DNA from: Synechococcales cyanobacterium VAR_4_metabat_354
GTDB taxonomy: Bacteria > Cyanobacteriota > Cyanobacteriia > Cyanobacteriales > Chamaesiphonaceae
Assembly: GCA_031414775.1 (NCBI GenBank)
Contig: JANOQI010000024.1
Coordinates: 103,656 to 167,655, forward strand
Reading direction: 5' to 3'
Length of the DNA stretch: 64,000 nt
The stretch's first letter is position 1. Each line of letters begins with the position of its first letter. Of the stretch, positions 1 to 64,000 are shown piece after piece. Under the pieces are notes generated by a model. The model was not told where the DNA came from. It searched no databases and saw only the letters and a program-made list of their open reading frames with translations. The position numbers and the translations under genes are program-made.

Positions 1-615
1 ATCCCCATTAAAACCGGTACTGCATCACCCACAAGCTTAGACACTGAGCCGCTTCAGACCCCAGGTATTAAGCTCACTCCCCAGCCGACATCCGATAACC
101 TCGACGGCTTCCCAACGCCGCCAGCCAGATTTCCCAAGAGTATTCCACAGACACCTGGACCCAACACATCAGATAATAACCAAACACCTTCCGAAGACTT
201 AAAAACGGCGTTGAAAAACAGTGATGAAATTGTGAAGGGTTTACCACCTGGACAGGTTCTACTCGGTGGCAAACTAGATTCTCAATCTTATCCTCCTAAT
301 AAATTTAGGATTGCGCGGGCGGCCAGTAATAATGGGTATATGGTCATTCTTGTTAGTGTCGAACCGGATTTAAAGTCCAATCAATTGATTACAGATATTA
401 AAAGAATTGCTCCATCCAATAACCTCAAAAAACTTGATGAAAGTCTTAAGCCCCAAAAGCTAATTGATACAATTATTACCGATCCTCCATTTGCAAAATT
501 GCTCGACCAGGCTCAAAGCAAAGCCCGCGATGGTTATAAAAATCTTAAGACTAAGCCCGCAGTGGTGTATTATCGCTTTCCCATTCCATTTTTAGTTACC
601 CCTTCTTCACCATAA
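1..615 (+). CDS. Pro/Thr-rich hypothetical protein, 5'-truncated by the window edge
   Basis: Frame is open from base 1 (IPIKTGTASPTS...) into the 211..615 ORF; low-complexity Pro-rich N-terminal part. Confidence 0.6.
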   Translation: MPIKTGTASPTSLDTEPLQTPGIKLTPQPTSDNLDGFPTPPARFPKSIPQTPGPNTSDNNQTPSEDLKTALKNSDEIVKGLPPGQVLLGGKLDSQSYPPNKFRIARAASNNGYMVILVSVEPDLKSNQLITDIKRIAPSNNLKKLDESLKPQKLIDTIITDPPFAKLLDQAQSKARDGYKNLKTKPAVVYYRFPIPFLVTPSSP

Positions 616-624
616 TTTTTTTCC

Positions 625-1659
625 ATGGATGCATTTTTTCGCCAGCAATTATTGACCGCTGTGCCGCGCCTGCATGAACTAATCGACAAGTTTTCCCGCG
701 CCAAGATATTAGTAATTGGCGACCTGACCCTCGATGAATTTATGGTGGGACAGACTGAGCGGATTTCGCGCGAAGCACCCGTTTTGATTTTGCGCCACGA
801 ATATACCCGCCAAGTCCCCGGTGGGGGTGCTAATGCTGTTTATAACCTAGCTAAACTCGGTGCTCAAGTTAAAGCAGTGGGATTGGTGGGTAACGATATC
901 CAGGGCGAGGCACTGCGCCAAATTTTCCAAGAGGTGGGCATTAACACCCAAGGCATATTAGTTGATGCTGATAGACCTACTGTAACTAAAACTCGTATTT
1001 CTGGACACGCCCGGCAGTCCGTGACTCAGCAAGTGGTCAGGATCGATCGGAAGTCTGATCAATTGCCTGCGCTCGAACTGCAAAAAGCTTTAGCAGAATA
1101 TATTCGCCAAGAATCGGTGGGAATGGATGCTGTTGTTTGTTCTGACTACGGGGACGGGGTATTTGTGGGTCATACCGGCGTATCGCCAGTCATTGGCGCG
1201 GCCTTGCCCCATCAGCGATGTATCGTAGATGCCCAAGCCGATCTTGGTCGCTATCAAGGGGCGACAATTTTCACACCGAACTTACCCGAAGCTGAGCTAG
1301 CAGCTGGTTATGCGATCGATAGCCCGGCGGTGCTCACCCAAGCTGGGCATGAGTTGATTAAGTTAACCAATGCTAAACAGATGTTGATCACCAGAGGTGA
1401 TGAAGGCATGAGTTTGTTTGAAGCTCATGGTCAACAGCAGCACATTCCAGCCTTTAATCGCACCGACGTATTTGATGTGACGGGTGCCGGTGATACCGTG
1501 GTTGCCGCTTTGACCTTGGCGCTTTGTGCCGGAGCAAATTTTTGGGAAGCCGCTGTGCTGGGCAACTTAGCGGCCAGTATTGTGATTCGGCAGGTGGGAA
1601 CAGCCACCACTAATCCAACCGAGCTAAAAGCAGTGCTGGCGGAAATTTTGGAAGATTAA
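625..1659 (+). CDS. PfkB-family sugar kinase, RfaE/HldE heptose-7-phosphate kinase-like
   Basis: GDLTLDEF, RISREAPV, GGGANA and DVTGAGDT motifs. Confidence 0.85.
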   Translation: MDAFFRQQLLTAVPRLHELIDKFSRAKILVIGDLTLDEFMVGQTERISREAPVLILRHEYTRQVPGGGANAVYNLAKLGAQVKAVGLVGNDIQGEALRQIFQEVGINTQGILVDADRPTVTKTRISGHARQSVTQQVVRIDRKSDQLPALELQKALAEYIRQESVGMDAVVCSDYGDGVFVGHTGVSPVIGAALPHQRCIVDAQADLGRYQGATIFTPNLPEAELAAGYAIDSPAVLTQAGHELIKLTNAKQMLITRGDEGMSLFEAHGQQQHIPAFNRTDVFDVTGAGDTVVAALTLALCAGANFWEAAVLGNLAASIVIRQVGTATTNPTELKAVLAEILED

Positions 1660-1662
1660 CCA

Positions 1663-2961
1663 TTACTCAGTTAACTGATGGAAAGCGAGGTTATTGCGTA
1701 AATTCATGAAGTTGGGATCGGTACGGGCGGCATTGCGGACGCTCGGATTCAATTGAATTGCTTGCTTCAAACTAATTAAAGCCGATTCGTAATCACGCAA
1801 CTGCGCTTCATAGCAAGCTCTTTGGTACCAAGCATCTACTGACCGGGAGTCAACTTCTACTGCTCGATCGATCGTTGCCAGCGCTTTGGGAAATCTCCCC
1901 AATTCAGCCCAGAGATTAGCTTTGCTCACCCACAGCTGCACGTCATCTGGGTTTATTTCTAAAGCGCGGTTGTACATATCGATCGCCTGCTCCGGTTGAT
2001 CCATGGCCGATAATAATAGCCCCGAATTTTGCCACAAACTCGCCACACTAGGATTAATTCTCAAAGCTGCTTGATAACAATCTAGAGCTTCATCATAATA
2101 GTTAAGATGGCAAAGAGCCGTGCCCTTTAACCACCAAGCGTCAAAGTGTTGCGGATTTTTATCTAGATCCCGGTTCAGAAGTGCAACCGCTTCCACATAA
2201 CGCTTTTGCTTAATTAACTCTTCACTTTTCTCGATGACAGTTGCGGCAGGAGGATGAGTAAATTTACGGCTGACCGCAAAAATCAGAATTATTCCCAGTA
2301 ATAATGGTAGTGACCACTGCTTAAAAAGATCTTGGCCAATCCTGGTTGTTGATATTGGTATACCTAAAGCTCCTTGAGTAATCGTGGTTGCGGCTGCTTG
2401 TAAGAAATTACCAAAAGGTGGGACTAGCCATAGCAGCAATAACAATCCAAAAAAGCCGTATTGGTAGAGCGGCTGAAGAAGCGCTCGAATCCGCCGAGAG
2501 AGAAAAGGTTCAATGATGCCGAACCCATCGATCGAGGGAATGGGCAGTAAATTAATTAAAATTCCCCAAACCTGTATCCAAATCAAGAAAGCCAGCGCGG
2601 GCTGTACCCAAGAAACTGGACTGGGAAACACTCGAAATATTCCTGCTAATCCCATCACAGTCAAAATGCTGGCAATGGGGCCAGCGGCAGCCACGGCACT
2701 TTGCCACCAGCGACTACGCAGATTCTGATGATTGATGTAGACTGCCGCACCGGGTAAGCCAATGCCACCCATCATCAAAAAAAGTAGGGGCAAGATTAAC
2801 GAATAGCCCGGTTCAATATATTTGAAGGGATTGAGAGTAAGATAGCCTTTCTCTTTGACAGAAGTATCACCGCCCCAATAGGCCAAAATGGCATGGCTAA
2901 ATTCGTGTAGACAGATGGAAAATATCCAGCCAATGGAGACAAAAAGGGTTACTTCTAGCAT
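1663..2961 (-). CDS. Site-2 (M50) intramembrane protease fused to C-terminal TPR repeats
   Basis: HEFSH and NLLPIPSIDG motifs, hydrophobic N-half, TPR-like repeats in the C-half. Confidence 0.85.
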   Translation of the reverse strand: MLEVTLFVSIGWIFSICLHEFSHAILAYWGGDTSVKEKGYLTLNPFKYIEPGYSLILPLLFLMMGGIGLPGAAVYINHQNLRSRWWQSAVAAAGPIASILTVMGLAGIFRVFPSPVSWVQPALAFLIWIQVWGILINLLPIPSIDGFGIIEPFLSRRIRALLQPLYQYGFFGLLLLLWLVPPFGNFLQAAATTITQGALGIPISTTRIGQDLFKQWSLPLLLGIILIFAVSRKFTHPPAATVIEKSEELIKQKRYVEAVALLNRDLDKNPQHFDAWWLKGTALCHLNYYDEALDCYQAALRINPSVASLWQNSGLLLSAMDQPEQAIDMYNRALEINPDDVQLWVSKANLWAELGRFPKALATIDRAVEVDSRSVDAWYQRACYEAQLRDYESALISLKQAIQLNPSVRNAARTDPNFMNLRNNLAFHQLTE

Positions 2962-3142
2962 TTCGATTAATCTTCAGTTCCCTTAATTTATCGCTAAAAG
3001 TGCAATTTATCCATTCCTGTATTGCCATATTTTAATCGATCGATCTCGGGAAGCCCTAGCCACAAGTTTAATCGGTATAGTCGCCAGATGTTCAGGAAAA
3101 GTAAGGTTGATTTTCCTAGATGGTGGGCAAACTAAATTATTA

Positions 3143-4267
3143 TTAGGTGCTGGAATGCTGATAAATTACTTTCTGGTAATAATCTTGGAGTTGCTTAGTC
3201 GCAGCGCTCCAACTCCAGCGTTCCGCTTCTAACCTGGCCTGTCGGCGCAGCTTTTCCCGCCGGTACGGATCGGCTAAGAGCTTTTGAGTGGCCACGATTA
3301 ATCCCTGTTCATCCAACGGGTCAAAAAGATAGCCATTTTCACCATTAGTCACAATATCGGGAATCCCTCCAGACCTGGCCGCAACCACCGGGCAACCTGC
3401 CGCCATTGCTTCCAGCAAAACTAAGCCCAGGGTTTCGGTACGGGAGGGAAAAACAAAAACATCAGCCGAAGCATAGGCACTAGCCAATTCTCGGCCTTGT
3501 AGATAACCCACAAAATAAGTATTAGTCCCCGCAAAATAATTCTGTAATTGCTCTCGATGGGGTCCATCACCGACGATTGCGAGTCTGGCCTTGGGTATTG
3601 CTGTCAAGATTGGTTTTAGTCGATCGATCTCTTTTTCGGCTCCCAATCTGCCCACATACAGCAGCAATGGCAACGTCGGATGACCTTGAGTCAATTGATC
3701 GCGCATCTGATCATTAGCTAGGCTCGGATCATACGATTCAGTATCTACACCTCTTTGCCACAAGTCAGTACCCATGATTCCGTGCTCAGCCAACTCCTTT
3801 ACCATCACCGTCGAAGTGCATAAATTTATCGCAGCTTGGTTATGAGCTAGCTTTAGCAGTTCCCATAACAGCCCTTCGCACCAACCAAAACCATAATATT
3901 TTATGTATTTAGGCAGATGAGTATGATAGGAGGCAATCAACGGTAGCTGCAACTGCTTGGCATAAAAAATCCCGGCCAAACCTAAAACTGCCGGGTTTAC
4001 TACATGAATAATATCTGGTCGAAAATGTTCGATCGATCGGCCAATAGCTGGCCTTGGTAAAGCCATTTTGAGTTCAGGGTAAAACGGCGAAGGAAAAGCT
4101 GGTACACCAGTAATTATAGCTCCCTGATATTCGCGCAGTCCGCCCTCTGGGCAAAAAACCATCACCTGATGGCCATTGCGTTGGAGGTGTTCGATCGTAT
4201 GGCGCAGACGGGTAACAATGCCATCTACTTTGGGCAGAAAAGTTTCAGTAAATAGAGCAACGCGCAT
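3143..4267 (-). CDS. sqdX: Sulfoquinovosyltransferase (GT4 glycosyltransferase)
   Basis: MRVALFTETFLPKVDGIVTRL N-terminus; PSRTETLGLVLLEAMAAG. Confidence 0.85.
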   Translation of the reverse strand: MRVALFTETFLPKVDGIVTRLRHTIEHLQRNGHQVMVFCPEGGLREYQGAIITGVPAFPSPFYPELKMALPRPAIGRSIEHFRPDIIHVVNPAVLGLAGIFYAKQLQLPLIASYHTHLPKYIKYYGFGWCEGLLWELLKLAHNQAAINLCTSTVMVKELAEHGIMGTDLWQRGVDTESYDPSLANDQMRDQLTQGHPTLPLLLYVGRLGAEKEIDRLKPILTAIPKARLAIVGDGPHREQLQNYFAGTNTYFVGYLQGRELASAYASADVFVFPSRTETLGLVLLEAMAAGCPVVAARSGGIPDIVTNGENGYLFDPLDEQGLIVATQKLLADPYRREKLRRQARLEAERWSWSAATKQLQDYYQKVIYQHSST

Positions 4268-4382
4268 AGAGTCTTATAGGCACTTTGTTTACAAGGTATC
4301 AGATGTTAGGGTAATATCCCCATTGCTTTTTGGGCTGGTTGTTAAGCACAATAGGTATTGTTTACATTTTTACCTCATTATT

Positions 4383-5096
4383 ATGGCCGCAGGTGCTCAT
4401 CTTTATCTTTACCGCAGTTTTAACGGTATGCCTTACATTCATCATGGTATTGACTGCGGCGATGGTACAGTTATTCACTACCAAGGCAAGCTAAAAAATA
4501 GCGCCGTGACCCGAGTCAGCCTTGATCATTTTATTGGGGAAACCTTGCATGTGAAGGAATACGGCAAGTCTGATGCGTCTGAGGTGGTAATTCAAAGAGC
4601 CGAAAGTAGATTGGGTGAGAGTGGCTACAACGTCTTTGGCAATAACTGTGAGCATTTTGCCTACTGGTGTAAAACTGGTCTTTCTTACAGTGAGCAAATT
4701 AGGAATATGCAAGTAGCCGCCACCGGTTTAGCCAGTGTAGGGATGGGGGCGATCGCTGCCCGAGTTGCCGCTGAAGGCATGAGACTCGGCTCCGGCATGT
4801 TGGGGTTGGGTGGCTTAGTGAGTGGTTTTACCACCGATATTGTGATGGGCGAAATTCTGTCAGACAGTGAATTTTTGACCGATGAAGAACGGGCAATTAG
4901 GCAAAATGCCCGCAGTGCTGGCCAAATAGCAACTACTGTTGGTAGTATTGCTGGCGGCATGACCGCCGGGCTGATTGGTGGCGGCTTGGGGTTGGCCGCC
5001 GCTGTAGCAACACCAGCACTGTTAGGAGTGGGTATTGCCACTGGCACCTATTACCTGCTGCAAACTCAGAGCGATCAGAATGAAGAATTAGCCTAA
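4383..5096 (+). CDS. LRAT-family (permuted NlpC/P60) protein with Gly/Ala-rich hydrophobic C-terminus
   Basis: HHGIDCGDGTVIHY and YNVFGNNCEHFA motifs; ATG at 4383 avoids the overlap with sqdX. Confidence 0.8.
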   Translation: MAAGAHLYLYRSFNGMPYIHHGIDCGDGTVIHYQGKLKNSAVTRVSLDHFIGETLHVKEYGKSDASEVVIQRAESRLGESGYNVFGNNCEHFAYWCKTGLSYSEQIRNMQVAATGLASVGMGAIAARVAAEGMRLGSGMLGLGGLVSGFTTDIVMGEILSDSEFLTDEERAIRQNARSAGQIATTVGSIAGGMTAGLIGGGLGLAAAVATPALLGVGIATGTYYLLQTQSDQNEELA

Positions 5097-5170
5097 GTAG
5101 TAGAATTACTTGGTTTCTTGATTTTACTACTTAAAATAATAGCTGAAACTTCAGATTTCAGGGAAAATAT

Positions 5171-6268
5171 TTAGGGTTTCAGTGAATCGACCATTTCCCC
5201 AAAACATCTGGGTTGAGGGACTGTAAATTCGGTTTTTTCAAACATCTTTTTGGTGAATTCTATATTATGAGGATTCACATCAAACCAATCTCGATGAATA
5301 TCATCACCATTTTTTAAGCAGTATCCGATGGATAATGCTTCTGCAAAACAGCCAAAAACCACACCATCGGTTAGTCTCAGCATTTGATAAGACATACTAT
5401 CCAAAACATACTTAAGATTTTTAGAATAAGCATTACCAGCATCTTGTCTAATTGCCAGTTTCTGGCAAGATCGATATTCTTCAACAACAAAATTAGATGG
5501 TTCAGCAACGTCAATCACAATCAATTTTTTATCGGGGCGCTTAATTTTTTCTACAGTTTGACTGGTCAGCAATGTCTTTTTGCTATGGGTACAAGCAACA
5601 ACCATGTCTATATTTTTTAAATCATGTAAATTAGTCGTTGTTTCTATTCCCTGACTCACTGCCAATTCTCCAAGTTTAGCAATATTAGAACCGACTCCAA
5701 AAACTTTATATTCATCTTTAACCATGGCATTTACAACGCAATTTCCCAAAATGCCATAAGGCCCTAAAATTGCAATTCTTGCTGTATTTTTATCGAGATT
5801 AGCTAATCGTAATGCACTCAAAACTTCTTCGATTAGTAGATAGGCGGTGCCATTATCACCAATCGTAAAAACAATATCTGGAAACATTTTTATAATTTCA
5901 TCACCATCTTGACCAAATAATCTTTTGGTAGCTGCCGCGAGCAGAATTACTTTTGCCCCCCGATCGGCTGCCCATTTTGCAGCTGCGATGAACTGTTTCT
6001 TAGCTTTTTTGCGGCCTGATGGAGACAATATCTCGCTGGAATCTACATCTATCCAGCGCAGCCTACCAATGACACCTTTAATGTTTATTCTCGCTCCATT
6101 CACATGACCAAGGTGGGGCTTGTTATTGCCCATGTATCTTTGCCGATCGACATCATCCCGTAAATTACTAATAAAAACTACATCTATTTGAGCTTGCCGG
6201 TATAAAATCCTTTTCCATGTTCTCCAATCACATACAGAAACGGTTGCGTCCCAAATACTTGCTTGCAT
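5171..6268 (-). CDS. Acyl-ACP-reductase-like / COG5322-like NAD(P)-dependent oxidoreductase
   Basis: FTIGDNGTA, ILGPYGILG (Rossmann-like), DVAEPSN and FGCFAEAL motifs; AT-rich. Confidence 0.55.
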   Translation of the reverse strand: MQASIWDATVSVCDWRTWKRILYRQAQIDVVFISNLRDDVDRQRYMGNNKPHLGHVNGARINIKGVIGRLRWIDVDSSEILSPSGRKKAKKQFIAAAKWAADRGAKVILLAAATKRLFGQDGDEIIKMFPDIVFTIGDNGTAYLLIEEVLSALRLANLDKNTARIAILGPYGILGNCVVNAMVKDEYKVFGVGSNIAKLGELAVSQGIETTTNLHDLKNIDMVVACTHSKKTLLTSQTVEKIKRPDKKLIVIDVAEPSNFVVEEYRSCQKLAIRQDAGNAYSKNLKYVLDSMSYQMLRLTDGVVFGCFAEALSIGYCLKNGDDIHRDWFDVNPHNIEFTKKMFEKTEFTVPQPRCFGEMVDSLKP

Positions 6269-6435
6269 GTTGCTACTTGATATTACAGATAAATCAATGA
6301 TTTTTCAGATACTGAAAATCTCAGTATAGTGTTGATAGTTATCATCGTGCCCTTCTGAATCAATAATTTTCTGGATTTAGACTACAGTATGCATCTAAGT
6401 GTCAAAATGTCTGCAAGCAAACTTACCAAAATTTT

Positions 6436-7485
6436 ATGACTGCCCTTTCTGACTTTCATGCTAACAGTGGTGCCATATTTCATGATGTTCTAGCAACTGT
6501 GCCTTGGAGCTTTGGGAATGAGGCCGCTGCTCTAGCCGCCGCTTCGTCTGGAGTTGCCGTGATCGATCGAACTCACTGGGGTAGAATATCAGTTAGCGGT
6601 GCGGATCGGCTGCGTTTTTTGCACAATCAAAGTACGGCCGATTTCATAAATCTTACTACTGGGATGGGTTGCGACACCGTATTCATCAATTCTACTGGTC
6701 GGACGATCGATCTAGCTTTGGCCTTAGTATTAGACGACGAAGTACTGTTGTTGGTATCACCCTCGCAGCGAGCAGCTATCTACCAACTTTTGGATCGATA
6801 TATCTTCTTTGCGGATAAGGTATATCTTCAGGATATTTCACCAAAAACTGCAACTTTTGGTTTGATTGGGGCAGCTAGTGAGTCTGTCGTCAAGGCTTTG
6901 GGGGGGCAGACTGATGTCCCAGCTTATCGTCATCAAGTTATCCAGGTGGATGATATGGCTATTCGAATCGTTGCGGATAGTGGACTGGCATTGCCTGGCC
7001 ATACACTGGTTGTGGCTATGGATCAATCCGTGAATCTCTGGCAAAAGCTAGTAGCAATGGGCGCAGTGCCAATGGGCGAAAGAGGTTGGGAGGAATTACG
7101 CATTTGTCAGGGGCGACCAGCTACTGAGGCCGAACTGACCGCCGATTATAATCCTTTAGAAGTGGGACTATGGCAAAGCATTTCTTTTACCAAGGGTTGT
7201 TACATTGGCCAGGAAACGATTGCTAGATTGAATACCTATAAAGGAGTAAAACAGTATCTGTGGGGGGTCAAGCTACAAGGGGAAGTCGCGATCGGGAGTC
7301 CTTTGCTGCTAAATAAAGAAAAAGTAGGGGTTTTAACTAGTTATATTGCTACTGCTAATGGCCATCGGGGTTTGGCTTATGTAAAATCCAAGGCTGGTGG
7401 GGTAGGTTTACAAGTGCAAGTGGGTGATACTACCGGTGAGATAGTGGATTTGCCTTTTGTTCGCCACGACTATTACACACCCTAA
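6436..7485 (+). CDS. ygfZ: Folate-binding YgfZ/GcvT-family protein
   Basis: KGCYIGQE signature. Confidence 0.85.
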   Translation: MTALSDFHANSGAIFHDVLATVPWSFGNEAAALAAASSGVAVIDRTHWGRISVSGADRLRFLHNQSTADFINLTTGMGCDTVFINSTGRTIDLALALVLDDEVLLLVSPSQRAAIYQLLDRYIFFADKVYLQDISPKTATFGLIGAASESVVKALGGQTDVPAYRHQVIQVDDMAIRIVADSGLALPGHTLVVAMDQSVNLWQKLVAMGAVPMGERGWEELRICQGRPATEAELTADYNPLEVGLWQSISFTKGCYIGQETIARLNTYKGVKQYLWGVKLQGEVAIGSPLLLNKEKVGVLTSYIATANGHRGLAYVKSKAGGVGLQVQVGDTTGEIVDLPFVRHDYYTP

Positions 7486-8138
7486 TGTTGTTAGAGAATG
7501 TCGTAGAAGTATGGATGGAGCGGCTAGATCCACCGGAAATACGGGAGCTAGAATTGATTCTGACGGCAACAGAGTTAGCTTTAGCTGATCGCTGTCGATT
7601 GCCACTAGTCCGACAGCGCAAAATAGTAGCAAGAGCGCGGCTGCGCCAAATTCTGAGCAGCTATCTGGGTATTGCCCCTCGATCGATCGAAATTTCGCTG
7701 GGAATTCATGGTAAACCACAGGTACTCGGATTGGAATTTAATGTTTCTCACAGTGAGAATTTGGCAGTCTATGCCATCGGCCAGCAGCCAGTGGGGATTG
7801 ATGTGGAGTACTTGAGATCGCTGGAAATGACTAGCTTGGTGCAGCGTTTTTTTGCGCCAGCGGAGTTGGCTAGTTGGCAAGAACTGCCAGCAGAGCAACA
7901 AAAATTGTCTTTCTTCCGGGCTTGGACAATGAAGGAAGCATACTTGAAAGCGATCGGTACGGGACTACATACATCTCTGGCGGCAGTAGTGGTAGAAATG
8001 GATATTACTAAGCCTGGTAGTTTATTAGCTGTCTCGAATACTGAGAACTGGCAGCTGGAAACACTGGCATTATCTGATGGTTATATCGGAACAGTCGTGA
8101 TGATGGGGCACCATCATCAAATAGTTATGAGAGGCTGA
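7485..8138 (+). CDS. Sfp/HetI-type 4'-phosphopantetheinyl transferase
   Basis: GKP, FNVSHS, VGIDVE and WTMKEAYLKA motifs. Confidence 0.9.
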   Translation: MLLENVVEVWMERLDPPEIRELELILTATELALADRCRLPLVRQRKIVARARLRQILSSYLGIAPRSIEISLGIHGKPQVLGLEFNVSHSENLAVYAIGQQPVGIDVEYLRSLEMTSLVQRFFAPAELASWQELPAEQQKLSFFRAWTMKEAYLKAIGTGLHTSLAAVVVEMDITKPGSLLAVSNTENWQLETLALSDGYIGTVVMMGHHHQIVMRG

Positions 8139-8177
8139 CATAAATCATGCCGGCTTTTAATATAATATAGTTAAAAA

Positions 8178-8780
8178 CTAGTTCTTTGATCGCATTTTTT
8201 GGAACAACCAATAGCCAATCCAACCTGCTAATCCAAATAGAACCAGCTTGGAAATAGGAGCTAAATACTTTTCAATCAGGGAATAGTTTTCACCCAGTAG
8301 AAAGCCAGCACTAGTTAAAGCTAATGTCCAGAGCAGGGTGCCTGCTGTCGAGTAAATAGTAAAGGTCACAAATGGCATATGATTGATTCCCGCTGGCAAG
8401 GAAATCAGGGTGCGGATACCTGGAATCATCCGTCCGAAAAATACGGCTTTTCGCCCATGTTTATTAAACCAATTGTTCACCCGATCGATATCTTGAGAAT
8501 TGATCCCTAGCCATTTACCATAGTGATTAGTCCAAATCTCTAACCGCTGATAATTTACTAAACGTCCCAAATAGTACCAAGTATAAGTTCCGATCATTGT
8601 ACCGATAGTCCCGGCAGTGACAGCAAGGCCAAAATTCATCTGGCCTTGAGCAACTGTAAATCCAGCTAAAGGCATAATTAGCTCGGAAGGAATCGGTGGA
8701 AAAAGATTTTCCAAAAACATCAACAGACCGATTCCCCAGTAGCCCAAGCTGCTCATTAGGTTATTAATCCATTCCACCAT
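8178..8780 (-). CDS. DedA family membrane protein
   Basis: LENLFPPIPSE and FGRMIPGIRTLISLPAG motifs. Confidence 0.9.
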   Translation of the reverse strand: MVEWINNLMSSLGYWGIGLLMFLENLFPPIPSELIMPLAGFTVAQGQMNFGLAVTAGTIGTMIGTYTWYYLGRLVNYQRLEIWTNHYGKWLGINSQDIDRVNNWFNKHGRKAVFFGRMIPGIRTLISLPAGINHMPFVTFTIYSTAGTLLWTLALTSAGFLLGENYSLIEKYLAPISKLVLFGLAGWIGYWLFQKMRSKN

Positions 8781-9110
8781 GTTTCCAATTACTCCACCTG
8801 TTTATATAGATGTTTGAGATTTCGTCTTTAATTGAGCCGAAATTTTTGGGGTCAAATTGGTAATCGATCGATATCTTAGGTATTACCAATAACCACTAAC
8901 ATCTCACCTTGAGGCAGGCGATGATCAGGCTTGGGATTAATATCAAAATCTTCGGATTGACCGATCGCTAAGAAGTTTAATCCAGAATCACTACGATGAC
9001 TGCAATAAAACCCAGACAAATACTCCGAGAAACAGTCATTTTGATTTTGGATTTTGGGTTCTTGATGTCAACCTAATGGTATTTCTGGGCATCTTGATCG
9101 CATGTTAGGA

Positions 9111-9512
9111 CTACCCCATCAATATTACTCGATCGATCACATGAATTATTCCATTATCGGCCTCAATGTCCGCTAAAATCACGGTAGCGTTTTTCACCTC
9201 AAAAGCATTACTGCAATCAATCGCGATCAATGAACCTTCCAACGACTCTACTGCCTTAACTTTAGCCAAATCAGCTTGGGTTAATTTCCCCGCAACCACA
9301 TGATATTTCAGAATGCGGGCTAACTGTGGTGGGTTTTGAACTAGAGTCTGGACGGTGCCGGGTGGTAAGTTAGCAAAGGCTGTATCGGTGGGGGCGAAAA
9401 CCGTAAAAGGACCAGGAGATTTTAAAGCTTCTACTAACCTAGCTGCTTGGACAGCAGCAACCAAGGTTTGAAAGTTATCGTTACTAACGGCGATGTCTAC
9501 AATATCTGGCAT
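9111..9512 (-). CDS. cupS: Fasciclin-domain small subunit of the NDH-1(3) CO2-uptake complex
   Basis: FAS1 motifs TVFAPTD and NGIIHVID; directly downstream of cupA; start taken at MPDIVDIA. Confidence 0.85.
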
Positions 9513-9566
9513 ATTTTTTCCTGGATTATAATAGTGGATGGAGTGCAACCGCAACCTACCTGAAAA

Positions 9567-10856
9567 TCAGCGATATTCTTGATATTGGATGTCCTGCAAC
9601 CTGGCTTCTGGACGTTTAAACCGGTCGAGCTGTGTCTCAAAAAATCGTCGATTTGCTTGAAGATGCCTAGGGTTAGGATCATCGAGGGGATAGAGTAAAG
9701 CACCCCGGAGAGCTTGAATAACAGCCGAAGTTACACAGTACATCGATCGTTGAAAGCCAACTCCCAACTGAATTAATATATCGTCCTGACCGCGACAGTG
9801 TTGTTGGTAGTAATCGATCAAATATTGAGGGAGAAAATGATACATATCATCCATCAGTAGGGTGGGCGGAATCCCCGCACTGCCTACTGGATTTACATCA
9901 GCGTACAAAATTCCGTAGTGGAAATCTTTTTGTTCAGCGGGTACTTGCCCTGCTTGAGCATTGTAAGATTTCGTACCCCGGAAGGGAGCAGTGCGATAAA
10001 ATACAGCTTCCACATAAGGTAAAGCTGCTTCATAGAGCCAGGTGAAACCGCAGGACTTGGGAATGATTTCAAATAACTCACCCCGAATATAAACATGATG
10101 ATAAATTGGTCTGCCTGCGACCGCAAAAATGCCATTGACCAAAAAATTCATCGCATCCGGTACCGATTTAATTTCACCGGCATCATAAAGGTCGCTCATT
10201 TCCAAGAAGACCGGAGCCATCACCTCCCAAAAAAGTCCTAAGTTTGAGTAATAGGAAAGTTGACGTACCTGTTCTAGAAACATTTCGGGGAATAGTTTAT
10301 GCAAACTCAGCATGGCAGGATTGCCCCGAAAGTAAGCTTTAATTGCTCGATCGGCATTGGCTTTGTATTCTTCGGTATCTAGGTAAGGATCAAATTTACC
10401 TCCCATGCCCCGATGCCAATACATGGCTTGCATACAGGCTTCGGCAAACTCCATATTGATCCGATCGTGCAATAGGTGATGAGAAAGTTTAGACATTTTG
10501 GTGCTACGCCCTTTTTCTATAAACTCTAGGAGTTCGGGGTGAGCGGTAGCTGCACCTTTTTGCCAGATGCGTAAATCGGCGCTGTCACTGGCATAGTGGT
10601 TGGGTAAGTCCAGATATTCCTGGGGGAGAAAGTATTTGAAAGCGGGGAAGGGATTGATAAAGACTTGTTCGGCGATATAAAGTAAGTCCCGCCAGTAAAA
10701 GTCCATTGGCACCGCATAGGCTTTATATAAGCCGATGATTTGCATCAGGTTTTCTGGTGTATCGGGCAGCATCGCCCCCCCAGCTTCTAGGCGATGGATG
10801 ACTTCAGCAAATTGGTGGGTGGATGGGGGAAGTTGAGTGTTAGGAATGGTAGTCAT
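9567..10856 (-). CDS. cupA: CO2 hydration protein CupA/ChpY
   Basis: IHRLEAGGAMLPDTPENLMQIIGLYKAY; about 430 aa; followed by cupS. Confidence 0.92.
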   Translation of the reverse strand: MTTIPNTQLPPSTHQFAEVIHRLEAGGAMLPDTPENLMQIIGLYKAYAVPMDFYWRDLLYIAEQVFINPFPAFKYFLPQEYLDLPNHYASDSADLRIWQKGAATAHPELLEFIEKGRSTKMSKLSHHLLHDRINMEFAEACMQAMYWHRGMGGKFDPYLDTEEYKANADRAIKAYFRGNPAMLSLHKLFPEMFLEQVRQLSYYSNLGLFWEVMAPVFLEMSDLYDAGEIKSVPDAMNFLVNGIFAVAGRPIYHHVYIRGELFEIIPKSCGFTWLYEAALPYVEAVFYRTAPFRGTKSYNAQAGQVPAEQKDFHYGILYADVNPVGSAGIPPTLLMDDMYHFLPQYLIDYYQQHCRGQDDILIQLGVGFQRSMYCVTSAVIQALRGALLYPLDDPNPRHLQANRRFFETQLDRFKRPEARLQDIQYQEYR

Positions 10857-10876
10857 GATTCTGGTGATTGATAGTT

Positions 10877-12367
10877 TCAAGGGGTTATGGATGAAACGTT
10901 ACTAGCTATCGAAGTTGTGGGACGGGAAATATTCGCGATAATGGCATCTGTGGTGACTTGGGTGTGGGCAATCATGATATTGGGCTGAATGCCCAGCAGA
11001 ATGATGAGAGTGGCGAGGACAATTGCTGGAATGCGTTCATAATTATCAACCTTAGGCAAGTAAGTCAGGCTATTTTCTAATTTTCCAAAAAGGGCACGAT
11101 TGATAAGAATGATAAAGTAAACCGAGGTTAATCCAGTACTAGCCAGACAAATGAGGGTAGCGATCGGGAAAACAGTATAGCTACCTTGAAAGGAAAGAAA
11201 TTCACCAATAAAGCCGACCATTCCTGGAATTCCAGCGCTGGCCATCGTTGTTAAAATGAGCACTGCTCCGGTAAAAGGTAAGCCGCGTTGAGGATTCAGT
11301 AAGCCATGCAGTTTGCTTAAGTCGCGCGTCCCAGTTTTGGCTTCAATAATGCCTACCAAATTAAATAGTAGAGCCAGGATTAAGCCGTGAGCAACCATTT
11401 GACAGACAGCACCTAAGATACTGAGGGAATTACCAGCGGCGGTGGCCAGCAATACATAACTTAGATGGGCAACCGAGCTATAGGCAATCATTTTCTTGAT
11501 GTCGGTTTGGGCGATCGCGATCAAACTACCATAGATAGCGGTAACTACAGCGATGATCGTTAGCCAGGGTGCAACAATGATCCAAGCATCGGGAAATAAA
11601 CCGAGACCAAAACGGATTAAGCCGTAAGCTCCCAATTTAGAGACAATCCCACCTAACAACATGGAAACAGGTGTAGAAGCTTCCACATAGGCATCGGGCA
11701 GCCAAGTATGGAAGGGCACCAACGGCATCTTAATCCCAAATCCTAGCAGAATAACGCTGAGAAATAGTAGTTGTAAATTAGCTGGTAAATGAGTGGCAGC
11801 TAGAGATTCATAATTGAAATCACCAGTTTTGGTAAACCATGCCCAACTTAAGAAACCAGCGAGTAAAATCATTCCCGACAGAGCTTGATAAATGAGGAAT
11901 TTGGTGGCGGCATAACCACGTTTCTCACCGCCCCAAATTACGATTAACAAATAGAGTGGAATTAATTCCAACTCGTAGAACAAGAAAAATAATAGTAGGT
12001 TTTGAGCCAGAAAAGCGCCCATTACTGCTGCGCCAACTAACAAAAGTAAAGCGTAGAATAATCTCTCTCTTTCGACTTGTTTACTTGTTGCTTGTACTGA
12101 CAGTAATATCAGCAGAGCATTCAAGATTACTAAAGGTAAAGATAGTCCATCAATTCCCAGATGATAATCTAAACCTAAGGGGTCAACCCAATTCAAATGC
12201 TCAACAAATTGTAATCCAGACTTTTGGTAATCAAAAGTACCAGCGATTGCTAGAGTACCTACTAAACTCCCACCAGCAGCGGCCAAGGCAATTGTTCGAC
12301 TAAAGTTGGGTATAATCGCGATTAAAATTGCTCCTAAAACTAGCAGCCAAATCACCAGACTCAACAT
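10877..12367 (-). CDS. ndhD3: NDH-1 subunit 4, CO2-uptake type (divergent)
   Basis: FYELELIP, HTWLPDAYVEAS and LNPQRGLP motifs; operon context. Confidence 0.8.
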   Translation of the reverse strand: MLSLVIWLLVLGAILIAIIPNFSRTIALAAAGGSLVGTLAIAGTFDYQKSGLQFVEHLNWVDPLGLDYHLGIDGLSLPLVILNALLILLSVQATSKQVERERLFYALLLLVGAAVMGAFLAQNLLLFFLFYELELIPLYLLIVIWGGEKRGYAATKFLIYQALSGMILLAGFLSWAWFTKTGDFNYESLAATHLPANLQLLFLSVILLGFGIKMPLVPFHTWLPDAYVEASTPVSMLLGGIVSKLGAYGLIRFGLGLFPDAWIIVAPWLTIIAVVTAIYGSLIAIAQTDIKKMIAYSSVAHLSYVLLATAAGNSLSILGAVCQMVAHGLILALLFNLVGIIEAKTGTRDLSKLHGLLNPQRGLPFTGAVLILTTMASAGIPGMVGFIGEFLSFQGSYTVFPIATLICLASTGLTSVYFIILINRALFGKLENSLTYLPKVDNYERIPAIVLATLIILLGIQPNIMIAHTQVTTDAIIANISRPTTSIASNVSSITP

Positions 12368-12412
12368 TAAAAACCTCCTAGATCAAGATCAAAACTGATT
12401 AATCAACATATC

Positions 12413-12444
12413 TTTAGTGCCAAAATATCTATCTTGGCACTAAA
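12413..12444 (-). terminator. Intra-operon stem-loop after the carbonic anhydrase gene
   Basis: tttagtgccaa-N10-ttggcactaaa inverted repeat; no clear U-tract. Confidence 0.45.
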
Positions 12445-12456
12445 ACACTATCTGCT

Positions 12457-13152
12457 TTAGGTCACTCTGGTCACAATTCCAGTATCTAGATCGTAAAAAC
12501 CACCGACAATTTTCAGCTGACCTTTCTTGATTAGATCAGTCACTACTGGGGAACTTTTGAGAATAGCGATCTGATTTTTGATGTTAGCGATAGTTGCATT
12601 TTTCAGCTGATCTCCAGGTTGGCCTTGGCTGGCAACTACTGCCGGTTTAATTTGTCCTAAGATAGTACCAATTTTGCCGGGAACTGGTTTGTTATCGATC
12701 GCCGCTTTTACCGCACCGCAGCTTTTATGCCCTAAAACTAGAATCACTTTGGCTCCTAGTACTAAAGTCCCGTATTCTAGACTGCCAATTTCTTCTGGAG
12801 TAGCCACATTCCCAGCAACTCTGACCACGAATAAATCCCCTAATCCTTGGTCGAAAATTATCTCGGCGGGAACGCGAGAATCAGCACAACCTAAAATCGC
12901 GGCAAAGGGTTTTTGGCCTTTGGCCACTTCCCGTAAGCGAAATACACCCCGATTAGGTTGCTTAGTTCTTTGGTCGGCAAATCGTCTATTTCCCTGCAAT
13001 AATTCGTCAAGTGCACGGTCAGATGTGATATTTTGCTTGGCGATCGCCGCCGGAGAGTCTAATAAATCTATGCCCAAACGACTAGTTATTAATCCTGTCC
13101 CTACTGTTACAGCACCAAATTTAAACAAATTACGCCGAGAAATGTAACTCAT
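12457..13152 (-). CDS. Beta-carbonic anhydrase with twin-arginine signal (EcaB-like)
   Basis: Zn ligands GCADSRV and GHKSCG; N-terminal SRRNLFK plus h-region; AAAGGA upstream of the 13152 ATG. Confidence 0.9.
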   Translation of the reverse strand: MSYISRRNLFKFGAVTVGTGLITSRLGIDLLDSPAAIAKQNITSDRALDELLQGNRRFADQRTKQPNRGVFRLREVAKGQKPFAAILGCADSRVPAEIIFDQGLGDLFVVRVAGNVATPEEIGSLEYGTLVLGAKVILVLGHKSCGAVKAAIDNKPVPGKIGTILGQIKPAVVASQGQPGDQLKNATIANIKNQIAILKSSPVVTDLIKKGQLKIVGGFYDLDTGIVTRVT

Positions 13153-13227
13153 AACTTTTCCTTTCATGGTTTTAATGATGCGCTGATTACGCTGAGATGA
13201 ATGTTTTAAAAATGATAATCCTGGGGA

Positions 13228-15060
13228 TTAAATTAGTAAGGCCATCATGAGACTAATAATTATGACTCCCGAGAAAATTGACAGTATATAAAACTGAGAT
13301 TGACCAGAATTATTGTATTTAAGAGTTTGTCCACTTACTAAAGTCCCAATCCCAACCAAATTAACCAATCCATCGACAATATACTTGTCGAACCAATTAA
13401 TTACTCGGGCACTAGTAGCTACCAACCAGACAATAGTTAACTGATAAAGACGCTGCACGTAAAAATCATTGGCGAAGAACGCTTGCACAGCTGGCACTGG
13501 TAGTTTAATCGGTTTCGGGATAGCATCAACTCCGTAGATTAGACCGCTAGTAGTAACACCAATGATGCTTGACCAAACTAATAAAGGAGCTAAATACATA
13601 TTTGATTCTTCCCCACTGGGTAATGCTCCCAAGTTTCGTAAAATAATTGGCATATGGCAGACAAAAATAGCAGTAGAAATTACTGGTAGACTGATTAACC
13701 AAAATGGTTCTGTCGATCGCTGGGTCATCGGCTGTGCTTGACCCAAAAATATCAGACAAAATAATCGAGTTAAACTAAATGCTGTTAGGGCATTCACTAT
13801 TGAAATTACACCCACCAACCAAGGTTGCTCTACCCATAGGCTCTCAATGAGAGGGAGAAAAAACCAGAATCCACCTAAAGGAGGCATTGCGATAAAGGAG
13901 CCGATTGCCACTAACATTGATAAGGCGGTGAGTGGGCGACGCGACCATAAGCCACCTAATTGAGTCAAATCTTGGGTAACATTGGTAAAAATAATTGAAC
14001 CCACACTCATATATAGCAATGCCATGCCGAAGGATTCATTGAAAAGAATAAATCGAGCAGCATCCAAATTCTGGGTGCCGACAGCGATAAAGACTAAGCC
14101 AATGGAAGCGCTGAGAGCATAGGATACAACCCGTTTCATATCCACTTGGGCGATCGCTATTAATGAACAACAAATCGCTGTACTAGCTCCTAGAATTACT
14201 AGCGTATTTAATAATACTGGCGACAAAGAAATTACTGGTGCTAATTTAATTAATACAAAAGCCCCTGCTCCCACCACTACTGCATTCCGTAATACAGTTG
14301 CTGGGATGGGTGCTTCCATCGCTTCGTCTAACCATAATTGGAAGGGAATTTGGGCACATTTACCCAATGGTCCAGCAATCAGAGATAAACCTAACAATGT
14401 TGCTACTGTCGGGTCTAATCTCGCTGTTTCTGCCCAAGTAGATAACTCGGTGAAATTCCAGGTGCCGGTGATTGGATAGATCGCAATCACGCCCATGAGC
14501 AAAATGATGTCGCCAACTCGCTTTGTCCAAAAGGCATCGCGCGCTCCAGTAATAACTAAAGGTTGGACAAACCAAAAGCCGACTAGCAGATAGGTGGCAA
14601 GGGTAAGCAGTTCTAGAAAGACGTAACTGAAAAAGAGGGAATTGGAGAGCATTAAACCGCAAATCCCGGCACCGAAACAATTCATTAAGGAGAAGAACCT
14701 CGCCCAGCCCCAATCCGTTTCTAGGTAACCTACTGCATAAATCTGGGCGATAAAATTGATGCCCGTAACTACGGCGGTGGCTGTTAACGTGACCGTCGAG
14801 ATCTCGATCGGGAAGTCAATATCTAGAGTACTAGTATGCAGCCAACCATAGCTAATTTCTTGGGCGGGTAAATTCCAACCAGTCACTAAGGCAACAAGGC
14901 CATGCAGGAAAGCAATCCCGGCCATCAAGATATTGATATAACCGGCTGGCCTTGGCCCTAGTTGCCCTGACCAACCGAGAGACCAAGGGCTGGCCAAGAT
15001 CACTCCGATGATGGGGTAGCAGGGAATTAACCACACATTTTGGAAAATGGTTTGATACAT
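13228..15060 (-). CDS. ndhF3: NDH-1 subunit 5, CO2-uptake type (divergent)
   Basis: GPRPAGYIN, GARDAFWTKRVGD and LWLDEAME motifs; heads the cupA operon. Confidence 0.85.
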   Translation of the reverse strand: MYQTIFQNVWLIPCYPIIGVILASPWSLGWSGQLGPRPAGYINILMAGIAFLHGLVALVTGWNLPAQEISYGWLHTSTLDIDFPIEISTVTLTATAVVTGINFIAQIYAVGYLETDWGWARFFSLMNCFGAGICGLMLSNSLFFSYVFLELLTLATYLLVGFWFVQPLVITGARDAFWTKRVGDIILLMGVIAIYPITGTWNFTELSTWAETARLDPTVATLLGLSLIAGPLGKCAQIPFQLWLDEAMEAPIPATVLRNAVVVGAGAFVLIKLAPVISLSPVLLNTLVILGASTAICCSLIAIAQVDMKRVVSYALSASIGLVFIAVGTQNLDAARFILFNESFGMALLYMSVGSIIFTNVTQDLTQLGGLWSRRPLTALSMLVAIGSFIAMPPLGGFWFFLPLIESLWVEQPWLVGVISIVNALTAFSLTRLFCLIFLGQAQPMTQRSTEPFWLISLPVISTAIFVCHMPIILRNLGALPSGEESNMYLAPLLVWSSIIGVTTSGLIYGVDAIPKPIKLPVPAVQAFFANDFYVQRLYQLTIVWLVATSARVINWFDKYIVDGLVNLVGIGTLVSGQTLKYNNSGQSQFYILSIFSGVIIISLMMALLI

Positions 15061-15237
15061 AGGCTAAAATCTATGAATTAATAATTTAAGTTAGCTTTAA
15101 CTCTATAAAAAAGAATAATCGAAAACCTCTGAAAAAGATAGATCGAACATAGAGTTTTACATGATGTTTTCTCTAAATTTTTCTTATGAATACTATGAAT
15201 AATAAATAACCTATTTTGAACTTAGATTTTAATCTAT
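15058..15237 (-). promoter_or_regulatory. Array of NdhR/CcmR-type LysR boxes upstream of ndhF3
   Basis: CATAG-N8-CTATG at 15058-15075, TTAG-N8-CTAT at 15091-15106 and 15222-15237, ATAA-N8-CTAT at 15199-15214. Confidence 0.7.
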
Positions 15238-15268
15238 GTATTAGTACAAACAAAGTGATCGCTAGAAT

Positions 15269-15306
15269 ATCAGTCCAAACAAAAACTAATTTTTGTTTGG
15301 ACTGAT
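15269..15306 (-). terminator. Hairpin/terminator downstream of moaA
   Basis: Perfect 17-bp stem atcagtccaaacaaaaa / tttttgtttggactgat with a 4-nt loop. Confidence 0.7.
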
Positions 15307-15329
15307 TAAGATTTTATTGAGCACAATTA

Positions 15330-16319
15330 TTACCCGCCGATTTGAGACATGGTGCGACTATATTGACCAGTTGAATTTCCCGATTCTCGCTCCTTAAAAT
15401 TAATTTCTTCCTTCAATACTAATAATTCCAGCACGCGTGATCGCAATTCCTGCACACTCACCCCTGCCCGCAATGCTGCTTTCAGATCGATTTGACCAGC
15501 TTCATTCAGTAAACAAGGCCGCAGCCAACCATCCGCCGACAACCGTACCCGATTACATCGATCACAAAAACACTCCGACATCTGACTGATAAAACCCAAG
15601 GTGCCCTTAGCTCCCGGAATTTGGAAAACATCGGCTGGACCATTGCCCCGCACCTGTGATTCTATCAGTCCCCATTTATCTCGAATTTGCTGCCGAATTG
15701 ATTCTGAATCAATCCAACCTCGATCGAGAAACAGCGCATCATTACCGATCGGCATAAATTCAATAAACCGAATGTGCCAATTCCGATCGATCGACAGCTC
15801 CGCCAATTCCAGCACCTCGCCATCATTAACTCCTGGAATAACCACCACATTTAGCTTCAGCGGATCGAAACCCACTTGATGGGCAGCTTGGATTCCTTGC
15901 CAAACTCGTTGCCAGGTTTCAGTACTAGACCTGCCCACAATTTTGGCAAAAGTGGCCGGATTGAGTGAATCGAGGCTGATATTAATGCGGCGCAATCCAG
16001 CCTGATATAAATCTGCGGCTAAATCAGCCAGTAGCCAAGCATTAGTAGTCATTGCCAAATCCTCAGTTTGCGGCAAACTACTAATAGCTTCAATCAGATT
16101 TACTATTCCGGGACGGATCAGCGGCTCGCCACCAGTCAGTCGAAACCGAGTAAATCCGACAGGAATAAAGACATCTCTTACCAATGTCACAATCTCATCA
16201 TTGGTTAACAACTCTGGCTGGGGCTGATAATGGATATCACTGCCCACTGGCATACAATACTGACAGCGAAAATTACAGCGATCGGTCAGACTGATACGAA
16301 GGTAATCTACCTGATTCAT
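15330..16319 (-). CDS. moaA: GTP 3',8-cyclase (molybdopterin biosynthesis)
   Basis: CNFRCQYC radical-SAM motif, [11 protein letters not shown]-terminal MSQIGG. Confidence 0.95.
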
Positions 16320-16502
16320 GAGTAAGCAGCGGGCAAAGTTGGTGCTTTTAATTCTAACTGTTTCATCTTCGGCTACCCCAGAATTCTGTAGCAATTTAAT
16401 TGCCCGTTGATATTGAGATCCATGGCCTGACTCCGCATCGTCGCTAATGGCTTTATGGCGTATCTGTTAGAATCAGATGCGCTTTTACTACCATCATTTT
16501 CC

Positions 16503-17117
16503 ATGACTTCATCATTTTTACCTAGCAATACTATGTCGGTATCTAGCTTGGACTTACCAGCAGTCCAAGAATATTTGTTGACCTTGCTGTGCCAGCTATC
16601 CTACAAAGAAGGCGATTTTTTACTGTCTTCTGGCCAAAAGAGTAGTTATTACATCAACTGTAAACCGGTGACTCTTCATCCCTACGGTGCATTGGCCACA
16701 GGGCGTTTATTATTACCACTGTTAGCAAAAGGTACTCAAGCAGTCGCTGGTCTGACTCTAGGAGCTGATCCGATCGTCACCGCCGTGGGAGTAGTTTCGG
16801 CCTACGAACAACAGCCCGTTGCCGCTTTGATTATCCGCAAAGAAGCCAAAGGACATGGTACTCAGGCTTACATTGAAGGACCAGTCTTACTGCCAGGGAC
16901 AGTGATTGCCGTTTTAGAAGATGTGGTGACCACTGGCAAATCAGCCTTACAGGCTGTTCACAGACTGCGCGATGCTGGTTATGTGGTCAATCAAGTAATT
17001 TCTTTAGTCGATCGACAACAGGGTGGAGCGGAGTTATATGCCAATGCTGGTCTAGAATTTATCTCAGTATTCGCGATTCCGGATCTGCAAACCAAATATC
17101 AGCAACTCTTACCCTAA
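16503..17117 (+). CDS. pyrE: Orotate phosphoribosyltransferase
   Basis: LSSGQKSSYY, RKEAKGHG and VLEDVVTTG motifs; start codon uncertain. Confidence 0.93.
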   Translation: MTSSFLPSNTMSVSSLDLPAVQEYLLTLLCQLSYKEGDFLLSSGQKSSYYINCKPVTLHPYGALATGRLLLPLLAKGTQAVAGLTLGADPIVTAVGVVSAYEQQPVAALIIRKEAKGHGTQAYIEGPVLLPGTVIAVLEDVVTTGKSALQAVHRLRDAGYVVNQVISLVDRQQGGAELYANAGLEFISVFAIPDLQTKYQQLLP

Positions 17118-17182
17118 GAGCTACTCAGAGTTTATGAATTTTTGTTACAACATAGGTAAGTAACACTATTACTACTCAACCT

Positions 17183-18583
17183 ATGACTATTGCTAACCCC
17201 ATTCTCCAGTCCGCTGCTCCAGCAGCTGGGGGTCTCGACCCCGCTAAGTTTGATGTGGCTGAAGCCTGGTATCCAGTTCACTATGTCGCTGATCTCGATC
17301 AGCAGCGCCCTACGGCTTTCACCTTGTTGGGTCAAGACTTGGTGATCTGGTGGGAGCCAAAGACTGGTTCTTGGCGAGCGATGGTTGATCAATGTCCGCA
17401 CCGGCTGGCTCGGTTATCGGAAGGACGGATTAATGAGGATGGGCAATTGGAATGTCCTTATCACGGCTGGTCTTTTACTGGAGAGGGACAGTGCGATCGC
17501 ATCCCCCAACAGCCGACGGGTGGCCAAGCGGAACAGTCTCAGCGGGCTTGTGTGCAATCTTTTCCGACAGCGGTGGCTCAAGACCTACTATTTATCTATC
17601 CAGGGCAAGCTCCAGCTAATGAGCGGCCACCATTTCCCCTCATTACCCCGGTAGCAGATGAACCTGATGGCTGGGTCACTATTAATACCTTTCGAGATTT
17701 GCCCTATGACGCTTTCACACTGCTCGAAAACGTTTTGGATGCTAGTCATTTACCCTATACTCATCACAGCACAGTGGGTAATCGTACCAATGCTGCACCA
17801 GTAGAACTGGAAATATTAACCTCTGGCAAAAATGGCTTTACTGGTATTTGGCCGGAGGGACCACGCAAAGGTAAGTTGGGCACTCAGCACACCACCTTTA
17901 TTGCCCCTAATCTAATGTGGCACGACCTCACCTCCAAGCAATTTGGTCGGACAATCACAGTGGTCTATGCCACCCCCACCAAACCAGGATTTTGTCGGCT
18001 GTTTGCCCGGTTCCCTTTTAAGTTTCCCAAAGGCAACATTTTTCCCTCAGTGATCTTTAAGTTCAATCCCCAGTGGTATTCTCATATTGGTCAACACACC
18101 ATCTTGGAAGATGACCAAATCTTTCTTCATCACCAAGAGCGCTACTTAGAGCAGCAAGGTGGTGCCGCTAATTTTACGAAGGCTTTTTATCTACCGACGA
18201 AAGCTGACTTGTTTGTGTTTGAATTTCGTCAGTGGATCAACCATTATCAGGTAGAGACATTTGCTAGTGAAGAATTGCCACCGGCTCAATCCAAACAACA
18301 GTTGCTCGATCGATATCATTCTCACACCATTCACTGTCGCAGTTGCAGTGCCGCTTTGCAAAACTTGCAAAAGCTGCAAGTGGGTCTAGGCATCACCGCC
18401 TTTGGGGGCTGGGCTGGGGGATCTTTACTGGCCATGAGCAGTGGCTTAACTTGGCCACTGTATCTAGCGATCGCCATTACTGGGTTCAGTCTGTGGGGTA
18501 GATGGCAAGCCGGAGAATTGATTAAGAAGTTACACTACGGCCAAGAAATACCACCTCGCAATCGATTAGGAAAACGCCGCTAA
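17183..18583 (+). CDS. Rieske [2Fe-2S] oxygenase, pheophorbide a oxygenase (PaO)-like
   Basis: CPHR...CPYHGW, ENVLDASHLPYTH and HCRSCS motifs. Confidence 0.85.
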   Translation: MTIANPILQSAAPAAGGLDPAKFDVAEAWYPVHYVADLDQQRPTAFTLLGQDLVIWWEPKTGSWRAMVDQCPHRLARLSEGRINEDGQLECPYHGWSFTGEGQCDRIPQQPTGGQAEQSQRACVQSFPTAVAQDLLFIYPGQAPANERPPFPLITPVADEPDGWVTINTFRDLPYDAFTLLENVLDASHLPYTHHSTVGNRTNAAPVELEILTSGKNGFTGIWPEGPRKGKLGTQHTTFIAPNLMWHDLTSKQFGRTITVVYATPTKPGFCRLFARFPFKFPKGNIFPSVIFKFNPQWYSHIGQHTILEDDQIFLHHQERYLEQQGGAANFTKAFYLPTKADLFVFEFRQWINHYQVETFASEELPPAQSKQQLLDRYHSHTIHCRSCSAALQNLQKLQVGLGITAFGGWAGGSLLAMSSGLTWPLYLAIAITGFSLWGRWQAGELIKKLHYGQEIPPRNRLGKRR

Positions 18584-19443
18584 TCTTCTACTACCACCTC
18601 GTAACTGTTGCGGTCGTAGCTATGAATTAGTAGCTCGTCTGATTCTGAGTCCAAGAATTGCAAATCGGTAATGGCTGATATTTCTGGCATTCGATCATCT
18701 TCGATCGCCAGTTTTGCTACTTGGATTTGTTCCTTGGGTCGGATGCCAATCTGGAAATCTGTGGCAAAGGGATCGGATACCTCAAAAATCTGATCAACAG
18801 GTAATACAGACAAGTCTAAAACATCTTCTTCGGGGAATTCGATAAATTCTGGATAGATTGATGATGTTGATGCTGTGATGCTGAGGTCATAAGACATCAC
18901 CACCGGTGGTGCCGCTACTGGCGCTATCTCGTTGAGTAGGCTATCCAAATCGGCCATGGAGGAAGCAATTAATTTTTCTGGATGAATATCACTTACTACC
19001 ATTGGGTAATGATCATGGATGACGGTGACAGTTGCCTTCGATCGATCATCTAACCCATCTATGTTTTTTTCAAGTGGTGGCGGTGGGGTCTCCTGTTCAC
19101 CAGTTACTGGTTGGGAAATGACTTGAAGGCAGAGTTGTTCTTCGACACCACTTTCTTTGGTAATGGTTACATTGCAGTTCAGATGCCAAGTTCCCAGTTG
19201 GATATGGGTAAAAGGCATGACCACCAACAGTCCTTCGTTGCTAATTTGTTGGGAGTGATCCTGGGCGAGTTGGAGCGGCTGTTCATGATTCTGATAGAAA
19301 ATTTGAGTGTGCACCGCAGAATTGCTCATGCTGGTGTTGGCAATGATGCGATAGTTGCCTTCAAAGATTTCTAATTTGCGGCTGGTCAGTGGTCGCCAAG
19401 CTCGATCGTTTTCGCGCTGAATCAAAAATTCCCAGTATGGCAT
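18580..19443 (-). CDS. Hypothetical protein with acidic C-terminus
   Basis: 287-aa ORF; N-terminal WEFLIQRE resembles conserved cyanobacterial hypotheticals. Confidence 0.6.
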   Translation of the reverse strand: MPYWEFLIQRENDRAWRPLTSRKLEIFEGNYRIIANTSMSNSAVHTQIFYQNHEQPLQLAQDHSQQISNEGLLVVMPFTHIQLGTWHLNCNVTITKESGVEEQLCLQVISQPVTGEQETPPPPLEKNIDGLDDRSKATVTVIHDHYPMVVSDIHPEKLIASSMADLDSLLNEIAPVAAPPVVMSYDLSITASTSSIYPEFIEFPEEDVLDLSVLPVDQIFEVSDPFATDFQIGIRPKEQIQVAKLAIEDDRMPEISAITDLQFLDSESDELLIHSYDRNSYEVVVED

Positions 19444-19498
19444 TGGTCAGGTTTGGGTAGCTACTGGACAGGATCTTAGCTCAAAACTGAGATATCCT

Positions 19499-20476
19499 TT
19501 AACTTCTTTCTAGATTAAGCTGGACTGCGAGTTCAAATAACCGATCAATTCTGAAAACTGCTGAATTCAATCCAATTTCATCTAAATACTCATCGATAGG
19601 CACAGATTTTTTTGCATAGCGACCATCTTCAGTACATCGGGTAATTTCTTGGAGCTCTAAAAAATTTGGATCTGTACCTATCAACATTCGACCAATACCA
19701 GAGGTTCTATTAGACTGGAGAAATATTTGGGGTAGTGGCAGCCATAAGTAACAGCTGAGAAAGTTGTGATCAGTAATGCGATGAAATCTTAAATGGCAAC
19801 AAGGCTTCGTTTTTCCCCGCCCATAAAAGATGCCGTTACTAACTTTGATTTCTTTGATGCGGTGACTAGAAGACAGCATCTTTTCCCTAAGACGCAGAGT
19901 TTCTCTCTTTTCAATTAGGGGTAATTTATTTAGAAAATTCACTAGTATTTTTGGTGGTGGAGCGACTTGAGTTTCTCTTTCACTATTGGTTACAATCGAG
20001 TCAGCTTCGATAAATGGAATTGGTTCTGTGGCATTTATTTCCTGGCGATCACTGAGATGAAATCTCAAATAAAATTTTTTTGATTTTTCAAAAACTGAAA
20101 ATCGAATAAACTCAAATTCTAATTTGTTATAGTGTCGATCGACGAAATTGTGTCTATGAAAATCTGGAGCGATCACTATCAATTTAATTGGCAAGTTGTA
20201 ATTGATCGAGTCTTTAAATGGCTGTTCTAAAGCAAGGCTATGATAATAGCGAGTGAGCTGATGAATAACATAACGGTCTTCACAATTTTTTAGCTCTAAT
20301 ACAACTAATTGATTGTTTTTAGTTTTAGCCAAAATATCGCAATAATCACCTTTGATTGCGAATTGACGATTGAGAGGAGTTAAATCTAAATTATTCTCTA
20401 AATTATCCCAGATAAAATCTTCTAGAAATCTTTCTTCTGCAAACATCCAGCCTTTATCAGATTTTCTCAGCACCAT
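19499..20476 (-). CDS. NucS/DUF91-like PD-(D/E)xK endonuclease domain protein
   Basis: E..LEDFI, CDILA, VLELKN and QLTRYY motifs; AT-rich. Confidence 0.7.
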   Translation of the reverse strand: MVLRKSDKGWMFAEERFLEDFIWDNLENNLDLTPLNRQFAIKGDYCDILAKTKNNQLVVLELKNCEDRYVIHQLTRYYHSLALEQPFKDSINYNLPIKLIVIAPDFHRHNFVDRHYNKLEFEFIRFSVFEKSKKFYLRFHLSDRQEINATEPIPFIEADSIVTNSERETQVAPPPKILVNFLNKLPLIEKRETLRLREKMLSSSHRIKEIKVSNGIFYGRGKTKPCCHLRFHRITDHNFLSCYLWLPLPQIFLQSNRTSGIGRMLIGTDPNFLELQEITRCTEDGRYAKKSVPIDEYLDEIGLNSAVFRIDRLFELAVQLNLERS

Positions 20477-20478
20477 CT

Positions 20479-21222
20479 CTAATCATCTGTTGATATATTA
20501 TTTTCTATAAGTTCCATCTTTCTAATGATGGGATCAAAATCATCACTAAATTTTGTTTGATGATTATAATAAGAATATTCAAGGCTTACTGTAGTAGGAG
20601 TCGGGAATTCTATATTCTGTAAATTAGCATCAGAAAAGTCAGCACCTTCTGCATGAAAATGTGCAAAAGATGATTTTTGAAAATCAGCTCCGCGAAAATC
20701 AACATAAGAAAATTGACCAGATATATAAATTGATCTCAGATCGGCTCCAGTAAAGTTTGATGCTGTAAAGTCAGCTCCAGAAAAATTACTAAATTTTGCT
20801 TTTTCAGTAAGATCACTAAATTTTACACATATAAAATCAGAACCTCGACAAGAAGACTCTGACAATTTTATTCTTCTTAAGTCTGAATTCTTGAAATTAC
20901 ATTGATCGAGCCTACAACGAGATAAATTAGCTCCTTGTAAATTGCATTCACTAAAATCAGTACCAGCTAAATCTACTTTAATTGACCGACTTGACCGACC
21001 AAAACTAACTGCTTTGAGGTTGGAACCCCGCAAAATAATGTTTTTAAGGTCAAGAAACAGTATTTCAGAATCAATAATATCTACTGTTGCCCCGCGTAAG
21101 TCAGAGCCGGAAAAATTCCGATGTCCCTCAGAATAGAGTTTAAGGAGAGCTTCAAGTGTTCTGACTGGCTTGGCTACTTGCTCGCCTGGATCAGAAATAT
21201 TAGGCGGGTTTTCTGCGGTCAT
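20479..21222 (-). CDS. Pentapeptide repeat protein
   Basis: Repeated A(D/N)(L/F)xx units; AT-rich. Confidence 0.85.
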   Translation of the reverse strand: MTAENPPNISDPGEQVAKPVRTLEALLKLYSEGHRNFSGSDLRGATVDIIDSEILFLDLKNIILRGSNLKAVSFGRSSRSIKVDLAGTDFSECNLQGANLSRCRLDQCNFKNSDLRRIKLSESSCRGSDFICVKFSDLTEKAKFSNFSGADFTASNFTGADLRSIYISGQFSYVDFRGADFQKSSFAHFHAEGADFSDANLQNIEFPTPTTVSLEYSYYNHQTKFSDDFDPIIRKMELIENNISTDD

Positions 21223-21329
21223 TAGCTTTGATGTGAATCAAAAATCATAGGTAATTCATCTATATTCTAGAGTACCCAGATACGATCGATTTACTACACT
21301 TTTTAAATGATCGACGTAATCAAATAAAA

Positions 21330-21470
21330 CTAATCCCAATCATCCACCGGTTCTTTTTCCCAATCACTCTTCGGTAAATATTGAGGCAATTTCAACTTAG
21401 GAAAACGATAAAAAGTATCACCATCATCATCCACCTCTGGCACCGCATCCAACACCCGCACCTGTCGATC
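21330..21470 (-). pseudogene. Displaced duplicate of the 3' end (46 codons plus stop) of gene 22135..22482
   Basis: Direct repeat of 22135-22275; 13 mismatches counted by eye, identical peptide, no start codon. Confidence 0.9.
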
Positions 21471-21547
21471 GAAATCATCTAAAATTGATAGTGACCGCTA
21501 AAAAGCTGAGATAATCAGGAATAGTCCCTAATGTTTGCTCGAAATCA

Positions 21548-21892
21548 ATGGCCAAATTATCTACCGAAACTCTAGTAATGATTTTCTCTTTACTGCGCCA
21601 ATTGGCAGAAGAAATAGAAGAAGCTTGTGCCATAGAATGGATATTTTTTGAGAGGTATGGAGAAACATCCAGAACGATCAGCGAATTAGAAGAATTACAA
21701 AATGCTAGAGAAAGACTCAATCAATCCTATGTTCGACTCAATACCTTACTACTGAAAATCCTGGAAGCACAGCCAACTGCTGCGAATGTTATGCTAGATT
21801 TGCTGGCTAAGGCGATCAATAGTGGGCAAGCGAATTTAGAAGCTGCCAATGCCAGTATTCAAGAGATTAGAAGAGGTTGGAATTTGTCATGA
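21548..21892 (+). CDS. Hypothetical alpha-helical protein
   Basis: 114-aa ORF, coupled to the next ORF by an ATGA overlap. Confidence 0.7.
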   Translation: MAKLSTETLVMIFSLLRQLAEEIEEACAIEWIFFERYGETSRTISELEELQNARERLNQSYVRLNTLLLKILEAQPTAANVMLDLLAKAINSGQANLEAANASIQEIRRGWNLS

Positions 21893-22077
21893 TCGATCAA
21901 CACCCCTATCCTGATGCCGAAACCAAAAAAAATTGTCTTGATCGCCTACGAGAAAGTAATCGCCAATTAGAGCTATATAACTTGTTCTTAGATGATGCGA
22001 TTGCTCAAGTGGACGCCGAACTGCGTCAACACAGACGTTCAAGATTATTGCAGAAGGTAAAACCTACTGAATTTTGA
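21889..22077 (+). CDS. Small hypothetical protein
   Basis: ATG overlaps the upstream TGA; GAGG upstream. Confidence 0.6.
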   Translation: MIDQHPYPDAETKKNCLDRLRESNRQLELYNLFLDDAIAQVDAELRQHRRSRLLQKVKPTEF

Positions 22078-22134
22078 TAGCTCTACTTGCACCAGAGGCG
22101 ATCGATAGGTAAATACAATAATTGATCGAGCTAA

Positions 22135-22482
22135 TTAATCCCAATCATCAACTGGCTCCTTTTCCCAATCACTCTTAGGTAAATATTGGGGCAACTTTAA
22201 TTTAGGAAAACGATAAAAAGTATCACCGTCATCATCCACTTCTGGCACCGCATCCAACACTCGCACCTGTCGATCAAGATATTCCTTAGCAATCTCTGCA
22301 TCAACCTGCGCCGATGCCCCCAACTCAATCAGCGAAATCGTACTATCATGCGACTGTAAAATTCGATAAAAAGCCTGATCTAACTGCTTTTGCTGACTTT
22401 GTTCGCGCAGCATTCGCGAGACATACACCGTCGCCCCACCACCCAGACCTAAAACCAACAGCAGTTGTATCAAAAATGCCAT
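22135..22482 (-). CDS. Membrane-anchored hypothetical protein (possible winged-helix C-terminus)
   Basis: N-terminal TM segment; synonymous-only divergence from its duplicate indicates real coding constraint. Confidence 0.8.
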   Translation of the reverse strand: MAFLIQLLLVLGLGGGATVYVSRMLREQSQQKQLDQAFYRILQSHDSTISLIELGASAQVDAEIAKEYLDRQVRVLDAVPEVDDDGDTFYRFPKLKLPQYLPKSDWEKEPVDDWD

Positions 22483-22556
22483 GACGAGAACTTCCTTGCT
22501 TGCATGAAATCTGTAATTTCCTCTCTTCGATACAGAAGAGAGGAATCGGAATCGAT

Positions 22557-23654
22557 CTACCCCGGCTTAACCAAATTCTCCAAGCCCTGAGTTACCTTAG
22601 CCGAAATCACGCTGTCATCAGCCGTCATTTTGTCCAAGACATCCTGGCCTTCTACCACATAACCAAACACTGCATAGCGGCCATCTAGCAAATTGCGGCC
22701 AGCAGGTGTTAGTTCTGGCTCAAACAAGAAGAAAAAGAACTGGGAAGAAGCTCCATCTGGCTCGGTTTCTGGTCTGGCCATTGCCAAGGTACCAAAAGAA
22801 GCAAAAGGCAAGACCGGCTCATCATTGTAGCGACCGGCATCTTCGAGGGTAATGCCATAGGTCGGTTTGGGGTCGCCTTTTGCCAAAACTTCTAAGGGGA
22901 TGGCTCGGTATTTCTTAGTTTTAGGATCAATAAAACCTACTTCTTTCCCTGGCGGATCACCAACCTGCAACACATAGGAATCTTCAGCACGGGTAAAAGG
23001 CAGTTTGGTATAAAAGCCCCGCTGCACCAAGTCCACGAAATTGCCCGCTGTAACTGGCGCACTGTAGCCGTCTACTACTATTTTGACATCACCTTTGCTG
23101 GTGGTCATGGCGATTGTTGCCCGTCCTTTCAGTTGGGGCAGATTTTTGTATTCAGCTGGTACTTCATAGGGGAAGCCCTCGATCATTAATTCTTCTAGGT
23201 TACCAATTTGATCTAATACTGCTGCTTTTTTAGCTTGAATCTGTGACCTGTCTTGGGCATCAGCAGCGGCTGTCATATCTGTGATGCTAGCGGCAATCTC
23301 ACTGAGCAGGGTGGTTGCTGCCGCCTGATTCTTTTCTGGAACTGTTTTTAAAATATTGGCACTGCGGCTTTGTAATACCGAGCTAGCTTGTTTTATGTTA
23401 CTACTGATTTTTTGCCAGCGCTTGCTGCGCAGCTGATTCGAGATATCTTCTAAGCTGGTCTGCACTTTGCGGATATCGGGGCTGTCGATCGGCAAGGCAT
23501 AACGCAAAATTGCCCGACCATCGGTAATCGCATTGCCCGCAGGCAATAAACTCGCGCTTAAACTAACAGATAAAAAAGCGCAAAGACTAAGCGTCAAGAC
23601 TGTCCGCAAGCCGCGCTGGAGGTAGTTAGTAATAAAAGTTTTGATAAAACTCAT
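22557..23654 (-). CDS. Cyclophilin-type PPIase, CYP38/TLP40-like
   Basis: LPAGNAITDGRAILRYALP, DGYSAPVTAGNF and LDGRYAVFGYV motifs. Confidence 0.88.
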   Translation of the reverse strand: MSFIKTFITNYLQRGLRTVLTLSLCAFLSVSLSASLLPAGNAITDGRAILRYALPIDSPDIRKVQTSLEDISNQLRSKRWQKISSNIKQASSVLQSRSANILKTVPEKNQAAATTLLSEIAASITDMTAAADAQDRSQIQAKKAAVLDQIGNLEELMIEGFPYEVPAEYKNLPQLKGRATIAMTTSKGDVKIVVDGYSAPVTAGNFVDLVQRGFYTKLPFTRAEDSYVLQVGDPPGKEVGFIDPKTKKYRAIPLEVLAKGDPKPTYGITLEDAGRYNDEPVLPFASFGTLAMARPETEPDGASSQFFFFLFEPELTPAGRNLLDGRYAVFGYVVEGQDVLDKMTADDSVISAKVTQGLENLVKPG

Positions 23655-23801
23655 AGGATAAATGTCGCTGAAGGCTAGGCAAGAGCGGCCACTGCCAAAT
23701 CTCTGCCTTCTTAATCTTGCCATAGTCCGGCTGGTTAATTGACTGAGAACTTCCCACAGCCTGATAAAATTAAATGCTGACTATATTCCCACAACAAACT
23801 C

Positions 23802-24362
23802 ATGATTTCCAGTAATGATTTTCGGCCTGGCGTTTCGATCGAGTGGAATGGTGGCGTATGGCGGGTAGTGGAATTCTTGCACGTTAAACCTGGTAAGGGA
23901 GCTGCCTTCGTTCGCACCAAGCTCAAAAATGCTCAATCGGGCAACACCGTCGAACACACTTTTCGGGCTGGTGAAAGCATGCCCCAGGCCAATTTAGAAA
24001 AAAGTGCCATGCAGCACACCTACAAAGAAGCCGATCAATTTGTATTCATGGATATGGAGTCCTTTGAGGAATCCACGCTTACTGAAAAACAGATCGGCGA
24101 TCGAGTGAAATATCTCAAAGAAGGGATGGAAGTCAACGTTGTCCGGTGGGGCGAGCAAATCCTAGAAGTAGAACTGCCCAACGCTGTCGTTCTCGAAATC
24201 ACTCAAACCGATCCTGGGATGAAAGGCGACACTGCTACTGGTGGTAGCAAACCAGCTATTCTAGAAACTGGTGCCCAAATTATGGTGCCGCTGTTTATCA
24301 CGATTGGTGAGAAAATTAAGATCGACACTCGGACAGATACCTATCTGGGTCGAGGAGAATAA
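23802..24362 (+). CDS. efp: Elongation factor P
   Basis: [14 protein letters not shown]. Confidence 0.97.
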
Positions 24363-24438
24363 TAATCGGCTTTTGGGGCTGGCCGACAGCCTAAACTTAA
24401 GGGAATTCCTCAGCCCCATCCACCTCCTATAAAAAAGT

Positions 24439-24894
24439 ATGTCGATTAATTTTCAAGAGTTGCGGGAACTGATTGCAGCGATCGCCAGCACAGACATCAC
24501 CGAGCTAAATTTAAAAAACACCGAATTTGAGCTAACTGTCCGTAAAGCACCGCTGGTAGTTCAGCCAGTCAACAGTAGCACTGCTAACGTTTTAATAGAA
24601 GCACCAGTAACAATTGAGGCTACTACACCAGTGCCTGCTCGCCCAGAGAAAAAATGGGTAGAAATAAAGTCGCCGATGGTTGGAACTTTTTACCGGTCAC
24701 CTGGACCAGACGATCCATCTTTTGTCTCGGTAGGCGATCGCATTGCCATCAAACAAGCGGTTTGCATCATTGAAGCCATGAAGCTGATGAATGAATTAGA
24801 AGCCGAAGTTGCTGGTCAAGTGATGGAAATTCTAGTAGAGAATGGCCAGCCAGTTGAATTTGGCCAAATCCTGATGTATGTCAATCCTAGCTAG
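24439..24894 (+). CDS. accB: Acetyl-CoA carboxylase biotin carboxyl carrier protein
   Basis: SPMVGTFY and EAMKLMNE motifs; efp-accB synteny. Confidence 0.95.
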   Translation: MSINFQELRELIAAIASTDITELNLKNTEFELTVRKAPLVVQPVNSSTANVLIEAPVTIEATTPVPARPEKKWVEIKSPMVGTFYRSPGPDDPSFVSVGDRIAIKQAVCIIEAMKLMNELEAEVAGQVMEILVENGQPVEFGQILMYVNPS

Positions 24895-24901
24895 TAAATA
24901 G

Positions 24902-24927
24902 ATTAAAGACCCGCAAGGGTCTTTAAT
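24902..24927. terminator. Bidirectional terminator between convergent genes
   Basis: attaaagaccc-GCAA-gggtctttaat. Confidence 0.75.
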
Positions 24928-24935
24928 TTAGCCAG

Positions 24936-25613
24936 TTATGGTTCTTGTTGCTGGGATTCAAACTCTGTTTGGAAAGATTTGCGGTCTAAAGGTTGTTTAA
25001 CTTCAACACCTTCACCACCTAGTACTTCTAGCTTTTTGCCCTCGATCGTGATCCACACACTAGCATTTGGATCTAAGCTAGTGGCCGTAAATAATACTTC
25101 TGATAGTCGGGACTGCATAGAAGTTGAGCCACCACCACTCTCGAACTCACGAGATAGGTCTACATGGATACCATCAGACTCGGTGCGCAGAGATAAAAGT
25201 TTTGTCCCCTTCGGAATTGTAGAAACAGCACTTTTGTTGCCTTCTTTTGCTGCTGATTTGTTGCTGGCCAACAGTTCGCCAAAGGCGGCACGTAAGTTGG
25301 CTTCTGGCGATTGATTTGGCTCTTGGAGAGGTAGAGGTTTGGGAACCATCTTAAACCCAGTTTGAGTGGGTTCGGTCTGGTAAATAGCTACATTGTTATC
25401 CTTGGGCGGTTGGTTATTAACCGGTGGCTTGGTGAAGGGGATCTGCTGTTGTGGCGCTGTTGGGGTCTTAGCATTCGGGTCGATTTCTACCGAAACTTTC
25501 ACCGAGGGTACTTTATATGGATTAAGGTTAAACCAAGCTACAGAAACACCTGTACCAACTATGCAGGCTGCGATCGCGGCCATTGCACTCTTAGACAAAT
25601 TAAATTGTGTCAT
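24936..25613 (-). CDS. GerMN domain protein
   Basis: IPKGTKLLS and VDLSREFESGGGSTSM motifs; N-terminal TM. Confidence 0.8.
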   Translation of the reverse strand: MTQFNLSKSAMAAIAACIVGTGVSVAWFNLNPYKVPSVKVSVEIDPNAKTPTAPQQQIPFTKPPVNNQPPKDNNVAIYQTEPTQTGFKMVPKPLPLQEPNQSPEANLRAAFGELLASNKSAAKEGNKSAVSTIPKGTKLLSLRTESDGIHVDLSREFESGGGSTSMQSRLSEVLFTATSLDPNASVWITIEGKKLEVLGGEGVEVKQPLDRKSFQTEFESQQQEP

Positions 25614-25707
25614 GAAGCCCGCCTCAAGTAAAAATGAATGATTGGTCTGGATTGCTAAGTATCACAGTTGTTTCTGATCCTATCAAAAAAATCAAGCTAT
25701 TTTCAAA

Positions 25708-26520
25708 TTATCTTGGTTGTTTGATTGGTGGCACTTGAAAACGGACGAAAGTCGCCACTTCCATTTTCTGGTTGATCACCTTTACATTTAACACTCTAGC
25801 AGTTAAGCCCTTAGTCTCTAGTATAGCTAAGTCTGCTCGTTGGTTAATAGTGCTTAGCACACTATCCAAAACGAAATCAGGCAAAGGAAAACTGTTAACA
25901 TTACCCTGAGCATTTACCAGCCGAATTTTTCGGCCTCCAGTGATTTCCACTCCTGTTTCGATATCCAGATTCAGCTTGTCTGCTGGTTTAGAAGTATCAA
26001 TTAGAGTGAGTTTCATACCTAGCCTATTATTTGGCAAGAAACGGACTTGGGGGTTTTCAACTTTATATATGTTTCCTACCGATCCACCAAATTCGGCAAT
26101 TCCATCACCAACAACTTTCTGAATCTGATTCAAAACTACAGCTGATTTCAAGGACTTGTTAATATCCTGCTCATCTACCGTAAACTTGACCCCAGCTTGC
26201 AGTGGTTTTGGCAAAGATTCAAATTTCAGCTGCGATAGCTGCTGAATCTTTTGCGGATCAACTTGGATGGGATCGGTCTCTAGCTCAAAGCCGTCAATAC
26301 GGATGCTTGGATTTAACCACAAACCCTTGGCAGCCACTCTCACTCGATCGGCTTTTCCGCTAATAATTTGCAGGTTGGGCGCATTGTCGATCCGCACTTG
26401 GAGGTTTTCGACTTTGCTAAAACGCGATCGAATAGCGCTTTCCGCCGCCTTGTCAGCCACAATGCCAGCAAAGGATAAAGCAGACAAGAAACTAGACAAC
26501 AGAACAGTAATTAGTTCCAT
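25708..26520 (-). CDS. DUF2993/LmeA-like protein
   Basis: N-terminal anchor; LQVRIDNAP...GKADRVRVAAKG. Confidence 0.7.
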   Translation of the reverse strand: MELITVLLSSFLSALSFAGIVADKAAESAIRSRFSKVENLQVRIDNAPNLQIISGKADRVRVAAKGLWLNPSIRIDGFELETDPIQVDPQKIQQLSQLKFESLPKPLQAGVKFTVDEQDINKSLKSAVVLNQIQKVVGDGIAEFGGSVGNIYKVENPQVRFLPNNRLGMKLTLIDTSKPADKLNLDIETGVEITGGRKIRLVNAQGNVNSFPLPDFVLDSVLSTINQRADLAILETKGLTARVLNVKVINQKMEVATFVRFQVPPIKQPR

Positions 26521-26624
26521 AACTCCTGATGGGTTCATTGCTGAGAGGTGGGGGCATAAAATACCTCACCACCTCTTCCGAAAAAGATCGAACGCACCAC
26601 GATCAACCACGGCATCATAGCACA

Positions 26625-28430
26625 CTAGGTGTGCTGAGTAGCCTGGTCAATCCATTGCCGAACAACTGATACCACCTCATCGACGGCGATTTCTTGCGAT
26701 TGTTTCGTGAATCGATCGACCACTTCTAATTGACCATTTTGTAAGGATCTGCCAGTAACAATTCGGTAGGGGATGCCAATTAAGTCAGCATCTTTGAACT
26801 TGACCCCGGCTCTTTCATCGCGATCGTCCAGAATGGTTTCAATACCAGCAGCATTGAGATTTTGATAGAGTTTTTCGGCAGCAGCCATTTGATTGGCATC
26901 ACTGATGTTAGGCACACAGATAATTACTTGGTAGGGCGCAATCGCCACTGGCCAAATAATACCGTCTTTGTCGTAGGACTGTTCCACGGCAGCCTGAGCC
27001 ATCCGAGATACTCCGACACCATAGCAACCCATTACCAGCGGCTGTTCTGCGCCTTGCTCATTGGTAAACATTGCGCCCATCGCTTGCGAATACTTAGTAC
27101 CCAGTTGGAAGATATGGCCAACTTCAATGCCCCTGGCGGTTTGGAGGGTTTGGCTAGCGTCGTGAACGGCCGCATCACCAACCAGGGCGGTGCGTACATC
27201 CACAGTGGTGGGTAGAGGAAAGTCTTGCTCCCAGTTAGCGCCGACCGTATGCTGACCCACGATATCAGCACCAGTGACGAAGTTTTTCAGGTCTACGGCA
27301 GTACGATCAACTAACCGTAAAAATTGTGGAGCCGCGCTGCTTGCCTGAATATATTCATTGCTGAGGTTGGGGGAGATGTAGCCGAGAGGTAAGGGCTTGG
27401 TTGCCCATTTGTCGATCGCATCTCCATCCGGGACGGTCAGGGCAATAATTCCTTTGGCTTCGTAATCAGCGGCACGCTTACTCAATTCATTACTGAGTTT
27501 GACTTCGTTGACGGATTGATCGCCTCGGATGCTGACTAAAACTAAAACGGTGCTGCCATTGTCATAGACCGCTTGATAAAGAACGTTTTTAACGATTGCG
27601 GTGGCCGAGCATTTTAGAAGCGTGGTGAGTTTATCGATGGTGTTGGCATTAGGAGTGGCGACTTGCTCTAACTTTGTGAAAGGCGAGGGCACGGCAACGG
27701 CAGCTATGGACACGGCTTTTTCAACGTTGGCGGCGTACTTGCTATCGGCGGTGTATAGCACGTCATCTTCCCCGGCCGCAGCCAGTACCATGAATTCTTG
27801 AGAACCGGAACCGCCGATCGCGCCGGAGTCAGCATCAACGGCTCGGAACTCCAGTCCACAGCGGCACAGGATATTGCAATAAGCTTGGTGCATAGCCTGA
27901 TAAGTCTCTTTCAGGCTGTCTTCGTTGGCATGGAAAGAATAGGCATCTTTCATAATAAATTCCCGGCCACGCATCAGGCCAAAGCGGGGGCGAATTTCGT
28001 CGCGGAATTTGCTTTGAATTTGGTAGAGGTTTTGAGGTAGTTGGCGGTAAGAACGAATTAGGTCTCTGGCGACGGCGGTGATGACTTCTTCGTGGGTGGG
28101 GCCGAGGGCGACTTGGCGCTGTTGTCGATCGGTGAAAGCAAACATGATGCCCTCCGCTTGGGTGTACGTATCCCAGCGACCGGATTGTTGCCAGAGTTCA
28201 GCGGGTTGCAGTTGGGGCAGCAGGCATTCTTGAGCACCAGTGGCATCCATTTCTTCTTTGACGATCCGACGAACTTTGTCTAGTACCCGCAGCATTAGGG
28301 GTAGGTAAGCGTAGAGACCGCTACCGATGCGCCGAATATAGCCTGCGCGGAGCAAGAGCTTGTGGCTAGGGATTTCGGCTTCGGCGGGTTCTTCCCGTAA
28401 GGTGACAAATAAGCTCTGAGAAAGTCGCAT
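26625..28430 (-). CDS. proS: Proline--tRNA ligase
   Basis: [32 protein letters not shown] and [11 protein letters not shown] motifs. Confidence 0.97.
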
Positions 28431-28555
28431 GGTGCCTGATAGAAATAAACCGCAGTCTATTATAAGCGTGTTCAGGGGTTATTGGGTGCGCTGTTGGTTG
28501 ATGATCATGCCCTGATTCGGATTACTGATTGTGGCTACACCGAGCGCAGCTAAAT

Positions 28556-29389
28556 TCACAAAACTTCTACAATTTGATAGCTACCGAAAGACTGGATATT
28601 TTCTACATAATTCGTCAAATCTTTTAAAACATTGGCGACTAGTGGTTCACTGCCATCGGCTTCGATGTCAACAAAGAAAAGATAGTCTCCTAGCGATTTT
28701 TTAGTTGGTCTAGATTCAATTCGACTCAAGTTAATGTTTTGACTAGCTAGCTTTTCTAATACTCCCAACAAGGCACCTGGCACATTAGCCGACAAACTAA
28801 AAGCTAAAGAAGTATGACTACCAGTTCGTGCTGGCTGGTGGCCAAGCACCCAAAACCGAGTGCGATTGTCCGGATAATCGCCAATTCCTTGGATAAGAGT
28901 GGGCAGCTGGTAAAGGTCGGCGGCTCTTTGCGAGGAAATAGCCGCTGCCTGGGGTTGAGTAGACAACTCATGTAAAACGGCGGTAGTAGAGTTAGCTGCT
29001 ACTTGCTGGGCGCTGGGTAGGAATTTGCCTAACCAACCTTGGCATTGGCTCAGAGCCTGCGGATGAGAGTAAACAGTATGGATTTCTTGAAGATCAGTCG
29101 CGGTAGTAATGAGAGTATGTTCGATCGACAGTTCTAGAGCCTGCTGAATCTGGAGTTGGCCAACCCGCCACAGGGTATCCAGGGTCATCGTGACACTGCC
29201 TTCGATCGAGTTTTCGACTGGTACCACTGCTAAACTAGCCCGACCTTGATCGACAGATTCGATTGCCTGGGCGATCGTGTTGCAAGACAACAGAATAGTC
29301 TCTGTCTCGATCGAATCAGCATAAGCTAAGGCGGCGGCTTCGGCATAAGTACCGATCGGGCCAAGGTGAGCAATAACGGTAGTAGCCAT
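28556..29389 (-). CDS. pheA: Prephenate dehydratase
   Basis: VPVENSIEG, SHPQALSQC, NRTRF and INLSRIESRP motifs. Confidence 0.93.
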   Translation of the reverse strand: MATTVIAHLGPIGTYAEAAALAYADSIETETILLSCNTIAQAIESVDQGRASLAVVPVENSIEGSVTMTLDTLWRVGQLQIQQALELSIEHTLITTATDLQEIHTVYSHPQALSQCQGWLGKFLPSAQQVAANSTTAVLHELSTQPQAAAISSQRAADLYQLPTLIQGIGDYPDNRTRFWVLGHQPARTGSHTSLAFSLSANVPGALLGVLEKLASQNINLSRIESRPTKKSLGDYLFFVDIEADGSEPLVANVLKDLTNYVENIQSFGSYQIVEVL

Positions 29390-29614
29390 AACAGTGGGGA
29401 AGAGACCAAGGGGATTTAGCTGAATTTAACGAAAAATTGGCGCTGTCTGGCTATCCAGCCGCTTCGGAGTTGCGCTAAGATTAGGTAGCATTGAAACGAC
29501 AGAAATATTCAAGTCTAAATTAAAGTAAATATTCCGGAACTCAGGATAGTATACGGCACCAGTTACGTGTTTAAGCTAGAGTCCTTTACTCCTCATGAAT
29601 CGCTCTCCCCTACT

Positions 29615-30214
29615 ATGCAAGTTAAGTTTGTCGCCAGCCAATCGCTCGACCTCACAGTGGCAGAGCATGCCGTGCCGATTTGTCACTATCTGCGCCAACC
29701 CCAGCGATTAATTGCTGCATTAGTAGACCAAGACCAAATTGAAGACTTGGGTGGTCAGCAGTTTTGTCTGAAAATGCGTCCCCTCAGCTTTTTTCACTTT
29801 ACCCTCCAACCCACTGTGCAGATGAGGGTTTGGGCCGATCCTGATGGCACCGTGCATTTAAAATCCACTGATTGTGAAATTCGGGGTGTGGACTATATCA
29901 ATCAGCGCTTTCATCTAGATTTATTGGGTACACTAGTTCCAACAGTGACTGGAAAAAAAGCTCACTTACAAGGGCTAGCAGATCTGCAAGTGCAGGTAGA
30001 TTTACCACCGGCCTTGTGGTTTACCCCCAAACCCATTCTGGAAAAGGCTGGAAACAGCTTGTTAAAGAGTGTACTGATGACAGTAAAACAAAGGCTCAGT
30101 CATCAACTGTTAGTAGATTACAGCCGGTGGGCACAAGCCAATCACCAGATTAGTCAGTTATCTAATGCTGAGGTAGCTTTGCCTAAGCTAGTTATCGATC
30201 CAGCCAGTCCTTAG
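29615..30214 (+). CDS. DUF1997 family protein
   Basis: YLRQPQRL and KQRLSHQLLVDY..W motifs. Confidence 0.75.
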   Translation: MQVKFVASQSLDLTVAEHAVPICHYLRQPQRLIAALVDQDQIEDLGGQQFCLKMRPLSFFHFTLQPTVQMRVWADPDGTVHLKSTDCEIRGVDYINQRFHLDLLGTLVPTVTGKKAHLQGLADLQVQVDLPPALWFTPKPILEKAGNSLLKSVLMTVKQRLSHQLLVDYSRWAQANHQISQLSNAEVALPKLVIDPASP

Positions 30215-30246
30215 CTTAATAGAATGCAGGAGCAGTTCAATATACT

Positions 30247-30720
30247 ATGAGAGAACCGAAGGATAAAAACATTTCCTATTTGCTATGGCTGGGATGTTTT
30301 GTAGGGGGGTCCGGACTTCACCGTATTTACCTAGGTCGCTATGTAAGTGGTATTTTCTATTTAATGACTTTAGGCGTGTTCGGATTCGGTCAATTGTTAG
30401 ACCTGGCACTGATTCCGAGCATGGTGGACGAAGAAAACCTGAAGTATGCGGCACTGCGGGGAGGTCTTGGTTATACTCCTGGTCTCCAGTCTGCTAACCA
30501 AATCACGCTAGTTGAAAAAAATCTGCGCCCAGAATCATTAGAAGTAACCGTTCTGCGCATTTGTCGCGATCGAGGCGAAGCAACCCGTAGTGACTGCATT
30601 ATTGATTCTGGAGCCGATCATAAAGACGTCACAGCCACCCTGAAAAGGCTAATTTATGAAGACTTATTGACTGTGCATAATCGAGATTCTGATGGCTCGG
30701 TAGTATATCGAGCTGTTTAG
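30247..30720 (+). CDS. TM2/NINE domain protein
   Basis: GLHRIYLG and GQLLDLALIP motifs. Confidence 0.8.
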   Translation: MREPKDKNISYLLWLGCFVGGSGLHRIYLGRYVSGIFYLMTLGVFGFGQLLDLALIPSMVDEENLKYAALRGGLGYTPGLQSANQITLVEKNLRPESLEVTVLRICRDRGEATRSDCIIDSGADHKDVTATLKRLIYEDLLTVHNRDSDGSVVYRAV

Positions 30721-30778
30721 CCTCAAGCTGCACAGGTTGTGTCAAAATGTAACCCAGTGTTCCAGCGAGGAGTGAATT

Positions 30779-31567
30779 TTGCCTAAGGCTCGTCCAGCTG
30801 CTAGTAGTGCGGCCAAACCAGCAGATGATATCCCGATCGCCCAACGTGATCGTTATACGCCACCGGCGGCCAAGCCCACTATGATCGGATCGCGCCGCCA
30901 GCAGCGATTTTTGCGGTTGATTTTGATTGCTGCTTTTGTTAGCTTGCTCATGCTGGGTGCTTTGCTAATAAAAAATAGCATTAGTAACAATACTAATTCG
31001 GTGAGCATAGCGACAGATAGTACTCCTGCTGTGATCAACGGTGCGACTACTAGCCCAGATATTTTGCTCCATCATTTTCGTTACGAAGAAGCACCTGCTG
31101 ATCAGTTAGTTGCTATTGGTGGTGGTCTTCAGCTCCGGCGACCTGCTGCTCAAAAGTTCCGATCGATGTTGGCAGCGGCACGTGCCGCAGGCGTGAATAT
31201 TACAACCATTTCGGCCTTTCGATCGGTCACCGATCAACAGCGCTTATTTTTTGATGTCAAAGCCGAACGAGCACAGGAAGCCACTAAGCGCGCCGAAGTC
31301 AGTGCCCCACCCAATTACAGTGAGCATCACACCGGCTATGCCGTAGATCTGGGAGACAGTAGTGCTCCAGCTGCTAATCTCAACCAGGGTTTTGATCAGA
31401 CAGCGGCTTTTCAGTGGCTGTCTGAGAATGCTGCCCGTTACAGCTTTGAACTTTCTTTCCGTCAAAACAATACCCAAGGAGTAAGCTATGAGCCTTGGCA
31501 TTGGCGCTATGTCGGGGATAGCGATAGTCTAGAAACTTTTTACAAGGCCAAAAACTCTTCACCTTAA
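30779..31567 (+). CDS. M15B D-alanyl-D-alanine carboxypeptidase (VanY-like)
   Basis: SAFRS, SEHHTGYAVD and YEPWHWRY motifs; start uncertain. Confidence 0.85.
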   Translation: MPKARPAASSAAKPADDIPIAQRDRYTPPAAKPTMIGSRRQQRFLRLILIAAFVSLLMLGALLIKNSISNNTNSVSIATDSTPAVINGATTSPDILLHHFRYEEAPADQLVAIGGGLQLRRPAAQKFRSMLAAARAAGVNITTISAFRSVTDQQRLFFDVKAERAQEATKRAEVSAPPNYSEHHTGYAVDLGDSSAPAANLNQGFDQTAAFQWLSENAARYSFELSFRQNNTQGVSYEPWHWRYVGDSDSLETFYKAKNSSP

Positions 31568-31570
31568 TTT

Positions 31571-32242
31571 ATGCAGCCGCCGAATCCCACCAAAGAAATT
31601 TCTCTGAATATTATTGCCCTATCAGCTTTCACTATTATGTTTGGGAGTCTAGTGGGGCCTTTAGTGCACTTTTCATCGTTGATTCCAATTGGAGCGGTAA
31701 TGGCATTGCTGGTGGGCACGAGCCTCGACAACTTTTTTTTGCAGAGTCGCTGTACTGGCTTGGTCTTAGATACAATCGCCCGTCGTGATCCAGCCTATGC
31801 CCAACGGATTATCTGTCACGAAGCTGGACACTTTTTGGTGGCTCAACGCTTGGAAATTGCGGTGATTGGATATTCTTTGAGTGCTTGGGAAGCTTGGCAA
31901 CAGGGGCAAACTGGTCAAGGCGGGATAGCTTTTGCACCACCGCCTAGTCTGATCTCGGGTAAATTGCTCCAGAGCTATTGCGCCGTTTGGATGGCTGGGA
32001 TCGCCGCCGAACAGCTGATTTATGGCAATAGTATTGGTGGTCAAGATGATCGACAGCAATTACGCAGTATCTTGAAAATGGCGGGATGCGATGCTGGTAG
32101 TATGGTACGAGCCGAAAGTGCTGCTTTGCTGCAAGCTCAAGAGCAACTTGCTCTCCATCGGCCAGCATTGGAGGTTTTAGTCCAAGCTTTGCAAGAGCGC
32201 CGTTCTGTCACCGCCTGCCTGGAACTACTTATTGCGACATGA
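31571..32242 (+). CDS. M41-like Zn-peptidase domain membrane protein
   Basis: HEAGHFLVA and MAGIAAE motifs. Confidence 0.8.
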   Translation: MQPPNPTKEISLNIIALSAFTIMFGSLVGPLVHFSSLIPIGAVMALLVGTSLDNFFLQSRCTGLVLDTIARRDPAYAQRIICHEAGHFLVAQRLEIAVIGYSLSAWEAWQQGQTGQGGIAFAPPPSLISGKLLQSYCAVWMAGIAAEQLIYGNSIGGQDDRQQLRSILKMAGCDAGSMVRAESAALLQAQEQLALHRPALEVLVQALQERRSVTACLELLIAT

Positions 32243-33834
32243 ACGATTTTCAGCCCCAGCAAGTTTACTTACAATACTTACGAGTCCATTCACCCAAGCT
32301 GTTTGCTGCTGGAAATAATCAGGATTTTGCTAGTTTGGAACAGTCGCTAGTTACCTGTGACTGGGATGACCCTCAATCGGCTTGGGAATGGAACAATTTA
32401 GCCGTAGCTGCTTTGGTAGAAGCTGAAAACAGCGCCAATGAGCTGACCCGAGGTCTTTATATTGAAATGGCTTTTAATGCCCTGCAAACTGGGGTAGATA
32501 TAGGGGGATATCCACTTTGTCAGGCACATTTAGCTCTGCTATACGTGATAATGGCTGATTACATTACTGCGGCGGAGATTGCTTTTGACAGTCTCGTTAA
32601 TACTCTCCAAACGGCCTACACTGAGGAAATTGTGCCACCAGGGATCGTCTACCTGCCGCCGACTCGGGGTGGGTTTAGTCAAGCAGAGCATTTGCAGCAG
32701 ATTTTAAATACCGATAATGGTTATTTTCAAGCTCTATATTTGCTGTCAGAGGTGTTGTGGCGCACCCAGTTAAATACCGATCAAGCTCATGCTCTACGGT
32801 TGATGCATTTAGCCACCCAGTTATTGCCCCAGAATTTGATGGCAAATCTGCGGTTAGGAGTTTATTCATTGGGAATGCAGGAGAGTGAAGGCTTGCTCTA
32901 TTTACATCGGGCGCAAGAAATAGCCTCTGATGCGGCGGCGGTGCTCCACTCTCTATATCTGGCCTATGCTGACTTATCTCAGACTAAGGCGGCAGCTTAT
33001 TGGTTGGCAATGGCTCAAGACTATCGCCAGCAGCGCACCGATACTGCGGCTTGGAAATGGATAGCGGCGGTAACTGATACTTGTTTCACTTATGTGGTCT
33101 TTGCGGATCAGGATTGTCTGTTAGCGATCGAACCCAGCTTACAGAGTTTAACCACCCGTGCTTTAATTACCGATGGAGACTGGCCTGAGCCAGAGATCGA
33201 GTTCTGGCGACAGCAAATTCAACCGGGGATGACTGTTCTGGATGTGGGTGCCCATGTTGGCGTTTATACCTTTAGTGCTGCTCAGCTAGTGGGATCACTG
33301 GGACGGGTGCTGTCGATCGAACCCAGCAGTTTTCATAGAGCTTGTCTCCAAGAAAGCATCCGCTTAAATCAGTTCACCTGGGTAGAAGTTTTTCCTGGCG
33401 CTGCTAGTGATCAATCGGGTAAACTGACCCTTTACCTCCAGTCTCCATCGGAATATCATCAGGTGTTAGGAGTAGCAGCGGAGCGGCCTGATTGGGAAGG
33501 TGAGACCGAAGAAGTAGCCTGTTTTCCACTAGATGACTTGGTGATGCAGGCTGAGGTGAAAAGCTTGGATTTTCTGAAGATTTCAACGGTTGGGCATGAA
33601 TTAGCAGTGTTAAAAGGTGCTGCCCAAACTATTCACCAATTTAGCCCGACAATTCTTTACCAGAATTTGTTTAATAACGAGCCAAACTTAGAGATAGCTG
33701 AATTGCTGACGGCACAAGGTTACCAACTCTTTAAATATCGCCCTTATGTCCGCGAACTAATCGCGATCGAGACGACGGATGATTTATTAAACGTGGAAAA
33801 AGTGATTGCTATTCCATGCCTATCAGCCAGCTGA
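32239..33834 (+). CDS. FkbM-family methyltransferase with helical/TPR-like N-terminus
   Basis: VLDVGAHVG, IEP and DFLKI...GHE motifs. Confidence 0.8.
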   Translation: MNDFQPQQVYLQYLRVHSPKLFAAGNNQDFASLEQSLVTCDWDDPQSAWEWNNLAVAALVEAENSANELTRGLYIEMAFNALQTGVDIGGYPLCQAHLALLYVIMADYITAAEIAFDSLVNTLQTAYTEEIVPPGIVYLPPTRGGFSQAEHLQQILNTDNGYFQALYLLSEVLWRTQLNTDQAHALRLMHLATQLLPQNLMANLRLGVYSLGMQESEGLLYLHRAQEIASDAAAVLHSLYLAYADLSQTKAAAYWLAMAQDYRQQRTDTAAWKWIAAVTDTCFTYVVFADQDCLLAIEPSLQSLTTRALITDGDWPEPEIEFWRQQIQPGMTVLDVGAHVGVYTFSAAQLVGSLGRVLSIEPSSFHRACLQESIRLNQFTWVEVFPGAASDQSGKLTLYLQSPSEYHQVLGVAAERPDWEGETEEVACFPLDDLVMQAEVKSLDFLKISTVGHELAVLKGAAQTIHQFSPTILYQNLFNNEPNLEIAELLTAQGYQLFKYRPYVRELIAIETTDDLLNVEKVIAIPCLSAS

Positions 33835-34417
33835 AAGCGTAGCGCCGTTCATAAATGATCTCAGGACTAATTTTATTGCTAATCGGACAGGAGGAAGATT
33901 CTGCATTCATAATTTGCCAATGAGCCTGGTAATGCTGCTCTTCGGCAATTATTAAAGCATCAGTATGGCGCAAGCAAGCATCTACTACAAACTGGGCAGT
34001 ACTGCTGGTGATATGATCAAGATAGGGCATGGTCGCCAACTCAAAACGTTGATGGAGGGGTGGTAAATCATCTAAATATCCCATTGACCACAGCAGTACG
34101 GCTAAGCTTTCGGTGAGCCAGCCAAAAGTGTCGCGGTCTTGATCGCTCACATTTTTAGTAAAATAAAATTTTTTTTCGGCTTCGGAAAAATGCTTATGAA
34201 CTCCGTAGGCGTATACCCATTCCAATGCTGGACTGGCTTCTATAGTATAAGCGCGATCGAGAATTGCCAAAATTGCTAAAACTCTTTGAGCCACTTCGTA
34301 AGGATGACGAATATTGAGTTTGAAGTCGAAGTTATGGGCATCCAGCATGTTCATTAGACTAAAAACTTGGTATGTGTATATGCTCCTAAAATTTAAAGTA
34401 CCCATTGTAAGAGTCAA
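33809..34417 (-). CDS. DUF4272-like protein
   Basis: [11 protein letters not shown] and [10 protein letters not shown] motifs; start uncertain. Confidence 0.6.
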
Positions 34418-34450
34418 TTAATCGATATTTACTTAATTAATCAGCCAAAT

Positions 34451-35767
34451 ATGTTGACTACTGAATCTATAGAAGCTAACTCTCTCCTGAGCATTGGTCG
34501 TTGCACTCGCAGTGCAGCTAAAAAATTGGCCACTCTGAATACAGTGGCTCGTCAGCAGGCGATCGAACAGATGGCTCAAGCCCTCGAACAAGATGCCGCT
34601 GCGATTATTGCCGCTAATCAGTCTGACTGCGCTGCTGCGGTTGATCATATTGCCCCCGCCCTCTATGCCCGCTTAAAACTGGATCAAGGAAAGCTGCAAG
34701 CGGGTATCAGGGGAGTAAGGGATGTGGCCAAACTGGCTGATCCGATCGGCCAAACCCAAATTAAGCGGGAGCTGGATACCAATTTAGTGTTGGAGCGGAT
34801 TACCTGCCCACTGGGCGTGCTGGGGGTAATTTTTGAAGCTCGTCCGGATGCGGTGATTCAAATTGTTAGCTTGGCAATTATGTCTGGCAACGGGGTGATT
34901 TTAAAGGGCGGCCAAGAAGCCTTACAGTCTTGTACCCAGCTTGTGAAAACCCTCAAAGCCGGATTGGCTAACAGCGCTGTTGATCCAGAAGTGGTGCAGT
35001 TATTGACCACCCGCTCGGAAACCATTGAACTCTTGCAACTTGATCGCTATGTGGATTTAATTATTCCGCGTGGCTCCAATAGCTTTGTGCGTTATGTTCA
35101 AGACCATACTAAAATTCCGGTTTTGGGCCATGCGGAAGGCATTTGCCACATTTATGTAGATCAAACTGCTCAAATTCAGCAGGCAGTGGATATTTGCGTG
35201 GATTCTAAGGTGCAATATGCTGCCGCTTGTAATGCGGTGGAAACGATTTTAGTGCATCAGTCAATTGCTCGCCAGTTTTTGCCCTCGGTGATCAAGGCTC
35301 TCCAAGATCAAGGCGTAGAAGTCCGACTAGATCAATTAGGCCAAGAACTTTTGGAAAATTCTAGTTTGCCCTTGGCTACTGAGGAAGATTGGGTCACAGA
35401 GTATAGCGATTTTGTGGTGGCGATCAAGATTGTGTCTGATTTGGGGCAGGCGATCGATCACATCAATACTTATGGTTCTCGCCACACTGAAGCTATTGTC
35501 ACGGAAGATGCCACCGCGGCTCAGACTTTTCGGGCAGAAGTGGATGCAGCAGGGGTTTTTCATAATTGCTCCACGCGCTTTGCCGATGGTTTTCGCTATG
35601 GTTTGGGTGCAGAAGTGGGCATTAGTACCCAAAAAATGCCACCGCGTGGACCGGTGGGCTTAGAAGGATTAGTCACTTATAAGTATCATTTAGTAGGTCA
35701 GGGGCAAATTGTAGCTAGCTATACTGGCGCGGCGGCTAAATCTTTTACCCATCATGATTTACTGTAG
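34451..35767 (+). CDS. proA: Gamma-glutamyl phosphate reductase
   Basis: [20 protein letters not shown] and [20 protein letters not shown] motifs. Confidence 0.95.
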
Positions 35768-35923
35768 CCACAGAGTTTCGATCCTCGATCTACCAGCCAA
35801 CCTCTGCATATTATCTTTTTTTTAGATGGTATCGAGCGATCAAAACAGTAAAGAACTTCCAGTGAACTTGGTTATTTCACAAATCAAAGTGATATTATTT
35901 ATGACATCAATACATCTGTCTAT

Positions 35924-36586
35924 ATGTTGAACATCAGAAAAGCTTGTTGGGGAATGCTGGGAGTAATAGCGATCGGATCTTTTGAACCAGCTGTATGGGC
36001 GGCTATCCCAGAGACCAAGCCCGTCGTTCATGGCGCACCAAGACTCGCAGAAAACTTGGCCGACGTTTTTAAGGGGAACAGCATTCCCAACTCTATCAAG
36101 CTGAAGGAATTGAATCCCGAATGGCGAGCAATGAGTACCAACGGACAATTTGAATTTGGCAACCTGCAAGCCTTTGTGAGTACATTTGGGGCTGGTTCTT
36201 TTGCCGCCAGCTATTACACTAAAGGCCAAACTGTGTCGATCGGCTCCGAGACCTATATAGTGGCTTATAGTTTACTCTCTTTAGTAGAGAAAATCTCTCC
36301 AGAGATGCCTCTCAATCTCTCCTTGCTTAATCTCAAGACAATCGGGAGCATGAGCAACATTCGTTCTTTTGATCCGATCGCCGAAACCAAGGTTTTAGAA
36401 AAGCAGCTCGCTAGTCTCCAATTAGCCAATGTCTTTGACCCCACCAAGGTTAACGAAGATAAGGATAAACCCGCAGAAATACCAACTGTTACTCCGCCGA
36501 AAGTTAAACCAACTATCCGTAAGCAGCGCCGTTCTAACAGAAAACCACTCCGCAGAACCAGAACTATCAGAAGAATCAATCGTTAA
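35924..36586 (+). CDS. Exported hypothetical protein with basic C-terminal tail
   Basis: Signal-peptide-like N-terminus; YYTKGQT...ETYIVAY. Confidence 0.65.
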   Translation: MLNIRKACWGMLGVIAIGSFEPAVWAAIPETKPVVHGAPRLAENLADVFKGNSIPNSIKLKELNPEWRAMSTNGQFEFGNLQAFVSTFGAGSFAASYYTKGQTVSIGSETYIVAYSLLSLVEKISPEMPLNLSLLNLKTIGSMSNIRSFDPIAETKVLEKQLASLQLANVFDPTKVNEDKDKPAEIPTVTPPKVKPTIRKQRRSNRKPLRRTRTIRRINR

Positions 36587-36592
36587 ATTTGT

Positions 36593-36964
36593 ATGGATGT
36601 AATTCAGCTCACTGGCATTCGCTGTTATGGCTACACTGGCTACTTGGCCGCAGAACAATCTTTAGGCCAGTGGTTTGAAGTAGATTTGCGGCTGAGCCTT
36701 GATTTAGCGCCCGCTGGACAAAGCGATCGATTGGAAGATACCCTCGATTACCGCAGCATCATTGCTGAAGTAAAAGAGATTATCTGTACCCAAAAGTTTG
36801 CGCTGGTTGAAAAACTTGCCGAAACTTTAGTCCAAGCGGTGCTTAAATATAATCATGTGCAGCAAGTCGAGCTGAAGTTACATAAACTAGCTGCCCCAAT
36901 TCCAGACTTTGGCGGTAAAATCACGATCGAACTGCAACGATCTAAAAATTCAATCCGTCCATGA
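36593..36964 (+). CDS. folB: Dihydroneopterin aldolase
   Basis: YGYTG..AEQSLGQWFEVD and DTLDY motifs. Confidence 0.93.
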   Translation: MDVIQLTGIRCYGYTGYLAAEQSLGQWFEVDLRLSLDLAPAGQSDRLEDTLDYRSIIAEVKEIICTQKFALVEKLAETLVQAVLKYNHVQQVELKLHKLAAPIPDFGGKITIELQRSKNSIRP

Positions 36965-37602
36965 AAGGAAAGTTTATTGTTTTTGAGGGGGTCGAAGGCT
37001 CGGGGAAGACCACCCACATTGCCCATGCCTATCAGTGGCTCCGCCATAGCTATCATCAAAAAATTCCGGTGATCACCACCCGGCAGCCCGGTGGGACTGG
37101 ATTAGGTGTAGCGATTCGGCAGTTGCTCCTAGAGGAGGAGACTGACTATCCGCTAGACGATCGAGCAGAGCTGCTTTTGTATGCTGCCGATCGAGCGCAA
37201 CATTTAGCCGAAATTGTCCAGCCCCAGCTAGAAGTGGGCGGATTAGTGTTGTGCGACAGATATACCGATTCGACTATTGCATATCAGGGTTATGGTCGGG
37301 GCTTGGATCTAAAGTTAATTGAACAGATCAATCATTTAGCGACAGCTGGTCTAGAGAGCAATTTAACAATTTGGCTGGATGTCGATGTCGAAATTGGTCT
37401 GCAACGCGCCAGACAACGGGGCAAGATCGATCGGATGGAGAAGAATGAAATTGCCTTTCACCAGCGGGTGCAACAGGGTTATCAAGGATTAGCAAAGGCT
37501 CATCCTGATCGGATTTGGCGAGTAGATGCCAGCGGTACCGAAGCTGAAATCCAAGCCCAGATCCAAGAAATTTTGAGTCAATATTTACAGCTGAAACACT
37601 AA
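36961..37602 (+). CDS. tmk: Thymidylate kinase
   Basis: FEGVEGSGKTT and LCDRYTDSTIAYQG motifs. Confidence 0.95.
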   Translation: MKGKFIVFEGVEGSGKTTHIAHAYQWLRHSYHQKIPVITTRQPGGTGLGVAIRQLLLEEETDYPLDDRAELLLYAADRAQHLAEIVQPQLEVGGLVLCDRYTDSTIAYQGYGRGLDLKLIEQINHLATAGLESNLTIWLDVDVEIGLQRARQRGKIDRMEKNEIAFHQRVQQGYQGLAKAHPDRIWRVDASGTEAEIQAQIQEILSQYLQLKH

Positions 37603-37737
37603 GTAACTTAGTGTAAGTGTTACATTATGGTGATTTCCATTGATTTTTGGGAGTTGAAACGCTAATATCTGGTGAAATAATATTCCCTAATTGGTTTTGG
37701 GGACGAAGTACTAACACCCATTTTATTGGTTGCTCAT

Positions 37738-38670
37738 ATGACTCAAAACCCAAATAATCGTCGGCGGCGGCTGACTGCTGATGAACTAATCGCCATATTG
37801 GTCGCCTTTGCTGGCCTGGGTACAATTTTTTGGTGGTCATTCACGCGTCGCCCAGCTCCAGTAATGAATGCCTCCTTAAATAATGGGGCGCAAGTTGCTA
37901 GCGAGGCTAGTGTGATCCAGACTTTTCCCTTAACAGCACCAGCTGCTACTGTTACCCAGCTGACTCCAGCCCCAACTAAGAGTGTGGCTGTCAAATCGTC
38001 TCCGCAAGAATCGTTAGAGTCTGTTCCGACAGATATTGCTCCTGGTGCCGCCGCTATCGTCACCGCCCCATCGGTGGCTCTGTCTCAATCTTCTTCCAGT
38101 ACTCCAGCTTTTCAGGATGTGCCTGATCAGTATTGGGGTAAGGACTACATTACTGTTTTGAAAGAGCGGGGGGTGTTGGATGATTTTGGTAACGGTAAAT
38201 TTGATCCAAATGCTCCGATCACTAGAGGCGAATATGCCAAAATGCTCGATCGAGCGTTCGATCGACCAGTCAGCCAACAGGTGCTGGAATTTAAAGATGT
38301 TCCGGATAGCTACCCCCGCCGAGTAGCTCTCGATAAAGCCGTTAAAATGGGCTTCATGACGGGCTATCCCCAAGCCAAATTTGCCCCGGATGAAAAAATT
38401 TCCCGTTTTCAAATGCAAATTTCTCTGGCTAAAGGCATGAATCTGGCTGTGCCTGGTGATGCGGAAGCTACTCTGACTAAATATGCCGACGCTGATGCTT
38501 TGCCCAAGTATGCCCGTCCTAAAATGGGAGCGGCAATCGCTGCTGGTTTTGTGATTAAAGACGGACAAGACACTAAGTTACAGCCCCTAAAGTCCGCCAC
38601 CAGAGGAGAAGCCACTGCCTTGATTTACGAGGCTCTGGTTAAGGATGGTCAGATTCCAGCGGGTAAATAA
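37738..38670 (+). CDS. S-layer homology (SLH) domain protein with N-terminal TM
   Basis: Three SLH-like repeats (FQDVP, ITRGE, ATRGEA). Confidence 0.85.
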   Translation: MTQNPNNRRRRLTADELIAILVAFAGLGTIFWWSFTRRPAPVMNASLNNGAQVASEASVIQTFPLTAPAATVTQLTPAPTKSVAVKSSPQESLESVPTDIAPGAAAIVTAPSVALSQSSSSTPAFQDVPDQYWGKDYITVLKERGVLDDFGNGKFDPNAPITRGEYAKMLDRAFDRPVSQQVLEFKDVPDSYPRRVALDKAVKMGFMTGYPQAKFAPDEKISRFQMQISLAKGMNLAVPGDAEATLTKYADADALPKYARPKMGAAIAAGFVIKDGQDTKLQPLKSATRGEATALIYEALVKDGQIPAGK

Positions 38671-38709
38671 CAGCTACAATGAAGTTTAAGTAAGATTGGA
38701 GCTAAAAAT

Positions 38710-38949
38710 ATGGAAGCACTAGTACTCAATAACGAAAACGTCGAAACCATTTTGGACGAAATGCGCCCCTACCTAATTTCGGATGGTGGCAACGTCGAGT
38801 TAGTAGAAATCGATGGGCCCATCGTCAAGCTGCGTCTCCAAGGTGCCTGTGGCTCTTGTCCCAGTTCAACAATGACCTTGCGGATGGGCATTGAGCGTCG
38901 TCTGCGGGATGCCATTCCCGAAATTGAAGAAATCGAACAAGTTTTCTAG
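38710..38949 (+). CDS. nfuA: NifU C-terminal/NfuA Fe-S scaffold
   Basis: [12 protein letters not shown] and GACGSCPSS motifs. Confidence 0.9.
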
Positions 38950-38981
38950 AAATGGTCGCTGTGCTATGATTAGCACAGTTA

Positions 38982-39054
38982 GGGCATGTAGCTCAGTGGA
39001 TAGAGCATCAGATTCCGGTTCTGAGGGTCGGGGGTTCAAGTCCCTCCATGCTCA
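38982..39054 (+). tRNA. tRNA-Arg(CCG)
   Basis: Acceptor GGGCATG/CATGCTC; anticodon arm TCAGA-TTCCGGT-TCTGA; GTTCAAG T-loop; TGnTATGAT -10 upstream; CCA not encoded. Confidence 0.95.
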
Positions 39055-39076
39055 TTTAATTATGATTCTTGTAAAT

Positions 39077-39110
39077 AAATAACCCTGGTTCTGCGAGCCA
39101 GTGTTATTTT
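39077..39110. terminator. Probable bidirectional terminator
   Basis: aaataac-c-ctggttc-tgc-gagccag-t-gttattt between the convergent tRNA and CDS. Confidence 0.55.
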
Positions 39111-39133
39111 GTCTATTTTAAAAGCCTTGATCT

Positions 39134-39517
39134 TTAATCTTGAATGTATTCTGTGCCGTCAATCAAAGCAACCTCAGCACGTTGCGATTCCCGACCAAGA
39201 TAGGCGGCATGATTCAACATAGTGACTAGAATTGTTTGCTCGCCTTCAAATAAAGCGACACATAGCTCTTTGGCTGTTCTACCAGCGTAAAGGGTTTCGG
39301 TGGTGCGGGCTGTTTTACCTTTGGCCGGGATGACTTTGCCAGTTTCGGGATCTACTGCCAATCCTCGATTGTCAATCACATTGGTGTAGTGTTTAGCGCA
39401 GATTAGTCCAGCTGGTCGATCCACATAAATAATAAAATAGCCGCTCGGGTCGAGATCGATCGGACGATTCGACAACTGTCGATCGATAGATTGCAAATTT
39501 TCGGCAATAAAAGTCAT
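39134..39517 (-). CDS. DUF4346 family protein
   Basis: LDPSGYFIIY, GRTAKEL, HAAYLGRE and terminal YIQD motifs. Confidence 0.8.
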   Translation of the reverse strand: MTFIAENLQSIDRQLSNRPIDLDPSGYFIIYVDRPAGLICAKHYTNVIDNRGLAVDPETGKVIPAKGKTARTTETLYAGRTAKELCVALFEGEQTILVTMLNHAAYLGRESQRAEVALIDGTEYIQD

Positions 39518-39766
39518 CTCTGGCACTGGGGATTCGATCGAATATATTTGGCAACACTTAACTTTACACAATATAGCAAATTGATATGTTCTGTGTGACA
39601 AATTCACTTCACTGTTAGCCTGATTTTCACAGTGAATTTTTTCAATTACATATTTAGAATATCCAGCAATAAAAACAGTAGGTGTGATTCAATGGTGGAA
39701 GATTAATAATATTGGCTTCAGTCTTTACGGAGAGTAAAGATTGATTCGCGTCTTTAGTGCATCTTC

Positions 39767-40402
39767 ATGAAAAAAGAACCCCAGATTATCGTTGTTCATA
39801 ATGGTAAAGGTGGCGTAGGTAAAACCACTACTACTATGGGTTTAGCAGCGATTTTAGCTGAAAAATATCAAGTTTCGGTAGTAGATACCGATGAACAGGG
39901 CAGCTGTACCTGGTGGGCTAGTCGCGGTGAGATGCCATTCAATTGCATACAAATGACTAAACCTGAAGATCTGCGAAATTTAAAGCAACTTCAAGGCTAC
40001 AATTTAGTATTAGTAGATACGCCGCCAGCGTTGCGCGCTACTGCTTTGGCAGCAATGATCGAAATCGCTGACTACGTAGTTCTGCCCAGCCCTTGTGCTC
40101 CGATGGATTTGGTCGCCCTGATTCAAACAGTGCAAGAGGTGGTCTCACCTACCAAGATTCCACATCGGGTTTTGTTTACCAAGGTCGATAGTCGGAGTTT
40201 GGGGGAAGCGATCGAGGCTCAAAATCAACTAATGAGTTTGGGCATTCCTACCTGTCACTCTTTTGTCCGAGCTTATAAGGCTCACGAACGAGCGGCACTA
40301 GAGGGAGCAACTGTCGTCCAAATGCGGGGTAAGCAAGCCCGCGAAGCGGAGGCCGACTACCGGCGTGTGGCTGACGAATTACAACGTGATTGGAGAAATT
40401 AA
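39767..40402 (+). CDS. mcdA: ParA-family ATPase, probable type 2 McdA
   Basis: KGGVGKTT, DTDEQGS..WW and DTPP motifs; coupled to a coiled-coil partner. Confidence 0.7.
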   Translation: MKKEPQIIVVHNGKGGVGKTTTTMGLAAILAEKYQVSVVDTDEQGSCTWWASRGEMPFNCIQMTKPEDLRNLKQLQGYNLVLVDTPPALRATALAAMIEIADYVVLPSPCAPMDLVALIQTVQEVVSPTKIPHRVLFTKVDSRSLGEAIEAQNQLMSLGIPTCHSFVRAYKAHERAALEGATVVQMRGKQAREAEADYRRVADELQRDWRN

Positions 40403-40791
40403 TGGTCAAGAGACGAAGTATCGGCGATTTAATAAAACAAGAAATAGATAAAAACGATCAATCCCCAGAACCAGAAAAAATGCCAGAAACTAAGCAGTCC
40501 GACTCCGCATCCAATAATAAAGTTAAAGAACTAGAAGCTGAGCTAGTCGAAAAAGACAAGACGATTGCCAAGCTCGAAAAAGATTTGGCTGCTACCAAGC
40601 AGCTGAAAAGTGAGCTAGATAGCGCCAAGAAAGACGCTCTGAATTTGGCAAAAGAAAATACTAGCCTCAAAAACAGGATTGATGAAACTCGCCATGCTCA
40701 CAATAGTGGCGGTGCGCTTGTTCCTCATGAAGTGGTGGTGCAATCACCTGAGCCTGTTGGTGATTTTGCACTGAGTACCTGGCTTCTGTAG
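40402..40791 (+). CDS. mcdB: Coiled-coil protein, probable McdB
   Basis: Basic N-terminus (KRRS), central coiled coil, Trp third from the C-terminus (STWLL); TAATG overlap. Confidence 0.65.
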   Translation: MVKRRSIGDLIKQEIDKNDQSPEPEKMPETKQSDSASNNKVKELEAELVEKDKTIAKLEKDLAATKQLKSELDSAKKDALNLAKENTSLKNRIDETRHAHNSGGALVPHEVVVQSPEPVGDFALSTWLL

Positions 40792-40856
40792 GAATTTTAA
40801 TTTAATTAATGCAAAACCCTAGCTAGCGAAAGCTGGGGTTGTTGTTGGAAGGCAAT

Positions 40857-42023
40857 ATGTCTTATCCCTATCGCTGGATCAATGATGCTTTAGCCACTAT
40901 TCATCAAGCCCATTGGTATCGATCAACTGCGGCCATTGAGCACTCAAGTGGATCGCAGATCTTGGTGGCTGGCCAACCGCTGATTAATTTTGCTGGTAAT
41001 GATTATTTGAGCTTGGCTACCGATCCGCGCCTCATGGCAGCAGCAACTGAGGCGGTTAAGACCTATGGCACAGGTAGTACTGGCTCACGGTTGGTAACTG
41101 GGCAACGGCCTTTGCATCAGGAGTTAGAACAATCGATCGCTCGGTTACATCAAGCAGAGGCGGCATTGGTGTTCAGCTCGGGCTATTTGGCTAATTTAGG
41201 AACCATTGCAGCAGTTGTTGGCGATCGAGATGTGGTTTTCAGCGACAGGTATAATCATTCCAGCCTGAAAAACGGCGCAGTTTTAAGTAAGGCAAAAGTG
41301 TTGGAGTATCAACACTGTGATGTCCAAGATTTACGTGCTCAGCTGCAAGCCCACCGGGGAAGCTTTCGGCGGTGCTTGATTGTAACTGATTCAGTTTTTA
41401 GTATGGATGGCGATCTTTGTCCTTTGCCAGAAATCGTGGCGGTGGCTGAAGAATTTGAGGCGATGCTATTAGTGGATGAAGCGCACGCGGTGGGGGTGTT
41501 GGGGGTGACCGGTGCGGGTGGTGTGGAGCAATATGGTCTCCAACAGCAGGAACTCATTCATGTTGGTACGCTCAGTAAGGCGCTGGGCAGTATGGGAGGT
41601 TATGTGGCGGGAAAGACGGTGCTGATTGATTTTTTGAGGAATCGCTGTCCGAGTTGGATTTATACGACGGCTTTGTCTCCAGCGGATACGGCAGCGGCGA
41701 TGGCGGCGCTCCAAGTGATGCAAGATGAACCGGAACGACGCGATCGACTGCAACAAAATATTGAATATTTACAAGCTGCTTTGGTTGATTTGCCGATTGG
41801 CCGAATTTTGCCTTCGCAGTCGGCAGTAATTTGCTGGGAGTTGCCCAGTACCCTCGTGGCTCTTCAGGTGTCAGCGGCGTTGCGATTATGGGGGATTTTT
41901 GCGCCCGCCATTCGGCCACCGACAGTGCCCACTAGTCGCATTAGAATGACGGTGATGGCTGATCACAGCCGTAGCGATTTAGATTATTTGGTAAGTTGCT
42001 TGCGATCGATCGAGCCTCGTTGA
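40857..42023 (+). CDS. bioF: 8-amino-7-oxononanoate synthase
   Basis: NDYL, SVFSMDGD, VDEAHA, GTLSKALG and AIRPPTVP motifs. Confidence 0.93.
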   Translation: MSYPYRWINDALATIHQAHWYRSTAAIEHSSGSQILVAGQPLINFAGNDYLSLATDPRLMAAATEAVKTYGTGSTGSRLVTGQRPLHQELEQSIARLHQAEAALVFSSGYLANLGTIAAVVGDRDVVFSDRYNHSSLKNGAVLSKAKVLEYQHCDVQDLRAQLQAHRGSFRRCLIVTDSVFSMDGDLCPLPEIVAVAEEFEAMLLVDEAHAVGVLGVTGAGGVEQYGLQQQELIHVGTLSKALGSMGGYVAGKTVLIDFLRNRCPSWIYTTALSPADTAAAMAALQVMQDEPERRDRLQQNIEYLQAALVDLPIGRILPSQSAVICWELPSTLVALQVSAALRLWGIFAPAIRPPTVPTSRIRMTVMADHSRSDLDYLVSCLRSIEPR

Positions 42024-42225
42024 AAATGTTAGAAATAAGCCTAATTTAGTAATGAGCTATTTTTTATTTGCAAAATTTTTTGAATACTTGTAAATTCAAC
42101 CACATTTTTAGATCATTTATTCTGATAGGATAAAAGACTTAATGTAAATGTCTTATTTGGTGAGTGTTTTGTCGAAGTTGGCAGACTTCACCAGTTGGCA
42201 AAATATCTTTGTGGGGCAATCTACT

Positions 42226-43221
42226 ATGACTAAAAAGATTCTCGTCCTGGGAGGACATGGTTTTATTGGAACCAGTTTATTGAAAGTACTCAATTCTTCC
42301 CAGAATAGTGCGATCGCTTTATCCAGAAAAGATGGATTTGACTTATCTTCTTATGAGCGCACCAGAAAATATATTAGGTTGTATCAACCAGATGTCATTG
42401 TTAATTTGGCAGGCCATGTAGGAGGATTGCCCTATGCCGCCAAACGTCATGGAGTTATTTTTGCTGATAACTCACAAATGGCGCTTAATCTATACCGAGC
42501 AGTGCAAGAAGTTTGCCCGCAGAGTTTGATCGTAAATCCCCTCTCCAACTGTTGTTATCCTGGTGATGCGGAGTTTTATACCGAGTCAGAATGGTTAAAT
42601 GGCGAAGTTCATCCCAGTGTTTATTCCTATGGCAATGCCAAGCGATTGATTTACACGCTGTCTTCTTGCTATGAATCACAGTTTGGGGTCAAAACAAGTC
42701 ATTACTTTATTCCTAACGCTTTTGGCCCTGGCGATAGTACAGATCCAGCCAAGGTTCATGCTCTCAATGGCATGATTATTCGGATGTTGCAGGCCAAGCA
42801 GGAACAACAACCAACCTTTGAAATTTGGGGCAGTGGCCAACCAATTCGGGAATGGATTTATGTTGAGGATATAGCGAAATTGCTGGCGCTGGCGATCGAT
42901 CGCAATTTATCCTTAGGTAAACCACTAAATCTAGCTCAGGGCAAAGGATATTCTATTCGAGAGTCGGCGGTATTGATCGCTCAAGCTATCGGTTTTCAAG
43001 GTAAGTTAGTTTTTTGTAAGGACTATCCCGATGGGGCAGCCAAGAAAATAATGAATCCTGAGCAATTCCAGCAGATCTTTGAAGATTATCAATTCTTCGA
43101 TCACTATGATGCAATTTGTAAAACTGTTGATTATTACCGTAGTATCTTGTTTGAGCCAGTGAAAAATCAGGTTCTAAATCTAAATGTGCCTACTATCTTG
43201 CCACCGATGAACCGCAGTTAA
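42226..43221 (+). CDS. NAD-dependent epimerase, GDP-L-fucose synthase-like
   Basis: GGHGFIG, NLAGHVGG, YGNAK and WGSGQPIREW motifs. Confidence 0.75.
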   Translation: MTKKILVLGGHGFIGTSLLKVLNSSQNSAIALSRKDGFDLSSYERTRKYIRLYQPDVIVNLAGHVGGLPYAAKRHGVIFADNSQMALNLYRAVQEVCPQSLIVNPLSNCCYPGDAEFYTESEWLNGEVHPSVYSYGNAKRLIYTLSSCYESQFGVKTSHYFIPNAFGPGDSTDPAKVHALNGMIIRMLQAKQEQQPTFEIWGSGQPIREWIYVEDIAKLLALAIDRNLSLGKPLNLAQGKGYSIRESAVLIAQAIGFQGKLVFCKDYPDGAAKKIMNPEQFQQIFEDYQFFDHYDAICKTVDYYRSILFEPVKNQVLNLNVPTILPPMNRS

Positions 43222-43240
43222 TCAGCATGTATTTTCTTGG

Positions 43241-43299
43241 TATAGCAGTAGCCAAGGTTGTTAGGACATTTTTTCATTAGTCCGCGTAGACGGACTTTG
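43241..43299. repeat. Probable remnant of cyanobacterial short dispersed repeats
   Basis: tatagcagtagccaaggttgttaggacat plus hairpin agtccg-cgtaga-cggact; single copy in the window, family call from memory. Confidence 0.35.
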
Positions 43300-43440
43300 C
43301 CCCGCAAAATACTAGTTGCTCTGTCGCGTAACACCCTGTGCTAGACGATGGCAGTCAAATAGCGGTAACGGTATCGATCACCAAGAGTACCATACTAAAA
43401 TTGACTTCACTGGCACTGTTTACGGATAGCCTAATGCAAA

Positions 43441-43470
43441 AGCCCTAGATTCTTGCAAGAATCTAGGGCT
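43441..43470 (-). terminator. Rho-independent terminator of rplU-rpmA
   Basis: Perfect 30-bp palindrome followed by T's on the minus strand. Confidence 0.8.
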
Positions 43471-43488
43471 GGAATGTCAGTTGTGAAC

Positions 43489-43749
43489 TTAAGCTACTGG
43501 AGCATAAACGCTAACTTTTTTGCCATTTTTACCGCGTCGTTCAAAAGTCACCACACCATCAACTAAAGCAAATAGTGTGTAATCTTTGCCTATGCCAACG
43601 CCGTTACCAGCATGAACAGTGGTGCCACGTTGGCGCACAATAATACAGCCAGCTTTGGCTACTTGACCGCCGTAAAGTTTGACCCCTAGGCGTTGGGCGT
43701 TAGAATCGCGCCCGTTTCTAGTACTACCTGTACCCTTCTTACTTGCCAT
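43489..43749 (-). CDS. rpmA: 50S ribosomal protein L27
   Basis: [21 protein letters not shown]. Confidence 0.97.
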
Positions 43750-43776
43750 TATTTTCCTCGATTATAGAATGCGATA

Positions 43777-44094
43777 TTACTTAACAACGATCGAATCGAT
43801 CATCAAGCGAGTGATTTCTTGACGGTGACCACGTTTTTTACGGGTCTTTTTCTTAGGTTGCATCTTATAGACAATGACCTTGCGACCACGCATGTGGCGA
43901 ACGACAGTGCCGTTAACAACAGCTCCAGCCACCAACGGCTGACCAATAGTAATGTTGTCACCATCAGCGACCATGAGTACTTGATCAATGGTGACAACAC
44001 CTTGTTCTTCCACGTGGAGCAGCTCAATGTCATAGAAGCGACCGGCTTCCACTCGCATTTGTTTGCCACCAGTTTCAATAATTGCGTAAGTCAT
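43777..44094 (-). CDS. rplU: 50S ribosomal protein L21
   Basis: [10 protein letters not shown] and KKRGHRQ motifs. Confidence 0.97.
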
Positions 44095-44109
44095 AGATTT
44101 TGGATTAGT

Positions 44110-44172
44110 TTGCCGTACAGGTGCTTGCTACTAGCAAGACTTGCTATAAGTTTTATAACCTGATCCGAGCAG
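44110..44172 (-). promoter_or_regulatory. Putative L21-leader-like structured 5' UTR
   Basis: Minus strand GCUCGGAUCAGGU...ACCUGUACGGCAA enclosing a CUUGCUA/UAGCAAG inverted repeat. Confidence 0.45.
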
Positions 44173-44389
44173 AGGAACAGCCTTAAATTATCGTCTAAAG
44201 TGCACCTCATAGTCAAGCCATGATGGTCAAAACCAGCAATTCGCTATCTCAATGGGGATGCTCATCAAATTTAGAGATGGATATAAAGTCCCTCGACTCT
44301 TTACCGAGTGGATCAATAAATCTTCTAAATAGTAACCACCAAAAGCTCAGCTGAATGCTAAATTGATAGAGAATTCCGTATTAACTAGC

Positions 44390-45577
44390 ATGACTGGATT
44401 AATTACTACAGAAAGCCAATTCTCGTTCCAACTTGGTGAATTGCCCGAAAAACTGGCTGAGCATTTACGACAGGATCAGGCTGGTAATTGGCGTTTTCAA
44501 TTCGATAAATTAGCCCAACGGGAGTCGCCTTTCTATTGGTATGTGGGAGTAGCCAACGGTAGACTAATTCATTCTGGTAGTAGCGCCTGGTCATCAGCTA
44601 CAATACTTAGAACAGTGCGACGCTACAGTAAACATTTACGACAAAACGAGTTTCAAGCTCATCTCAAAATGTTGAGTGAACTATCTCAGCAGGAAGCATA
44701 TAATCCTTTATATTTAGTTGAGCAACTCAAACAGAATCAGATGGTGACCGATGGGCAGATCAGCCAATTTCTCCAAACTAAAATTCTGAGTGATTTTGAT
44801 CAATATTCTAGGTTCAGTTCAGGAATAGCTGATTTTATTTTTGATCCCCAACTGGTTAAACCACCAAATTTAGAGGGTTTCGAGATTGATGATATCTTAC
44901 AGCTAAGCAAAGCTCGGCAGTCTCAATGGCACACAATTAGGCAGTATGTACCTTCTCTGGGACTCATTCCCACTTTACGAGCTACCTCTACCCAGTTCCA
45001 GAGTTTTACAGTGGGGCAGCAAAAGAAGATTATGGAATTAGTTAAATCAGAAAGAAATGTTAATCAAATTGCCCGCCAACTGGCTAAAGATCATCTGGAT
45101 GTGGCTCAGATGTTTGCCAATTTGACACAGGCAGGTGTGATCACCATGGCTAAGCCGAAACCAACTAAAACTGTCACCGTGATGGTAATTGATGACTCAT
45201 CCTTAATGTTAACCCAGTTTAAGCATTGGCTAAAGTCTACACAGTATCAAGTGTTGGCTTGTCAACATGCCACTGATTCGATGGCGATGATTCGGCAACA
45301 TCAACCAGCAGCGATTTTCATTGATATCAATATGCCGGTAATTAGTGGGTTCGATTTGGTAAAACAAATTAGGTCCACGCCAGACATGGCGAATATCCCG
45401 ATCGCCATTTTGACCGGTGAACAAAAGCTCTCTAATCGGTGGAGAGCAAAATGGAGCAGCTGTGAATTTGTGACCAAGCCGATGACGGCTAGTGAACAAA
45501 GTGATTTTGCTGATACGCTGCAAGAACTGATCTCTCGGCTATTATCTGGCTCTGTTGTCGATCCTACCCAAACTTAA
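44390..45577 (+). CDS. PatA-type response regulator (PATAN-like plus receiver)
   Basis: C-terminal receiver VIDDS...DINMP...TKP; first gene of the che cluster. Confidence 0.8.
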   Translation: MTGLITTESQFSFQLGELPEKLAEHLRQDQAGNWRFQFDKLAQRESPFYWYVGVANGRLIHSGSSAWSSATILRTVRRYSKHLRQNEFQAHLKMLSELSQQEAYNPLYLVEQLKQNQMVTDGQISQFLQTKILSDFDQYSRFSSGIADFIFDPQLVKPPNLEGFEIDDILQLSKARQSQWHTIRQYVPSLGLIPTLRATSTQFQSFTVGQQKKIMELVKSERNVNQIARQLAKDHLDVAQMFANLTQAGVITMAKPKPTKTVTVMVIDDSSLMLTQFKHWLKSTQYQVLACQHATDSMAMIRQHQPAAIFIDINMPVISGFDLVKQIRSTPDMANIPIAILTGEQKLSNRWRAKWSSCEFVTKPMTASEQSDFADTLQELISRLLSGSVVDPTQT

Positions 45578-45591
45578 GCGTTGAAAAAAAT

Positions 45592-45972
45592 ATGCACTTT
45601 TTAGTTGTTGATGATAGTCCTGTAGACCGTTATGCATTGGTGAGCTTGTTATTTTTTATCGGCCATACGGCTGATCAATGTGAAGATCCGACAGTTGCTC
45701 TCCAACAAATCGAAAGTAATACGTATGATTCTATTTTTATCGATGTAGTCATGCCGGATTTAGATGGATATAAACTCCTGCGGGCATTACGACTCAACCC
45801 CAAAACGATCAATGAGTATGTGGTAATTTTTTCGAGCAAAAAAACACCATTGGAGGTGGACTATGGCATTAGACGTGCTGGGGCAGACGACTATTTAACT
45901 AAGCCAGTTACCCGAGAAAATCTTAACCAAATTTTGGATCGAGTAACTACCTTAAGGAGTAATGCCAGATGA
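45592..45972 (+). CDS. CheY-like single-domain response regulator
   Basis: VVDDS, DVVMP and YLTKP motifs. Confidence 0.88.
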   Translation: MHFLVVDDSPVDRYALVSLLFFIGHTADQCEDPTVALQQIESNTYDSIFIDVVMPDLDGYKLLRALRLNPKTINEYVVIFSSKKTPLEVDYGIRRAGADDYLTKPVTRENLNQILDRVTTLRSNAR

Positions 45973-46391
45973 ATGCATCTACACAGTCGATCGCTAAGAC
46001 GACTTCTCCACTAGAGCATCGTTTTATTATAGCTAAGGTTCTAGATCAGACTTTAGCTATTCCTGCTGGCTGGGTAGCGGAAATTCTGAGGGTGGATAAA
46101 AACAAGATATTGAATCTGCCATTTTATAAAGACTTGGTATTAGGTGTCACTCATCATAGTGGTCGAGTTCTACCGCTGCTATCCACTCACTTACTGATAG
46201 GCAAATGCCAAGTTGATTTGCGAGAAACTCTGACAGTAGTGCGGTTGGGATCGGTTGCTGGTGACGTTGTTGAAGTAGGATTAGTTGTTGACCAAGTAGT
46301 CCGCAGTGCTATGCAGTTCGAGCTACCCGTTGAAACGGTATTTTTCGATCTCCAGATGATGCAATTAGATTTATGGCAGCCATGCGCTTAG
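45969..46391 (+). CDS. CheW-like coupling protein
   Basis: VAEI, LPFY..LVLGV..HSG.VLPL and GLVVDQV motifs. Confidence 0.8.
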   Translation: MNASTQSIAKTTSPLEHRFIIAKVLDQTLAIPAGWVAEILRVDKNKILNLPFYKDLVLGVTHHSGRVLPLLSTHLLIGKCQVDLRETLTVVRLGSVAGDVVEVGLVVDQVVRSAMQFELPVETVFFDLQMMQLDLWQPCA

Positions 46392-46420
46392 ATTTCTTCC
46401 TCACAATCACAATTTAGTTT

Positions 46421-48283
46421 ATGAACAATCAACAGCTACCTACTTCAACCCAAAGAATCCGGCAGTTTGTTCGATCGCATTTATTCCTGCCCATGAATGT
46501 TGTGATTGCTGGTAACGTGTTATTCCTTGGTCTAGCGGCAGCAAATATTTGGAATGCTTATCAGGAATTTCGCCACACCTTAGAACAGCAGTTGGAGATG
46601 GAAAAACGGAGTAGCGAAGTTAAGTATCTAGGCGAATTTTTAACTGCATCGGCACGAATGGCCGCCACCACAGGTAATTCCCAGTGGGAAAAACGCTATA
46701 ACAATACTGCTAGGCTAAATGCCTCAATTGAATACATTTTAGATAATTCTGATGATGTGATACGGACACAAGTTCAGCGAACGGCTCAGGCTAAAGATAA
46801 ATTATTTAAGATGGAGTCTGATACCTTTGCCTTAGTGCGTAAGGGTAAAATCGAAGCAGCTCAATCTTTATTGTTCAGTCCTCAATACGACCAACAAAAA
46901 ACCATTTATGCCACAGGTAATAATTTGGTGTTCGCTCAGGCCGAAAAAATAATCCAGAAAAAATTGGATGATTACCAACAGCAGTTACTTATTTCGATCG
47001 GTCTTATGGTCGGGATCTTACCAGTTTTACTAGGGAGCTGGATTTTAGTCCGATTAGCGGTTCGCAACTATATCCGCGATCAGCAATTCGCTACAAAGAA
47101 TTGGCAAGTGTCTCAGAATCACCTGCTAGCGGCTCAGGGAGCTTTAGAGGAAGAAACACAACAGCTACAACATCAGAAACAAATAGTTCAGCAAGATCAC
47201 GAACAGCTTCAGCAAGATGTGGATGAATTGCTGGGAATGTTGAATGAAATCAAGTCTGGTAACTTGACTAGGCAAGCACCAGTTCATGATCGACCTATTG
47301 GTTTGATGGCTAATAGTATTAACCAACTGATTAAAGACTTAAGCAAAACGCTGCACCAAGTTATAACAATTAGTAATCAGTTGGATGGAGTTGTGCAAAG
47401 CCACAGAGATATCACGATGATTGTGACTGATAACATCGATCGGCAAACTCAATCGGTGGAAAAGATCTGGCGATTAATTAAAGCCATTCGTCAACTTGCT
47501 CAGAGTACGGTGCAGCAATCAGCTCATGCCAGCCAGTCTTTAGTTGTTCTCCAATCGGCAGTAGCCGATGGCCAATATACCATTACTACTCTTAGTCAAG
47601 ATATTGACATGCTGGAAGTAGGTAGTGATCGAATTGTTCAAGAGGTTAAGACTCTGGCTGAGTTCGTAGGGTTGACTGATAAATTCGTGCAAGATCAAGG
47701 AGAAATTGTTACTCAAACTACAATTCTGGCAATTAACGCCGCTTTGGTTGCTTCTCGGGCAGCAGAGCAGCGCGATCCCACGCAGTTCATGATTGTGGCT
47801 CGAGAATTTGAATTGATTGCTAACCAAGTTAGTCAATTAGCACAAAAAACTAATGAAGGTCTCACCAGCCTAGAGCAACGCAGTTCCCAAATTCACCGGG
47901 TAGTATCAGCTGTCAATACTGACGTACAAAAACTTGGTACTGTGGTAAATAGCTTTACACAAGGGGTCAAGCATACTCAAGAAATATTTTTGCAAGTGCA
48001 ATCCGTCACTGAGCAGTCCGTAAAGTTTGGAAAAAATATTGCGATCACTAGTCGAAAGATCGTAGACGATGCCAATACGACAGTCGTAGATATCGAATCA
48101 ATCATTACACTTGCCAGCCAAACTTTGCAATATTCTAAAAATACTCAGCAGCTAGGCGATCAGCTAAATATTCTCACTCAGGATTTATTAGATAATGTTC
48201 GAGTGTTTACGCTTTCTGAGTCAACTACAAAGACAGAGAATACTACTCATTCACAGCTTAAAGCTGTGGAGTTGACTCCTTAA
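46421..48283 (+). CDS. Methyl-accepting chemotaxis protein 1 (two TM, periplasmic helical sensor)
   Basis: Hairpin tip ILAINAALVASRAAEQRDP; HAMP-like GNLT..A; two TM segments. Confidence 0.85.
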   Translation: MNNQQLPTSTQRIRQFVRSHLFLPMNVVIAGNVLFLGLAAANIWNAYQEFRHTLEQQLEMEKRSSEVKYLGEFLTASARMAATTGNSQWEKRYNNTARLNASIEYILDNSDDVIRTQVQRTAQAKDKLFKMESDTFALVRKGKIEAAQSLLFSPQYDQQKTIYATGNNLVFAQAEKIIQKKLDDYQQQLLISIGLMVGILPVLLGSWILVRLAVRNYIRDQQFATKNWQVSQNHLLAAQGALEEETQQLQHQKQIVQQDHEQLQQDVDELLGMLNEIKSGNLTRQAPVHDRPIGLMANSINQLIKDLSKTLHQVITISNQLDGVVQSHRDITMIVTDNIDRQTQSVEKIWRLIKAIRQLAQSTVQQSAHASQSLVVLQSAVADGQYTITTLSQDIDMLEVGSDRIVQEVKTLAEFVGLTDKFVQDQGEIVTQTTILAINAALVASRAAEQRDPTQFMIVAREFELIANQVSQLAQKTNEGLTSLEQRSSQIHRVVSAVNTDVQKLGTVVNSFTQGVKHTQEIFLQVQSVTEQSVKFGKNIAITSRKIVDDANTTVVDIESIITLASQTLQYSKNTQQLGDQLNILTQDLLDNVRVFTLSESTTKTENTTHSQLKAVELTP

Positions 48284-48328
48284 ATTAAGTGATATTTAAA
48301 TTTTTTGTACTTCCTTCTCATTAAACTT

Positions 48329-50242
48329 ATGAATGCCAAAACATTACTACCATTTAGTAAAAACTTACCACCCGGTCGGATTCAAAACTTCTTACAAAGG
48401 CGACTGGTGGAGACAGTAGTATTTTTCATTTTGCTAAATTTAGGAGTAGCTGGAGCTACGACTTGGAACATCTGGAATATTTCTCAAAATCTCAAGAAGA
48501 TGGTTAACCGGCAGACTAATTTGCAAGCAGTTAGTAGCAGAACATCTGTCTTAGATTTAAACATCGATCGAAATCTATTGGTTATTCCTGGTAAACCCCT
48601 CTGGGAAAAACGTTATAGCGATAATGCTGCCGACCTTAAACTAATCACCGAAGATTTACGTAAAGATATTCCGAAGAAGGCCGTAGATATTTTTCAGCAA
48701 GTAGAAAAATCGGCGGAAAAATTAATTGCCTTGGAAAGACAGGCTTTTAAATTGTTAAAAGATAGAAAGCTGGAAGAGGCTGCTGCCATCCTCAACGGTA
48801 ATGAATATACCGAAGAGACTACGACATACATCCAAAGTGTCCAAGCAACCATCATCATCATTAATGACCAAATAAAAAGTCAAACTCAAGACCAACGGAT
48901 TGCCCTGGATCGATCAATTTTGCTGGTGGTTGCTAGTTTAGGATTGTTGTTAGCAATTGGGACAATTGTGGTGCTAACCATCCAGGGCTACATTCGCGAT
49001 CAAGAAAAATCTCGTCGCGCGATCCAAGAGTTTCAAGATAATTTACTTCAATTAAATGAGCAGTTGCAAGAAGAAGCCCAATTGCGATCGGCTCAACAAA
49101 CTCAGATTGTCTATGAAAGTGAAACACTTCAGACCGATGTCGGACATATTTTGGATGTGGTCTGTTCTATGGAGGAAGGTAATTTAACTGTTCAAGCAGA
49201 AGTGAATGAGCGAGCTACCGGTCTAGTGTCAGATACTCTCAATCGGTTAATTGAGTCGCTTAGTGGCATCATTGGGGTAGTTGTCTCTAGTGCCCATCAA
49301 GTGACCAATAGAGCTGCTGGACTCGATGAATTAGCTGTTGAAACTGCTAACCAAGCCCAAAATCAAACACAATCAATTCAGCAGATAGAATGTTTGATTG
49401 CTCAAGTGAATAAGCTCACTATTAATTCTCGCCAACAGGCAATTGCTACTACCAATGCGGTGCAATTAGCCAAAACTGCGGTAGAGAGTGGTCAAGAAGA
49501 AATGAATGCGATGGTCGATGGGATTGATAGCCTCCAGGAAGGTACTGAAGAGATTGTGAAACGGATGCAAGTGCTGAATGACTTTGTGGAGTTAGCTGCT
49601 CAATTTGCTAAAGATCAAAAACGGGTAGCAGCACTCACCCGTGTTTTGGCCTTAAACGCTGCATTGTTATCTACCAGAGCTGTTCAAGAGCAAGATCCTG
49701 AGCAATTTGCTAGCATTGCCAACGAATTTGAAACTATTGCGATCCAGGTAAATGAATTGGCGATCGATACCAACCGAAGCTTGGTAACACTGCAACAGCG
49801 CACTAATCAAATCCAAACTGTAACTTCTGGCCTGGATCAAGATGTAATTGATATCAATCAGCTGGTGCAAAAATTTACGGATGAAGTTAACAAATCTCGC
49901 CAAGCTTTTCGCAACATTCAATCAGTAACCGATCAAGTAGCCACCATGGGAGCACAGGTTAATGATTCTAGCCAAGATATTGCCGAAGTAGTCCGTAATA
50001 CCCTCAGCGCAATTCAGTCAATTGGTGTTATTGCTCAAAACACCGAAAATAAAGCGACAGTCACTCGAGAGCAAGTAAAAGACATGAGTGAGTTAGCCCA
50101 AGTTCTGCTCCAAAGAGTAGAATTTTTCCAGTTGAACCAATCAACTCCAGACATGTTGATTAGATCTTCAGTGCCAGCTAACTTTACAGAAGCTCCTTAC
50201 CCACCGCTACCAACTTACCAGTTCTTAGAATTACCTACCTGA
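48329..50242 (+). CDS. Methyl-accepting chemotaxis protein 2 (paralog of MCP1)
   Basis: Hairpin tip VLALNAALLSTRAVQEQDP; GNLTVQAEV; two TM segments. Confidence 0.85.
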   Translation: MNAKTLLPFSKNLPPGRIQNFLQRRLVETVVFFILLNLGVAGATTWNIWNISQNLKKMVNRQTNLQAVSSRTSVLDLNIDRNLLVIPGKPLWEKRYSDNAADLKLITEDLRKDIPKKAVDIFQQVEKSAEKLIALERQAFKLLKDRKLEEAAAILNGNEYTEETTTYIQSVQATIIIINDQIKSQTQDQRIALDRSILLVVASLGLLLAIGTIVVLTIQGYIRDQEKSRRAIQEFQDNLLQLNEQLQEEAQLRSAQQTQIVYESETLQTDVGHILDVVCSMEEGNLTVQAEVNERATGLVSDTLNRLIESLSGIIGVVVSSAHQVTNRAAGLDELAVETANQAQNQTQSIQQIECLIAQVNKLTINSRQQAIATTNAVQLAKTAVESGQEEMNAMVDGIDSLQEGTEEIVKRMQVLNDFVELAAQFAKDQKRVAALTRVLALNAALLSTRAVQEQDPEQFASIANEFETIAIQVNELAIDTNRSLVTLQQRTNQIQTVTSGLDQDVIDINQLVQKFTDEVNKSRQAFRNIQSVTDQVATMGAQVNDSSQDIAEVVRNTLSAIQSIGVIAQNTENKATVTREQVKDMSELAQVLLQRVEFFQLNQSTPDMLIRSSVPANFTEAPYPPLPTYQFLELPT

Positions 50243-50292
50243 ATAAATAGTAATCACCAAATTGCTCTTGATCCATCGTGCCCCGTAAAATC

Positions 50293-53277
50293 ATGACAAA
50301 GCTGGATAATTTAGCTGAAAAGCAGTTGCAACAAGAGTTGCAGTCAATGTTCTTAATCGATACTCAACAACAGTTAGAGACTTATTTCGACCTCGCCCAA
50401 CAGCTAACTCCTCAATCTTGGGTTGCCGATATTCAGCACATCTACCGTACTGTTCACACTATCAAAGGTGGTGCCGTTACGGTGGAAGCTAATGGGATGT
50501 TCCAAGCAGCAATTGTCCTAGAAAACTTGCTCTCAGATTTGCGTTATTTGGAAGTATCACCACCACTAAATGATGGTCAATTAAGCCAGATACTTTTAGA
50601 AGCTGGTGAACTGTTGGCAAGTTGTTTAGAAATTGTGGAGACTGGGAGCGCCGCCATTGATCAGGTGCAGCTAACAATCCAACGACTGACCACTTTGCAC
50701 ATCCAAGTCAAGGATTGCTATCTGTCTGACTGGGATGAAATGAGACAAGTTCATCAAGAATTTGCGGATCAGGGCTTTGAGTTAGTAGCGTTGGAATTAG
50801 AAATGTCTTTGAACCAACTGCCGCCCAGTGGAACGGTGATGGCTGAGGCGGTGACCGTTGGTAATTCTTTGCTGCAACAGCTGCGAGAAATTGGCCAAGA
50901 ATTAAATTTTGCCGACGATTGGACAAAGCTCATTCATAGTTGTCAAGAACTAATTGATCATGGTGATTGTCAGCAATGGCGATCGATCTGGCCACAATAT
51001 TTAGTATTATTCAAAAAATGTGCTAAAAAAAGCGGTAAAATGCCCTCGGAGCTACTGAGTGAGTTGAGGTTCATCCCACCCAGTATGGCGACCCATCATG
51101 GTCTTGGTTCTGATTTATTCCTGAGGTCATCTCCTGCTGCCCAGGCCAATGATTTAGACATTAAGGCTTTAGATCTAGGTCAGACTCCAGATCTGGAAAA
51201 TGATTTGGGAGCTTGTGATGACTATATTGAAGCTCATCTAGAAAATACCCCGTTAAATCCAGATCAAAACTGGCCTGAGTTATCGATCGATGAACAATTG
51301 CCAGCTAATAACCTAGCTAATTTGTTAGATGACTTCTTGGATGAAGACGACTTGGGTGTCTCTCATCGTGAATTAGCTGATGGCGATCAACTTCCCCCAG
51401 AATTAGTAGCAATAGAACCAGCCAAACAATCAGAATTTCAGCTAGGATCTGATTTCAGAACCAAAGCTAGGCGCAATGTTCAAATCCCCGTCCCATTAGA
51501 GCGCTTAGACAAGTCTGCACAGCAAGTAGTAGATATTTTGCTGACCACCAGAGGAATAAATAGTCAATCCCAGCAACTACGATCTCAATTAGCTCAGTTA
51601 ACAGCTATCACTGCTGAGAGTGCCCAGTTTACCACAAAACTCCGCCAGCTTCAGGACGATTATGCCTTACTACGTAACATTAGTGACGAACAAGAAACAT
51701 CCCTCAATCTAACGTTAGAACGCTACCGACAGGGCTACAGCACTATTAACCGGCTACTAGAAAACATCTTGCGGATGTCGGAATTAGGCGGAGAATTGGC
51801 TACCTCTACTTACCAAACTTTTGACAGTCTAGCGCGCCTCGATCAACAGATTCTCAGTCTCAAAGATGGTATTGAAGTAAACCGTCTCGTACCATTCCGG
51901 AACTTGACAATCCGGGCAAGAGCTATTCTGCGCGATCTGACTAATCGCTACGGAAAACCAGTGGACTTGATCATTAATAATGAACAGATTGAACTAGATG
52001 CTGGAGTCATTCAACAGATTGAGCCAGCCTTACTCCATCTCCTTCGTAATGCCTATGATCACGGTATCGAAGCGCTTGACGAACGATTGTCTGCTGGTAA
52101 AACAACGCCGGGGCAAATCACATTGAAATTACAGCGACGGGGTAATATCTATCGATTGACGGTGCAGGATAATGGCCGAGGTATTAATGCGGTCACGATT
52201 AGTGATAGTGCTCAAGCGCGAGGCTTTGAGCAAACAATCACTAACACTAACGCTGAATTATTAGCAGTAATCTGTCAACCGGGTTTTAGTTCTCGGACTA
52301 TTGTTAGTGAAGTATCCGGACGTGGGGTTGGCATGGATGTAGTGGCCAACCAAATTATGGCGATCGGCGGCAAGCTACATCTCGATACCCAGTTGGGAGT
52401 CGGCAGTACTTTTACGATCGAAGTGCCAGCTCCACAACTCTTAGTATCCTGTGTCTTACTTCAGTCTGGTGAACGCATTATTGCGCTACCCGCTGAAGAA
52501 ATTTTAGAGACGGTCTTGCTCAGTGTCACCGATATTCAACTAAATATTGATCAGCGCCATTGGCAAATCAACACTTTTCGGAGTGTGGCTCCGGCCTATA
52601 GCTTGGCGGCTTACTGGAAACAGTTCTCTACCACTTTGCCAGAAACTGCGATCGGCCTGCGTTGTCGCCTAGATGGCCAAGCCGATGTATGGTTAATCGC
52701 GGATGATTTGCTAGGACAGTCTGAGTTGTTAATCAATCCTCTCCCTAGTCCGTTAGTACCACCGATAGGTATGTTGGGGGTGAGCTTGCAGCCAGACGGT
52801 AGTCTACTCTCAGTGCTAGATCCCACGGCAATCATGACGGTCTTACAATCCTCATCGGGGACTTCAGTCTCCACTCCCGTGCAGGCGGTGGCCAGTGTCA
52901 TCACGATTTTAATTGTGGATGATGCGGCTTTAATCCGTCGCCGATTATCTGGTAGTCTAACCAGTGTGGGTTTTACTGTTCATGCCTGTAGTGACGGCCT
53001 TGAGGCACTGCAATGGCTTGAAACTAATGAGCTACCGGCCTTAATGATTACTGATGTGGAAATGCCCAATATGGATGGGCTAACTCTGATCGATCGATGT
53101 CGTCAAACGGGTATTCAGATACCAATCTTGGTTCTATCTTCTCGCTTGTCGGAGGATTGGGGTAAAGAAGCACAGCGAGTTGGAGCCAATGAATTCTTGA
53201 ATAAAGGCTTTACCACAGATGAACTGTTGAGTACGATCGATCACTTATTGGCCACCCAGAAATCAATAATGGTCTAA
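50293..53277 (+). CDS. CheA-CheY hybrid histidine kinase
   Basis: Hpt HTIKGG, HLLRNAYDHGIE, DNGRG, SGRGVGMDVV, CheW domain and C-terminal receiver. Confidence 0.92.
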   Translation: MTKLDNLAEKQLQQELQSMFLIDTQQQLETYFDLAQQLTPQSWVADIQHIYRTVHTIKGGAVTVEANGMFQAAIVLENLLSDLRYLEVSPPLNDGQLSQILLEAGELLASCLEIVETGSAAIDQVQLTIQRLTTLHIQVKDCYLSDWDEMRQVHQEFADQGFELVALELEMSLNQLPPSGTVMAEAVTVGNSLLQQLREIGQELNFADDWTKLIHSCQELIDHGDCQQWRSIWPQYLVLFKKCAKKSGKMPSELLSELRFIPPSMATHHGLGSDLFLRSSPAAQANDLDIKALDLGQTPDLENDLGACDDYIEAHLENTPLNPDQNWPELSIDEQLPANNLANLLDDFLDEDDLGVSHRELADGDQLPPELVAIEPAKQSEFQLGSDFRTKARRNVQIPVPLERLDKSAQQVVDILLTTRGINSQSQQLRSQLAQLTAITAESAQFTTKLRQLQDDYALLRNISDEQETSLNLTLERYRQGYSTINRLLENILRMSELGGELATSTYQTFDSLARLDQQILSLKDGIEVNRLVPFRNLTIRARAILRDLTNRYGKPVDLIINNEQIELDAGVIQQIEPALLHLLRNAYDHGIEALDERLSAGKTTPGQITLKLQRRGNIYRLTVQDNGRGINAVTISDSAQARGFEQTITNTNAELLAVICQPGFSSRTIVSEVSGRGVGMDVVANQIMAIGGKLHLDTQLGVGSTFTIEVPAPQLLVSCVLLQSGERIIALPAEEILETVLLSVTDIQLNIDQRHWQINTFRSVAPAYSLAAYWKQFSTTLPETAIGLRCRLDGQADVWLIADDLLGQSELLINPLPSPLVPPIGMLGVSLQPDGSLLSVLDPTAIMTVLQSSSGTSVSTPVQAVASVITILIVDDAALIRRRLSGSLTSVGFTVHACSDGLEALQWLETNELPALMITDVEMPNMDGLTLIDRCRQTGIQIPILVLSSRLSEDWGKEAQRVGANEFLNKGFTTDELLSTIDHLLATQKSIMV

Positions 53278-53340
53278 GCGCTACCAAAGAGGTATTATAT
53301 TCATAGCTGAAAGCTGCCAGTTTTTAACCTAGGAATTATC

Positions 53341-54345
53341 ATGCTTAGAAGAACCATTATTAAATCATCGGCTATTCTGGGGGTAAGTGCCTTAGCTACC
53401 AGTATTTTTAGCAGCTGTGCTCAGCCCCAACGTAAGACTAACAAGCGTTTTAAGCCTTTACAAGTTGGTGTTTTACTCTGGTTTGGCTGTGAAGGGATGT
53501 TTTTAGCTGGCCAAAAAAATTTGTTTACAACTCCGGTCGAGCAAAAATATTTTTCGACAGTCACGGAATTATACGAGGCTTTGCTCGTTGGTAAACTTGA
53601 TCTAGCAGCTGTGGTTGCTACCGATCTATTGGTACTTACCGAAAGAGTGCCCAACATTAAAACAATTATGGTCACTGATTATTCTGGCGAGGTAGATGGC
53701 ATCCTAGCTAGTAATCAGGTTACTAGGCCGGAAGATTTGAGAGGTAAAAAAATCGCGCGGGAGGATGTGCCCTACGAAATTGTTTTCTTGGGAGAATTCC
53801 TGAAACTGGGTGGTATGACTGAAAAAGATGTGCAGATTGTATCCATGACAGCCGAGAATGGTGCAGCAGCTTTTGCGGCAGGCAAGGTGGATGCGGTGGC
53901 TACCTACGATCCTCACTTGGGCAAAGCCCTGAAGCAACGGCCAGATGCTAAATTATTATTCTCGCCTAAGCAAAGCAACATTATTCCCAACGCGATCGTG
54001 GCTCATGGTCAAGTGATTACAGAACGGCGCAACGAAGTCCAAGAATATTTGCGATCAGTCGATAAAGGACTGAAGTATTCAGCAGACCAAGCGCACCGCG
54101 CAGAAGTCGATGGCATGATGGCCAAGTGGTTAGGTGTCACAACCAGTGAAGTTGCGGTGCAACGTTCCAAAATTTATATCCTAGATATTGTCAAAAATAA
54201 GATCGATGCTTTTAACCCGGCCAGTCATTTGAATGTGGAAGATAGCGTCCGATCGGGTGGGCAAATTCTTTGGGAGGCTGGCAAATTGAAGAAACTAGTG
54301 GACGCCGCCACTATAATAGATGGCTCTTTGATTAAATCTTTGTAG
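53341..54345 (+). CDS. SsuA/NMT1-like periplasmic substrate-binding lipoprotein
   Basis: RR signal plus FSSC lipobox; DLRGKKIA and FAAGKVDAVATYDP motifs. Confidence 0.8.
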   Translation: MLRRTIIKSSAILGVSALATSIFSSCAQPQRKTNKRFKPLQVGVLLWFGCEGMFLAGQKNLFTTPVEQKYFSTVTELYEALLVGKLDLAAVVATDLLVLTERVPNIKTIMVTDYSGEVDGILASNQVTRPEDLRGKKIAREDVPYEIVFLGEFLKLGGMTEKDVQIVSMTAENGAAAFAAGKVDAVATYDPHLGKALKQRPDAKLLFSPKQSNIIPNAIVAHGQVITERRNEVQEYLRSVDKGLKYSADQAHRAEVDGMMAKWLGVTTSEVAVQRSKIYILDIVKNKIDAFNPASHLNVEDSVRSGGQILWEAGKLKKLVDAATIIDGSLIKSL

Positions 54346-54462
54346 ATGCTTAGATCAAAATATCTCTCAGTATGGCGAGGATTTTTGGGGAGTAGCGTTC
54401 ATCTGAGCAAACATTCCGGTACACTTAATGGTAAGAAAAATTAAGTTGCAAGTAATCTCATA

Positions 54463-54657
54463 ATGGAAATTGGTCAACAGGTAAAGGTGTATCGCTTACG
54501 CGATCGAGTATCGGACAGCATTGTAGGTAAACTCGGCCAGATTGGTACTGTCAAAGAATTTAGAATGACAGATGGTAGTGGTGTTGGTGCTGTTGTAGAG
54601 TTTTCTGACCGGTCAGCCACCTGGTTTTTTGAGGACGAATTAAAAGTACAAGGCTAA
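54463..54657 (+). CDS. petP: Cytochrome b6f-associated subunit PetP (DUF2862)
   Basis: RLRDRV, TDGSGVG and TWFFEDEL motifs. Confidence 0.85.
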   Translation: MEIGQQVKVYRLRDRVSDSIVGKLGQIGTVKEFRMTDGSGVGAVVEFSDRSATWFFEDELKVQG

Positions 54658-54659
54658 AC

Positions 54660-55730
54660 ATGACCCAAATTCTCACCTTTTTAGGCAAAGGCGGTGTCGG
54701 TTGTACAGCTGTCTCGGTAGCTGCTGCACGTCAAATGGCCAGTCGAGGGCAACGAGTGCTCTGGGTTGGTCAAGGATTTTACACCGCTAACCTGTGGGGT
54801 GAAGTCGTGTTGACGGATCAGCCCCAGACGGTGGCTGCTAATCTGTCAGTAGTGAATCTTTCTACCACACAGTTGTTAGAAAAAGCTTGGAGTTTAGTTA
54901 AACAGCTCGAAGCAAAATATCTGCGTACCCCCTTACTACAAGCTGTATATGGTCAAGAAATGGCCATCATTCCGGGAATGGATGGTGCGGTGGCACTCTA
55001 CACCCTTCAAGAGTATTTTAATGGCGGCCAGTATGATGTTATTCTCTATGACGGTACTGATGGTCTGAACATTCTGCGAACTTTTGGGTTGCCGGATACC
55101 CTCAGTTGGTACGTCCGCCGTTTTCGGCAAGTGATTGAAACTTCTGATCTGTGGCGTAATGCCATGCCCATTTTGCAACCAGTGGCCGCCACAGTATTAA
55201 ATATGGCTTGGACAGGGGAAGGTCTGAATGTGCCTGCTGTTCAGGAAGCTACCGATCTGCTCGATCGAGGGCAAAAAGCGATGACTAATCCGCAACAAGT
55301 CGCCGCCTATTTGGTGACAACCGCTGATCCCGCCGATGTCCAAAAAGCAATGTGGCTATGGGGTCGCTCTCAGCAAGTGGGGTTAGTGGTAGCCGGAGTG
55401 CTGGTGAACCGAGCTAATGCCGTTGACTCGAAGATTCAGGATTCTTTTCAGCCATTGCCGGTCAGTGCAATCGATGACCTAGGTAATATCCCCAGCTTAA
55501 AACCAGCAACGGATCTGCCCAAGCCGATCGAGATTGATGTAGCTAATCGGCAAGTAAAGTTATTTTTGCCTGGGTTTACCAAACAAGAAGTCAAACTCAG
55601 TCAATCTGGCCCTGAGATTACAATCGATGCTGGCGACCAGCGCCGGAATATTTTTCTACCGCCCAGCTTGCGTGGCTCCGATGTGACGGGCGCCAAATTT
55701 CAACATAACTATCTGATCATTTCACTATGA
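54660..55730 (+). CDS. ArsA/Get3-like ATPase with C-terminal alpha-crystallin-like domain
   Basis: FLGKGG; LPGF.KQEVKLSQSGPEITIDAGDQRRNI; petP-get3-chlG synteny. Confidence 0.8.
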   Translation: MTQILTFLGKGGVGCTAVSVAAARQMASRGQRVLWVGQGFYTANLWGEVVLTDQPQTVAANLSVVNLSTTQLLEKAWSLVKQLEAKYLRTPLLQAVYGQEMAIIPGMDGAVALYTLQEYFNGGQYDVILYDGTDGLNILRTFGLPDTLSWYVRRFRQVIETSDLWRNAMPILQPVAATVLNMAWTGEGLNVPAVQEATDLLDRGQKAMTNPQQVAAYLVTTADPADVQKAMWLWGRSQQVGLVVAGVLVNRANAVDSKIQDSFQPLPVSAIDDLGNIPSLKPATDLPKPIEIDVANRQVKLFLPGFTKQEVKLSQSGPEITIDAGDQRRNIFLPPSLRGSDVTGAKFQHNYLIISL

Positions 55731-56689
55731 CCGAAGAACCAAAAAAGACCGGCTCCGCCACCAGACAGATGATGGGGATGAAAGGTGCCACTGCTGGTGG
55801 TTCCATTTGGAAAATTCGCATTCAGTTGATGAAACCAATTACTTGGATTCCACTGATTTGGGGAGTGGTTTGTGGTGCCGCCTCAGCGGGTACCTACACT
55901 TGGTCGCTAGAAAATGTGCTGAAGGCAGCGCTTTGTATGCTGATGTCTGGTCCTTTTTTAACGGGATATACCCAAACGGTGAATGAGTATTACGACCGAG
56001 AGATCGACGCCGTAAATGAACCCTATCGTCCGATTCCTTCGGGAGCTATTTCACTGCCCCAAGTAATCGTACAAATGTGGGTTTTGCTGATCGGTGGCAT
56101 CGGCGTTGCCTTTATTTTGGATCGTTGGGCAGGCCACGATTTTCCGGTACTAACTTGTTTGGCCTTAGGCGGCTCTTTGGTGGCCTATATTTATTCGGCA
56201 CCACCCCTCAAACTCAAGCAAAATGGTTGGTTGGGTAACTATGCTTTGGGTGCTAGCTATATTGCTTTGCCTTGGTGGGCTGGTCACGCCTTGTTTGGAC
56301 AACTAAATTGGACAATCATAGTATTGACCCTATTCTATAGTCTGGCTGGGCTAGGAATTGCAGTGGTCAATGATTTCAAGAGTGTAGAAGGAGACAGCAG
56401 ATTTGGAATGAAGTCGATCCCAGTGATGTTTGGGATCGATAAAGCCGCTTGGGTTTGTGTATTAATGATTGATATTTTCCAGGCTGGGATTGCTCTTTAT
56501 CTGATTTCAATTCACCAGAATCTTTACGCGGCCATTTTATTGCTATTGATCATTCCGCAGATTACTTTCCAGGACATGTATTTTCTTCGCAACCCTCTAG
56601 AAAATGATGTCAAGTATCAAGCCAGTGCCCAGCCATTTTTGGTAATTGGGATGTTGGTAGCTGGATTAGCGTTAGGCCACGCCGGATAA
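55727..56689 (+). CDS. chlG: Chlorophyll synthase
   Basis: QLMKPITWIPLIWG, DREIDAVNEPYRPIPSG and NDFKSVEGD motifs. Confidence 0.96.
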   Translation: MTEEPKKTGSATRQMMGMKGATAGGSIWKIRIQLMKPITWIPLIWGVVCGAASAGTYTWSLENVLKAALCMLMSGPFLTGYTQTVNEYYDREIDAVNEPYRPIPSGAISLPQVIVQMWVLLIGGIGVAFILDRWAGHDFPVLTCLALGGSLVAYIYSAPPLKLKQNGWLGNYALGASYIALPWWAGHALFGQLNWTIIVLTLFYSLAGLGIAVVNDFKSVEGDSRFGMKSIPVMFGIDKAAWVCVLMIDIFQAGIALYLISIHQNLYAAILLLLIIPQITFQDMYFLRNPLENDVKYQASAQPFLVIGMLVAGLALGHAG

Positions 56690-56690
56690 T

Positions 56691-56945
56691 CTACATCATC
56701 CAATATTCGGGCTTAATGAAATCTTCCATCGCTAATACCCAACTGGCATGATTAAAGCCTGACAACACCCGCCAAATCTGTACTTGGATGGCTTGCCGCT
56801 GGCGTAGCTTATCAGTAGGGGAACCGTCACCATTAATCCTAATCCAGCAGTATCCCCAATACAGCAGAGCAAACCAGCGCAAATAGCGACGTTTAATCCA
56901 GCGCAGCGGGTTCTGCCAAAAAGATTTCCACATGATTGAATTCAC
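56691..56945 (-). CDS. Small Trp-rich hypothetical protein
   Basis: 84-aa ORF filling the gap; AGGAG upstream of the GTG start. Confidence 0.5.
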   Translation of the reverse strand: MNSIMWKSFWQNPLRWIKRRYLRWFALLYWGYCWIRINGDGSPTDKLRQRQAIQVQIWRVLSGFNHASWVLAMEDFIKPEYWMM

Positions 56946-57025
56946 GAACTATTACTCCTAGATGCCTTTGACAGTGATCGATCGCACAAAACAATTCTAA
57001 TAAAAATACATGTCTAGTGTCACCC

Positions 57026-57055
57026 CCCCTTTGTCAGGTTAAATTGACAAAGGGG
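57026..57055 (-). terminator. Hairpin downstream of the SDR gene
   Basis: cccctttgtca-N8-tgacaaagggg. Confidence 0.55.
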
Positions 57056-57071
57056 CAGATGTGCTGAGCTT

Positions 57072-57851
57072 CTAAACTGATTGGGGCGTGGATAACAAGA
57101 GAATGCGTTCCATGAGCCATGGTGCCAGGTTTTGACAGTAAACAGCTAAATGGCTTTGCCAACCGACCAGAATTTCTGATCGATCATGTGCTAGTCCTTT
57201 AATCAAAACCTTAGCTACCCGTCTCGGCGTCATGGCTCTGACCCACCGAAAACGTTGTAAATCCTTCACCATATCAGTATCAGTCAGAGTCGGTAAAAAG
57301 GTAACAACCTTGATATTATCAGCGGCTAGTTCACTCCGCAGTGCTTGACTAAAACCCAGAATGGCAAACTTAGTCGCTGAATAGGTGGCCATTGTGGGAG
57401 CGGCCACTTTCCCCATCAGACTGGAAACGTTGACGATCGTGCCTTCTTTTTGGGAAACCATCCGACGGGCTACGCAGCGGGTGATAGCATACAGTCCTAA
57501 TAAGTTCAAAGAAATTTCTTGGTAGACCTCTGGGAAACGAGCTTGGAGAAAAGGACCCTGGTAGGCCACTCCAGCGCAGTTCACCAAGAGATGAATTGGC
57601 CCATAATCACGCCAAGTTTTAGCGATTTCGGTATTTACAGTAATAGCTTGGGTCAAATCCAGCGGTAGGATAACGACCTCAATATTGAGATTTATTTGTT
57701 TGATTTCTGTAGCAAGTTGCACTAAATTATCGTGGTTGCGTGCCACTATAATAAGGCGACGGACACCACTTTGAGCAAGTTCGATCGAGATAGCACGGCC
57801 AATGCCTCGGGAAGCACCGGTAACCAAGGCGGTTTTTTGATTCAAATTCAT
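57072..57851 (-). CDS. Short-chain dehydrogenase/reductase
   Basis: TGASRGIG, NVSS and YSATK motifs; strong AGGAGG RBS. Confidence 0.9.
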   Translation of the reverse strand: MNLNQKTALVTGASRGIGRAISIELAQSGVRRLIIVARNHDNLVQLATEIKQINLNIEVVILPLDLTQAITVNTEIAKTWRDYGPIHLLVNCAGVAYQGPFLQARFPEVYQEISLNLLGLYAITRCVARRMVSQKEGTIVNVSSLMGKVAAPTMATYSATKFAILGFSQALRSELAADNIKVVTFLPTLTDTDMVKDLQRFRWVRAMTPRRVAKVLIKGLAHDRSEILVGWQSHLAVYCQNLAPWLMERILLLSTPQSV

Positions 57852-58322
57852 GATTTTACCTCCTGTTTATAGTGGCTGTCGGGATGAGGAATGAAGTCTG
57901 CAAACTATCCATAACCAACTTCTGACAGAAGAAGACCCCATTCAGTCATGGGAAAACTCTGAAATATCAACTAGTTACTGAATTAAACATGTTAGTTCAA
58001 TCAGCATTAGTGCGATCTATCCCCAGACAAACCTGGGAATTCATGGAAAGATAGCTATGTAGTTAAAAGATTAAGAATGCAAAGGTTCAATCAGCAACCG
58101 AAGTTTTGAAGTGAATGGACTGAACTGTTGAGCATATTTTTACGCCTCTCATTGAGAAACTCATTGTGGGTGAAAGATTTCTCCATTACAAACACCCTAA
58201 CAAACTAATTTTCTTTTGGCAACATTTCTTTACAGGGAGTACTACGGTTGGTGTATTTAAGTAGTGGTGACTGCTAAATCCTGTCGATGTTCCCATTTTG
58301 CAGCAATTTGGTCGGATAGGAT

Positions 58323-58338
58323 TGTAATTACAGCTACA
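58323..58338. promoter_or_regulatory. Putative NtcA box
   Basis: TGTA-N8-TACA in intergenic DNA; no well-spaced -10 found. Confidence 0.35.
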
Positions 58339-58371
58339 AATCACACAGTTTGGCGTAATTTTCTGAAGAAT

Positions 58372-59775
58372 TTATCGTGCTCGCCAAGTGCCATGAAAAC
58401 CTATCGGGATCACCGTTGGCAACTGCAGGCGACATAGTGGTTCTTCTGGCAATTGATCGCCATGCCAAATCCACACCTCACTTTGGTGTTGTTGCCCGTT
58501 ATAAACTGTCGCCAAGACCCAATCTTGCACCCAGATTGGCTCACTAGGATAGAGGTGCGGTGAGAGATTGGTGCTAATTAAGCTATCTGTTTGATAGTCA
58601 TAACGAGCAATATCTCCCAATAGCTCCTGGGTCATATTGCCGCCCAGTTTTTGCACAGACAAATAGGTATATCGTCCTGGCAGACCCACTGTAGTAGATA
58701 CTGGAAATTCACAGCCTCGATTGACAATACAAGTATTGCTGACGACCCGCTGCCTTTGGGGATTAATGATCAGCTGCCACAGTTGACCAGCAACTGCTCG
58801 ATTGGTCTGACCAGTAGCAACATCCTGCAAGAACCCATTGGTCTGAAAATCCTCGTATCTAACGATCTCCAATACCACCTGCCCCTGAGCATTGACATGA
58901 CCATTGCCAAAATGCCACTGAAACCAGGTATCGGTTTCGATCACAGGTAATGGTTCCAAAGTCTCTCGATCGATCAGCAAAATCTGAGTACCGAGGTGCG
59001 GCTGCCACTGCATGGCTTCACTAAAACTCTTTTGATTCAAAAGAATCGGCAGCATCTTAATTCGGACTGGCGAAATACAAAACACCAAATATTTACCCGC
59101 AAAAGCAAAATCATGGATAAGCGGCAAGTAGGGCAGCGGGATCGATCGATTTCTGCTAATCTGGCCAGTGCGATCGCTTTGGTATAGGTGTATGGCTATT
59201 TTGGCACCAATTGCCACCCCAAAATTAAAAATCTCACCAGTCTGAGGATCGACTTTGGGGTGAGCGCTATAGGGCAGCTTGGCTTGGCCAGTACCTAAAT
59301 CAGTCAAGCCGATGGTGGTGAGATCTTCCAAATCTAGGGCATGGGGAGCGCCGCCTTCCCACAGTGCCAATAGCTGATCTGGCAATGCCAACACCGCAGT
59401 ATTTGCCACATTTTTAATGCCCCGCAACAGGCCGCGCAGCCCTGGAGCAGCCATCCCATAATTGCTGTATAGCAATCGATCGGCCTCACTTTCGGCTACA
59501 TAGCCAGCCGTTTGCACATACCGGTAGGTACCTCGCGCCCGACCATCGGCAAAATGCACCGCTAAAACTGCCCCATCGCCATCAAACCAGTGACCCATGG
59601 TCTGTGCACCTCGGATCAAACGCCCCGGTCCATTGCGATAGAAACTGCCCTGCAACCTGATGGGGATCTGACCAGCCAAAATTCGCAGTGGCTGCATGGA
59701 GAACTCCATTGCGGGTTCGACGTTCGATCTACCCCAAGTTGGTGGAGCCGGTTGACTAGTGGTGGCGGCATTCAT
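58372..59775 (-). CDS. Carotenoid cleavage oxygenase (RPE65/CCD family)
   Basis: RNGPG, HWFDGDG, SAHPKVDP, IHDF, WHFGN and GFHGTW motifs (four Fe-binding His). Confidence 0.9.
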   Translation of the reverse strand: MNAATTSQPAPPTWGRSNVEPAMEFSMQPLRILAGQIPIRLQGSFYRNGPGRLIRGAQTMGHWFDGDGAVLAVHFADGRARGTYRYVQTAGYVAESEADRLLYSNYGMAAPGLRGLLRGIKNVANTAVLALPDQLLALWEGGAPHALDLEDLTTIGLTDLGTGQAKLPYSAHPKVDPQTGEIFNFGVAIGAKIAIHLYQSDRTGQISRNRSIPLPYLPLIHDFAFAGKYLVFCISPVRIKMLPILLNQKSFSEAMQWQPHLGTQILLIDRETLEPLPVIETDTWFQWHFGNGHVNAQGQVVLEIVRYEDFQTNGFLQDVATGQTNRAVAGQLWQLIINPQRQRVVSNTCIVNRGCEFPVSTTVGLPGRYTYLSVQKLGGNMTQELLGDIARYDYQTDSLISTNLSPHLYPSEPIWVQDWVLATVYNGQQHQSEVWIWHGDQLPEEPLCRLQLPTVIPIGFHGTWRAR

Positions 59776-59929
59776 GGCAAGAATCTGGGAGGAGTGTTCA
59801 AAACTGACTATAATGGCTTCGAGAAAGGCGTTAGATTATTGAAGTTATTGAGTCAACTTTAACTCTCTCCCACCAATTCAGAACAAAAATCGGATCAAGC
59901 CGATTGCTCATTCCCTTACTGCTGTTATC

Positions 59930-62176
59930 ATGTCCCATCCTCTCTACATTGCATTTATCTGGCATCAGCATCAGCCGCTCTACAAATGCCGCGATGGTAA
60001 ATATCGGATGCCTTGGGTCAGACTGCATGGTACCAAAGATTATCTGGACTTAATTTTACTCCTCGAAAAATATCCGAAACTGCATCAAACTGTCAATTTA
60101 GTTCCTTCACTGATTGAGCAGTTAGAAGATTATGTGGCGGGCACCGCCTTCGATCCCTATCTAGAATTGGCTTTGATGCCATTCGAGCAACTCAAAACCC
60201 AGCAGCTCCAGTTTATTATTCGCCACTTTTTTGATGGCAATCACCACACCCTCATCGATCCCCATCCCCGTTACCGCGAACTATATGCTCAGCGTCAAGA
60301 GCAGGGCGAGGGTTGGTGCCTAAATAACTGGCAAGAACGCGACTACAGTGATTTACTCGCTTGGCATAACCTTTCTTGGTTTGATCCCCTATTTTGGGAA
60401 GACCCCGATATTGCTGGCTGGCTAACCAAAGATCATGATTTTACCTTGAGCGATCGACAGCGTATTTATTCTAAACAGCGGGAGATCATTGCAAGGATTA
60501 TTCCTAAACACCGCGAGATGCAAGAAACTGGCCAACTAGAGATCACCACGACCCCTTATTCACATCCGATCCTACCATTGCTCGCTGATACCAACGTGGG
60601 TCGGGTGGCCGTTCCCAAGATGGACTTGCCCCACCAAAGATTCTCTTGGGCAGAAGATATACCTCGTCATCTGGGTAAAGCTTGGGATATGTATAAAGAC
60701 CGGTTTGGTCGCGCTCCCCAAGGTTTATGGCCATCCGAGCAAGCCGTGAGTCCGGCCATCTTGCCTTACGTGGCCGAGCAGGGCTTCAAATGGCTCTGTT
60801 CCGATGAAGCGATTTTAGGTCATTCCATTAACCATTTCTTCCATCGCGATCATTACGGCAATGTCCAAGAACCAGAGCTATTGTATCGTCCCTATAAACT
60901 GGCGACTGAGCATGGTGATTTGGCGATGGTTTTTCGCGATCACCGCCTCTCTGATTTGATTGGCTTTACCTACAGTGGCATGGAACCTCAACAGGCCACC
61001 GCCAACTTAATTGGTCATTTATCATCAATTCGCACTGCTCTTGCTGCTAAGCAAGAAAAAAGCTTGGTAGCAGATGCTGATACTGAATCTTTGGATAAGC
61101 CTTGGCTTGTCACGATCGCTCTCGATGGTGAAAACTGTTGGGAACACTATCATCTGGATGGCAAGCCCTTCCTAGAGCATCTGTATCAGCAATTTAGTGA
61201 TGATGAGCGTTTTAAACTGGTCACAGTGAACGAATTTGTTACCCAATTCCCCCCCACCGCCGAAATTCCTAGCCAGCAGCTCCACACTGGCTCTTGGGTT
61301 GATGGCAGTTTAACCACTTGGATTGGCGATCCCGCTAAAAATCGGGCTTGGGACTTGTTAACAGCGGCGCGCCAAACTTTGGCCAATCACCCCGAAGCTA
61401 CCCCCGAAAATAACCCTGAAGCCTGGTCGGCGCTCTATGCCGCAGAAGGCTCGGACTGGTTCTGGTGGTTTGGCGAAGGTCATTCGTCGAACAACGATGC
61501 CATGTTTGATCAACTATTTCGGGAGCATTTGGTAGCTTTGTATCAGTCTCTGAATGAGCAGGTACCCTCCGAACTCAATCAATACATTGAAGATCACCAT
61601 CGTCGTACCGAATACCGTCCCGAAGGCTTTATTCATCCAGTAATTGACGGACGGGGTGATGAGCAAGACTGGAATATGGCTGGCAAAATGGAGCTGGGCG
61701 GGGCGCGGGGTACGATGCACCAAAGCAGCACCACCCAACGCATTTTCTATGGAGTAGATCACCAGAACTTCTATGTACGGCTGGATTTCAAACAGGGTAC
61801 TAAGCCCGGTATCGATATTCCGGCTGAGTTGAATTTAGTCTGGTTCTACAACAATCAAACGATGCATAATAGCCTGCTGCCTTTAGCGGAAATGCCCCGT
61901 GAAGAACCGCTGAATTATCGTTTTCACCACCGCCTTCAGATTAACTTGCAGTACATGACTTGCTGGTTGCAAGAAGCGATCGATTACGACCAATGGGAAA
62001 ATCGGTCTTCGGGCGCACGAGTTGCTTGGGATAAATGTCTGGAGATCGCGGTGCCCTGGGATGATTTGGATATCGAACCAGATTATGCGCTGCAAATGAT
62101 GCTGTTTTTTGCAGATCACGGTCGTTATCGCAGTTATTTACCCGAAAATGACATGATTTCTTTGCAGATGCCATAA
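59930..62176 (+). CDS. Glycoside hydrolase family 57 (amylopullulanase-like)
   Basis: HQHQPLY, HPILPLL, GLWPSE, LDGENCWE and AEGSDWFWW motifs. Confidence 0.9.
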   Translation: MSHPLYIAFIWHQHQPLYKCRDGKYRMPWVRLHGTKDYLDLILLLEKYPKLHQTVNLVPSLIEQLEDYVAGTAFDPYLELALMPFEQLKTQQLQFIIRHFFDGNHHTLIDPHPRYRELYAQRQEQGEGWCLNNWQERDYSDLLAWHNLSWFDPLFWEDPDIAGWLTKDHDFTLSDRQRIYSKQREIIARIIPKHREMQETGQLEITTTPYSHPILPLLADTNVGRVAVPKMDLPHQRFSWAEDIPRHLGKAWDMYKDRFGRAPQGLWPSEQAVSPAILPYVAEQGFKWLCSDEAILGHSINHFFHRDHYGNVQEPELLYRPYKLATEHGDLAMVFRDHRLSDLIGFTYSGMEPQQATANLIGHLSSIRTALAAKQEKSLVADADTESLDKPWLVTIALDGENCWEHYHLDGKPFLEHLYQQFSDDERFKLVTVNEFVTQFPPTAEIPSQQLHTGSWVDGSLTTWIGDPAKNRAWDLLTAARQTLANHPEATPENNPEAWSALYAAEGSDWFWWFGEGHSSNNDAMFDQLFREHLVALYQSLNEQVPSELNQYIEDHHRRTEYRPEGFIHPVIDGRGDEQDWNMAGKMELGGARGTMHQSSTTQRIFYGVDHQNFYVRLDFKQGTKPGIDIPAELNLVWFYNNQTMHNSLLPLAEMPREEPLNYRFHHRLQINLQYMTCWLQEAIDYDQWENRSSGARVAWDKCLEIAVPWDDLDIEPDYALQMMLFFADHGRYRSYLPENDMISLQMP

Positions 62177-62241
62177 ATTTGCTGGGCGGCCAAGGCTGAT
62201 TCATTTAAAATAAAGTAATGTTCCTTATCAAAACTTTATAA

Positions 62242-63135
62242 ATGCCAGCCCTGATTGAAGTTCTCACCAAGATCGATCGCATTGACCGGCAAATCTGGAG
62301 CTGGCGTGCTTATCAGATTGTGTATACCGTGAAAGGATTGGGTCAACCGCTACTCTTGATTCATGGCTTTGGGGCTTCGATCGGCCATTGGCGTAAAAAT
62401 ATCAACGAATTGTCCGCAGCGGGTTATCGAGTCTATGCGATCGATCTATTGGGTTTTGGCGCTTCTACCAAGGCACCGATCGAATACAGCATGGAACTAT
62501 GGGCGGAGCTAGTGGCCGATTTTTGGCAAGAACATATTCAAGAACCAGTGGTGCTAATTGGTAATTCGATCGGTGGAGTAGTGACACTGACCGCAATGGC
62601 CAACCAGCCAGCGATGTGTGCGGGAGCCATCCTAATCAATTGTGCGGGAGGATTAACTCATCGCCCTACCGATCTCAACTGGTTTTGGCGACAAACTATG
62701 ACTATGTTTATGAATGTGGTTAAGTCACCAGCCTTTGGTCCTCTAATTTTCAACCGCATTCGCAGCAAAAGAAATATTCGCAAGAGTTTGGGACAGGTTT
62801 ATTTCCGCAAAGAAGCCATTACTGATGATTTGGTAGAGCTGCTGTATCAACCATCCTGTGATGAAGGTGCTCAAAAGGTCTTTGCGGCGGTCATTGGAGC
62901 AGCTCCGGGCACCGAGACTCGGGAACTGCTAAAGTCGATCAGTTGTCCAATTTTAGTGATTTGGGGCGAGGCCGATCCCTGGACACCTGTATCTGGATCA
63001 GCGGCTTTCCGCCAGCTTCAGCAAGAAGGTCGAGATGTGGAAATTATCACGATCCCCGATGGTGGTCATTGCCCGCATGATGAATTTCCAGAAGTGGTGA
63101 ATCCGGCGATTCTGAAATGGCTCAAGAAGTTTTAA
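62242..63135 (+). CDS. Alpha/beta fold hydrolase
   Basis: HGFGAS, GNSIGG and GHCPHDE motifs. Confidence 0.88.
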   Translation: MPALIEVLTKIDRIDRQIWSWRAYQIVYTVKGLGQPLLLIHGFGASIGHWRKNINELSAAGYRVYAIDLLGFGASTKAPIEYSMELWAELVADFWQEHIQEPVVLIGNSIGGVVTLTAMANQPAMCAGAILINCAGGLTHRPTDLNWFWRQTMTMFMNVVKSPAFGPLIFNRIRSKRNIRKSLGQVYFRKEAITDDLVELLYQPSCDEGAQKVFAAVIGAAPGTETRELLKSISCPILVIWGEADPWTPVSGSAAFRQLQQEGRDVEIITIPDGGHCPHDEFPEVVNPAILKWLKKF

Positions 63136-63147
63136 ATTAGAGTATTA

Positions 63148-63174
63148 AGCCCGACTTCTCTAAGAATTCGGGCT
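63148..63174 (+). terminator. Hairpin downstream of the hydrolase gene
   Basis: agcccgacttct-cta-agaattcgggct imperfect inverted repeat. Confidence 0.45.
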
Positions 63175-63282
63175 GCTGACGCTGAGAGTAAGAGTATACT
63201 GAAATAATAAATTAACTGTTCAACCTATTCTTACTACTCGCACACAGCTTGAATATGGTCAGGATCGATCGGCAGCTCACGC

Positions 63283-63354
63283 ATGAATAAAAAGCAACTC
63301 TCCGAGCGGGATATTTGCACCAAATATATCACCCCAGCTTTAGAGCGATTTTAG
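63283..63354 (+). pseudogene. hsdR: 5' fragment of a type I restriction subunit R (EcoAI/EcoEI-like), interrupted by an IS
   Basis: MNKKQLSERDICTKYITPAL, then run-in to IS sequence and a stop. Confidence 0.65.
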
Positions 63355-63860
63355 ATCGAGATAATGAAGCAGTAGCTCGATCAATATAGAACCCATTTAG
63401 GATCTTTTTAGGCTTTAGCGAGACGTTTGAGCATCAGTCGGATGAAGCAGAAATCGAGTTTTGCTTTGGCATTTTCTAAAGTTCGCTCAAAGTTTTTCAC
63501 CAAACTTTTACAGCGTTCAACCCAAGCATCGGAGCGTTCAACCACCCATCGATTAGCCACCGGAACGAATCCAGATCTGCCTTCAGCCTCCTTTTCAGCT
63601 CTTGATGGCTTAGGACATAGTTCAAGCCGAATTTTATTTAAGATTTGAGGATAAACTTTTTGCAACCCTTTGGTTATTTTTTCAAGATGGTAGCCGTTGT
63701 CTAACAAAATAGTTATCTTGGGGATGTTCACTGGTTTAGCTCTAAAATATTCGATATTGTCGCTGAGCATCTCAATTAGCCCTTGGTCATCTGAAATATT
63801 GGCCGGGGTACAGTGAGTAAAAAAGGGAAATCCTAAAATATCAACAGCCAGATGCCTTTT
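63343..63860 (-). mobile_element. IS5-family element, 3' part (transposase interrupted)
   Basis: Frame open 63408-63860: KRHLAVDILG...LLDNGY...RWVVERS..W...K.L.KNFE; boundaries approximate. Confidence 0.8.
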
Positions 63861-64000
63861 ATCCCTCTTGTGTCACTCTCCGGAAGTTAAAATAGAAGAA
63901 TAAAGTTAAAAATCTCTGAAAAGGAGTTAGGGTAATGGATGTAGAAGCTCAAATCCTCAAACATTTACCTAAAGATGCACGGTCGAGTGTTTCATTTATT
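63861..64000 (+). mobile_element. Left end of an IS701-like element; transposase starts at 63935 and runs off the window
   Basis: End tccctcttgtgtcact, AGGAG upstream, MDVEAQILKHLPKDARSSVSFI; family call from memory. Confidence 0.6.

Follow-up and report, generated by a model that had tools for sequence, protein, structure and literature searches.

A gene tail duplicated around a small cassette marks a real, recent and integrase-free insertion, and we put the probability that it is a recombination scar between functional alleles of different lineages at about 0.9. The scar lies in a 64,000-nucleotide stretch of cyanobacterial DNA, the whole of which is called the window here. Both copies of the tail (21330-21470 and 22135-22275) are on the minus strand, 141 bp long and 805 bp apart, and they encode an identical run of 46 residues followed by a stop, DRQV...VDDWD*. 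One copy ends an intact host gene, which was detected in 38 of the 39 family genomes, with two matches each in G000 (the focal genome), G007, G047 and G012. The other copy, the orphan, is preceded 10 codons upstream by an in-frame stop, and its fourth codon is a GTG that could start a short peptide. All 13 differences between the intact and orphan tails fall at codon position 3 and none changes a residue, so that the coordinates, the peptide and the third-position count given in an earlier note on this DNA proved correct on recount. That note had counted the TAG/TAA stop difference among purely synonymous changes; the tally holds, but the stop difference is probably a 4-bp slip, as judged from the alignment, leaving 12 substitutions plus the slip and no thirteenth substitution: TAAT is present twice at 22132-22139 in the intact gene, a 4-bp tandem duplication relative to G007. 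Random changes in these codons would be synonymous in only ~20-27% of cases, and 12 of 12 synonymous changes under neutral decay has p = 4e-9 to 2e-7, which excludes neutral decay of one tail copy.

The repeat begins at a perfect TCGATCGA palindrome. The earlier description of this junction as a HIP1-core site is right for the CGATCG core, but the octamer is TCGATCGA and not the canonical HIP1 GCGATCGC; likewise, the palindrome is perfect at the orphan but the intact gene of G000 lacks it and carries TCGATCAA. At the corresponding codons, the intact gene of each of G001, G003 and G007 carries the perfect palindrome TCGATCGA.

Comparison with relatives supports both the insertion and its recent date. 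An empty allele had been predicted in close relatives, and it was found in the closest one, the sister species G001 (synonymous third-position divergence about 0.17), where a single tail is followed by the pentapeptide gene, with a perfect TCGATCGA at the junction position; the alignment of G001 reaches 21475 and resumes at 22126 within one contiguous contig stretch. G003 also has an empty allele, with other genes downstream. G007 (divergence about 0.3) carries the same cassette at the same junction, and its orphan differs from its own tail at 17 sites, 8/2/7 by codon position, with 12 codons altered, a stop introduced and the palindrome lost. First and second codon positions are changed at 10 of 94 sites in the orphan of G007 and at 0 of 94 in that of G000 (p = 0.0015), bearing out the proposal that both copies evolved as functional alleles in different lineages. 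Because the G000 orphan has not undergone decay of the G007 type, it was functional until recently and was formed or refreshed at a much later time (less than about 0.03 substitutions per site); since the same junction carries orphans of different age in the two genomes, either the junction was reused or the orphan was renewed. An order-wide DNA search of 151 genomes gave a junction-crossing match only in G000 and G007, with G001 and G003 not among the matches listed, and a metagenome scan with the host protein returned 8 loci, all distant (32-50% identity), and no new close alleles.

The arrangement is supported by assembled contigs from two runs. In run X1, which is possibly the source sample, contigs 20200-21793, 21764-22236 and 22207-23400 overlap across the region with 0 differences at a depth of 176-192, none of them spanning the whole stretch, and a joint skipping the cassette, as in an empty allele, is absent from the assembled contigs of this run. 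Run X4, from the same study, matches exactly over 21840-23400, and G007 shows the same arrangement independently. The concern that the locus might be a strain-chimeric assembly is countered by this uniform tiling and by the agreement of the G007 layout. Over 21330-21491 of the window, run X12 contains a relative in which the sequence after the tail continues differently downstream; one contig lacks 4 bases at 21454, and a loose end lies at 21491. These features hint at another allele, either with a decaying orphan or with different cargo.

Features of the focal locus (positions in the window) and hosts of further tail scars in the focal genome (contig:positions)
Feature	Position	Strand	Remarks
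Host gene	22135..22482	-	115 aa; no Pfam family; intact tail = last 47 codons (22135-22275)
Orphan tail, last 47 codons	21330..21470	-	zero amino-acid changes; no gene head
TCGATCGA palindrome, cassette/orphan junction	21465..21472	.	repeat begins here
Intact-gene counterpart of junction site	22270..22277	.	TCGATCAA on + strand, one base off TCGATCGA
Cargo gene 1	21548..21892	+	114 aa; multicopy cyanobacterial hypothetical protein; frameshifted in G007
Cargo gene 2	21889..22077	+	62 aa; 4-base overlap with cargo gene 1
Spacer, cargo to intact stop	22078..22134	.	TAAT duplication 22132-22139 supplies TAA stop
Second allele breakpoint	21283..21290	.	G001 similarity stops at CGATCGAT
Variable block beside scar	19499..21222	-	pentapeptide-repeat gene and NucS-like gene; common to G000 and G001
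CYP38-like cyclophilin, upstream flank	22557..23723	-	conserved
Further scar host	C9:47795-49612		G000
Further scar host	C10:27219-31808		G000; glutamate synthase
Further scar host	C13:13759-14088		G000
Further scar host	C20:14002-15483		G000
Further scar host	C27:6893-7510		G000
Further scar host	C36:73501-74091		G000; two orphans
Further scar host	C54:76412-77368		G000
Further scar host	C54:36363-36740		G000
Further scar host	C56:51116-52513		G000
Further scar host	C62:209260-210381		G000

Origin of the two tails

Foreign DNA had been proposed to bring in a new gene end and push the old one downstream. The orphan of G000 differs at 6 sites from the functional tail of G007, at 11 from that of G001 and at 13 from its own intact tail. 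The tree of the two copies that had been suggested gives no supported polarity: in the best tree of the tails, the partner of the intact tail is G001 (support 42/36) and that of the orphan is G007 (61/78), and none of the alternatives was rejected (AU p 0.075-0.31; p-AU 0.31 for the two G000 copies as a clade). Differences from G007 number 10/207 in the gene head, 6/141 in the orphan and 15/141 in the intact tail, making the intact tail the outlier (p = 0.055), and a more diverged tract runs without a break from the intact tail through the spacer into the 3' half of cargo gene 2. This congruence of head and orphan leans towards the proposed polarity (p 0.055), while the unsupported tree leans the opposite way and one of the further scars, C20, is reversed.

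At scar C20, 16 of the first 17 diagnostic sites of the empty G001 allele agree with the intact copy, and the last 3 diagnostic sites and the downstream sequence agree with the orphan; at scar C56, the empty G003 allele agrees with the orphan at 23 of 31 diagnostic sites. On these site patterns, the orphan would be the resident copy at C56, and the opposite would hold at C20, where the match changes over in the last codons. At scar C13, both relatives have a perfect TCGATCGA where the intact gene of G000 has TCGATCAA.

The insert between the copies consists of two genes in 664 bp. Compared with G007, 31 of 447 bases differ at 21548-21995 and 30 of 131 at 21996-22134 (p = 1e-6); cargo gene 2 from about 21996, its 3' half, is much more diverged than the remaining cassette, and this mosaic implies that more than one event was needed. 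No match bearing on cargo function was found in Pfam, NCBIfam, PADLOC or Atlas, and the names given to homologs are inconsistent among sources. A promoter and terminator scan gave no signal above shuffled sequence. A paralog of cargo gene 1, 39% identical, lies in the focal genome just 3' of a second glutamate-synthase-like gene (C16:303200-303541).

Homologs of the cassette elsewhere align over both genes and at most about 45 bases upstream. Tail scars were found at 0 of 45 cassette-homolog loci and at 0 of 35 host-gene loci of other genomes. A cassette that is self-mobile, HIP-delimited or an IS was considered and rejected, as there are no conserved ends elsewhere and none of the 45 homolog loci is scarred. 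A search for carriage on plasmids returned only two Planktothrix plasmids, at 41% identity. At six loci of genus g2 (L086, L088, L090, L092, L095 and L096), close cassette homologs lie directly upstream of the start of a conserved gene, putatively that of DNA polymerase I; the homolog loci L090 and L099 are broken by a 22-25 base insert ending in GGAGAATCG.

The 39 bases from the CGATCGAT breakpoint to the orphan stop are wholly different from G001. The variable block is replaced in G007, whose similarity stops at 19549, 3 bases past CGATC, and all three breakpoints examined at this hotspot (including 21290 and 19549) lie at CGATC or at most 3 bases away. On the other side, the synonymous divergence of the cyclophilin gene from the sister G001 is 0.28, against 0.10-0.21 for the remaining flanking genes. 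The NucS-like nuclease gene of the variable block (19499-20476) matches Pfam PF01939 barely above the cut-off and is missing at this site in G007.

Routes by which the insert could have been made

The scar type has precedent, and three routes, namely a circle, a linear molecule and a double crossover, yield overlapping products. We give even odds to an insert made by a single homologous crossover of a small DNA circle that carried a related lineage's tail plus cargo and was closed at TCGATCGA, with no integrase. The donor DNA would come from another lineage, probably via natural transformation, and the circle would close by joining the far end of the cargo to a point inside the gene; alternatively, circles may arise by excision between the repeats of an older scar. 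The CGATCG core may promote this joining, either by being the most frequent microhomology or by being cut or nicked. The position of the crossover would set which copy is foreign, making either polarity possible, and the palindrome would be unnecessary in the recipient's intact copy. A circle excised from an old scar and integrated again at another place could also renew an orphan.

Against the empty allele of G001, the locus has a direct repeat on both sides, one novel junction and an intact target gene, and a direct repeat with one novel junction and no loss of the host gene is the product of single-crossover integration; the 39-base spacer after the orphan differs. A reciprocal mosaic of donor and recipient across the two copies is present at scar C20, where the split is what a distal crossover predicts; at the focal locus, tree and distances lean opposite ways. 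The joint of such a circle is not among the joints listed for the assembled contigs. All 12 genus genomes carry ComEC (gene presence only), and G000 has five C5-methyltransferase genes (dcm-family). Recombinase-free excision between short repeats has been described (PMC5426353). In Escherichia coli, cut donor DNA at lacZ is reported to have given a duplication in 56 of 60 clones (109-950 bp, 14 sequenced), ascribed to re-circularisation, the other 4 being deletion-type (PMC3240628). That case resembles ours in that part of a gene, at one end, is directly repeated on the two sides of foreign DNA, with one novel junction, no integrase and a similar repeat size (37-148 bp here). It differs in being a laboratory plasmid construct, as opposed to natural chromosomal cargo that passes between species, lies at many host genes and has junctions enriched at a palindrome core.

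Linear one-sided capture by homology-facilitated illegitimate recombination is an unlikely alternative. Here the incoming DNA would pair via the cyclophilin or host gene and its far end would join at TCGATCGA microhomology, leaving the orphan as the resident tail. The TCGATCGA at the junction is also present at the ancestral site. The route is reported to use 3-10 bp of microhomology (PMC3240628), and head and orphan are equally near G007, with the intact tail as the outlier (p 0.055) continuous with the diverged tract; the C56 scar, with its 23/31 agreement between orphan and empty allele, fits as well. The route was proposed for orphan arrays in Vibrio (PMC5361080), and in the displacement of T6SS/Rhs C-termini, as here, a new module arrives behind a conserved anchor and the old sequence is displaced downstream without an integrase (PMC3240628, PMC5361080). 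Yet recipient DNA is generally deleted in this route as described (PMC3240628), whereas here the tail is duplicated, and for this reason we do not retain the earlier view of a linear one-sided event as the best fit. The polarity of scar C20 is opposite, three scars begin at G|ATC with no shared upstream bases, and the best tail tree, though unsupported, puts the orphan with G007. The Vibrio systems also concern polymorphic toxins with different C-termini (PMC5361080), unlike the hosts found here, which include ordinary genes (glutamate synthase, a lipoyl synthase-like protein, an ABC transporter); C-terminal displacement of a polymorphic toxin with its immunity gene was rejected for the focal locus, where both ends encode the same 46 residues.

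It is similarly doubtful that the locus reflects double-crossover spread of an old scar, in which one ancient duplication would have been followed by the movement of filled alleles between species, the orphan serving as the second arm, a crossover near the orphan start swapping in the recipient's functional tail, and the palindrome being a historical microhomology only. The shared junction of G000 and G007 with orphans of different age, the mosaic cassette and the raised divergence in the flanking cyclophilin gene all point this way, and there are documented hotspots without mobility genes whose content turns over through recombination in the core genes that flank them (PMC5635113). Those hotspots share with our locus a variable cargo between conserved genes, mosaic flanks and the presence of a competence gene, but a double crossover in the flanks does not by itself make a tail duplicate. 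This reading also requires either that the crossover fell within a few bases of the start of a decayed orphan or that the donor's orphan was fresh, and it leaves the origin of the first duplication and the motif excess at other scars unexplained. It is compatible with the circle model as a later step.

It is highly improbable that the insert is what remains of an e14/icd-type integrative element, or a satellite of one, with the site-specific recombinase acting in trans or lost. The anatomy equals that of icd and icdC around e14, an intact gene, an insert and an orphan 3' fragment left behind after the gene end is restored, with differences mostly silent (PMC13626634), and a search for tyrosine recombinases (PF00589, the sole recombinase family searched) gave 11 matches elsewhere in the genome. 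However, none of the 11 is on the focal contig, the insert is merely 0.66 kb as opposed to the 15-kb prophage e14 with its site-specific excision (PMC13626634), the scars strike 11 unrelated host genes with no common attachment sequence besides the motif, and the 45 other loci with cargo homologs have no tail scars. The earlier statement that no integrase lies nearby stands in so far as tyrosine recombinases are concerned, and the cargo proteins fall in no family.

Least credible is a two-strain assembly chimera or an orphan preserved by translation: the genome is metagenome-derived, neither a contig nor a long read crosses both copies, and the GTG could begin a short peptide. Against it, depth is even across the contigs (176-192), which show 0 differences and no joint that bypasses the cassette; G007 is laid out in the same way, with a stop and 12 altered codons in its orphan; and there is no gene head upstream.

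Similar scars and the HIP motif at their junctions

Scars of this kind, for which a scan of genomes had been suggested, are common in the focal genome. We scanned 3138 crudely called ORFs of the 3.56-Mb assembly for tail copies within 12 kb. There were 19 downstream copies, 15 of them outside ORFs, and 12 were left after two adjacent tandem repeats and one paralog block had been removed; upstream copies numbered 8, with 4 outside ORFs, 2 of which came from that paralog block or from a repeat region. The 12 scars strike 11 unrelated genes, with no shared attachment sequence except the motif, and their repeats measure 37-148 bp, with a spacing of 805-1300 bp in 10 of the 12. Hosts include glutamate synthase, type I restriction subunits, a lipoyl-synthase-like gene, an ABC transporter and Uma2. 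In the eleven further scars the cargo consists mostly of accessory modules of 0.7-1.2 kb; the cargo families include PIN, DUF433/DUF5615, DUF6887, XisH/XisI and Darcynin (Pfam match in 7 of 10 proteins tested). Pooled tail mismatches fall at codon position 3 in 78 of 119 cases, and the third-position bias is significant at five scars. Leaving HIP aside, a dozen integrase-free scars in one 3.6-Mb genome suggest an under-counted entry route for small accessory modules behind ordinary genes.

The 3' end of the glutamate synthase gene at the C10 scar differs from G001 (L188) at 10-31 of 75 bases per bin, far over background, a pattern that suggests repeated replacement of this gene end.

Enrichment of CGATCG at the junctions of such scars had been predicted; it was seen in the focal genome and did not replicate significantly in relatives. 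TCGATCGA is the commonest HIP octamer among those tested in G000, with 1979 copies compared with 655 of GCGATCGC, while CGATCG occurs 8438 times (2368 per Mb). The octamer TCGATCGA is listed as the prevailing HIP derivative of Chamaesiphon and Geminocystis (Elhai 2015, PMC4390886), and this, together with the names of homologs, suggests that the focal organism is related to Chamaesiphon. In G000, CGATC or GATCG lies at the junction of 6 of 12 scars when one start is gap-adjusted and of 5 of 12 unadjusted, against 6.8%, or 0.8, expected (p = 6e-5 and 8e-4, respectively; p = 0.002 under a per-gene null), the motif window for these scars having been picked after data inspection. At six of the 12, gltB included, the motif is absent from the junction. 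Four of the 12 scars have the junction exactly at |GATC or G|ATC, against 1.1% expected, and in three the repeat begins at G|ATC without sharing any bases upstream of it. Under a null of shared 8-10-mers, motif abundance alone predicts 11-16%, and at 16% the p value is 0.007-0.03 with the focal scar and 0.086 without it, unadjusted.

In a replication with the rule fixed in advance, 100 stretches (1.99 Mb) of G017, G014, G007 and G003 were scanned, G003 having been added later under the same rules. The motif was found in 2 of 19 rows and 2 of 10 loci, or 2 of 7 loci after a CRISPR array, an N-gap artefact and a simple repeat were dropped, with 4 of the 7 being doubtful class members that were retained. 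Compared with 7-11% expected, 2 of 7 gives p of about 0.10 in a sample underpowered at 2.0 Mb, and the exact phase was seen in 0 of 2. Ordinary clean indels relative to G007 and G003 carried the motif in 1 of 16 cases, with 1.25 expected. HIP sites are described as conserved (PMC13756078, citing Xu 2018), so alignment starts can be pulled towards them.

A junction preference for the HIP core is a possible new element, strong in G000, where it was seen post hoc, and not significant in the replication. We hold only tentatively, and on balance would bet against, an activity of the core in joins beyond what its abundance explains. A more specific version seems to us somewhat less likely still: the CGATCG core would be a cut-and-join site, broken at G|ATC as in SDR5, that closes tail-plus-cargo circles which then integrate behind the matching gene of another species, and HIP-bearing gene ends would be integrase-free, self-renewing attachment sites for toxin-antitoxin pairs and other small cassettes. 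Recombination associated with HIP1 has been described at the smtB deletion, in plasmid recombination of PCC 7002 and at the SDR5 insertion, where junctions also lie at the CGATCG core (PMC4390886), and SDR5 inserts between HIP1 bases 3 and 4, the G|ATC phase of three scars here (PMC4390886). Our junctions differ in carrying the octamer TCGATCGA and in recording genes gained across species instead of deletions or fusions of plasmids. Homologous HIP1 is reported to raise integration (bioRxiv 2024.09.10.611283), and links between HIP1 and recombination are also drawn in PMC13756078, PMC5861425, PMC9239245 and PMC5101192. In the literature searched, which excluded most subscription papers, we found no paper on HIP enrichment at tail scars.

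The function of the HIP palindrome has been open for three decades, with the evidence so far consisting, according to these sources, of gains in laboratory transformation and phylogenetic correlation (bioRxiv 2024.09.10.611283; PMC13756078). Tail scars are natural junctions resolved to the base and countable over hundreds of genomes, making HIP-directed joins, and the base at which they occur, directly testable. If breakage at the HIP core is real, a long-unexplained repeat would gain a role in gene capture.

Several other observations were made in the relatives. First, two further junctions, outside the replication count, begin exactly at G|ATC: an internally deleted Uma2 copy in G007 (L238:4426-4866) and a repeat beside the C20 cargo in G003 (L200:1163-1828). 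Second, a CRISPR-like array in G007 (L182, around 14000-16000) has a repeat that begins GTCTCACCGATCATCTCGATCG and contains the CGATCG core. Lastly, an array of orphan C-termini of a large secreted adhesin-like protein is present in G007 at L237 (C3:60001-80000) and L206, and near C36:73000-81000 in G000; its ends start at a conserved GSTGAGIPT and the HIP motif is absent from it, and by analogy the array looks like Rhs-style C-terminal displacement.
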